The position numbers and the translations under genes are program-made. Below are positions 1 to 64,000 of a stretch of 64,000 nucleotides of DNA, piece by piece (position 1 is the first letter of the stretch; every line of letters starts with the position of its first letter). This stretch comes from Octopus vulgaris (taxonomy: Eukaryota): contig OX597819.1 of the NCBI GenBank assembly GCA_951406725.2, positions 51,274,001 through 51,338,000 on the forward strand. The letters run 5' to 3'. The notes under the pieces were generated by a model. It was not told the DNA's origin. It worked only from the letters and a program-made list of their open reading frames with translations, and did no database searches.

Positions 1-281
1 TTCTGAAGTGTTCTAAAGAAAGAATTACAATGTTTTGGTAAGCATATAAATTCATGCCACATTATGACTTTTTTTCTGATGTGTCGACTGAAAAAGCGTG
101 GCTATTTCCCAGCTGACAAAAGCTGAGATGCGGCATAGAAGACATTGCGTTTTTCAGTCAGAAGAAACCTTGTCCAATCTTATGTAAACAGTTGGATCTA
201 TTGACAGAACTTCATTCTAAATCATAATATATGTATGTAGGTAGTTGTAGAAGTAGTGATTGAAATATATATACACAGCAC

Positions 282-625
<344 letters not shown>

Positions 626-814
626 TGTGTATTTGTGGGAGTAAATAAGTGTTGGTGTATGTAAAATTCTCTGCCTAATAACATCTGCGATTTAACAGGA
701 AACGATAAATAGTAAATATAAAATGGGAAACCAAAAGGTCTCCAAGAATCTGTAAATTATGAGCCATTGGAAAATATCGTAAGACACGAAATACACACTT
801 ACTAAGTAACAGAA

Positions 815-1702
815 ATCATCATCATCATTGTTCGACCGTGGTCGAGACAATGGAATTTACCATGCTACGCCAGACTTCACGGTCCATCATGGCATTACGG
901 AGGTCCTGTTGCTGGATGCCTGTATCCCTGGAGATTACATCAGGGTAGGAGAGTGTGCGCCCTCTGGTATTGCGAGTAGATGGCTTCCAGAGGAGAAGAG
1001 TAGAAATTACTTCTTTTTCAGCTCTACAACAATGTCCAGCAAACTGGACTCTCCTACCTTTCACAAGAGATGACACAGGTGGTAGTTTCCCATATATTTG
1101 CATTTTGGTTGGATGGCGCTTCCACGAGAGATTTTGAGCTCTCATAAGGAGGCGAGTGTAGGTTCCATCCAACCGCCTCTCAAGCTTCTTTGATAACGTC
1201 CAGGTTACTGAGCCATATAGTAGAATTGGTTCGACTGTGGCTTTGAATATTTCAAGTTTGAAGTCTCTACTTAGATTTGATGACCAGATCTTATGCATGT
1301 CATTACAGGCTGACCAGGCCATACCCTTTCTAGTTAGAAAGTCTTTTCCAGATGATGATATGTATGACCCAAGATATTTATAATCAGAAACCATATTTAA
1401 GGGCGCGTTGTTGAGAGTATGGATGATGCAATCACTGTTGGACAGGCACCTATTTATGTATTCAGTTTTGGCCTCATTGAGGTAAAGACCTACACAATTT
1501 GAGGCTTGTTCAAGAGATTGTAAAAGAGACTGGGCATTGGAGAGAGAATCACTGATGAGAGCGATGTCGTCAGCAAAGTCAGTGTCTGTCAAGTACTCAG
1601 CTGGGTGTCTGGAACTTCTTCTTGGTTTTATTTCAAAGCCCTTGCCAGAGATGGTATCAACTGACATACGTAGCACATAATGAACAACAATGATGAAAAA
1701 GG
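815..1702 (-). mobile_element. 5'-truncated RTE-clade LINE (RT C-terminal half, (TGA)n tail)
   Basis: ORF 825..1781(-) has FIIVVHYVLR, TDFADDIAL (RT F/YADD motif), YKYLGS, ILLYGSVTW, FAGHC; stop followed by (TGA)n tail (plus strand atcatcatcatc at ~815-827). Confidence 0.9.
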
Positions 1703-2157
1703 ATCTCTCATTTCTTTTCATCAACAGAAATGAGAGATCCTCATATCGCAAGAGAAACAAAAAGAAAAAATTCATCTTCAAAAATTAATACGACTTCAAC
1801 ATCAAACCCGATAAATATATTTAGATCCGCAGGCAGATATTTGCCAAAAAAACCCCCAAAAAAACACCTACAAGAATGGAACCGCAAAGCCCCGAACTAG
1901 ACACATCTTACATCTCCTATAGGTCAAACACATAGAGACAAATTAAAGAATCCTTTAATGAAAAGCATAATCAAACGTACTAATACATATCAGAACATAA
2001 GAAAGAAAGCAGCCAGTTCTGGTGACAACATAGATATTCACATGTGCCCACATAAATAAACAAAGAAAGACTCCTAAAATTCTATAATTAAAAATATCAT
2101 ATGATATATCACATAATATATAAATAAGAACACGCCTTCCTCAGAATACATATGCAT

Positions 2158-2560
2158 AGGCGCAGGCGTAGCTGTGCAGTAAGAAGCTTGCTCCCCAAGA
2201 ACATGGTTGCAGGTTCAGTCCCGGTGCGAGGCACCTTGTGCAAGTGTCCTCTACTATAGCTTCGGGACGACCAAAGCCTTGTGAGGGGATTTAGTAGATG
2301 GAAACTGAAAGATGCCTGTCGTATGTATGTGTGTGTGTGTGTGTGTTTGCCCCCCCCCCCACCATCGCTTGACAACCGACATTGGTGTACCTACGTCCCT
2401 GAAACTTAGCGGTTCGACAAAAGAGACCGATAGAATAAGTGCTAAGCTTACAAAGAATAAGTCCTGGGATCGATTTCTTCGATAAAAGTCATCCTTTAAG
2501 ACGGTGCTCCAGCATGGCCGCAGTCAAATGACTAATACAAGAAGAAGGATAAAAGAATAA
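2158..2560 (+). mobile_element. tRNA-derived SINE family 1 (internal microsatellite, CR1-like tail)
   Basis: Head ggcgcaggcgtagctgtg...ggttcagtccc (A/B-box-like), internal (GT)n, tail ggtgctccagcatggccgcagtcaaatgact; >10 homologous copies in this window. Confidence 0.9.
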
Positions 2561-3712
2561 ATGAATTAAAGTATAAGAGAATACACTCAAACTAAAAACA
2601 TCTAAAGATCTACAATTCAAAGAACACATGATAAACAAATTGGTATCTTTATTTAGATAAAGAGATCACCTCAATCTGCCATACCAATCAGAGATATGAC
2701 CAAAAGAAAATTCCGACCACATTACTAAATGTCGCTCAAGCTTGACACATATACAAACATTCTTCCTAAACCAGATTTTTATTATGTTTGTATGTTTATA
2801 TAGATACTTAAACATACGATAAAAAAATAAAGCCTGACCACAACGTACATGAACGCACAGGCACAAACAAATATACTTATGATACTTCAAACAAAAGTCG
2901 TCAATTAGCTTGACAGAAAATTCAATAAGATAGACCAAATACAAAACAAAATCCCAAACACATAAGGCAAAAAACACTCAACCATGAAATAACATTTACA
3001 ACATCATAAACTCCTCCAGTAAATAAATATGTCCTTAATCAGCTTTACATCGAAATTTACTCAAGAACAAGTCATTAACATTCCTTAATCTTGACCAAAG
3101 CAGAATGATCACCAACGCAAACAGCGTTACGAAAAAAAAAAAAACATACAAAAAACATTAATTAGATTAACTGGTAAATTCCGTAAATAAAACAGCAAAA
3201 TATTTTAAAATATATCCTCTCATCAATAAATACAAGAAAAATAAGCACCACGCTAGAGGAAATTAATCAATCACGAGGCAGAAAATTAACTCTTAGTTCG
3301 CAGTTATATAAGCAAAATCAATCAAGACACAAGCAAGTGACCACCGCAACACAGTCGAATATAATTTACCACCAAAACAATTTCTCACAATTCTAGCCTG
3401 CAGATCGTAGAAGCAGGAAACTCAAGTTGCGAGGTTAATCCTGTGTGTGTGTGTGTGTGTGTGTGTGCGTGCGCGCGCGTCTGCCTGTGTGTGTGAATAT
3501 ATAGGTTATGAGAGGTGATGGTGTAAAGAAGACCTAAAAGTGTCAGGTAATGCTGAGTAAGTGCTATGGACAGACTATAGTTAAGCTCCAGGTTCGGTGA
3601 TTATGCGAACGAGGAGTCCAACGTAGGTCATATATGAGCATGTGTATTTATAAAAACATTAACAGAATGGGATAAAAGCTGTGAAAAATTTCAGAATATT
3701 TATAAATAAAAG

Positions 3713-3760
3713 GTCTTACAGCTGTTTCCAGGATAATTTATATATCCCTTCATCGGAGAC
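3713..3760 (-). ncRNA. Minimal type-I hammerhead-like motif (CCGAUGA variant)
   Basis: Minus: GTCT CCGATGA AGGGATA..TATCCTG GAAA CAGCTG TA AGAC; stem I GTCT/AGAC, palindromic stem III ACAGCTGT, GUA site. Confidence 0.7.
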
Positions 3761-4010
3761 GGTGTGAGAAGATGGTTAAGCAATAGTTATTTTAGGTAAG
3801 ATATGAAATAGAGAGTGAAGTGGAGGAATGAAAATTGACGTGAGATATGCAGGGATATTGTGTCTACAGTTCCATTATTTAGGCCGAATGGTATACATAT
3901 AAAATTCCTGCACCTTGTGAGTAGGTTCCAATAGTATTTTCATTCTTCCACTTCACTGTCTACTTCATATCTTATCTAGAATAACTATTGCTTAACCATT
4001 TTCTCACACC

Positions 4011-4058
4011 GTCTCCGATGAAGGGATATATAAAATATCCCTGAAACAGCTGTACGAC
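4011..4058 (+). ncRNA. Minimal type-I hammerhead-like motif (CCGAUGA variant)
   Basis: GTCT CCGATGA AGGGATA tataaaa TATCCCT GAAA CAGCTG TA CGAC; perfect 7-bp stem II, one stem I mismatch. Confidence 0.68.
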
Positions 4059-4141
4059 CTATTTATAAATGCTCTGAAATCTTTCATACCCTTGGGTTTT
4101 TATTGCAGAACAGTCGTTGTATTAATGAGTTATATCTAATT

Positions 4142-4247
4142 ATCACCGGAAGAGACACATCTACGCCGATGGATGCCTCTAAACCAGTTGTTTAGTATCC
4201 CACCTATGAGGGATGGATGCTAGATGGGTCGAAACAATTGTAGTGGT
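4142..4247 (+). ncRNA. Hammerhead-like motif with long stem II (CGGAAGA variant)
   Basis: ATCAC CGGAAGA GACACATCTA...TAGATGGGTC GAAA CAATTG TA GTGGT; stem I ATCAC/GTGGT, palindromic stem III ACAATTGT; related to 56967-57138. Confidence 0.62.
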
Positions 4248-4289
4248 TAAAAATTTCGTATCTTCTATCGTCCGCCACTCTCATTAATC

Positions 4290-4557
4290 AAAAGCTCACA
4301 ACTCTTCAATATTCTACCACAAAGCCTGAGAGATCTGTATAGCGTGGATGTAGCTTTTTCAAAACAAAAATAGATCTCCTTCTGTCAAGAGGTCCGGATG
4401 GACCTACCTCTAGGCAAGAAAGAGATGAGGGCAGCAACGTCAAACTCTCTCATCCACCAAATACCACGTATCAGAGGAGGTTTAGTAAAAGTTTAGCAAA
4501 ATAAAGGGTGGTGCCCCAAGCACCGCCACAGTGCATGGACTGAGACTTTGAGAAAAA
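4290..4557 (+). mobile_element. Degraded 3' end of CR1-like LINE
   Basis: Similar to 16275-16540 (caactcttcaatattct.., caccaaataccacgtatcagaggagg, tail ggtggtgccccaagca..). Confidence 0.75.
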
Positions 4558-4570
4558 TATGTATATCTAC

Positions 4571-6092
<1,522 letters not shown>

Positions 6093-6764
6093 ATGAGGGA
6101 GACAGACAAACAGACAGCAGGCAGACAAATAAATAGATAAACAGACAGACAAGGAATTGTATGTAATGTACTAGAAGGATATAGTCTAAGAACAAGGGGA
6201 TACGAAGCAAGAAATAATATCCATGTTAATCACGAATAGAGCAAACGAGAAATTAATTCACCCACAACCTTATGTAATTTCATCACGGCACAACATTACA
6301 TCAACAATAAGAATGCTTACTGCTTAATCCCAGTTCTAATTAATCATTTAACTCCCCTATCGTTCTCATAAGCGGCACCAAAACTTAAGAATATAGAAAC
6401 TCAGTAGGAGTATATAAAATAATTTTATATTATACAAGTAAAATGTAAAAGAATACGAAAGCAAATTAGGAAAGCTTATCTTTGACATTATATAGAAGCA
6501 CCTTATCGTTTTTCGCACAGTATGGCGTCCAAGATCTCCCGTTGAGGTACATCGGTATTTTCTAAATATGAAGGATTTAACAACTGAAAATAATATTCTC
6601 GTACGATCTTAATTACACGTTAATTCATTTCAGAAATATTCTGCTATTCTCTCTCCTTGCTTCATAAAAATGAAACTCGACGCATTATATGACAGCCAAG
6701 CAGTTACTTTTATTCATAAAGTTAGTTTTAACCTAGTTAATGCAGTGTAAGTAATAGAGCTGGT

Positions 6765-7035
6765 GAAAGCGCATGGCCTTGTGGTTAGGATGCTGCACTC
6801 ACGATAGCTAGCGTGTTGGTTGGACTTCCGTACCGAGTAGCGTGCTGTGTTCGTGAGAAAAACACTACATTTCACGTTGCTCCAGCCCACTCAGCTGTAA
6901 ATGGGCAACCTCCAGATCATAGAGAAAGTTGACATGCTCGCAGGCATCATTCAAAAGTTAAAACGATGCAAAGCGCACAGTGACCAGCGATGTATAACAA
7001 CATACGATGGTCTGATCGATACGTGATTACGTGAT
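6765..7035 (+). mobile_element. tRNA-derived SINE group 2, degraded
   Basis: Head gcgcatggccttgtggttagg; body catttcacgttgctccagcccactcagctg shared with 22275/26671; tail gtgaccagcgatgtataacaacat..cacgtgat-like shared with 12575. Confidence 0.72.
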
Positions 7036-7089
7036 GTAATAGATCTGATTACAAATACTTAGAAGTATTAGCTCATTGACTGTCATTTT

Positions 7090-7370
7090 CATTATTCTTC
7101 ATTTTAAATTCTACCGAGAAACTTTATTTCTCTCTGTTACCGATGAAATAAGTACCAGTCAAGTACTGGAACTAACCCCTCCATTCCATCCCGAAGAAAA
7201 TGCTTAGTGACTAATACCAGTCTTTTCAACTTACATTCTGCTTTCAAATTCCACCAAGATCAAATTTTCTTCTCATCCCTTCAGGGCCGATAAAATATAG
7301 TACAAGTCAAATACTAGATTAACCCCCTTCTTTCAAACATTATTACCTATGTCTCAAAGGTAGAAACAGT
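7090..7370 (+). mobile_element. Degraded Nin-domain-like SINE fragments (group 3)
   Basis: Two copies of ttcaaattc..ccgat(g/a)aaataagtaccagtcaa motif, homologous to 28285-28835. Confidence 0.55.
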
Positions 7371-8176
7371 TTTTCAACTAAACACGGGAGACAACCCTGG
7401 ATAAACTTCCGCCTCCTTAGAATGTATTCCAAGCTAGATTCCCAAGATATACTATCCTATTCTTTTACTCGTTCTGGCCTTTGGACCACGGTCATGCTGT
7501 GGAACTAGAGCCTTGGAAATGTTTTAGCCTATCATAGTGTCATGTTTTAAAGTATTGGACTTATCGGAAACAATTTATAGAACCGCTACGTTACGAGCCA
7601 TGCAAATATATTTCAGGGACAGATCTAACGTCTTGCTTCTGTAATATTATTCACAAAATATTCCAAAAATAAAGTGCTGCATTTTTTTAATAAGAAGAAA
7701 ACCAAGCATATTTGTAATGCACTCTCCTAATCTGTATGAAGTTATGTCACAGCACACTGTCTATTCATATCATTGCACGTTGATTTTTTTTCTTGTCTCT
7801 CTCTCTTTATTGTGTCAATGAAATGAAACTAAAATTCTCTAAAAGATTTCTTTAGTCGATACAAATCACAAAGTTAACAAACAATTATGGGATTAAAATT
7901 TTAAATGTTTTTACTAGAATTAATAAACATTTTAAATGCTTTTACTAGAATGAATGAATAGTTGCTGTTTTTACTTTTTACTAGTTATTTTTAGTTCAAG
8001 GTGAATTGTTTACAAAAACATTCAAATTGTAAGCATAACGATTTAGTGGGTGTCTTCCATATTATATAATGTCATTTTCTTGTTTTAACCTGGTAGGGTT
8101 TGATTTGAGGACAATTTGGCTGATGTTTCTTGCAAGAGTATAGAGGCTCGTGGAACACATACTTTTCTTTTATGTA

Positions 8177-8696
8177 TTGGGTTGTCCGGAAAGTTCGTGC
8201 CGATTTTTAAAGGAAAGAAAAAGGTCAATAAATACTTGCCATTACACTTTTAATCAACCAAATATGAACCATTTTGTTGCACAATGCGTCTCCATTTTTC
8301 CTTTAACTTGAAAATACCCTCTTCCCAGAGTTGGGCAAAGAATTCATGAAGGTATCTTTTTACGTCATTCAAGGAATTGAAATTTTTACCATTAAGACTA
8401 TTCTGCAGAGACCTGAATAAGTGGAAATCCGAAGGAGCAATATCTGGTGAATATGGAGAGTGGGGTAACACATCCCAACCGAACTGCAGCAAAAGGAACT
8501 TTTTTATATTCCATTTTAAAGGGTTACAGAATTAACACAGGTTATAGGAACATAAACCTTCTTCCACGAAAAGATAGCTTAAACTATGCTCTAAATGGAG
8601 GTGTAGTCAAATTCTATTTTATGGACTCAACCATGTTCTAAAAATAAGTCGAAATTAAGCTACAATAAATCGGCACGAACTTTCCGGACAGCCCAA
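8177..8696 (-). mobile_element. Internally deleted mariner DNA transposon
   Basis: ~30-bp TIRs ttgggttgtccggaaagttcgtgccgattt / aaatcggcacgaactttccggacagcccaa, TA at 8175-76 and 8697-98; ORF 8250..8492(-) WDVLPHSPYSPDIAPSDFHLF (mariner YSPDLAPxD motif). Confidence 0.95.
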
Positions 8697-9245
8697 TACA
8701 ATGTAAAATAATCAAATCAAAATAATTTCGAAGAAAATTTTTAAAAGAAAAACTGAGAAAATTTAACATAAACGGAGGAAATAAAATAAAACAAATTAAA
8801 TGATATCGAGATAAACTAAAATGATAGATATTTGGATAAAATAGATTGAATGTCTGTATTTTGAACTGTTTCAACTAAAGCTGATTAATTTATTAATTTA
8901 TTTAGTTAAGTGAAGCTTGCAATGCTTCATCTACAAATAGATGACGAATGTCACTTTTCAAGCAATAGTAGCCTCTCAAATTCTGGTGTTTTAGAAACTA
9001 TCAAATAAGGCTGCATGTGGAGGTCATAAAAGAAGTTTGGACACGATACTTGTATGCAGGTAATGTGCGCTGTGGAGCAAGAAGATTGGGAATCCATTTT
9101 TGCTATACATTATGTTAAAATGACAACAGTTATATAATTAGGCGCACAGAGGTTCTATGTAGCATTTACATCATGCAGGTGTCTGTGCCGAAGTCCAAAA
9201 GATAGAGTATAAAATTGTTGAGAGTTTGAATTATTCATAATTCAA

Positions 9246-10180
9246 GCGGCGAGCTTCCAGAATCGTTAACTTTTCGGACAAAACGTTTAGCGGCATTACT
9301 TTTGGCGTTACATTCTACATTCAAATTCAACAACTTTGTATTTCATTCTTTCGGGGTCGATAAAATAAGCACCATTTGAGTACTATGGTCGATGTAATAG
9401 ACTAGCCCTCCCTCTAAAAATTTCAAACCTTGAGCAAATAATCGAAATAATTTAATATTCACAGTTAGCATAGTAGAAACTTCGCAAGGGCTTATTGATT
9501 CTATCCTTTCGAAATGAATACAAAGATAATTTTTCATTCATCATCTTGAAGAAGAAGGATAAAGCAAATGCATTTACAGCCAGAGAAATTATATTTTGTG
9601 TTTGCGCAACAGATGATCGCCATAAACTTGTAAAAGAGGCTTTGGTGCGTGTTAAAGAAGCGTTGCCAGTCAAAATAAAACAATAATTTATTGACCAATC
9701 AATAATGGTATCGAAATATGATTTCATGCTTGTCTTTAATTTTAAAAGGGTTGATGAATTAGAAGATTCGCTAGCGTCGGAAAAATGTTTCCAATTTTTT
9801 TTTTCTTCCATCTATTACATTCTGAATTCAAATCCCGCCGAGTCCGAATTTTGATTTCACCTTTCGGAACCGATAAATATAGGTCTATTCAAGTGCTGGG
9901 GTCAGTTGCGTCGACTAACCCATTAACCTCAAACCTGTTGGTATCGTACCTAAATTAAAACATAGGCAACAGTCTGGTAGAATTCCTAAGGAAAAACTGC
10001 CTTCAGTATTTGCGCCCAGTTGTTTACATTCTAAATTCCAATCCTGCCGATGTTAACTTTTCCCCGCATGGTTGCGAAGTCGATAAAATAAAATACCAAC
10101 CAAATACTGCAGTCGATGGTATCGATTGACTTCCTCCCCTCAAAACTGTTGACCTTGTGACTAAATTAGAAACCATCATT
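9246..10180 (+). mobile_element. Three degraded Nin-domain-like SINE copies (~9246-9450, 9815-9960, 9965-10180)
   Basis: Recurrent ttcattctttcggggtcgataaaataag..cc..ggtcgatgtaat motif. Confidence 0.65.
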
Positions 10181-10404
10181 TAACTAGAAAAAGGTTTTTA
10201 ATTTGTTTTAAGACGATTTTAATTGGATTAAAATTTATTGGTATTCGTTTTGAATTTAGTTTAATTTTCTTTTAATTTAATTGCTTTCGAGTTTTTAGTT
10301 TGGTTACAAATTACTTCACTTTCTACTTGAAATTTTCTTCAGTTATAGTATTTGTTTGCTTCCATAGCGTGAATATAATAATAATAATAATAGTAATAAT
10401 ATTA

Positions 10405-10958
10405 TGCCCTGATGCAGTACCAGACAGTGGCTCTCATGGCTTCTGATCTCAACACATTAGAGTTGTTATCATGTACATTGTTTTGTCTTGGTATAAAAGA
10501 TGGACTACAGAAAATATTCTGCTCAATACCACAGATTTGCTTGTCATTTGTTTGACCTTAACCAGTTGACCATGCCCCTTAGTAGCTGATGATAAGTGCA
10601 TCACTGATCACGAGAAGAGGTAGTGGGGAGCATCATAGTCATGTATTGAGAGGGATTCTTTGGGATTTGAATAATTCACCTCTGGAAACATAGATGTTTT
10701 GTTCAACATCCTTAAGCAACCCTTATTCCGGGACCTTTTTGGCGGGATGGGCTACTCGACCAGAAGAAAATTCTAACTGGGCCCCACCTGCAAGGTCATG
10801 TGCTATTTATCTTTGTATGAGATCACCATGTCACGCACATATGGTTGTGATGCATGTGCCTAGTGTACTTTTATCAGATGGGTAGTTAGGACGGTTATGC
10901 TGGGCTTCGTATATTTTACCCCAGTGTCACTTTGATGGCATACACTGCTCTCTCACTC
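10405..10958. mobile_element. Non-coding repeat embedded in (AAT)n tracts; second copy at 35838-36351
   Basis: Clear homology between copies (ggcttctgatct...ctctctcactc) each followed by long (AAT)n; this copy is also preceded by (AAT)n. Confidence 0.8.
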
Positions 10959-11031
<73 letters not shown>

Positions 11032-11050
11032 TGTCTGTATATATATATAA

Positions 11051-11117
<67 letters not shown>

Positions 11118-11135
11118 TTAATAATAATAATAATA
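10959..11135. repeat. (AAT)n microsatellites
   Basis: Direct. Confidence 0.97.
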
Positions 11136-11615
11136 CTAATATATATATATAATTTGTGTACATTTATACACAAAAAGGTGAGCCTAACACGCCACCTTAC
11201 ATGATAAAAAGAGCTGTGAAAGCCCAAAACACGGTTAAAATATGTGTATATAGATGGAACATGTACTGTCTTCAATGTTCCATAAATATATATTAGCAGC
11301 AACCGTGATGAGAACACTGATGAGAAGACTGTAGAGAACACTGACGGCAAATTATTTTTTTTCTTCATTGATGTTCGAATTCTGGGTACATTTGGTAACT
11401 ATTGAAAATGTTTTTATTTTACATCTCCTTCGAAATTATTCTTAACCGTAGTTTGGGCTTTGACTGCTCTTTTCAGCATATAAGGGGGCCTGTTAGGCTC
11501 ACCTTTTTTGTGTATACATGAAAACTAATTTTATATGAAGAATATGTTGTCTATTGACTCTTTTATGTGTGTGTGTATATATGTATATATATATGTATAT
11601 ATATATGTGTGTATA

Positions 11616-11687
<72 letters not shown>

Positions 11688-11691
<4 letters not shown>

Positions 11692-11844
11692 CCCTCAGTT
11701 GCTAAGATGGCCACCCTTGCTAGATATGCAGATGACCAAGTGCCACGTATCAGAGGCGGATTCACATATTAGTGTAGCTCATTCAGCGGTGGTGCACCAG
11801 CATGGCCGCGGCCTTCGGGCTAAAACATTTTTAAGGATTTAAGG

Positions 11845-11850
<6 letters not shown>
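11688..11850 (+). mobile_element. Internally deleted CR1-like mini-element
   Basis: Translates [16 protein letters not shown]|[11 protein letters not shown], matching MPSNARIATLASYADD and HQVPYIRGGFS* of the 13.1-16.6 kb LINE, then CR1-type tail. Confidence 0.8.
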
Positions 11851-11887
<37 letters not shown>

Positions 11888-11890
<3 letters not shown>

Positions 11891-12097
11891 GTTAATACAA
11901 ACATGAAAACACAAAGAAAAAACACAACAACGCGAGGACGTGGAACAAATATAGTATTAGTGGACGCTCAGGAAGGAAGGTAAGAAGGAGGGTTTGACGT
12001 TTCGAGCGGAGCTCTTCGTCGAAAACATAGGAGAAGGAAAGATCCAGAGAAGGGAAGACAGAGGAAAAAATCGCCAACGGTACACACGCGGTCACAT
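11888..12097 (-). mobile_element. Short (TA)n-flanked repeat carrying a hammerhead-like motif (11992-12026)
   Basis: Minus: GTTT TCGACGA A GAGC TCC GCTC GAAA CG TC AAAC; related motifs at 44889 and 45599. Confidence 0.6.
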
Positions 12098-12118
12098 TTA
12101 TATATATATATGTGTGTG

Positions 12119-12195
<77 letters not shown>

Positions 12196-12412
12196 GAAAT
12201 ATTAAAATAACTAAGTCTCTAAGTCTGCCGGTCAAGTAGTGTGGAGCGACTGACCTCCCTTGTTCGAAGGTTATATGGATACAGTTTGTGTATCAAATAG
12301 CTAACTTAAGGCGATGGCCTCATGGAGCTAATAAGCGGACAGCTTTTTTCTTATTTTTATAAGAATGCCATATTAGTATGGCGATAACTATATATATATA
12401 TATATATATAAT

Positions 12413-12464
<52 letters not shown>

Positions 12465-12482
12465 GATAACTCTATATAATTT

Positions 12483-12574
<92 letters not shown>

Positions 12575-12576
<2 letters not shown>

Positions 12577-12870
12577 AGGTGCAATGGCCTAGTGGTTAGG
12601 GCAGCGGACTCGCGGTCGTAGGATCGCGGTTTCGATTCTCAGACCGGGCGTTGTGAGTGTTTATTGAGCGAAAACACCTAAAAGCTCCACGAGGCTCCGG
12701 CAGGGGGTGGTGATCTCTGCTGTACTCTTTCACCACTCTTTCTCCCACTCTTTCTTCTGTTGGCCTGCTCGCTTAGCCAGCGGGATGGCGTCATTCGAAG
12801 GCTAAAACAATGCGAGCACATTGTGGCCAGCGATGTGTAACTACATCTGATGGACTGGTCGGTCACGTGA

Positions 12871-12873
<3 letters not shown>
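12575..12873 (+). mobile_element. tRNA-derived SINE group 2
   Basis: A box tggcctagtgg, B box ggtttcgattc; tail shared with 6765-7035. Confidence 0.85.
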
Positions 12874-12908
<35 letters not shown>

Positions 12909-12923
12909 ATATATAATGTATAC

Positions 12924-12999
<76 letters not shown>

Positions 13000-13008
13000 A
13001 TATATATG

Positions 13009-13104
<96 letters not shown>

Positions 13105-13128
13105 GTGTGTGTGTGTGTGTGTGTGTGT

Positions 13129-16100
13129 GATATTAAACAACCAAAGCTGAAACCCCAATCCACCACACAAACAGCAGAGTACCCCATGGAGGATCCAATG
13201 CCACCCAGTACACTTCAGGAAAGAAGAAATCTGGAAGGCACCAAAGAACCTGTAAATTCTACCTGCGGGGCAAATGTTGGCATGGGGAGGACGGCAAACA
13301 CTGCCGGTTCGCCCACCGGACACCCCGACAGAGCTTCATGGGACTCAAAGAGAAGAGCTTTACTGAGGGAAGACAAGAAATGTCTCCCAGGAAAACTTTC
13401 AGAAAAGAAGTGTGCTCCTCAGATGTTCTGCGCAACGCAGCAGCTGAGCAAGAGTCTTTTTTGTGCATAGCGCAAAAGATTGTCCAGCAGCTAACCTGGC
13501 TACACCAAGCACAGAGAAGGAACCCTGCCCACCACTATGCAAGACCACCACAGTCAACAGACACGGGATGGCCTCCCCTAACGCCTGCACAGCCGTCACC
13601 CCAACACGTTTACTAAATATTGGGGGCCTGTTGCATCAAAATAGAAACGAAATTTCTTTCCTGAGAGATCTTACTGCATGCAATCAACCCTATGCATGGC
13701 ACTCGTGGAAACTCACCTCAGCCCTGATATAGAGGACGCAGAAGTACACATACAAAACTATGCCATACTGCGAACAGACAGAAGGGAATGGAGCCATGGG
13801 GGTGTAGCTGTATACATCCGAGATGACCTCACACCCCAAGTCTTTATGACATACTCAAATTCGGTATGTGACACTTTAATTGTATACATAAGGCAACATA
13901 ATATAGTCATTTGCAATACATATTGCCCACCGGATGCTCCAAATCACATAGGCAAGTTTGAAGTTTTCCTCACAAGAATTAAAGAAATCCTCATGAATCT
14001 GGAACACCACGTGACCATCTTTCTTATGGGTGATTTCAACTTCGCCAAAGTCAAATGACCCGAAGGTCTCATACTCTCAGGAATGAATCATTGCAAGCAA
14101 GTCCCTGCTCAACTTCACCAATGCATTATTCACGGAGCAAGTTGTACTCAAACCAACTAGGGCGAATAACATTCTGGATCTCTGCTTCACGAACAATATG
14201 GACATCATTCATGATGTGAAAGTGACAGCGACATTAGTTTCGGATTACAACATAATAGAGCTGCCTATGTTTGGGCCGAAAGTAACCAGAGACATACAGC
14301 CTAAAGGAAGCACCCAAAATCTCTCCAATCTGAACTTCCACAAAGCAGATTGGAAATCGATCCAAAAAGAGATCCTCAGAGAGGACTGGCCGGAATGTCT
14401 CTCAACACCAGGCATTGACATGAATCTAGAATATTTCATGTCTTCTGTGCAAGCCGTATGCCAGAAATATGTCCCAGAGCACAAGGCCAAAACAAATAGG
14501 AGCAAGATTCCAAGAGACAGGAAGATCCTCATGAGACGACGGACGAAGGTTGCAAATCGTCTCAACCAACATCCCAAAAGTAGCGAAACGTCCCGCCTAA
14601 ATCAACACTGATGGAGATCGAAAAAAGGCTGCAACAATCCTATGTGAGGGAGAAAGCAGACAAAGAAGCCTGGGTTATAAAAAACATTAAATCAAACCCA
14701 AAGGCCTTCTTTCATTACGCGAAAGAAACAGTCTCAGTACACTACAAGATAGGACCCCTCCTCCAAAAGGATGGCCCCCTTACAGACAGTCCAACTAAGA
14801 TCAGTGAGATGCTGAATGACCAGTTCAAAGTGTCTTTACCACCCCGTTGGAACACAGATGAGTGAACGAACCAGTGGACTTCTTTGCCACCTCACCTATA
14901 ACCAGCGATGCGGTTACAATAGAATGTATTGACATTAGCGAAGAAGATGTCCTACTAGCCATAGATGAAGTGGACACAAACTCAACTGCTGGTCCAGATG
15001 GTTTCCCAGCAATCCTCTTCAAAGCGTGTAAGCATGCCCTGGCAAAACCCCTCAAGATTCTCTTCCAGAGCTTTCTTACAAATGGCAAACTGCCAAGCAA
15101 GCTGAAGGAGGTAATAATATGCCCAATACACAAAGGGGGATGTAGAGCAGATGCCAAAAACTATAGGCATATCTGTCTGACTTCACACATCAGCAAAGTC
15201 ATGGAACGGATAGTCAGAAAGAAACTAATCGCATTCCTTGAGGATAATAACTTGCTGAGTGATACCCAGCATGGTTTTCGACTAGGTAGGAGCTGCCTGA
15301 CCCAGCTCTTACAACATCATGACTGGGTGTTGAGGCAGTTACTCAACAAATCAAATGTGGACGTAATCTACCTTGATTTTGCAAAAGCTTTTGACAAGGT
15401 GGATCATGGTATGATATGCTACAAACTGCGTGACCTCGGCATAGCTGGAAAACTTGGAGTGTGGTTACATGACTTCCTGAAAGAAAAGTGTCAGGCTGTA
15501 GTGGTTAATGGAGCCACCTCTATGAACACACAAATAGTGAGGGGTGTTCCACAGGACACTGTCTTGGGACCACTGCTTTTTATAGTGGCCCTCTCAGATA
15601 TGCCCTCAAATGCCCGGATAGCCACTCTGGCAAGCTATGCAGATGATACGAAAGTCTCGCAGAAAATACAGAACCCCAGCGATGTTGCACACCTGCAGCA
15701 GGAGTTGGACTCAATCAACAGATGGGCTGAGGATAATAATATGCAGTTTAATGCTGAAAAATTCCAGGCCCTGCGCTACCAGCATCCAAAACTCAATATT
15801 AAACTTACAGGATTCACCGGTCTACAGGGAATCGACATGAGTGAAGATACCTCTTTCCAAGTGCATATTACCAGAATGTCGACAAAGTGCAGACGACTGG
15901 CTGGATGGATCCTAAGAACATTCAGAACCAGAGATAAGGAAACCATGATGGTCCTCTGGATTACTGCTCACAGCTATGGTCACCCACCAGTGTGAAATTA
16001 ACAGCGGACCTTGAAGAAATCCAGAGAAGATTCACAAAGAAGATCGTCTCTTTGCAACTGGGAAAGGTTGAAACAGCTAAGACTTTACTCCCTGGAGAGA

Positions 16101-16560
16101 AGACGGGAGAGGTATGCAGTAATATATGTCTGGAATATCCTGGAAGGATTTGTGCCAAATTTTGGCATTGTAAGCTACACCAATGCTAGAACGGGACGAC
16201 ACTGCACAGTACCAAAGATCCCAGTAATGCCATCACGCTTCAGGACCAGCTACTACAACAGCCTGGGTTTCAAGGGCCCACAGCTTTTTAATATTCTCCC
16301 AAAGAGTCTGAGGAACTTGCATAAAGTAGATGTAACGGTTTTTAAATTAAAACTGGACATCTTCCTGTCGAGAGTCCCAGATGAACCTACCTCACAGCGA
16401 GAGGTGCAAATGAGGGTAGCTATATCAAACTCCATTCTTCACCAAGTGCCATATATTAGAGGAGGCTTTTCGTAATAACAGTGTAGCACAAAACGGCGGT
16501 GCATCAGCATGGCCGCAGCTCTGAGCTGAATCAAGAAAAACGAAAAACAAAAAACAATAA
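13129..16560 (+). mobile_element. CR1-like LINE, ORF2 (APE endonuclease + RT) pseudogenised
   Basis: APE motifs LNIGGL, ETHL, HGGVAVY, MGDFN (13610-14060); RT GPDG, QHGFR, YLDFAKAFDKVDH, GVPQDTVLGPLLF, YADD (14862..15995); C-terminal LYSLERRRER; several frameshifts/stops; tail ggcggtgcatcagcatggccgcagct. Confidence 0.93.
14862..15995 (+). pseudogene. Reverse transcriptase domain of CR1-like LINE (disrupted ORF2 segment)
   Basis: 377-aa open frame with all core non-LTR RT motifs, frameshifted at both ends. Confidence 0.9.
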
Positions 16561-16630
16561 ACAAATATATATATATATTAATACATACATACATACATGC
16601 ATACATACATACATACATACATACCTTCAT

Positions 16631-16696
<66 letters not shown>

Positions 16697-18602
16697 CTTG
16701 TCTATTTATAAGAGAATGACTATGTGTTTGGTTAATTTGTCAAATGAAGTTAAAATGATTGAAGCTTCTTTGTATCTCGGATGCATTATTATCTGTTCAT
16801 CCATTTTGTTAAGGAAAGAATTATTTAGCAATCGAAATACGCACGAAGATATAACTTTGGTCAGTATTTCGTTTAGTAATGTGATAGCGTTGATAATTAT
16901 CGTACATTTGTGAGCGAGCTTGCAGTTATAGCAATCACATTAGATAACAGATATTGCTAGCAAGTAAAACGACAATGTGATAGAGTTAACAATTATCGTC
17001 AGTTTCTAAGCTAGCAATTATGATTGTAATTATCGCAGGATTAATCTGATATTGGTAGCAATCGAAATGACAATTTGATTTAGTAAGCAACGATATTGAA
17101 ACAAATAAAATGAATTAGCAATCTTATTCAGAGAGATCAGGTAAATTAGCTATCATACCTGAGACAAAACACAACTAGTTATAAATACAATATCGGTGAA
17201 TTGGCGATTCAGCAACAGCTTAGTGTTTATACGTTATTTTATTCTATTCAACATCGCTATTTATCATGTTATCTCTTTATTCCTAATGGTTTCCGATACA
17301 TTTATCTTTTGATATTCTTCTGTAAAATAGCTGATAAGAAAAGAAAAAAAAAACATGAATGAATGCCTGAATATAATGTAATCATTGATGTTGTTGGTTG
17401 TTGCTTTCTTTCTTAGTTTACCTTTATATCTTCTATCTAGTAGATATATTTGAACAGCGCATTTGACCCATACGCACCGGACTGCTCTTTTTTTTTTTTT
17501 TGTTATCAGATAGTCAAAGCGAATTATCTAACTTTCGCTCATGATAAAACCAAACGCTACAATTGAGCATCGATTTAAATAATTGATATGAAAAAAAAAT
17601 AATAATCCATCAATGAAAAGCTTGGACACTAGAGAGCTTCGGTTATGCTAAGTTTGACCCAAAAAGGTAGCGCGTATCAACACGCCGTTCCACATCTAAT
17701 ATTGTTTTGAAGCAAATACGATCAAGATTTTATGAGCCGAGGCAACAAATATTAATATCTGGTTATCGCTGGAGATCAAAGAACACTCAAAATAATGGAA
17801 ACATTCATCATCCTTGTCTGATACACAAGAGCCAACAGTGAAAAAATATATAGACATATATACGTGTATATGTAGAGCTAAAATAATGAAAATAAAGGAA
17901 TAAAATACTTCCAGAATATATTTGATTTGCATGTTAAGTTATGCTTTGACTGTAGGCTGCTAGTGAGAATATCAGTGGTCAGTAAGTTATGGAAATGTTT
18001 ATAAGGTAAAGTGTACGTGCGTAGATGCTTGGGTGTATATGTGTGTGTATTTGTGTGTGTACGCGTGTATGTGTGTTTGTGAGTGTTGATGTGAAGCAGT
18101 GGCGCCCTCGCTTTACTGAATGGCACATTAAAAACATTGCGATAGCGTGTTTGAGAGGTTGCCAATAAACATTAAAGTGAAACTTCATAGAAACACCAAA
18201 AGAACATGTAATTCGCTACGAAGTCTACCTACTAACATAACAACTCATTAATTCTCCCTGCATGACCAAGATTCTAAACTGAATACAGCTGTAACAAAAT
18301 TTATACTGGTATTCAAAGAACAAATCAATAAATTAAGAAGATATATATACGCCTATATATATACTAGTGTATAGATACCTACGTGTAAGAATGTATCTAT
18401 ATGTAATATATATGCTTATATATACATATGTATATATAAATATAAATAGATAGATATATTTGTATATATAAATATTATATATATACATGTATAGATGTAT
18501 ATATACATATATACCTATAAACCTACTAATACTGTATCTATGTATATATGTTTACTAATAGTTATGTATATATATACATATATATTTGTCTATACATGTA
18601 TG

Positions 18603-18669
<67 letters not shown>

Positions 18670-19334
18670 ACATGTGTATGCGCGCGCGTGTCTACGCGTG
18701 CTTGTGTAATAAAAAAGATTACATATTCCAGCGGTAACTTGTGAAAGATATGAGATCAAATATTATGTCGGTTGTTGAAAAATAGATTTTGCAAAAAGTA
18801 AAATGAGCTACTTTACTATGTAATTAATACACATAATGTTTCGTAACCCGGTACTTCGTTTTGGCACTGGAGGAAAAGAAAGAAAAAAAGATATATTAGT
18901 CTTTTAATGTGGTGAATTCAGAAGCGATACTCTGGAAGTAGTTTCTTTTTATCTTCTTTGAATTGATGAAAAGATTGAAGCGATCGTAGAAAGAACAAGC
19001 TCAGTACTTTAAACTAACAAAGCCCTCACCAAGTATTCATAGATTCATACGTTGTCTGCTTATTTACAACTGAATAGACTTAGCAATTCTGAGTCAAATG
19101 CAATATTGGAATATGTATCCATTTGATTTGGTCATTTGCACATGAAGCACTGTTTCGGATCGGAATTGTAGTCTTCTCGGTTTTGAACCTTTCCTCACAA
19201 AACGTTATTGTTATCCTCATAAAACCTATGAATTCAATGCGGTGAAGTTCACGTGTCGTATGCAAGGAAAACATAATCATTTGTGAGAGAATATGAATGT
19301 ATGTTTGTATGTACGTATGTATGTACGTATGTAC

Positions 19335-20270
19335 AGGCGCAGATGCGGTTTTCTGGTAAGAAGTTTACTTCCTACCCATATAGTTCCGGTCTGAGTCCCA
19401 CTGCTTGGCACCATGAGCAAGTGTCTTCTACTATAGACTCGGGCCAGCCAGTCTTGTGAGTGGATTTGGTAGGTGGAAACTGAAAGAATCCAGTCGTATA
19501 TATATATGTAAATGGTAAAGAGGACAGCAAACGCTAATGTAACACAAACATCTCAAGTCATAAACGTTATTATTATTGGAAAAATTTAAAGTCTTACAGC
19601 TGTTTCTGGGATATTCCAAAGTATGGGATATTCCATCATCGGAGACAAATAGGGAAAATGTGAAGGGTAGAGACGACATTAATTTATATAATTCATTAGT
19701 CTATACCCTTCACATTTTCATTAATCTATACCCTGCACATTTGCCTTCTTTGTCTCCGATGATGGAATATCCCTACTTTGGGATATCTCAGAAACAGCTG
19801 TAAGACTTTAAATTTTCCCAATAATAATAACGTATATGACTTGAGATGTTTGTCTTGCTTTAGCGTTTCTTGTCCTCTTTAACAATTCTATACCTGCTAT
19901 ATCGGAAATCTACAATGGTTCCATAATTCCCGTCTCGGCTATGACCTTGGAGCCCTGGTAATCAGTTACAGCATTATCTATCGTACCTAGTCGTTTAGAT
20001 AACCTGTGAAATAAAACTCCATATTTTGTATATATATGTGTGTGTGTATGTGTGTTTGTCTCCTTGTTTATCTCTGTGTTTGTCTCCACCATCGCTTGAC
20101 AACTGTTGATGGAATGCTTTTGTCCTCGTAACTTAGCCGGTCTGAAAAAGAGACCTATAAAATAAGTAACAGACTTTTAAAAAATAAGTACAACGGTCCA
20201 TCCCTTCGTCTAAAATTTTTCAAGATGGTACCACAGCATGGTTGCAGTCTAAAGATTGAAACAAGTAAAA
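19335..20270 (+). mobile_element. SINE family 1 split by insertion into its internal microsatellite
   Basis: 5' half 19335-19500, 3' half ~20030-20270; fold-back element 19510-19885 in between. Confidence 0.8.
19510..19885. mobile_element. Fold-back element with hammerhead-like motifs at 19591-19646(-) and 19752-19806(+)
   Basis: Arms near reverse-complementary (aaagaggac...ggagacaaa / tttgtctcc...gtcctcttt); motif GTCT CCGATGA TGGAATATCCC tacttt GGGATATCTCA GAAA CAGCTG TA AGAC. Confidence 0.8.
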
Positions 20271-20276
20271 TATCAA

Positions 20277-20437
<161 letters not shown>

Positions 20438-20439
20438 GA

Positions 20440-20840
20440 ATATATGTACATACCTACATATATATATATGTATATATACATGCATATATGGGTACAGGAC
20501 ATCAAAAAAGAAAAATAAACAAAATGAGAAACGAGAACATAAAAAGCAAAAACATAGAAAACGAACTTTTTTTTCAAACAACGAAAGAAACAAACAAACA
20601 GAGAAACGAGACAGGCAACATAAAGAACATTCCCTTCATCAGTTGTCCCCTGTTTTATCTACTCCGCGTTTCGAAGGTATGGACAAGACGCGACTTCGCT
20701 AAAACTGTTCTTCCCGCAAAGCAAACTAGATAATATTTGGGGTTTTTTGCGGAGGGTGAAAGTCGTAACAAAAACAGGACAGTGAGAACAAAACAGTAAA
20801 TAACAAACGGCGAGGACTGTTAAACCAAGACGTTGTGAAC
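20440..20840. mobile_element. (TA)n-flanked short repeat; reverse-complement homolog at ~48990-49250
   Basis: Shared blocks gtacaggaca, gagaaacga, cccttcatcagttgtccc, tttcgaagg versus their complements at 49 kb. Confidence 0.65.
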
Positions 20841-20845
20841 ATACA

Positions 20846-20989
<144 letters not shown>

Positions 20990-21139
20990 GCACGCACGCA
21001 CACACACACGCATATACATATATGTATGCACGTATGTATACATTCGTGAGTTGCCAAGGGAGCTTGGCGACGCCCCAAACTGAAACATCGATAGTGTTCT
21101 CCTTTGCTATGAAAGTCCACACCATAAAGTTCCTCTTGT

Positions 21140-21555
21140 CTGTGGCTGTGTGTTAAATAGCTTGCTCACGAACCACATGGTTCTGGGTTCAGTCCCACTG
21201 CGTGGCACTTTGGGCAAGTGTCTTCTACTATAGCCTCTGGCCGACCAAAGCCTTGTGAGTGGATTTGTTAGACGGAAACTGAAAGAAGCCTGTCGTATAT
21301 ATGTATATATATGTATGTATGTATGTATCTATGTTTGTGTGTCTGTGTTTGCCCCCCCCCCTCCAACATCGCTTGACAACCGAAGCTGTTGTGTATAGGT
21401 CCCCGTAAATTAGCGGTTCGGCAAAAGAGACCGATAGAATAAGTACTAGGCTTACAAAGAATAAGTCCAGGGATCGATTTGCTCGACTGAAGGCGGTGCT
21501 CCGGCATGGCCACAGTCAAATTACTGAAACAAGTAAAAGAGTAAAAAGAGTAAAG
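21140..21555 (+). mobile_element. SINE family 1
   Basis: Homologous to 2158-2560, tail gaaacaagtaaaagagtaaaaagag. Confidence 0.9.
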
Positions 21556-21895
21556 ACTATACACAAAAGCAAAAGTCGAAGTACACTGTTGTGTTTTAAG
21601 TATATAAATCTATCAATCTTGCTAGAAGCTAATGATTTCGATAAAATGTCCAGTTTAAAAATAAGAAGAATTTAGATGAAATTTGCTATTTTTATATAAT
21701 GATCGTGAGAATACAGTATTAGTTTAGTTTTTACCTCTTGTTTATTGTTACCTATTGTCATGTCTTTTCAATTGCCAATATAGGCTGAATGTAATTATGT
21801 TGATTACGTGTAAGCGCTTTCACATATATTTACAAGATATCGATTTCCTAATTAAATCATAAATGAATAATTAAATGATACAGAAATCATTAATA

Positions 21896-21958
21896 GATAT
21901 TATCACCGAATTCTAACTCGCTACTTGAAGTAGTGAGTTAGAATTCGGTGATAATATC
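21896..21958. repeat. Near-perfect 63-bp palindrome (31-bp arms, 1-nt spacer)
   Basis: gatattatcaccgaattctaactcgctactt g aagtagtgagttagaattcggtgataatatc; one mismatch (G-T). Confidence 0.95.
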
Positions 21959-22271
21959 CAAAAGCATGGAAAAAAGGAAAAAAAATCCGGAAATTGTTAA
22001 CGTGTAAAAAATATATACACATTGTGCAAACAGGAGGATCTTTCTATGATGAGATAAATTTCATTTTCTCGTGCAGAAGAGTTCTTAATTCCAGTTTTTG
22101 ACTACGAAATCACGACCACTATTTGAACTGTAGTTTTGTATGGTTTGTGGTTTGGCGATAAGTGTGGATATTTACAGCATAGCACTTTAAAAGTTAACAA
22201 TACTTAACCCATTATTTAGTTACATATATCTATCGAACACTTAACAGTCATTTATTTGTTCATGCAAATAA

Positions 22272-22533
22272 AAATAAATAAATAAATGCGCCCTTTTAGA
22301 GCCTAGCCAGGCTCATGGGCCCGGTTTCCCGGTTTCCATGGCGTATGTGTTCCTCTGCTGGATGGGGCGCCAGTCTATCGCAGCGTTGCTCATTTTTGCC
22401 AGCTCAGTGGACTGGAGTAACGTGAAATGAAGTGTTTTGCTCAAGAACACAACGCGTCGCCCAGTCCAGGAATCGAAACCGCAATCTTACGATCATGATG
22501 GTGACACCCTAACCACCAAGCCACGCGCCTCCA
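22272..22533 (-). mobile_element. tRNA-derived SINE group 2 with (TTTA)n tail
   Basis: Minus: ggaggcgcgtggcttggtggttagg..ggtttcgattcc..ctccagtccact..gactggcgccccatccag..ggaaaccgggaaaccgg; homolog at 26671-26890. Confidence 0.85.
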
Positions 22534-22559
22534 CTGTTCATGCAAATACTTCAACAATA

Positions 22560-23025
22560 TTTAAACTCAATTCCCTGGAGCAAAGACAGGCAAGATATGC
22601 AGTAACATATGTCTTGAAGGTTCTCAACGTGCTTAATCAAAGTTTGACATTGTAAGCTACAAAAAACATCAAACAGCCACTGTATAGCACCAAAGGTTTC
22701 AATTTTGCCAACTAGAGTTAGAACCAGATACTGCATTGGTTTAAATTTCAACGGTTCACAGCTCTATAATATTCGGTTAAAAAGCTTGAGAGATCAACTT
22801 GGTATGGATGTGTTTGTTTTTAAGAAACAACAAAGCATCTTCTGAAATTCCAGATGAACCTACACCACAGCACGAAACGCAAGAGATGGAGAGCAACATC
22901 GAACTTCCTCATTCACTAAATGACCACCAAAGAGGAAGGGTTAAAAAAAGCGTAGCAACACCAATATCAGTGCTCCAGCATGACCACAGCTCACAGGCTG
23001 CAACAGGGAAAAGAATAAAACGGGA
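22560..23025 (+). mobile_element. Degraded 3' part of CR1-like LINE
   Basis: FKLNSLEQRQARYAVTYVLKVL and IPDEPT resemble LRLYSLERRRERYAVIYVWNIL and VPDEPT of 16011..16475; tail gtgctccagcatgaccacagctc. Confidence 0.8.
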
Positions 23026-23684
23026 AAGAAACTCACTCATACGCACATGTGCACACAGCTGTACATTATTTTAATACAGGCTGTCACAGACGTACGAATC
23101 ACATCGTCGATTGTACTGTGCACATGTCGAAAATGGAATCCAACTATTTGTGGACGAAAAATATTTTCGATTCCTCAAAAAATAACCAAAGTTGATTTTT
23201 TTTCTGTCATTTTCATCCTCCCTCTCTAATATACACTCCGTTTCTATCTTTCTCTCTTATACACACTCCCTTTCTCTCTTTATTTCTTTCTTCCTTTTTT
23301 TTTTGGCTTTTTTTCTTTCTTTCGCTTTCTCTTCCATTTGCTCTCTCATTCTCACAAACATTTTCTTTCGCGAATAAAAAGTGTTCTATTTAATGAAGAT
23401 TTTGAAACTAAGTTCCAATATTGACTCTGACTTCACCTTCAATTCTCATGTCCAAAAGTCTTCTTTTATAATTTTATTTCTTCCGTTTATTTTCGTGTAT
23501 ATTTTTTAAAATCTTTTTTTTTTATTCCTATTGCTATTTTATTTCCATTTCATCATTATCTACTTTCGTTTTCGCCTTTCTTTCATTCTCGTTTTCTTGC
23601 TTTCGGCTTTTCACCTTTCCTTTTGTACAGCTGTTCTTTGTTTAGTATTGTTCCGTCTCTCAATCGTTCGCTCGCTCACTCATC

Positions 23685-23690
23685 ATCTAC

Positions 23691-23755
<65 letters not shown>

Positions 23756-23967
23756 ACTTGTTATTTTTATATATTATTTCTGCCTTTAAACTAATAAATT
23801 TCTCAAACATTGTCCATCCTTTGTACCTTACTTTGCGTTCTTATCCAACAAACCTTCTTTATATTCCTTTACACCTTAACAATCACGCACGTACACACAT
23901 TCTCTCACGCACAAATTTCCTGAAACATAAATACACAATTGTAAATATACATGTGAGAGAATTTATG

Positions 23968-24016
<49 letters not shown>

Positions 24017-24035
24017 CTATGTGTGTGTGTTTGTG

Positions 24036-24108
<73 letters not shown>

Positions 24109-24503
24109 ATATTTATGTAAGTATATAAGTATGTATGCATGTATGTGTGTACATATATATGAATGTGTATGTATGTGGGTTCGTGTGTGCGTGGAGATAT
24201 ATAAATATATTAAAAACATTTCAATATATAAGATGCATACATGCACATGTATATAGTGTGTGTATAAGTAAATATATTGTAATATACTTAAAAAAAACAT
24301 GAATATTTAGACCTCTATTCTAACATGTATATACACACATATGTTTATAAATTTATATGCTTGCTTGTACCCATACACACACATATATATTTTATATACA
24401 CACATCCACACATCTACACGCAGTCATATATATGTATGTATGTATGTATATATATATACACACACACACGCACACACACACATACACACACACACACACA
24501 CAC

Positions 24504-24587
<84 letters not shown>

Positions 24588-24709
24588 TATATACGTATGT
24601 ATATATATATATACACTGATAGATAGACGCATACGTACGCACAAGTGCGTAGAATAACAAAAGCAGTTCATTGCAGATATACATTCAACTGCAAACACAA
24701 TCACTCGCA

Positions 24710-24755
<46 letters not shown>

Positions 24756-25114
24756 AATATATATATATACATATATACATACGCACGCATCTTTAGATTA
24801 AGACACATGCACCCACACATATATACAAGCATCTACAGACATTGCCTTGAACATAAACTAAATTTCGAAGGAAGAATAAATAAAAAAAAGTAAGTAGCTT
24901 ATAAATCGTGTTAAATCAGAAATAAAATCCAGAGCACAATTATTCTAGGTTTGTCGAATGTGCATCGAAAATTCGATTAGGCATAAAACAAATTTGATAA
25001 GAAGTTAATCTGTGCCAGGAACGATGACGCCAAACCAAACTGAATTAAGCTTAGTTGTTCTACGTTAGAATCTCTATAGGTTAAGCATGTATATATGTAA
25101 GTATTATCTATGTT

Positions 25115-25209
<95 letters not shown>

Positions 25210-25526
25210 TCACACATATATATATACAGATATATATATAGATAGATAGATATATACTTACACACGTATAGATATATGTGTGTGTGTGTAGATATATATA
25301 TATATACTTATATATTTGCGTCTATGTTTGCATCACACACCCTAAAGATAGGTAAATGTATGCATTCGATGTACATGAACATACGTAGAGTGAGACACAC
25401 TCGTACACACATGTATGTATAGGTATGTGTATATGGAGAAATGAACGGGAGAAAAACTTTTAGAATTAATCTCTCCTCCGTAAAACACACACGTGTGCAT
25501 GTATGTTGTGTGAGTTTCAATATACG

Positions 25527-25604
<78 letters not shown>

Positions 25605-25771
25605 TATATATACATATATATATGTATAGATATATATATGTATGTATGTATGTATGTATGCATGTATGTTTGTATATATATATATATACATACCTATATG
25701 TATATATATATGATGTACTATATAATAAATCTAACGTGTCAGTAATATGTATAAATGTATATATAAATATA

Positions 25772-25809
<38 letters not shown>

Positions 25810-25962
25810 TATGTATGTATGTATATGCATATATACATATATACACCTCAGACATATATACGTCTATACACACATACATATGCACACCAGAGGAAGAAGA
25901 CTTTTTAAAACTAAATTTCGTATTTCTTACATTAGTTACTTGTTTTTGTGTCTACATATATG

Positions 25963-26023
<61 letters not shown>

Positions 26024-26235
26024 GTATGTATGCATGTATATATATATATACGTATATATACATATGTATATATATATATATGTATATATGTATATATATA
26101 TGTGTATATATATATATATGTATGCATGTATGTATGTATGTATGTATGTATGTATGTATGTATGTATGTGTGTATGTATGTATGTACGTATGTATGTATG
26201 TATGTATGTATGTATGCATGAGTCTGTATGTATAT
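23685..26235. repeat. Compound microsatellite field (TATC, TA, GT, CA, TATG)
   Basis: Direct. Confidence 0.93.
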
Positions 26236-26670
26236 ATGTGAGTTTAGTTCAAAGTGTTTTTTATTATTTTTCCTCTTATTTGGCAAGCAAAACACACAAA
26301 TCAGTTTTGAAGTTCTTACAACAGTGTATATAATGTGAGGAATGGGTGTGGTGTGTAGAAGAAATAATTGTGATTGTTGGTCACGTAGAGTAAAGAATCT
26401 AGTTGGGTGCTGGCTTTTTAGCTCTTTGTTCGTCTTCTTATACTTAATAGTGTCGTGGTTGTTGTTGTTGTAGGTTCTGGCTTGTAAGTTGGTTTGTTGT
26501 CTTTGCTCTGGGCTTTGCTACTGTTGTTGTTGATGCTGTTGTTGTAGCTGTAGTTGTTGTTGTTCCACCTTTTACTGTTTAGGCCCAGCTTAGATTTGAT
26601 CCAGTATCGGTGTGGCAAGATGTTTGCTTCCTAACCACATGGTTACGTGTTCAGAACATATGACAACGAT

Positions 26671-26890
26671 CTTAGTGGTTAGAGTGTTGAACCCATGATA
26701 GTAAGATTGCGGTTTCGATTCTCGGACCGGATGACACGTTGTATTTTTGAGCAGAACACTTCATTTCACATCTCTCTAGTCCACTCAGCTGGCAAAAATG
26801 AGTAATCCTGAGATGAACCAGCGTCCTGTCCAGGTGAGGAATACATCCGCCATGGAAACTGGGAAACCGGCCCTTATGAGTCGGCTCTTT
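26671..26890 (+). mobile_element. tRNA-derived SINE group 2
   Basis: cttagtggttag..ggtttcgattctc..agtccactcagctggcaaaaatgagt..ggaaactgggaaaccgg; homologous to 22272-22533. Confidence 0.8.
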
Positions 26891-27404
26891 ACACAAGCAG
26901 ACACCGGGGTCGATCATCATTAATCACCCCATCCAGAGATCATTGCTGTCAATATATCATGATTCTTTCTAAATGGCAGCCAAGGCGAATGACGGATTAG
27001 TAGAATACCTAAAGTGTAGTTCAAATCTACTTAAGGACAATTTTGTCTTCATTCTTTCGGACTCAATAAAGTATAATAAAGTCATATATTAAGGCCGCTT
27101 CTTCTCCCTCCCTCTTTCTCTCCCTATGGCTCAGAAGCAGCTGCATTGAAGAATCCAAGACAAGAAAGAATTGCTCACATCACTTCCGACTGAACAATCA
27201 GGATTTCATTGCCATTCTGTGGATCCCCAGAAAAAATATCCTGTGCACCGTCTTGTATGTACTCACCGATATGCAATATAGCACATAGTTGTTGTTGTTG
27301 GTTTTTTTTATTTTCGTTTTTGCTTTTTGTTGTCCATCTTGTTTGCTCATCCTTTCGATACCGTCTTCTTCTAACTCATCTCCTTTCATTGTTGCTAAAT
27401 CTAT

Positions 27405-27792
27405 AGCGTAGGAGTGGCTGAGGGGTAGGTAGCTTGCTTACAAACCACATGGTTCTGGGTTCAGTCCCACTGTGTGGCACCTTGGGCAAGTTCTGCTACT
27501 ATAGCCTGGTGCCGACCAAAGCCTTGTGAGTGGATTTGGTAGACGAAAACTGAAAGAAGTCCGTCGTATATATGTATATATATATGTATGTGTGTGTGTG
27601 TGTTTGTCTCCCCAACATCGCTTGACAACCGATGCTGGTGTGTTTATGTCCCCGTAACTTAGCGGTTGGGCAAAAGAGTCCAATAGAATAAGTACTAGAC
27701 TTACAAAGTCCTGGGGTCGATTTGCTCGACTAATGGCTGTGCTCCGGCATGGCCACAGTCAAATGACTGAAACAAGTAAAAGAGTAAAAGAG
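27405..27792 (+). mobile_element. SINE family 1
   Basis: Homologous to other family-1 copies over full length. Confidence 0.9.
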
Positions 27793-27794
27793 TA

Positions 27795-28835
27795 TGTTGG
27801 CAAAATCACGGGCAAAATCGCTAGCACATCGGATGAAATGTTTAGCGGCACCTCTTCTAGATCTTTGCGTTCTGAGTTCAAATACTGCTTTGGTCAACTT
27901 TGTTTTTCATCCCTTCGAGGTCGATGAAGTGAATTACAAGTCCAGTATCGGGGTCGATGTAATCGACATGAATCCGCCTCCTCAAGTTGATTCGATCCTG
28001 CAACGAACCGACGTCCCGTTCAGAGACAATATTGTGATCTCGGTCACTTAACCGCCAAGGAGACCGGGTAACTGACAGTTTCGGTTCTAAAGTCCTCCCA
28101 AAATATTGTGGTTTTGACAGCAGTGTCATGGTGATGGTTTGCTGTCATCGTCATTGTTTTTGGATTGTTGTTGTTCTTTTTCTTATTCCCCTCCTCATTT
28201 TACTACTCCTCAGTTTCACCCACAACTCCTCCTCCGGCTCCACCTCTTCCTCCCCCAACTCGTTGCTATCGCTCTAAGCCCTAAAGGCCGTGAGCTGGCA
28301 GACCGTTAACACGCCGGGGTTGATAAAATGAGTTTCAGTCGAGCAGTGGGGTCGATGTAACCGACTTGTCCCCCTCCCCCCAAATTTCAGGCCTTGTGCT
28401 TATTGTAGAAAGGATTATTTCTCCAAGCTCTCAGCTTGCAGAATCGTTAGCACGCCAGGCATAGCCCTTAACGGTATTTCGTCCGAGTTACATCTGCCGT
28501 TACGTTCTGAGTTCAAATTCCGGCGAGGTAGACTTTGCCTTTTATCCTTTCGGGGTCGATTAAATAAGTACCAGTTACGCACTGGGGTCAATATAATCGA
28601 CTTAATCCGTTTGTCTGTCCTTGTTTGTCCTCTCTGTGTTTAGCCCCTTGCGGGTAGTAAAGAAATAGGTATTTCGTCCGAGTTTATATTTTGAGTTCAA
28701 ATTCCGATGACGTTGACTTTGCCTTTCATCCTTCGGGAGTCGATGAAATAATTACTAGTTAAGTTCGGGGGTCGATGTAATTGACTGCCGCCCACTAAAG
28801 TTTCAGGCCCTGTGTCTATAGTAGAAAGGATTATT
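27795..28835 (+). mobile_element. Cluster of Nin-domain-like SINEs (group 3), plus strand, partly nested
   Basis: Repeated gagctggcaga.tcgttagcacgcc..ttctgagttcaaattc..gactttgcctttcatcctttcggggtcgat.aaataagtaccag..ctggggtcgatgtaatcgac. Confidence 0.85.
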
Positions 28836-28869
28836 GCTCTAAGCTCCAAAACGTATTAACTCCAGTTAA

Positions 28870-29500
28870 TAATGGTTTCAAAATTTAGTCCAATACCAGC
28901 AATTTTAAGAGCAGGTTTTAGTCCATTACATTGATTTCCTACTTGACTGGAGGTACTCATTTTTATTGACCTGGTGGGACGAAAAGGAAAGCTGACGACG
29001 GCGGTATTTGAACCTAGACGTAAAAAGCCGGAAGAAATGCCATAAGCATTTTGTCTGACGTATGAACTTTCTGTCTGTTCGCCGCCGCCTTATTACTCCA
29101 ATTAATAATTCTTTCTATTATAGCGACAAGATCAGAGAATTTTGCAAAGAGAGTGCTAGTCGATAACTGATACCATCGATCCCAGCTTTCATGTGGCAAT
29201 TGTTTTATCAATTTGTCTAAAAAGCAAAGTTTACCTCGGTGGAATTTGCACTTAGAAAGTAAAAAGCCGGAAGAAATGTCACTAAGAATTTTCTCCGGCG
29301 TGTTAACGATTCTACCAGCTGGTCGCCTTGAAGCTCCACTTAGAAATAAAAAGGAAAGCAATGTCATTTCTACTATAAGTACACAGCCTGAAAGTTTGGG
29401 GTTGCGTTGCGGTCGATTACATCGACCCCAGTGACCAAGCGGTGCTTATTTCATCGATCTCGAAAGGATGAAAGCAAAGTCGACCTCGGCGGAATTTGAA
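28870..29500 (-). mobile_element. Cluster of Nin-domain-like SINEs (group 3), minus strand
   Basis: Reverse complements of the same motifs (gtcgattacatcgaccccag, gaaaggatgaaagcaaagtcgacctcggcggaatttgaa). Confidence 0.8.
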
Positions 29501-30044
29501 AAAGAAAAGTAATCACTCTATTCATGCTTAGATCCTTAAATCTCCAGCACATCTCAGATTCAAATACTGCTAGTGCTGATAAAATTATACCAGCTATGTT
29601 TTGAGGTAAATTTATTTGACTTATATCCCGACACTAAATTTTCTGTGGCATAAACACGGAATAAAGAAAACATAGCAACGATATTGGAACCAGGTAAGTG
29701 TAAAACGGTGTCAGAATAAGTACAGATTAAAGGTCATAATACTTGTTACTGATGTCGTTTTAGTTCCAGTAGGCTTTGTCTAACCTCTTAACATACACAT
29801 TTTTTTCAATTTCTATGCAAAAAAAATATTTTTTTAATTATTTATTTTGAATCTGTATATATAGAAGAATAAGGACACAAATTATTTTGGATCAGTTAAG
29901 ATTTATTATGAAGTTACTAATAGAAAAATAGTTTCTGATAGTTAATGATAAAAAACGGGAATAACATCATGAACGAAGTATTTCAGGCTGGAAATAAGTG
30001 ACGGTACTCAGTGTAGAATGAACGTATATATTCGTTCAAATATA

Positions 30045-30273
30045 TAGGGTTGGCGAAAAGTCACCCTTCAGTAAATCGAAATTCTATAAATACTATCTGT
30101 AATTCTATATTCACTCGAATGGGAAAATGTATCACTCAAGAAGGACGTTTGTTTGAACAATATTCATGATGTTTCATATTTAGATGCTTTTATTAAATTC
30201 ATTCAGTTGTTGAACATAAATCTTGGGATTAAATGGTTTTTATTTACTGTCAGGTGACTTTTGGCCAACCCTA
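30045..30273. mobile_element. Tc1/mariner-type MITE
   Basis: TIRs tagggttggcgaaaagtcacc..cagtaaat / atttactg..ggtgacttttggccaacccta with flanking TA. Confidence 0.85.
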
Positions 30274-30334
30274 TAAATTTACTAGAGATCTCTGAGCGAA
30301 AATATACGGGATAATGTATTAAAAAAAATAATAT

Positions 30335-30810
30335 ATAATAATAATGAAATTATTGTATACAGTGCTCAGGTGCACCACAACTTGTCAGAGTATATGCAGT
30401 AATGTACAAATGTCTGGAAAGCGAACAATGCATGAGTCAGATACATGCTTGTGTGTGTATGGAGGGGAGAAAATCAGGTGTAGTGTTGGCGAATCTCAGA
30501 AAGCATTGAAGTTTTGAAAGATGCAGTGCTCCGACAACTAACAACTGATGCCGGCAGTTTGTTCCATGCTTCAGCAACTCTCAGCGTGAAAAAATGTTTC
30601 CTGAAGTCATGGGAGCTCTGCTGTTTTCAGACTTTGTAAATATGTCCACGGGTGTTAGATGGGTGGAGTTTGAATAGGTGCTCAGAGTTATTGTTTGTAC
30701 GATGGTTGATAATTTTATGAGTGTCTGCCAAATCAGCCGCCAGACGTCGGAGTTTCAATGTGTCCATGCCCAGGGAAGTAAGGCGTTCAGGATATGGCAA
30801 ATGCCAAATG
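30335..30810 (-). mobile_element. 3' fragment of a second CR1-type LINE family
   Basis: Minus translation LPYPERLTSLGMDTLKLRRLAADL...TRGH...RKHFFTLRVAEAWNKLP (typical CR1 ORF2 C-terminus); short (TTA)n tail. Confidence 0.85.
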
Positions 30811-31289
30811 ATATTAATAGGTTAATATCAGCTCGGTTGTAATTGAGTCGATCCACGTTCTATGACGCTCCACCAATGTCCTTCCTGTTGATTATCTCTT
30901 TTATTATTTTGCAGAGACAGTATTTCTAGGAGTAAAATCTTTATCCAATAGTGATGATGGTGGATGATGATGAGGAGTATAATTTTTATCCATGTAGATC
31001 GGTGGTTCTCAACCGGAAGTCATTTGACCCTATGGGGTCTATATAAGATTTTGTCGTTAAAATTGTATGTCAGTTAATTCGTTATACTTCTACAATATAC
31101 AAACTCTTTTAACAATCTTTTTCTGTAGTTCTTAATAATATTTAATTCTAAAAATGTTCTTTTCTTTTTTTTTTTACGTTTCAATCATTTGACTGTGATC
31201 ATGCTGGAGCACCATACAGCCATGCCTGCGCTTATAGCATATTTTAAACATTGAATGACTATGGAAGTCTTGTACATTATTTACATTAT

Positions 31290-31331
31290 TTACAATTGAC
31301 GGAAATTCCAAGTTCGATTCCAGGCAGTGAT

Positions 31332-31418
<87 letters not shown>

Positions 31419-31580
31419 CATCGAAAGATACCTTAGGAATGAGAACCCAGGTTCGAAATTTCCCCAAGACACCTGTTGAAGACTGGAGGGTAAATCGGCC
31501 GAAACGTTGTGTTAACAACAAACAAGATGAGGACAGATTTCCGTCAAATGTAAATATTGTACGTACTTCCTCATTTCTTA
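31290..31580 (+). mobile_element. (AAT)n-containing repeat with hammerhead-like motif at 31468-31513
   Basis: GACAC CTGTTGA A GACTG gagggtaaat CGGCC GAAA CG TT GTGTT; stem I GACAC/GTGTT. Confidence 0.55.
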
Positions 31581-31659
31581 AACATAGAACTGTATGAGAG
31601 CCTTGTTAAGTAAAATAGAAATCAAAGGGCTCCATCGGCAAAACACGGTCGAGAACCAG

Positions 31660-32120
31660 TGATGCAGATGATGGTGGTGGTGATGGTGGTGGTGGTGGTG
31701 GTTATGTTGATGACGATTATGATGACGATGACGACGACGACGATGATAAAGGTAGTGATAACGGTTGCGATTATTTTGGAAGATGCGAGCCAAGAGGATG
31801 GCGCACAGGAAGACAAACATAATGGCGACTAAGGCGATGATTGATTATACTTGCCGCTTCCACAGCCGCCGACGACGACGACGAAGACGATGATGATAGT
31901 AAATGTAGAAGTGGTCGTGGTAATTTGGTGGTGATGTTGGTGGTGGTGGTAGTGGTTGTGGTGGTGGTGGTGGTGGTGGTGGTGGTGGTAGCGATGATAT
32001 ATTGGGATAGTGAAAGTCGTGATAGTGATAATTGTGTTGGTGCACAGAATGGTGGTGGTGATGCTAGCGGTGGAGCTGATCATGATGATAATAGTGGTGG
32101 TGGTGGTGGTGGTGGTGGTC
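31660..32120. repeat. Trinucleotide low-complexity tract (GGT/GAT/GAC)
   Basis: Direct; source of poly-H/V/P/G ORFs. Confidence 0.9.
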
Positions 32121-32279
32121 TTTGAGGGTTATAACTTCCATTGCAGTGATGACAATACAAATAGTGGTGGTGCTGATAGTTGAATGGATAACTTCGTTAA
32201 AAGTACGTTGAAATCAACTCTGCAGGAACTGAAGTTAAAAAAAGAAAATAGGAAAATTGAATTATTATGAAACTTCGTA

Positions 32280-32346
<67 letters not shown>

Positions 32347-32493
32347 ATACACACACACATATCACAACACATCGCCAAAGAAATTTATATATCATACCGA
32401 CATATACTCACGGAGATACCTTGCCAAACACACAAGTGCATTCATACACATATTTACTCACATAATTTTATATACATACATAATATACACACA

Positions 32494-32529
<36 letters not shown>

Positions 32530-32791
32530 GTATATATATGTATTATATATATATGTATATATATATATACATATATATACGTATTTTATATTATATATGT
32601 GTGTATGTGTGTGTGTGTGCATTTATGCATACAAGTGTGTGCGCATGTTTGCGTGCGCACATGTGTGTTTCTGTATGTACGTATTCACATGGTTTATTTG
32701 TCTTATTGACATGCGAACACATACAAAATATACACATATAAACCTATGCAAGATATGTCTAAGGATATATATAGATTCGTATACACATTTA

Positions 32792-32887
<96 letters not shown>

Positions 32888-32939
32888 AGTAGGTATATAT
32901 ATATATATATACACACACACATACACACACACACACACG

Positions 32940-32983
<44 letters not shown>

Positions 32984-33136
32984 GGTATGGTGATGCAGAC
33001 AGGGAAAATACAATTCAAAATATATGTATATTTTTATTAATATTTTGCAGGACTAATAGACTGACTTCGTCACTTCCTTTATATCCAAGATAACTGTTAA
33101 AATCGAACTGTAATCTTCAAAACTTACACAAAGACA

Positions 33137-33535
33137 TAGGCGCAGGAGTGGCTGTGTGGTAAGTAGCTTGCTAACCAACCACATGATTCCGGATTCAGTC
33201 CCACTGCGTTGCATCTTGGGCCGACCAATGCCTAGTGAGTGGATTTGGTTAGACGGAAACTGAAAGAAACCTGTCGTATATATGTATGTATATAAATGTG
33301 TATGTGTGTGTGTGTTTGTGTGTCTGTGTTTGTTCCCCTAGCATTGCTTGACAACCGATGCTGGTGTGTTTACGTCCCCGTCACTTAGCGGTTCGGCAAA
33401 AAGAGACCGATAGAATAAGTACTGGGCTTACAAAAAAAATAAGTCCCGGGGTCGAGTTGCTCGACTAAAGGCGGTGCTTCAGCATGGCCGCAGTTAAATG
33501 ACTGAAACAAGTAAAAGAGTAAAAGAGTAAAGAGT
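33137..33535 (+). mobile_element. SINE family 1
   Basis: Head ggcgcaggagtggctgtgtggtaag, internal microsatellite, CR1-like tail. Confidence 0.9.
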
Positions 33536-33647
33536 AAGTACAAGGTGAAATTACTACCTGCTCTTATAGCAGGTTGATGCCGGTAGTTTATCCCGACCCT
33601 TCTGACTTTTAGTTCGTGCATTTGAAAAACGCATTATTTGTGGTGTA

Positions 33648-33691
<44 letters not shown>

Positions 33692-34555
33692 TACTCACAC
33701 ACACACACACACACACCCACACACCCACACATAGACATGCACATAAGCACCCAGACGGGTAATTATGGACGAAGATATGCTGCATTTTTATACATACATA
33801 CATGCGTGTCTACGCGTGCGTGTTTGTGTGCGTCTGTATGTGCATATTTATGTATGCATATATATATATGTGTATTGTCTTAGTGAAACCTCTCAATGAG
33901 ATTTTCATATTGAAAATCATAGAGCCCAAGTGTTCGTCAGTGTTTCGACACCAGTTATCCACGTCAGTGATGAACAATGCAGATCTTACCGAGCAGAGTC
34001 CCAACAAAATTCGTTTCGTATAGAAATTGGTATTCAAAACATTCAGCGATTTCTACGAAAGCTGATCAGGCTAGAATTAAATTTCTATATGCACACATTT
34101 CAAACAGTATTTGATTGCAATAACGATATGCATAACAACATAGAACAGAAATAACTGTAGTAATATTTTAGTCTGAGATATATTTCCTATGCTGTTACAC
34201 ACACACGTGAAGAGACAAGCACAAACACATGTGGTGTGTGTGTGTTGTGTGTAAAGAATGGCACCTAGATCTACAGGCAAGCAGACATATCTAGTATGTA
34301 TTTCATAAATAGGCTTGTTAGTCAATTTCTGAATCTGCAATCATTAACCATTGATCACGAACTTCACAGTATAATGAACTATTCGGTAATAATTGCTTAC
34401 CATAACATGTGTTTATTTGCTGGCATATTGACAAACAAGCAAATTTAACTTATCCTACATAAAGAACATATATATATATATATGTATATGTATTTGTATG
34501 TATTTATATACGTATATATGTATATACAAATATACATACGTGCTTGTATATATAC

Positions 34556-34639
<84 letters not shown>

Positions 34640-34850
34640 GCGCGCGCGCGTGTGTGTGTGTTAGTATTTGCTTCAACAGTTTGTTTTAGATTAAATCTCC
34701 TGCCAAAATTACACAAAGATATATATGAGTTTGATATGTGCGTGAATGTGCTTCTACGTGAATTTACATATACCTATAAGTGCATGTGCGTATGGGTGGT
34801 GGTACGTGTGTGAGTCTCAACAGCTATATATATATATATATATATAGTTC

Positions 34851-35702
34851 TAGGCGCAAGCATGGTTCTATGGTAAAGCGCTTCCTTTACAACTACAACG
34901 TTTGGGGTTCAGTTCCTCTGCGTAGTACCTTGAGGAAGTGTCCTCCGCGCTACTGTCTTGAACTGACCAAAGACTTGAGAGTTGACTTGGTATCTATCTA
35001 TTTATCTAATTAGCTAGCTAGTTATATATGTTGTGTGTGCGCGCGCATACGCGTCTTTGCGTTTGGGTTTGTCTCCCCCGCTACCATTTGATAACAGGTG
35101 TTCGCTTCCTTACTTTCTCCGTTATATAGCGGTACGGCAAAATAGAGAACGATACAATAAGTAGCAAACTTAGAAAAGCACAAGGGTTTATTAGTTCGAG
35201 TAAAGTGATGAAGGTGGTGCCCCATCATGGCCGCAGAGGAATAAATGATAAAAGATACACACGTATAGGTATGGCTGTGTGGTAACATGGTTCCGGGTTC
35301 AATCCCTCTGCGTGGTAACTTGGGCAAATCTCTTCTAGTACAGTCTCGGGCCGACCAAAGCCTTGTGAGTGGATTTGGTAGACGGAAAGTGAAAGAAGCC
35401 CGTCACACACACACACACATATATATAATTATGGACGAAGATATGCTGCATTTTTATACATACACACATGTATATGTGTATGTACTGTGTATGTATATGT
35501 TTGTGTGTCTTTGTTTGTCCCCCCAACACCGCTTGACAACCGATGCTGGTGTCTTTACGACCCCATCACTTAGCGTTTCGGCAAGAGAGACCGATAGAAT
35601 AAGTACTACGCTTGCAAAGAATAAGTCCAGGGGTCGATTTGCTCGTCTAAAGGCGGTGCTCCAGCATGGCTGCAGTCAAATGACTAAAACAAATAAAAGA
35701 AT
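34851..35702 (+). mobile_element. Two tandem SINE family 1 copies (34851-35255 old; 35265-35702)
   Basis: Two head-to-tail copies of the family-1 motifs. Confidence 0.82.
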
Positions 35703-35837
35703 ATATATAAATATATATATGTATATATAAATTAGAGAAAAAACACTATTATGCAATTCAAACAATGACAGACATAAACCAAATCATAAAGAAAAATTAA
35801 AATATATTATAAAACATATAACTAGATCACAAAAAGT

Positions 35838-36351
35838 TCTCGTGGCTTCTGATCTTAATTGATTGGAAGTGTTATCATGTATATTGTTTTGTCTTGGTAC
35901 AGCAAATATTCTGCTCAATACCGCAGATTTGCTTGTCAGTTGTTTGACCATAACCAGTTGACCATGTCCCTTAATGGCTGACGATATGTGCGTATCTGAC
36001 CAGGAGCAGAAGTAGTGGGGGAGCATCATAGCCGTGTGTTGAAAGGAATTCTTGGAGGTTTGGATAATTCACCTTTGGGAACACGGGCGGTTCGTTCAAC
36101 AACCTTAAACAATCCTTATTCAGGGACCTTTTGAGCGGGATGGGCTACTCGACCAGAAGAAAATTCTAACTGTGCCCCACCTGCAAGGTCATGCGCTGTT
36201 TATCTTGATATGAGATCACCATGTCGCGCACATCTTGTTGTGATGCATGTGCTTGATGTACCCTTATCAGACGGGTAGTCATGATGGGTATACTGGGCTT
36301 CGTATATTTTACCCCACAGTCAGTTTGATGGCATGCACTGCTCTCTCACTC

Positions 36352-36420
<69 letters not shown>
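35838..36420. mobile_element. Second copy of the (AAT)n-associated repeat plus (AAT)n tract
   Basis: Homologous to 10430-10958; (AAT)n 36352-36422. Confidence 0.82.
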
Positions 36421-36424
<4 letters not shown>

Positions 36425-36464
36425 TAGACCAAAGCCAAACTTACAAATATTAGACCAAAACCAA

Positions 36465-36790
36465 ACTTAGTTCGCTTTTGGTGTATCTTTGAATCTCAGT
36501 GTAGGTCTTCCATAGTTTCTTTTCCCCTTGCATAGTTGGCAGTAAAGGAGTTCTCTGGGCAGTCTGTTGTCGTCCATAGTGTACGTATCCAAACTGACAT
36601 AAATTTTTTTCAATAAAGACTTCTATAATAAGAGGCAGATCAGCACACTGGAAGGTCTCTTTTTTGTTGATCTTGTCAAAGTGATATTTATAATTTGTTG
36701 TAACTGTCTCATTATATATGCCTGTAACTTTTCTATTTGAGCCTCATAGACTATCCAGGTTTAGGCTCCATACAGCAGAAAAATCATCAT
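36465..36790 (-). mobile_element. Degraded RTE (BovB-like) LINE 3' fragment
   Basis: Minus translation LLYGA*TW...RLPRELLYCQLCKGKRNYGRPTLRFKDT. Confidence 0.75.
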
Positions 36791-37824
36791 AATTAGAAAG
36801 TTTTTCCAGCCTTTTTTACTGTGATGATATTCTCATTTAGGTTTGCTTCACTTGTTAATAATAATATTGTTTTTTAATAATAATAATACGTTAGGGCTCA
36901 CTCGCATATACATGCATATTCTAAAATATCGCGTCATTTAATTTTCTACCGAATTATCTGGAGCATACCTATGATTTTTCCTACATATGAAGTGCATACT
37001 TTGCATATTTTCAAGTGATGATGTCTTCTGGCTTATTTTCATGCCTCAAGTAGAGTAACCAGTTAGCGTCATATACTATTTTCGGTGATATATTGTTTTT
37101 CAAAATATACTTCTGGTTTATATTTGGGACAACGCACAGGCCTGAAGGTGAACGCCGAAAATGCAACTCATCCGAGAAGAGCATATATTTCTCTAAAGAG
37201 TAACTGGTACAGCCTGGATTTTGTTTTTAGCATCGACAAACTAAACAGGTTACCGTCTGATCTGGTGTGAAGGTAAACACCATCAGTTGATATCTCAAAT
37301 GCGTGTCATATTATGAGTGCGAAGAAGATGCCAAACAAAACCTCATGACATAAGCGTTAAATAATATGTTTTCTGACACACTCAACATAAAATATGTTTA
37401 AACTAACTTTTGTTTTTCATACTAATGATACGGCTAAGTAATTAACCCCGAATGATTATTCATGTTTTAAATATTATTGCAACAGTCTATAGATTATTGC
37501 CGATGAGTTTAATAAAGCTTTGAAGTTTATTGGGAAGACAATTAGACATGAAAGGACAGAGTATTCTTCAACTAGAACAACGATTATCCGCCATAACCAT
37601 CAACGGTTGATCTGAATAATGTAATTATCAGCGATTATCCTCCATAATTATCGATGATTGATCTGAATAATGTAAAAGAGTTTTAAAATACAACCTCGAA
37701 AATTTTCTCCTTCAACAAAAAATAGCAAAAATTTCTTCCCTGGAAAACCCAAAAGGAATTGTTATAGTTCTATAGATTGGATCTTCATTTAGAATGAGAG
37801 CATAATTAAGCACACTGTTCATAG

Positions 37825-38200
37825 CTGTTTCAAATTTAGGAAAAAGTAATCAATTTTGAAGGCGGGTAGAAGCTTATATCTTCGACCCCAGTACTTGACT
37901 GGTACTTTATTTTACCAACCCGAATGGAGAAAAGGCAATGTCGAATTGAAATTTTGTACAGCGTCCTAGCAATTCTGTCCGGTCGGCACGTTAAGCACAA
38001 TGTATATATTGGTTTAAAATTTGGTACAGAGTCAACAATTTTGATGGAGGGGTGCTCAACTGGTACTTGTTTTATCGACTGCGAAAGGATACGAAATGCA
38101 AAGTCGACATCGGCGGAATTTGAACTCAGAGCTTAATGATAGGCGAAATGCCGCTAAGCATTTAGCCTAGTGTGCACTCATTCTACAAGCTTACTACCTT
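37825..38200 (-). mobile_element. Degraded Nin-domain-like SINE copies
   Basis: tcgaccccagtacttgactggtact, gcaaagtcgacatcggcggaatttgaactcag. Confidence 0.72.
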
Positions 38201-39535
38201 CACACACACTGTATAAATTGCTACGGCAGTATCTACAATATTGTAATACAACGGTGAAATAGGATCTTGTTTCCGTGAAGAAAATAAATGAATGAATTAC
38301 TGCCAAATACATAAATGAATTACTGCCAAATACATAAGCACTTATAAAGTAGATAATGCTATGGAAATTGCATCATATAATAAATGGATTAACTTGATAC
38401 AGGATCACTGCAGCGATAATATAAATAATGAAGATATTCTGGAAAACCTTATTACCTATCTCTGTATCACCGCAAAAGCTGAAAATAAGATCATGAAAGA
38501 ATAAACACCTTGGCGCAGACATGGTAAGAATAGGTATAATCAAAGTGAAAAAAAATAACTTTACTATTCAATGAAGCATTGCTTCATATCAAGGATGTTG
38601 GAAATAACTATACTGGTGGATATACAACTGAGATAGTGCATCATAACTTGGCGTAACATGCATACAGTTTCAATTGAATGAGACACTTAATACTACTTGG
38701 TTTAATACACCTTTATCTAAATAGGTGATACCTTTACTTGTACATTAAACACTGTAAATGGCAAAAGTAGTGTATAATACATCGTTACATCAATGACTAT
38801 GTTGATGACCTCTTATGTGATTGAAGTCACAACAATAAAGATTCAGAATCCAAAGTTGTGACAGAATCCACAGTATACGTTGACAAAATTTCAACGATAT
38901 ATATAATAGGCACAGGAGGGCTGTGTGTTAAGTAGCTTGCTTACTCTCGACACATGCGCCGTCAGTTGTCGGCTATTGTTACCGTGAATGTCACGTCGCT
39001 TTGAGGTACGTGAATAAGAGAAATAAAAGAGACTGGCTACGGGTTAGATATTTTGGTTTTTCTTTTTTCGAGTTCGGTGGGGATTGTTGTGTTATTTTTA
39101 ATAGATACCTGCTGAACTCTAGACATTTTTATCTGCCTGTGGTGAGCCTGGTTGTACTCAGTTTTAGTGAGTTAAAATCATATGGTTTGTTTTGGTGGGC
39201 GTATCTTACCACCAAAATATATCATATATGTATTATATATATATTATACATATCTATATATTACATATATTATATATATCATATATGTATTATATATTAT
39301 ATATATATATCACATATGTATTATATATATATTATATATGTATTACATATTATATATATTATATATATATTATATATAAATAATATATGTATATATATTA
39401 TATGTACATTATATATATATTATATATAAATATATTATATTATATATATATATTATAAATATTTCCGTGCTAATTGTTAATAAGGAAAAATACACACATC
39501 TATTAATATATTATATATATTATATATTATATACA

Positions 39536-39578
<43 letters not shown>

Positions 39579-39609
39579 CAGCACGTGTATATATTAAAAT
39601 ATTGTCTTC

Positions 39610-39897
39610 AGAATGAGATAAAAATATCAAGGCTGTGAAGATTTTATAACATTTAAAAATAGGTCTTACAGCTGTTTCCAGGATACTTATTATATCCCTT
39701 CATCGGAAACTGTGTGAGAAATTGGTTAACTAATATTTAATTTAGATAATTTTGCATCTTATCTTAATTAACTATTGCTTAACCATTTTCTCACACCGTC
39801 TCCGATGAAGGGATATAATAAATATCCTGGAAACAGCTGTAAGACCTATATTTAAATGTTCTAAAATCATCACAGCCTTGGTTTTTTATCTCATTCT
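39610..39897. mobile_element. Fold-back element with hammerhead-like motifs at 39663-39710(-) and 39798-39845(+)
   Basis: ~140-bp inverted arms, very short spacer; same family as 3662-4095; embedded in (TA)n. Confidence 0.83.
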
Positions 39898-39945
39898 AAA
39901 GAAATTATGTATATATGTATATGTATGTATATATATATATCTATA

Positions 39946-39999
<54 letters not shown>

Positions 40000-40223
40000 C
40001 ATATTTTATGCAGACTACTACCCACAATTCTATGTAGCAAATAGATTTGTTGAGTAAATAGATGAAATGGCTGCTTATTACTCAGGGATTGGTCAAATCG
40101 TGTACATATCTCTGACGAGACCCCAATAAGATCCGAAAGTCGATTAAGACTTTTCATCACTTTACACAAACTAAGGAGGAGTCTCGCTTGTATTTCTTCT
40201 ACGTAGGTTTATATGCATATATG

Positions 40224-40264
<41 letters not shown>

Positions 40265-40484
40265 GTGCGTGCGTGAGTGTGTGTGTGGTTGTGGATGTAC
40301 ATATATAGATATATATATACACAGGTCACACATAACGCTCTTACATACACAGACGGAAAAAAGTCTGTGGGAGTGCGCATGTCTATAATTTTGATATACT
40401 TGAGGTAAAAAATAAATATATATATAACCTCTCTCTTTCTCTCTCCTCCTTTTCTCTTCCCCTCTCGACCGATATGTACAGTGC

Positions 40485-40546
<62 letters not shown>

Positions 40547-40819
40547 ATATATATATATATTGCGTGTGTGTGTGTATGGATATATATTAGTATATATTCA
40601 TATGCATATACACTCATACACATATGTGTGTCTATAATTATTTTTAATGTTTACATATTTTGTTTGCAAGTGGCAAAATGTTTGGTGTTTACGTCATTGA
40701 TTTCTTGTTTTCTTGATTTCTTTTTTCTTTTCTTTTTTCTTGTTTTTTTTTTTGGCAAAGAGGCTAAGTGTTTATCCTGAATCAATAAAGAACTAAATAA
40801 ACAACGGAGAAGACAGCTC

Positions 40820-41150
40820 GGATGATGACGACTACAACGATAATGGCGATGACGATGACGATGAACACGATGACGGTGATGGTGACGGTGGGGCAGTTGG
40901 TAGTGGAGGTGACACTGATGCGCATAATGTTGAAGGAAAAAAATTATTTATGATGATAATGATGATGATGACGACGACGGTGATGTTGACGACCACGACG
41001 ATGATAATGATGATGATCCTCATCATCCTCATCATCATCATCATAGTAATGATGATCGTGATGATGGCGACGACGGTGACAACGACGACGGCGACGATGA
41101 TGATGATGGTGACACATGATGATGATGACGAAGACGACGGCGATGATGTC
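40820..41150. repeat. (GAT)/(GAC)/(CAT) trinucleotide tract
   Basis: Direct. Confidence 0.9.
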
Positions 41151-41504
41151 GCACAGGAAGGTGAAGTGTGTGTATAACGTTGAACAAGTAGTTAAGCAAA
41201 ACCAAAAAAGAAAAAAAAACAACAAAACAAATACCAAAAACAAAAAGAAGAAAACACTCGTAAACGCGTACACACATACACACACACACACACACAAACA
41301 CCAAAATAAAAATGGAAAATTAAAAGCAGGAAAAGATAAGAAGCAGATTTTCAAAGTAATATTACAAATATATAGATTGCGCCTACGCAACCATATATAC
41401 ATACATACATACATACATATATATATATGTGCATGTTTGTATATACATATATATGTGTGAGTATATATATATGTATATATGTATATATGTAAACACACTA
41501 TTAC

Positions 41505-41539
<35 letters not shown>

Positions 41540-41601
41540 TGATGCACATACCTACTTATGTGTATACATACATATAAGTAAGTATGTAAACACACTATTA
41601 A

Positions 41602-41644
<43 letters not shown>

Positions 41645-42112
41645 ATGCACATACCTTCTTTTATGTATACATGCATATATGTATGTATGCATATATACGT
41701 ATATATATATGTGTGAATGTATGTATATATGTATGGATGTAAGCACAGAGATAGTCACTTTGAGCAACCACTTCTAATGGCGATATAACATGCTGCGTAA
41801 ACAAACAGAAGCAGTTGACGAGAGGGCGGGTGGGGGGATGAATAATCAATATTTATAGGAGAAAATTAAAACGGGGCGCATGGAGTAGAGAAAGATGATA
41901 AGGCATTTATTTATGGAGGATCGCTGTCAAAAAAAATCGGGAGAAAAATATACCAACAAATGTTTGTACACATGGGCGTTCATGATCAGATATATATATA
42001 AACACACACACGCACACAGAAGCTCCCACATGCATATACCCACACAGGCATATATGTAAAAATACAGAGACAAGCAGAGAGATTCAGAGAGTATCATACA
42101 CACACACACATA

Positions 42113-42180
<68 letters not shown>

Positions 42181-42247
42181 AATAGGTTTACACACATGCT
42201 TTACTTAATAGACTCTTCTCTCTCTCCACCCACAGACATATATATAC

Positions 42248-42326
<79 letters not shown>

Positions 42327-42419
42327 CATACTTGTACAAGTGTGTGAGTGCATGTGTGTGTACATGTGTATCTGTATGAACATCTGTGAACGTGTGTGTG
42401 TCTCCAGTCTGATACGTTT

Positions 42420-42640
42420 ATCAAATCGGAAGCCACCAAACCACAGATCATGCTAGGACTCACAATATCCTAGGCAGAGTTGATTGGAGAAGCCAATGTG
42501 AGTATGTATTCAATATCCGCAATTGGTAAAGACATGCCAAGACAGCGCCTGGAAGAACACTAAGAGTGCATGTAGGGGGAAGTACGAATTTTGCAGACCG
42601 CTGTCTTTCTTGGTATCAGGTTCTAAGTACTAAAGACTTC
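42420..42640 (+). mobile_element. Possible degraded R4/Dong-like (RLE) LINE C-terminus
   Basis: EVRILQTAVFLG resembles the LQKAVLLG end of RLE-type ORFs; short and weak. Confidence 0.3.
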
Positions 42641-44731
42641 AAAATGCAGCCAGCAGTCTATAGGAGGCGGTCTCAACTGACTGTCGTGCTTTAACACATT
42701 TCTGTTATAAGCGATAATTGCCTTTATAAATAGAAATATGTCTCAGATATATTTAAAATTGTCTATATATAGAACGAGCAAAACGCCCCCGTCCAATGGA
42801 CGGTGCTGAGTTGTCAAACATTTAAACCAAATTTTCGCAAAACAACTTGTCCGACCGTCCCATAGGCCTCCCCTTTGAGAAACACTGATTTAACCTAAAT
42901 TTGAGACACCAGCAAAATAAGAAATAAAGATAGACTTTTTTCTATTCCAAGAAAAACGATTTTACAAATGCACGGACCCACGGCTTTATCGATCGCATTC
43001 TCACCTGGAATCGATTTTTGTAATTTTTTCAAGATTTATACGCGCCCTGATACCGTCGATATCTACATATCAAATTTGAGCACAATCGGATGGCGGATGT
43101 CCGAGATTCTAGAAGACACACACACAGACAAACAGAACGGATTGTATATAATAGATTATACGGAGCTAGCTAGAGAGACTGGTAGATAGTCTTGAACTCA
43201 TTCATTTCCTTCTAATTCATACATATATATCTATATCTATCTATGATCTATCGATATATATATATCACATTTTATATATATTAACATATACATATTTATA
43301 ATATTTCTTATATATATAATATTACATGTATGTATGTATGTATGTATGTATGTATGTATGTATGTATGTATGTATGTATGTATGTATGTATGTATGTATG
43401 TATGTGTGTGTGTCTGTGTATGTATGTATGTATGTATGCATGTATGTATATATGCATGCATATGTACCTGTATATGGCTATGTATGTGTATTTTTATATT
43501 ATGTACATGTGCGCGTGTGTGTGTGGATATGTTTATAGATATATATATAAAACATATATGAATATATGTACATATCTATATATATATACATGCATACATG
43601 CACGCACATACACATGCAGAGACAAACACACAGACACACATATACGAAATTCCTCACGTAACTCCTGTTCTCTGAGCAAATCTTCGCATATTTAGCCCTA
43701 TTTATACACATTGACATTCCTCGGAACACCTGCAGTCATCTTATTGTATATATATTCCCTTTCAAAACTTTCAAATGGAAATCTTTTTTCTCTTCCTTCG
43801 CTGAATATTCAAATAAATAAATGAATAAATATAAATAAATACATAAATAAATAAAATGAAGAAATTTATGAAGCTTTTTAAACACACATTTCTGTTCTAA
43901 AATACAGTCACGCAATGTGTGGGCTTTGAACATTGTAAGCCATGTCATATCACTATAGATGTAACTATATATTTTTTCTGTAAGCGATCGAACTGCAAGC
44001 AATATTCAATACAAAATTAGTACCCAGATAGATAAAATCTCTCTCGCAGATAACACCCAACTGTCTTACTTACAAATTCGAAAAGCCATTGAACTCAATA
44101 TGTTATGACTAATAGAATAAACAGCAAAAACAAAGCAAGATTTTATTAACGATAGCATATCATCAGAGATAATATGGGGGTTGAAAGATAGCAACTCAAG
44201 TCCTTCAAAATCAGAATTTAACATAAAACAATTTTTCACTAACTCCATTGACTTCAAAAAGATGATTTGAATATTTGTGCTTAATACGTTGCGACACATT
44301 CTGACATAAATATGTTAATCGCTGTTGTTTTCGTCACATGAAAACAGCTTCCTCTTTTCGACGATTACTTGTTCATAATACGTTCGACTCATTAGCAGCC
44401 GACACACCGGTGTTTGACAAGTTGTGCCTCGTTAGCCAGAAGCACCCGGTACAATGAAACTAACAAGAACAGACAGTATTGTTTATGATTTCAGCGAACA
44501 AACTGTCCAATCATCTATGGTGACATTTGCCAACGGTAATAAATCGTGATATGCGCGGGAAACAACGAGATTCAAATGGATAACGTTACAAAAGATTCGA
44601 ACATGAGTATGTTAATCACTTTTAATATAATTTCTTAACTCATGATATTCGAATTTGACTGTTTATGAATTTAATTATCCAGACATTCGCCTGAAAATTT
44701 CAAATAGGTATATGAACACACACACACACAT

Positions 44732-44802
<71 letters not shown>

Positions 44803-46185
44803 TGTATCACTCTCGCCTGATAGATCGCTAGCCACTACAATTCTTTATTTTCTCTCTTTATTTTCTCTCCTTGTTTCTTTCTGTGTTCCTTTCTGTGGAA
44901 GAGCGTAGGCTCGAATTGTTGAAGACTTTTTTACTTCCCGAGCGTTATACTAATACATCTGTTTGTTGTCTACACCATCTGTCTTCGTCTTTTGTTTTGT
45001 TGTTTTTCTTTTTTGTGAATTCTCCCTATATGCGCTCAAGCTCAATCTACTCCGTATAGGACATAAAATATGTTATGTTTAAATTTTGTGCATATATCTT
45101 TAGCATATATATATATATATAAACTGCACAACATAGCTAAAAGTGTCAATAAACCTGCTTGCATTGCTATGATTTCATTACGGATTATATAATAGACACA
45201 TACACACAGAGGCTCTCTCACACACACAGACACGAACACACACACACACCGTATCGCTCTGGATCTCTCTGCATTTATGCGTGTGTGTACTCATGCGTTT
45301 GTGATTGTCTATCCCTAACCAAACGCTTCCACACATAGAAGTGTTAGAATAATCACCAGCCTTAATATATATATCATCTCATGGACTGAACAATTCAAAG
45401 CAGCATCGCACCCCAGCAAGTTCGTTGTCCAGTGACTTGCACAACTTAAAGAATAATGTATGTGAGTCTGTGTATATGTATATACGCATATCCTACATTC
45501 AGATATATATCCATGCATACTGTATTGCCACTTCAGCAATGTAACTACACACGTGCTGTTAGTGATTTCTTTTCTTTCTTTGGGCTTTTCCCTTTCTCCT
45601 TTCCGACGAAGAGCTATGCTTGAAACCTCAAAATCCCTCCTTTCAACGAGCGTCAGACTAATACATTTCTTGTGCACATCCTCAAGTTGTCCATTTTTAT
45701 TCATTTATTTGAAGTGACTACACACAAATACACACACACACACACACATACACACACACACACACACAAACGTGTGTGTTCTGGAAACGAATTCAGTCGT
45801 TGACCCTATGAGACCGGTGAAATCAACTTGAATAGATTCAAGTCAATAGCTACATTTATAAGTACACGGGTGGGAGATTCTAAAAAGGATAACGCTATGG
45901 AGGACAAAGAATTGCAAGTAATATCCACACAGAAACAACGAAGTGAACACTGAATGACAGACAAGACAAGGCGAGACGAAGACAAGCGTAGACAGACGAA
46001 GGTGTCGCGAGCTCATGAGTGTCAGTGACATGTGACCTGCAAGCTATAAGGACCAGAAGCTGCAGTAAACGCTATCCCAAAAATGGAGAGGAGACTGCAT
46101 GAGTGTGGATCACACGTTCGGGTATATTGATGAGCCTTTTGTTTTCCGGTCAATCTTGCGTTCTTTCTTTTGCTATACTCTCTCT

Positions 46186-46574
46186 CTTTTACTCTTTTAC
46201 TTGTTTCAGTCATTTGACTGCGGCCATGCTGGAGCACCACCTTTAGTCGAGCAACTCGACCACGGGACTTATTCTTTTGTAAGCCCAGTACTTATTCTAT
46301 CGGTCTCCTTCACCGAACCGCTAAGTAACGGGGACATAAACACACCAGCATCGGTTGTCAAGCAATGCTAGGGGGACAAACACACACACACACATATATA
46401 CATATATATACATATATACGACAGGCTTTCCGTCTACCAAATCCACTCACAAGGCTTTGGTCGACCCGAGGCTATAGTAGAAGACACTTGCCCAAGGTGC
46501 CACGCAGTGGGACTGAACCCGGAACCATGTGGTTGGTTAGCAAGCTACTTACCACACAGCCACTCCTGCGCCTA
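46186..46574 (-). mobile_element. SINE family 1
   Basis: Reverse complement of family-1 consensus, well preserved. Confidence 0.9.
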
Positions 46575-46638
46575 TGTATATGTATATATACAAATTTGTA
46601 TGTATGTATGTATGTATGTATGTATGTATGTATGTATG

Positions 46639-46669
<31 letters not shown>

Positions 46670-46724
46670 GTACGTATGTATGTATGTATGCGTGTATGTA
46701 TCCTTTTATTTACTTTAAAAAATT

Positions 46725-47562
<838 letters not shown>

Positions 47563-48125
47563 TTCCCCATAATGTTCTCTATTGTGTGTTGTATAATATG
47601 GTTCGCCCAACCGAAAATGACAAGAACACTGAAAAATTAAACGATGGAATAAAAGAGTGGGTGATAATTCTCTGAACACCTGCTGCATGAGGTGTCCATG
47701 ATTTCTACATCTTTAATTATTCAAAAACAGAGTATGTCTCTAGAGGGATTGGAAAACTAAATCTTTGTTGCTTCAAGACAAAAAATTAAGCGATTGTATT
47801 GCTCGAAATAGAGTTGCACTATATATGGAAGTATGCGTTATACAGAAGTGGAAATTACATTAACCATTAAAAACATTAACGTAAATTTAAAGACGGAAGT
47901 TAAAAAAAGAAAAAGAAAGAACATCGCATCTACTGAGATTGAACTTCCTACGTTTGCCTTTCCCGGGGAACATGTTATCAATTGCTGTACAATGATCGCA
48001 AGGAGCATGTCTGTAAAATGTTTAACTGTGCTACCTGTTCTCCACCGGTATCTCGTTTACATAGATAACAACCCTCTATTCGTGATAATCTTTTCGGTCG
48101 CAAAAGATTGTATAAAATGTTAAAT

Positions 48126-48353
48126 ATGGCGTGACTGTGTGGTATGAAGCCTGCTTCCCAACTACATGGTTCTGGGTTCAGTCTCAGCGCGTGGACCCTT
48201 GGGCTTGCCAAAGCCTTCTTAGTGGATTTGGTGGACGGAACCTGAAAGAAGCCCGTCGTAAATATATATATGTATATGTATATGTATGTATACTATGCGT
48301 TCGCTGTTGCCTCCATGTCCGGAATTCCAAGGTACACGTATCTATCTATCTAC

Positions 48354-48433
<80 letters not shown>

Positions 48434-48434
48434 A

Positions 48435-48473
<39 letters not shown>

Positions 48474-48515
48474 CATATATATATATATATATATATACGT
48501 TATATATATGTATGC

Positions 48516-48571
<56 letters not shown>

Positions 48572-48800
48572 ATGTGTTTGATTTTGTAGCTGCGTTTGTC
48601 TCATCCTTACCACCACCGCCACTTGTAAACCAGTGTTGGTATGTTTACAACTCCGTAAATTAGCGGTTCGGCAAAAGGGACCGATAGAATAAGTAATTGG
48701 CTTTAAAAAAAATTAGTTTATTTGTTCGACTAAAACCACTCAAGGCGGTGCCCAGGATAGACGCAGTCTAATGACTGAAACAAGTAAAAGATAAAAGATA
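48126..48800 (+). mobile_element. SINE family 1 with ~320-bp expanded internal microsatellite region
   Basis: 5' half 48126-48260, 3' half ~48580-48800, (TATC)n/(TA)n between. Confidence 0.82.
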
Positions 48801-48869
48801 TATAAATACATGTATGTATAACAGATACATACATACATACATATATATAAATATATATATATGTATGTA

Positions 48870-48909
<40 letters not shown>

Positions 48910-49418
48910 TAATCCAAACAAGGAAACACAAACAAGGAAACACAGAAAAAAAGAGAAAAAAAAACACACCATATATATATATATTTCCCTGAGTCGTGTT
49001 CTGTCCTCACCTTCGAAACACACTGGAGTTGAACTAGGGACAGCTGATGAAGGGGTTTTTTCCTTGTGTAGTTTGTCTCGTACTCTGTTTTTTTAGTTTA
49101 GGTCCGTTTCCACGTTTGTTTTTACGTTTTCGTTTCTCGTTGAGTTCTACGTCTATTTGTGGTGTCCTGTACTCACGTATATATATTTATATATACATGT
49201 AGATGTAGGTACGTACATATATGTATGTATGTATGCATATATTTTATTTATTACACTATTGTATGACTGAGCGCCCTCGCGTCTATTCGATTCGTTTTCG
49301 TTTCGTTTAATCTCCTCCAAGTAAGTTTTGTTATATATATATATATATATGTAGGTCCCGGGTTGAGTCGGGGTTAACCACAGTAAATAAGGTACTCAAT
49401 ACATAGCAGAGTAAATTA

Positions 49419-49550
49419 ATTTATTATATAGAAGGAGCTTCTACAGGACTAGAACTGTTTCATTCAAAAGAAATCATCAGGAAGCTTCCTGATGATTTCT
49501 TTTGAATGAAACAGTTCTAGTCCTGTAGAAGCTCCTTCTATATAATAAAT
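49419..49550. repeat. Perfect 132-bp palindrome without spacer
   Basis: Arms 49419-49484 and 49485-49550 are exact reverse complements, centre gaag|cttc. Confidence 0.97.
49483..49533 (+). ncRNA. Type-I hammerhead ribozyme motif (mirror copy on minus at 49436-49486)
   Basis: AGCTTC CTGATGA TTTC TTTT GAAT GAAA CAG ttctagtc CTG TA GAAGCT; canonical core, 6-bp stem I, GUA site after 49527; weak stem II. Confidence 0.75.
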
Positions 49551-49559
49551 ATATATATA

Positions 49560-52392
49560 TATACAAATAAATGAAAGAATGGAGTTGGACGACGATTTAA
49601 CAAAATTCCTTTATTCTCGACATATGTTTCGAAGGCTGCATATTCCTAATTTCGAAGGAATAAGGGGTGCATTATGCCGCCTTCTCATCAGGAAAATAAG
49701 GAACTTATGTCAGCATCAAGATGAACAAAAACTTTTAGATGACTGCCCATACGGAGCCCATAGCGATAATGAGTGTTTCTTTAAAATATTCCGTTATAAG
49801 CAGTGACGTCAAAAATGGTTGAATGTAGAAGATTCTCGAAAGTTCAAGGGTTCAAACAAGGTTGGAGGAGAGAGGTCTAAGAATAGGAAGGTGACAGGGT
49901 GCAAGTCATATTCTTTTGTGATTGAGTGCCTATGTGTGTGTATGTATATAACTGCATTCGTGTCTATGTGTGTGTATGTGTGTGCGTGATTGTGTGTGTG
50001 GTTGGGTAGATGCCAAATACAAATAGTGGTGAAGTGACAGGTTTGTGTCTGTGTGTTTGATTGTGCTTACGATAGAGAGGGGGAAAGGGAGAGAGAGGAG
50101 GGCGAGGTAGAGAGACAAAGGTAAAACATACCTCAATGAATTGAGTAGTAGTCCTTTATGAGTATAAAAATTTGACAATGGGGGTAATGTATAAATGGAA
50201 CCAAATTATTAAAATTCAAGGAGGTTATCTATATTAATCATCATTCATATGAGTGAAATGTGTGTTTCTGCCAGTGCATGCACCTATAGGATTTTTCGAC
50301 CAATGTATTTATTAAAGGGAATTTGGCGAACAATATATGGTAAAGTTCGGAATTACAGACGCCACAAAATTTCCTGCTCTTATCAAACGGAAAGGATACA
50401 GACAATATGGACCATTCCAGCTTGAAAGTTGTATTGCTGTCCTTAAGACGCCAAACTAATTTACTTAGTCCTGTGCTTTGTTGTTTTCTCTTATCTCGGA
50501 AAGTTGAATAATGATTGGAGATCCTCTGGGCTAATTTAGAAGTAGTTGCCCCAATGTAGAAGAAGACATCGGTACCGGAAGAAATTTTACACTGGTAAAT
50601 GGAGTTTCTAATTTTGGAATTGCTGGATAAGAACTTTAATCTGTTAGGGTTTACCTCCGAGACTAAGACGGAGTTTTTATTGTTATGATTGCTGTTAATA
50701 TTATTGCTAGCATTGACCACAATACTATTCCTATTATTATCATTACTATTAATTGTACTATCGTCGGCAATTTCCCTGACTATAGGAATGCTGGGGTTGT
50801 TATCATCAATACTACCACTGTTATTAGAAATGCTGTCGTTATTACCACTAACACTACCACTGTTAATAATCCGACTAATATTATTATTGATATTACTATT
50901 GTTAATGCCAACGCTGCTATGAATGTTGCTATTATCAATACTATTTCTATTATTATTATTATTGTATGTTTGGTTGGAATTGGTAAGGGCAGTGTCGTAA
51001 CTCCCGGGTGATGAATCCTTATTTAGCAGCTTGTTATTATGGGAGGCAATGATCTGCGATAGATTTCTAGTGTTGGAGAATGCAATCCTTACCTTATGCG
51101 AATTGATAGTAGAGTAATACCTAGAATTCCTGGGAAAGTTCCTAGCTACGGCTTCACGGAACTGTAAAGGGAGGTTTGACCTGATTTGTTTCCCGAAAGG
51201 TATGACAAACCAGATATAGTTTTTTGTGAACTTAGAATAGTTCAGAGTGTTACCATTTACATTAAAGGGAGTATTTCTGTGCTGGAGAATTGGTGTTGGT
51301 TGCCGATTGCCTCCCCTGGTCCGTAAATTATTTTTGTTAAGTATAGTGGTGTCGACGTTGTTAGAGCTGAAATCATTATTTACATTATTTCTATTGTTAT
51401 TAGTTTTCTTATCCCGAGAAGCATATATCGGTTTAGAATGGTCCGGGTCGATATATGATACTTTATCTCTATAACCGGCTTTTGACAAGGCGGCGTTATA
51501 AAATTCCGCTTTTTGGTTAAAGATGTCGACATTAGCAGATAAATTTGATAGTCTTAAGGAAATATTTTAAACTAAATTATCGATGATAGTTTTGGCATGG
51601 TTACTGAAAATGCTGATATATTTAAGATTAGTAGAAGGCTTATGATAAGGGAAGTAAGAATTATTCTGCAGATTTGGGGTAACATCTAAGAAGTTGGCTT
51701 TAGTTAATTCGTCGTCGAAAGCTATGCTCAAGCCCATTCTGCTAAAAAGTCTAGCTAATCTGTTTTTAGACTTCTGTATCATATTGTTCGGAGCATTCTG
51801 TAGGTAAAGTAGACCATCGTCTCGATACAGACCGCCGCAGATGTCCGGGAATTGGTTGGCCAATTCATAGAGAATATAGATTCCGACCAAATCGGCTATC
51901 TGGGCGCTATCTGTACTTCCCACTAGCACATCGAACGCGTTGGTGGGTATCCCTGCGGACCCATAACTTATCATCGAACTGTATGAAGGATTTTCTAGCC
52001 GCTAAAATTACATTAATTTCCTCCCTGGAGAGGCCTGCCTTATTATGTGCGTGCCATAGGGCCTTATTGAGTACACTAGGGTTGATCGAAGGGTAGAAAC
52101 TAGATATATCGAATTGAATGAATTTTGTGTTGTCTTTATTAGTAATAGAAGTAAACCACTCTACGACTTGAGTGGAGTTAGACCATAGGCTGAGTTTTAA
52201 CTTATTGATTAATATAGGTATGTATTTATCTAAAATGTACTTACTAAGGGTACCGATGTCAGAACTAGAGGGGCATGTGAGCCTTAATGCCGGGTTGGTA
52301 TGAAAGTTTGGTTTATGGTCCTTAACGATGAATCTTGGTTGTCTGGGGTTCAGCGGTTGGGTTTTCATTTGTAATCCATACGTTTCCATGAT
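49560..52392 (-). mobile_element. 5'-truncated Penelope-like retroelement (RT + C-terminal GIY-YIG; Neptune-like motifs)
   Basis: ORFs 51907..52389 (KDHKPNF..NP..RL, FDISSFYPSI), 51567..51974 (GLYRDDGL, NFLDVT, PYHKP), 50241..51488 (WF..PF, SIYQCKI..FYIGAT..QRISNH, C..C..E); one frameshift and one in-frame TAA; HHR in 3' end. Confidence 0.92.
49613..49697 (-). ncRNA. Canonical minimal type-I hammerhead ribozyme in Penelope 3' pLTR
   Basis: Minus: ATTTTC CTGATGA GAAGGC...GCCTTC GAAA CATATG TC GAGAAT; G-C closed stem II, palindromic stem III ACATATGT, GUC site, 6-bp stem I with one G-U. Confidence 0.87.
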
Positions 52393-52443
52393 TTTCTTAA
52401 TTTACATTATATACATATATATATATATGTGTGTGTATATGTG

Positions 52444-52517
<74 letters not shown>

Positions 52518-52568
52518 CATATATATATATATACATATATATGCATTATATACATATATATATGTATG

Positions 52569-52610
<42 letters not shown>

Positions 52611-52676
52611 GATAGATAGATATATACATATATATACATATATGTACATATATATATGTATATGTATTTATATATA

Positions 52677-52713
<37 letters not shown>

Positions 52714-52775
52714 ATATATCTATCTACCTAAATATATATATATATATATATATATACCTATATATCTTTCTATCA

Positions 52776-52824
<49 letters not shown>

Positions 52825-52844
52825 GCTATCTATCTATCTATCTA

Positions 52845-52912
<68 letters not shown>

Positions 52913-53807
52913 CAGGGTGTGGTGAACAAACAGTTGTCTAAATTACGCAAAGATGAAAATAACACTGACATTTTATTTTAACAGATATATTTACCAAAAT
53001 TACATAAAAAATATATTGAAATACTGAAGAGTAAATTTATTCAATAAAGTCGATATTGCCTTCAACCACGGCCTTAAGATGACTTCGGAATCTCGTGCAA
53101 CTCTTCTGGACGGTCTCCTTGTTTAAGTTGGTGAATACTACCATAATCCTTGCCTTCAGTTCATCTTTTGTGTTACAAGAGGTTTTGTTGGTCTCTCGCT
53201 CATCTGTGCCCACATATAATAATGAAGGGAGTTGCAATTTGGGGAGTTAGGTGGCCATATGTTAGGGGTCATGTGGTCGAATGAATTGTTTGACATCCAT
53301 GACTAGGTTCTCCTGCTTGTGTAGCTTGATGCAGAGTACTGTTGCCAGACATAGGGTCTTCCAGCAGCCACCCTCTTGACCCTGAATGACTCTACCTCCT
53401 TCAGGCACTCGACGTAGGCCACCGTATTGAGTGCGAGGCTGTGTGGGAAGAGGATAGGAGGCATAACGTCGCCATCACCACTGATCACTCCAAACACCAT
53501 GATGTTGACTGGATGTTTGATTTTTTATTACTCTCGATACATGTCCTCAGATTGCGCTGTCCTCAGATTGACACCCAAGCACTGTGAAATGTTCGTACTG
53601 GAGCTTCCGGTGCGAATGCTTACCAGTACAGCATGTCGTTTCCCAAATTTCTTGCAAAGTGAATTGCGTCATGGTGCTGTTTTTCTCACACAAAGACGGT
53701 GCCCAACTGACCCTACTATACTGTGTCGTCGACAAAATCAGAAGCAAACAATGTGCTTGCGCGAAATTAAAATCATAAAATAGCGACAATTTACCCATCG
53801 AATCCTG
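52913..53807 (-). mobile_element. Degraded Tc1/mariner (maT/DD37D-like) transposon
   Basis: Degenerate TIRs beginning cagg with TA flanks; minus fragments MVFGVISGDGDVMPP, PYVWQQ, WPPNSPNCN, FRSHLKAVVEGNIDFIE. Confidence 0.82.
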
Positions 53808-54357
53808 TATATACAAATGCATATATCCAAACACACACACGTATACACTGTTAGCTAAATATTCTATAGATATGTCGTACATGATAGCAACGAAATGAAA
53901 CACTGTTATACAAAACTGAATTAATATTAATGTTAAAGTGTCAAAAATGAAAAGAAAAACAATGTGTTATGTCTTCTTTAATTTAGTCACTAATATCAAT
54001 GAGTCGAGTTTACAAGCACTGAATTCGTGGAAAGTTAAGGAGATGCACAGCTGCTTTCAAAACTCCAAGCAGAGTTGAAATATGTATTTACAACTGTGTC
54101 TTTCTCTATCCTTTTCCCGACGACGTTTACTGGAAAATAATCTTGGTTAAAGATTTAATACATACATACTCTATTACGTTATAGCAACGAAGCAAGACGT
54201 TTGCTAACACGTCAGTAGTTTTATACATGCATCCATACATAGATACATACGTAGATACATAGATACATACATACATACACACACTCATACACATATGTAC
54301 ATATATACATTTTGTGCAATTTCTCTATTATATATATATATATATATATATGTATAT

Positions 54358-56608
54358 GTCATAAGCCAACTAATTAGAGAGAGAGTTAGTTTAGATGAGA
54401 TGCAGTTTGGTTTCGTGCCAGGGAAAAGTACCACTGATGCTATATTCCTGGTAAGGCAGCTGCAGGAGAAATACCTAGCCAAAGATAAGCCCCTGTACCT
54501 GGCTTTTGTTGACATGGAGAAAGCCTTCGACAGGGTCCCCTGATCCCTCATATGGTGGTCAATGAGGAAACTAGGAATAGATGAATGGTTAGTGAGAGCT
54601 GTGCAAGCCATGTACAGGGACGCTGCTAGTAAGGTGAGCGTTGGCAATGAGTACAGTGAAGAATTCCGGGTAGAGGTAGGGGTCCACCAAGGCTCAGTCC
54701 TCAGCCCCTCCTATTTATCATAGTCCTCCAGGCAATAACGGAGGAATTCAAGACAGGATGCCCCTGGGAGCTCCTCTATGCTGATGACCTTGCTCTAATT
54801 GCTGAGTCATTATCAGAACTGGAGAAGAAGTTTCAGGTGTGGAAGCATGGTTTAGAATCGAAGGGCCTTAGAATCAACCTAGCTAAAACCAAAGTCCTAA
54901 TAAGTAGGAAGGTAGACAAATCACAAACGCCTTCAGGTAGATGGCCCTGCTCGATCTGTAGAAAAGGTGTAGGTAGAAACTCTATAAGATGCACCAAGTG
55001 TAAGCTATGGACACATAAGAGGTGCAGCAATGTCATAGGAAGGCTAACTAGGAAGATGGTTTTTGTATGTGGCAGATGCTCGGGAGCATTAACCTCTGAA
55101 AATCTGCAGAAAACAACTTCCGTCACTTTCCAGGGGAAAAAACTAGAAGTAGTTGATAGCTTCCGTTATCTTGGTGACCAAGTCAGTAGTGGGGGTGGGT
55201 GTGATGAAAGTGTAACGGCTAGAGTAAGAATAGCCTGGGCAAAGTTTAGGGAGCTCTTACCTCTGTTGGTGACTAAAGGCCTCTCGCTCAGAGTAAAAGG
55301 CAGACTGTATGATGCATGTGTACGAACAGCCATGCTACATGGCAGTGAAACATGGGCCGTGACTGCTGAGGACATGCGTAAGCTCGCGAGAAATGAAGCT
55401 AGTATGCTCCGTTGGATGTGTAATGTCAGTGTTCATAGTCGACAGAGTGTAAGTACCTTGAGAGAAAAGTTGGACCTAAGAGGAATCAGATGTTGTGTGC
55501 AAGAGAGACGATTGCGCTGGTATGGTCATGTGGTGAGAATGGATGAAGATAGGTGTGTGAAAAAGTGCCACACCCTGGCAGTTGAGGGGACCTGTGGAAA
55601 AGGTAGACCCAGGAAAACCTGGGTCGAGGTGGTGAAGCACGACCTTCGAACTCTAGGTCTCACCAAGGAAATGACCAGAGACCGAGACCTATGGAAGTAT
55701 GCTGTGCGTGAGAAGACCCGGCAAGACCAGTGAGAACAATCAAAATAAAGCAGGGGTTAAGTGACCCATCCGTTCGTGTCCGCTGTCAGCCTCGTCTGGC
55801 ACCCGTGCCGGTGATACGTAAAAGCACCATTCGCTCGTGGCCGTTTGCCAGTTCTGCCTGGCCCCCGTGTCGGTGGCACGTAAAAGCACCATCCGTTCGT
55901 GTTCGTTGCCAGCCTCGCCTGGCCCTGTGCCGGTGACACGTAAAAGCACCGTCCGTTCGTGGCCGTTCGCCAGCTCTGTCTGGCCCCGTGTCGGTGGCAC
56001 GTAAAAGCACCATCCGTTCGTGGCCGTTTGCCAGCTCTGTCTGGCCCCGTGTCGGTGGCACGTAAAAGCACCATCCGTTCGTGTCCGTTGCCAGCCTCGG
56101 CTGGCCCCCGTGCCGGTGACACGTAAAAGCACCATCCGTTCGTGGCCGTTTGCCAGCTCTGTCTGGCAACCGTGTCGGTGGCACGTAAAAGCACCATCCG
56201 TTCGCGTCCGTTGCCAGCCTCGGCTGGCCCCTGTGCCGGTGACACGTAAAAGCACCATCCGTTCGTGGCCGTTTGCCAGCTCTGTCTGGCCCCGTGTCGG
56301 TGGCACGTAAAAGCACCATCCGTTCGTGTCCGTTGCCAGCATCGCCTGGCCCCGTGCCGGTGACACGTAAAAGCACCATCCGTTCGTGGCCGTTCGCCAG
56401 CTCTGTCTGGCACCTGTGCAGGTGGCACGTAAAAAACACCCACTACACTCGCGGAGTGGTTGGCGTTAGGAAGGGCATCCAGCCGTAGAAACACTGCCAG
56501 ATCTGACTGGGCCTGACGAAGCCTTCCAGCTTCACAGACCCCAGTTGACCCGTCCAACCCATGCTAGCATGGAAAGCGGACGCTAAATGATGATGATGAT
56601 GATGATGA

Positions 56609-56612
<4 letters not shown>
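54358..56612 (+). mobile_element. 5'-truncated RTE LINE with Cys-rich insert, tandem-repeat 3'UTR and (TGA)n tail
   Basis: MQFGFVPGKSTTDAIF, AFVDMEKAFDRVP, GVHQGSVLSP, YADDL, FRYLGD, LHGSETW, RLRWYGHV, GRPRKTW; one stop and one frameshift; tail ttggcgttaggaagggcatccagc..cggacgctaaatgatgatga; flanked by (TA)n. Confidence 0.93.
55766..56440 (+). repeat. Minisatellite, 11 units of 60-62 bp, in RTE 3'UTR
   Basis: Unit ccatccgttcgtg(g/t)ccgtt(t)gccag..ctggccccgtg(c/t)cggtg(a/g)cacgtaaaagca; acgtaaaagcacc counted 11 times (last variant). Confidence 0.95.
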
Positions 56613-56660
<48 letters not shown>

Positions 56661-56663
<3 letters not shown>

Positions 56664-56902
56664 CGTAGGAGTGGCTGTGTGGTAACTAGCTTGCTTACCA
56701 ACCACATGGTTCCGGGTTCAGTCCCAGTGCGGGCCTACCAAAGCCTTGTGAGCAGATTTGGTAGACGGAAACTGTTGGCAAAAAAGACCGATTGAATAAG
56801 TATTAGGCTTACAAAGAATAATTCCTGGGGTGGATTTGCTCGACTAAAGGCGGTGCTCTAGCATGGCCACAGTCAAATGACTGAAACAAGTAAAAGAGTA
56901 AA

Positions 56903-56905
<3 letters not shown>
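56661..56905 (+). mobile_element. SINE family 1, internally deleted
   Basis: Head and tail intact, middle including microsatellite missing. Confidence 0.85.
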
Positions 56906-56966
<61 letters not shown>

Positions 56967-56970
<4 letters not shown>

Positions 56971-57138
56971 TTGCTTAATGACTGACGGAAGATGAAAGAT
57001 ACGAGAAATGTTTTAATCACTACAATTGTTTCGACACATCTACACCAAGGGACGCTCCTAAACCAAGTGTAGGTTCCATAATGCTAGATGAGGCAATTGT
57101 AGTATCTTCCATCTTCCGTCTCTCCCATTAACCAAATA
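56967..57138. mobile_element. Degraded fold-back element related to 4142-4290
   Basis: gacggaagatgaaagat..actacaattg / caattgtagt..atcttccatcttccgtc; carries tagatgtgtcgaaacaattgtagtg on minus. Confidence 0.68.
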
Positions 57139-57200
57139 CATAACGAACACTGTGAAAGTGAACGGGATTTACCGCTAAGCTACCAGGTATATACCATGCG

Positions 57201-57259
<59 letters not shown>

Positions 57260-57262
<3 letters not shown>

Positions 57263-57420
57263 CGTAGGCGTAGCTGCGTGGCAAGTAGCTTGCTTCTCAA
57301 CGACATGGTTCCCGGTTCAGACCCACTGCGTGGCACCTTGGGCAAGTGTCTTCTACACCACCCGCGGTCCGACCAAAGCCTTGTGAGTGAACGGAAACTG
57401 AAAGAAGCCCGTCGTATACA
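57260..57420 (+). mobile_element. SINE family 1, 5' half
   Basis: Head through aagaagcccgtcgtata. Confidence 0.85.
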
Positions 57421-57444
57421 CACACACACACACATATATATATA

Positions 57445-57830
57445 TACAAAAATGGGACAAAAACGTAAAACATCCACACAGGTGATATAAAAAAGGGACA
57501 GCATAACGTCCAGACAGACGATACAAAGAAAACAAGGACGGATCATTCGGGGTTTTATTTTCTCAGTCGAGTTCCAGACTATCTTTGCAATTTCGGATGG
57601 TTAAACTTGAGATTGCTCCAATCTGGCCAGCCTCAAGAGAAAACTAAGCTAAGAACACTAGATTCCTTGGGGAAAAAAGCAGCAAATGTATACGAAAACA
57701 AGGACGGGAAAAAACAGACAAATGGTACACAAATATAAATAACAGGACATTAACAACCAGTGTCTTTCGACTAAGGACGAATTAAATTAAGTTGGCGTGT
57801 GTGGAGGTATAAGCCTTTGTCCCATTTGTA
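57445..57830. mobile_element. MITE-like element with short TIRs inside (TA)n
   Basis: Ends tacaaaaatgggacaaa / tttgtcccatttgta. Confidence 0.55.
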
Positions 57831-58185
57831 TATATATATATATACATATATACATGCATACATACATACATACATACATACATACATACATACATACATA
57901 CATACATACATACATACATACATACATACATACACATATATATATATATACGTATATACGTATATATATATATATATATACATATAAATATACATACATA
58001 TATGTATACATATATATACACATATATATATACAAACACATATTTATATATATACACATACACATATATATATACATATACATGTATAAATATACATATA
58101 CATATATACATATACACAAAAGCACAAGGGGTGCATGAAAAGTTTTGAGCCTTCAAGGCCATTGAGCCTTGAAGTCTTGTACCAT

Positions 58186-58221
<36 letters not shown>

Positions 58222-58569
58222 TCCACTCTCAAGGTATTGGTTGACTCGAACCCTCAACAGACAACACAGCAATACGTTCCCAAGGTACCGAGGTGCAGTC
58301 TAGTGGGATCGAACCTTTACAGTGAGACCCTGCCCGTGTGGAATGAGCGTTTTAATCACAAAGCTATGTACACTATACATTATTCATCGTATGTCTGCAT
58401 AGCCACAAAGTTTGTTATTAATCGATAGAAGATGAATTAATAAGTAAATATAAACATCAGATTCTCTTCAATGCAATTCGCCACTTTAGTTTCCTTCCCC
58501 CATCAGCTCTGACAACAGAATGATGCTAATATTCTATATTAATTGCAGTTAAGGTCATTTTTACTGCTT

Positions 58570-58899
58570 TAGCTGCTACTGCTGCTGCTGCTGTTACTAC
58601 TGCTGCTGCTGCTGCAACTGCTGCCGCTGCTGCTGTTGACGACGATGACAATGATGATGGTGATTTTGGTGATGATGCCGATGGTGATGGTGGTGATGAT
58701 AGTGGTGGGATCCTACTACTGCTTTTGTTTTATATTTTTGTACTTACTTGCTTGTTCTTTGCTTGTGGATGCTGTAAATATTGTTTATGATATCCGCCGC
58801 CCCCCCCCCCCACATTATTTCTCTTGATAATAACGTCGTTTTCCTAATAATAATCTGCTTTGCAACAATAACGACGACGACGACGACGACAACGATGAC

Positions 58900-58948
<49 letters not shown>

Positions 58949-58967
58949 TTGATGATGAATGATGATG

Positions 58968-59037
<70 letters not shown>

Positions 59038-59042
59038 GATAG
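58570..59042. repeat. (GCT)n and (GAT)n trinucleotide tracts
   Basis: Direct. Confidence 0.92.
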
Positions 59043-59379
59043 TAATACAGTTTTAACAGTATCAACTGGAATCTTACAGAACTCCAACGCCTGAAATGGA
59101 AGACAAGAAAATTACTGATACTCACTAGAGCACCTACGAAACATTGATTCGCGGAGAAAATGGTAGCTAGACTATCAGAAATGTCCAATGGCTGAATGAA
59201 AAAATTGTTATCGTCTATGATGAATCATCACTCACTTTTTTTCCACACTTTGGTGCGAGTTTATGCTTGGTAACACCCAACAATATCCTTCAACCCTACT
59301 TGTTTTGCCTCTACCATGAAGCAAGACATGAAGCTTTGATTATTCCGGCAGTCATTTCACTTGGCTCTTTTGTTTAACA

Positions 59380-59800
59380 TGGCATAGTTAATGTGGAGAA
59401 TTATCTGAGTAGCTTGGCTCATCATATCCATCATTTGATACAAATATTGTTCTCTGAAGGTAGTACAATCTTCCAAGATGATAAAACACCAGTTCACGCG
59501 ATCGTATTTCAACATTGGTACAAAGCGCACAAAAGTGAAATAGATGACTTGGATTGGCCTCCACAATCAACCCATCTCAACGTAATCGGACGTTTATAGA
59601 GCAGTTTATGGGTAGCAATTTCCTCCTTCGTCGCTGAAAGAGCTAAAGCAGATTTTACTTAAGGAATTGCTCAAAATTCCCCTTACAACCAATCATAACT
59701 TGTACGAATCAATTCTTGGACTTATTATAGCGGTGATTGTTGCCGTAGTGAATAAAACTTCCATTTAACAACATGTCACCATTATTTTGTCGATCTCTTA
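59380..59800 (+). mobile_element. Degraded Tc1-like transposase 3' fragment
   Basis: ORF 59393..59599 IFQDDKTPVH...WPPQSTHLNVI (cf. FQQDNAPxH, WPxxSPDLNPIE). Confidence 0.8.
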
Positions 59801-59865
59801 AATATATATTTATATATTCTTATATTTCCATATGACAATAATTTTTTTCCAAATAAACACACGTT

Positions 59866-60055
59866 CTTCACTTCAGATTTAATATTATTCTTATTTTATG
59901 TCCTCTGTCTGGAAATATTTCGTCACACATGCTGTGACCCCTTCAGCGACACTCCATCCCACGTGTTTCCTCTTGTTTTGTTTTGTTCAGTGAGTGACGA
60001 AAAATTTCCAGACAAAGGACATCAAATACGAACAATAATAAATCTGAAGTGAAAG
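59866..60055. mobile_element. Fold-back element with degenerate hammerhead-like motif at 59906-59951(-)
   Basis: ttcacttcagattt..atgtcct.tgtctggaaat.tttcgtcac / gtgacgaaa.atttccagaca.aggacat..aaatctgaagtgaa; minus CTGAAGG G GTCACA gcatg TGTGAC GAAA TATT TC. Confidence 0.68.
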
Positions 60056-60175
60056 ACGAATTATAGTGACTGTGTTTATTTGGCACAAACAAAAAATTGA
60101 CCATCCTGAAATATAACTATATCTGTTTCAACACACGATTTCACATCAGGAATCTTGCAAAACAAATGCAAAAAC

Positions 60176-60251
<76 letters not shown>

Positions 60252-60342
60252 TTATTTATATCCACACTTATATTTACATATATGTATGTGAATACGCTTT
60301 TGTATGCGTACATAACTAAATGGTTGTATGTATGTGTGTGTG

Positions 60343-60383
<41 letters not shown>

Positions 60384-60629
60384 TTCATGTATGAGATTTG
60401 TTGAGAGATGTTCTATATATGACTCCATTACCTCATTCCCGCAATTGTGTGTGTTGTATGTTGGCTTTGGCATTTCTGTCACCTACTGTTTTATAAGATT
60501 GTGTTTAGTCGCCTTAATGTCTGGTTATCTCCATGTGTTTTGTATACCCAAATCTACATATCATCTAGAACATTCCTTCAGTATGTATATATGTGCGTGT
60601 ATGTTTTTGCTGTGCGCGTGTGTGTATAA

Positions 60630-60696
<67 letters not shown>

Positions 60697-60727
60697 TACA
60701 CAAATATATATATATATATACATATAT

Positions 60728-60778
<51 letters not shown>

Positions 60779-62309
60779 CTAGCCTCACCTTACACATTAT
60801 CTCACTATGATTATCCTTCTATTACCTGTCTAACATCTTTATTTGCTTGCCTTGTTCTGAATTTACCATTTTCTTGAACTCTGTAGGAATCCATATTCCA
60901 TAATTCTTAATTTCACTATTCATTCTGATTGGAATTGCATCGCAACCGTCTACCGACCACATAGCGTGTTTTGGCTTTTACTTAGGATATTCTCGGCTAA
61001 GACACAAAATTTAAGATCTCTTTGTTTACAATTCACTTACTACTTCTACACCCACGCCGAAATATATGCGAACCCTTCATTAAACTCACAATTAAATATT
61101 AATTCCTTATTGTTACAATAAAAAATGTCTTTATTTTGGTAACCATATATATCTTATGTACACTCTTTAACGTCTGAACCCAGTTGTAGCTAAATGATTT
61201 ATAACCTTATACATGCATCTTTTATCACCCACCCACCCCTATACTTAGCATAATATTTCCATCCCACACAAATTGTGCTGAGTACCATGCAAAACTGCTG
61301 TAGATAATATTTATCTTATATATCACCTCAAACTCCGCTGACTATTCTAGCTCTTACTCTTCATGTACACATTGCTTCCTTCACTCCAGACCGTTTAGCA
61401 TCCCCTCTCCCTTCCCATGATGATACTGGCCATTCGGATCGATATATCTTCCTATAACTCTAGAAATTTATGTATATATCCCTTGATATGATTGCTGGTT
61501 TCTATCTATCCCCATAGAAGTATGACATCATTTTTTTAACCTTTTTTTCCTTTTAATCTTCCTCTATACTCCACAATAGAAATAAACCAAATTAAGATTT
61601 TACCTCATTCTTCCTCTGACGATGGAAGACATCGTTGCCATATCGTTGCTAGTAGATTGCTACTATTTGTCTAACTATTGTTTGCTTGCACAAAATGATC
61701 CATCTGCACATCTATTCTTGAAACATGTGCTAAGAGACTTTCTCCAAACTTTATTACTTCCTTCCTTTTTATAATTTCTACTCATATAACAACTCAGCCA
61801 TCCTGCTTACAGATATAAAGATATAAATGTCTAAGTCTAATCCGATACCAGTCGATTAACTGTCAATACTGTTAACCTATTATGTTTTGACTTGTGTTTA
61901 TGTACACACACATATGTTAGTATGTCCGTACATGAGCATGCACGCTCAGTGAATAATATTTTACAAATTCTTAGAATACTAGTTGACGCTGTGCCGTCAA
62001 AAATAACGGCCGATTGTAGTATTTTACATAGAAATAAGGCACAAAATAAGGTAAGTAATAATCACGCATACAAAAATTCACATACTTCCCTTATACATGC
62101 ATACACATTCACACATACTCACACAGATGAAACGCTTATTTTTTCACCCCTTCTTTTTTCCATTGCTATCTCTCACTCTCTCTCTCTCAGTCAGGGTTAT
62201 TGCTCTCACTACTTCTCCTTCACTGAATTACTATTTTCTCTCCTCTCCCTTCATTTATACTACTCTTTCCCCTATTCCGTCCTACTCCTACTCTGTGATT
62301 TTGGACAAA

Positions 62310-64000
<1,691 letters not shown>

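Follow-up and report, generated by a model that had tools for sequence, protein, structure and literature searches.

Hundreds of promoter-less palindromic Penelope-like insertions in Octopus vulgaris have an axis that likely marks a transcription start

We found that an exact palindrome in a 64,000-nucleotide stretch of Octopus vulgaris DNA (the window) belongs to a promoter-less, 200-bp Penelope-like insertion present in hundreds of copies, which was probably formed by two run-off cDNAs annealing through a shared AGCT. Judged from the sequence, the axis of the palindrome likely marks a transcription start and not stem I of the overlapping hammerhead motif. Taken alone, the window locus is an ordinary transposon fragment; the octopus genome provides hundreds of such minimal products with countable junctions.

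The palindrome occupies 49419-49550 (both strands) and consists of two 66-bp arms with no spacer, meeting at GAAG/CTTC between 49484 and 49485. This is the exact, spacer-free 132-bp palindrome of the original prediction; the runner-up complex palindrome in the 64-kb window had arms of only 12 bp. By palindrome search and motif scan, the arms are two head-to-head copies of the pLTR of a parent element that overlap in AGCT (49483-49486), which junction and arm-end analysis points to as the RNA 5' end (+1 to +4). Each arm begins at parent position +1, the A of AGCTTCC. Copy comparison defined a one-sided 68-bp tail at 49351-49418 (minus strand; parent +69 to +136), lying between the two putative reverse-transcription start sites, and palindrome and tail together make up the 200-bp insertion within (TA)n. 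The palindrome itself had been described as embedded in (TA)n. This holds on its right side (49549-49563, where the repeat is common to the end of the neighbouring element) but not on its left, where the tail of the same insertion intervenes before the (TA)n at 49333-49350. The insertion and the neighbouring Penelope-like element thus share one (TA)n target, and a target duplication is unreadable in the (TA)n around the insertion. A MITE or fold-back DNA transposon was rejected as the source, as the ends are asymmetric (one tail) and the arms come from a reverse-transcriptase element.

Palindromes can arise during library preparation, and an assembly or amplification artefact was therefore weighed. 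The axis is bridged in contigs of two independent DNA runs (X2 record 10 and X6 record 18), which extend at least 31 letters to either side of it. They differ by 3 and 5 letters plus one gap each and so support the family form; the flanks of the window locus itself are uncovered by them because repeats were skipped. Of the spanning reads proposed as a check, the bridging of the axis was thus obtained but not that of the locus's flanks. With hundreds of loci carrying the same one-sided tail and biologically patterned junctions, an artefact is hardly credible.

A type I hammerhead descriptor found cores starting at 49489 on the plus strand (position 17 = A49527) and at 49480 on the minus strand (position 17 = 49442), so that the same hammerhead-like motif does lie on both strands, as had been proposed. 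The only other match in the window was the motif of the neighbouring element at 49691 (minus strand), and 20 shuffled windows gave none. In the tail-less arm, sequence and descriptor scan place the predicted hammerhead at 49483-49533 (plus strand), with stem I at 49483-49488/49528-49533, the core at 49489-49495, stem II at 49497-49499/49504-49506, GAAA at 49508-49511, stem III at 49512-49514/49523-49525 and a predicted cut after A49527. The identical predicted hammerhead of the tail-bearing arm spans 49436-49486 (minus strand). The motif has the type I features of the descriptor (core CUGANGA, GAAA, UH and three stems) and is atypical in having a 3-bp stem II closed by U-U (U49496 opposite U49507) and no conserved G10.1-C11.1. 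Loop III contains the palindrome CUAG; a palindromic loop III core is described as expected of dimer-type PLE ribozymes (PMC4209133). Rfam returned no match at gathering score, and with an E-value threshold no hammerhead family was listed, the top matches being hairpin and miRNA models under their own gathering scores.

For the 51-mer, the predicted hammerhead fold had an energy of -7.3 kcal/mol, against -7.6 for the best fold. The computed pairing probability of stem I was about 0.11 in the 66-mer and 0.0 within the palindrome, whose full hairpin was predicted at -106.7 kcal/mol. With stem I pairing thus falling to zero in the prediction, this 66-bp hairpin would be expected to trap both ribozymes of a read-through transcript and prevent either from folding. 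Palindromic insertions would then likely be dead-end by-products, valuable as a record of mechanism. As a side effect, the genome would hold several hundred perfect or near-perfect 60-66-bp hairpins, a source of dsRNA if read through.

Single-base G deletions in one arm recur beside the predicted cut, at +46 (12 of 200 arms) and +49 (18 of 200), corresponding to 49528, 49531 and their mirror positions, and are never mirrored; a few complex insertions (L169, L173, L138) also lie there. These deletions may be assembly errors, and their reading as traces of copying across cleaved RNA was set aside. They were unlisted at a 5% threshold in contigs of eight public runs and, being unconfirmed there, are not used as evidence.

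A search of the genome (2.8 Gb) gave 465 candidates, and all 40 that were scored carried the palindrome at 96-100% identity. Thirty fetched loci showed one unit of about 200 bp, the 68-bp tail plus the palindrome, between (TA)n runs. The ORF of the neighbouring element was absent beside the unit in the other 29 of 29 fetched loci, L010 adjoining the ribozyme end of that family. Exact pattern matching, which yields lower bounds, located the central 24-mer at at least 354 loci, single arms of two sequence variants at least 1639 and at least 431 times, and arms with a different base before AGCT at least 731 times; these last led to the parent element. Versions with the tail and a short spacer gave 701 matches, some loci possibly being counted twice. 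Sampled loci came from contigs C1-C3 only, among the matches listed. The family is young, with a mean of 0.53 differences per 50 tail bases from the window copy (92 of 100 copies scored). The supposed youth of the event was therefore right, but not its uniqueness as a just-captured fold-back: the 354 exact centres show that other copies are joined at the same AGCT, a point the original prediction had raised. Zero mismatches are also common, as 14 of 36 exact-junction loci have arms identical to position 58 or beyond.

Among the first 100 short-spacer loci, 36 had the exact junction and the remaining 64 were spread over 44 other types; these show templated insertions and small deletions at sites of microhomology. 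None of the 100 continued into the upstream sequence of the parent. This variation indicates that most copies arose independently. Alternatively, one or a few original exact palindromes could have multiplied as a non-autonomous, SINE- or MITE-like mini-element, which would suit the 354 identical centres, the uniform length and the 96-99% identity of the best matches. We regard this as improbable. Forty-five junction types in 100 loci and across subfamilies make a single master copy unlikely, the frequency of subfamily markers does not differ between exact and other junctions (12/36 vs 19/63; Fisher p 0.82), and a third subfamily repeats the mix of exact, near-exact and kilobase spacings. Moreover, the insertion has no internal promoter and its tail-less end is an ordinary 3' end of the parent. 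A retrozyme or self-propagating SINE was rejected in view of the opposite-strand motifs, the absent promoter and the 45 junction types over subfamilies.

The parent is a Penelope-like element with a pLTR containing the hammerhead motif, an ORF with reverse-transcriptase and GIY-YIG-like parts, a long repeat-rich 3' region and a second pLTR (L111, L072). In L111 the order is pLTR-ORF-pLTR, that is, the ORF lies between direct pLTRs (a partial tandem). In 16 fetched regions many parent copies lay in divergent pairs separated by as little as tens of bases and as much as about 7 kb, with the tail on one arm wherever it was seen. We take the parent to resemble the Penelope/Poseidon clade (versus Neptune, Nematis and Hydra). 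The fetched copies are broken, and their protein pieces matched RVT_1 at E 0.0033, below the cut-off, with no Pfam match to GIY-YIG. One of the atlas neighbours of the parent pieces at 0.96 is a GIY-YIG cluster (23% of members), and mollusc neighbours also occur. The C-terminal piece shows LVY...YIG as well as Cys/His residues, and the domain order is consistent with an endonuclease-bearing PLE. A pLTR-flanked ORF, an inverted copy and a one-sided tail are published PLE architecture (PMC8557442; PMC3846280). The assembled contigs of four runs guessed to be RNA cover the region and show no splice joint of a pLTR intron and no transcription start.

Several further features of the parent were noted. 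About 2 kb between the ORF and the 3' pLTR is mostly (TA)/(TG) microsatellite (L072 3420-5640; L111 about 4770-6530) with an embedded SINE-like piece, and recalls the captured spacers described for rotifer Pen1 (PMC3846280). The promoter region holds CACCC-rich and GCCAT motifs. L107 and L108 are direct tandems with every unit beginning at +1/+2, the first one extending beyond the tail by some 100-300 nt, into the ORF. Such arrangements suggest additional internal start sites, and template jumps that land on the RNA 5' end. In L064 (4172-5724, minus strand) a different Penelope-like ORF is enclosed by inverted arms of the palindrome's family, and several other inverted pairs of this family enclose unrelated sequence.

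The start base of AGCT lies 29 nt below the perfect TATA box of the parent (first T of TATAAAT to +1; TATAAATG), a promoter that is absent from the window insertion. The same distance was found in 39 of 39 promoter-bearing arm records, in which places fetched twice may count twice. Such a distance is typical of polymerase II starts. The ends of unselected arms (94 classified of 100; six were not fetched) pile up at this base: 34 at +1, 13 at +2, 14 at +3 to +6, none at -1 to -6, and 33 further upstream. Where both arms reached +1 and were separated by a non-parental insert, a cap-type G stood at sense -1 in 47 of 58 ends (29 loci; a hand count among 50 of 54 loci listed), and in the set of 100 loci 26 of 39 such ends had the same cap-type base. 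An extra G at full-length L1 junctions marks cap copying (PMC11702581). In the octopus this signal is confounded, since nearby CAGG/TCA templates many inserts and 10 loci have one common insert. Nor is the +1 edge absolute: parental-type upstream bases are kept in 20 of the 50 listed loci with both arms complete, with inserts of up to 16 nt.

Instead of a transcription start, the stop at AG/CT might represent a 3' splice site, or a point at stem I where reverse transcriptase stalls. A pyrimidine-rich stretch and TAG do precede CTTCC in the parent, and the intron of the D. virilis element is reported to end at stem I (PMC4209133). However, A and G are kept at non-palindromic junctions (including loose ends before L111:2422), which places the ends at +1 and not at +3, and the related family B described below joins 78 nt away from its ribozyme core. 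We therefore give a splice site or stall little credence and read +1 as the likely start of transcription. The axis then falls within stem I only because the RNA of this family is predicted to begin with stem I.

The neighbouring Penelope-like element (49564-52400, minus strand; upper boundary approximate, from ORF pieces) offered a comparison. This element, family B, has its own hammerhead (core 49691, minus strand; position 17 = 49619). A derivation of the palindrome from it is not supported: the element has no blastn match to the parent, shares 23-58% amino-acid identity with it (tblastx pieces, E 2e-90) and carries a different ribozyme. The search for a parent, also part of the original prediction, thus succeeded (L111, L072), but with an element other than the adjacent Penelope family. 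Pfam gave nothing for the neighbour's four ORF pieces. The putative start of family B, at 49770, is 28 nt below a TATA-like box and 78 nt upstream of the ribozyme core. Its head-to-head pairs cluster about 150 nt apart, and in 15 pairs picked by eye from the listing 12 of 30 arms end at -1/+1 of an Inr-like A. Among unselected arms, 12 of 35 end at -2 to +11, versus 1 at -3 to -16, a broader pile-up than in the palindrome's family. In L327 both arms are complete and a central CG represents one extra non-parental base per arm. Joining of family B at its own stem I start was rejected, as only 18 loci had short spacers there; the pattern for ends at that stem I base matched 29 times, and roughly half of these matches were longer copies with point changes. 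The start of family B lacks self-complementarity, and most junctions of this family are imperfect. Family B thus joins far from its ribozyme, at a TATA-linked site, so that the axis appears to follow the promoter and the perfection of the palindrome to follow from AGCT. The proposal that self-complementary stem I served as the priming site is accordingly half right: AGCT matters, but priming by stem I as such does not fit an axis that tracks the TATA-linked start in two families. The family B promoter also contains, just above the TATA-like box (window 49791-49812, minus strand), the sequence TGACGTCA, which we take to be a CRE-like motif.

Other repeats were seen in the window. At 48985-49320 (plus strand) lies a third repeat family with 3050 candidates, of which 40 were scored, at 93-100%. 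It carries hammerhead core words in an unusual order, GTGTTC-TGTCC, then CCTTC-GAAA-CAC, then GGACAG-CTGATGA-AGGGG, with matching possible stems. This order is not standard type I, II or III; it could be due to chance, or belong to a hammerhead that is permuted or works only as a dimer. The 29 copies compared were too similar for any covariation to show, and some copies form inverted pairs. A tandem array of about 11 copies of a 61-bp unit (55766-56434) presumably resembles a cephalopod SINE segment. Fragments of non-LTR retrotransposons with endonuclease and RVT_1 matches lie at 13645-16475 (plus), 825-1784 (minus) and 54660-55733 (plus).

The tail was present on exactly one arm in 100 of 100 loci and in 10 of 10 short loci, and the tail-less arm ended at +59 to +72, where long and solo copies also end. 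Mirror-pair junction types occurred 5 vs 5, 3 vs 2 and 6 vs 2 times, with no clear arm polarity. In 97 of 100 loci the two arms carried concordant subfamily markers. L159 (1 of 100) and L014, L021 and L023 (3 of 29) have arms that disagree at positions where the subfamilies themselves vary; this would favour two cDNAs, although chance mutations could also account for these four loci.

These features bear on a single cDNA that snaps back and primes itself, giving a hairpin of which one arm is later trimmed by the endonuclease at an AT-rich site to leave a one-sided tail. We take this to be the idea of the original prediction and close to a published model. The marker agreement in 97 of 100 loci suits it, as do the 5 of 100 junctions with CT/AG and a 4-nt loop, which would accommodate a small hairpin. 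Published interpretations also lean this way: PMC3846280 explains palindromic head-to-head junctions by self-priming on an antisense template, and PMC8557442 attributes the tail to resolution by the endonuclease. Yet the most frequent junction lacks a loop, both arms often retain +1 with an insert between them, and in some mirror-image junctions the complete arm is the tail-less one. An antisense template does not predict a sense-strand, TATA-linked pile-up with a cap-type G, and PMC11167929, as far as its text describes, links the tail to two start sites and not to trimming. Fold-back of a tailed cDNA gives no reason for synthesis to end at the second start site, and a tail cannot be acquired by copying a cDNA that lacks one; this favours two cDNAs unless the endonuclease trims a symmetric hairpin. 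A zero-spacer junction should also form more easily by annealing of two strands than as a loopless hairpin. We consider self-priming unlikely on these grounds, and fold-back primed at stem I in particular is not supported, since all 110 of 110 loci have the tail on a single arm and the family B start is 78 nt from its ribozyme.

In the favoured origin from two cDNAs, the element's enzyme would nick both strands of the (TA)n target and prime one cDNA on each, at two sites near the RNA 5' end (near +66 and +136). Both cDNAs would run off the predicted capped start of the RNA. Their AGCT ends could then anneal over 4 bp to give the perfect palindrome, and the other junctions would arise by microhomology joining and templated insertions. 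The observations behind this are the pLTR-ORF-pLTR parent, the one-arm tail, the pile-up at +1, the invariant TATA spacing, the varied junctions and the matching arm markers; from them we infer that +1 is the transcription start, that the extra G is a copied cap and that there were two separate priming events. The 97/100 marker concordance fits one RNA or one active source, but is also what a single fold-back cDNA predicts. For a related element in vitro, extension of both target strands from two internal start sites that define the tail has been described (PMC11167929); the same source presents this element, PAc, as a predicted dimer for which ribozyme cleavage is not required.

It is about an even chance that PLEs integrate bidirectionally by design, a dimeric enzyme making two cDNAs primed on sense RNA that are joined head-to-head. 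Starts in the 5' pLTR would yield a 'double strong-stop' palindrome and starts in the 3' pLTR long inverted repeats. If so, the axis maps the transcription start to the base, start sites can be read from genomes alone, and the inverted repeats of PLEs would derive from bidirectional cDNA joining in place of antisense self-priming. A sharp prediction follows: the axis should be the capped start with an extra G, and should vary by family independently of the ribozyme.

Head-to-head PLE palindromes with one tail and opposite-strand hammerheads are already described (PMC3846280, PMC4209133), and the link of the junction to a transcription start appears new. In the main texts covered, a partial sample of the literature, we found none that connects the head-to-head junctions of PLEs with a capped start or with the annealing of two run-off cDNAs, and the main text of the octopus repeat-annotation paper (PMC13282606) does not contain 'palindrom', 'ribozyme' or 'hairpin'. 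The origin of PLE tandem and inverted structures has been named an open problem (PMC8557442), and the in vitro work on PLEs, as described in PMC11167929, stops before second-strand synthesis and joining.

Pen2a and Pen3a of Adineta vaga (PMC3846280; also PMC8557442) likewise have head-to-head pLTRs, a junction palindrome and a tail at one end, together with an AT-rich target and TATA and Inr-like motifs in the pLTR (PMC3846280). Unlike them, the octopus insertion consists of two arms only, with no ORF and no promoter, at hundreds of loci, and its tail is 68 bp vs 30-40 (PMC3846280). Its junction is tied to one base, 29 nt below TATA and accompanied by a cap-type G. These features argue for a sense template, while PMC3846280 favoured antisense self-priming. 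The hammerheads of PLE pLTRs (PMC4209133) share the type I topology and the palindromic core in loop III, and in Schistosoma mansoni paired motifs are reported 100-700 bp apart on opposite strands. The octopus motifs differ from those described there in their zero spacer, 3-bp stem II and U-U for G10.1-C11.1, and in a stem I that begins at the predicted first RNA base. The D. virilis Penelope is described with an internal TATA-less promoter and an intron ending at stem I (PMC2377424; PMC4209133), so the TATA/axis geometry is not universal.

The Poseidon element PAc of Anolis carolinensis (PMC11167929) resembles the octopus system in its two internal starts bounding the tail, its AT-rich targets, the cutting and extension of both strands and a ribozyme near the ORF start. 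In the octopus parent the ORF starts downstream of the tail and not within the ribozyme as in PAc, and joining of the two extended strands is not described in the parts of PMC11167929 consulted. L1 twin priming, with joining of two separately extended cDNA ends (PMC11702581), is similar in its primers on opposite target strands, microhomology joining and extra cap G. Priming of L1 is described there as taking place at the poly(A) end and as using neighbouring stretches of one RNA; by contrast, both octopus cDNAs would copy the same 5'-terminal 66-136 nt, which would give a true palindrome.
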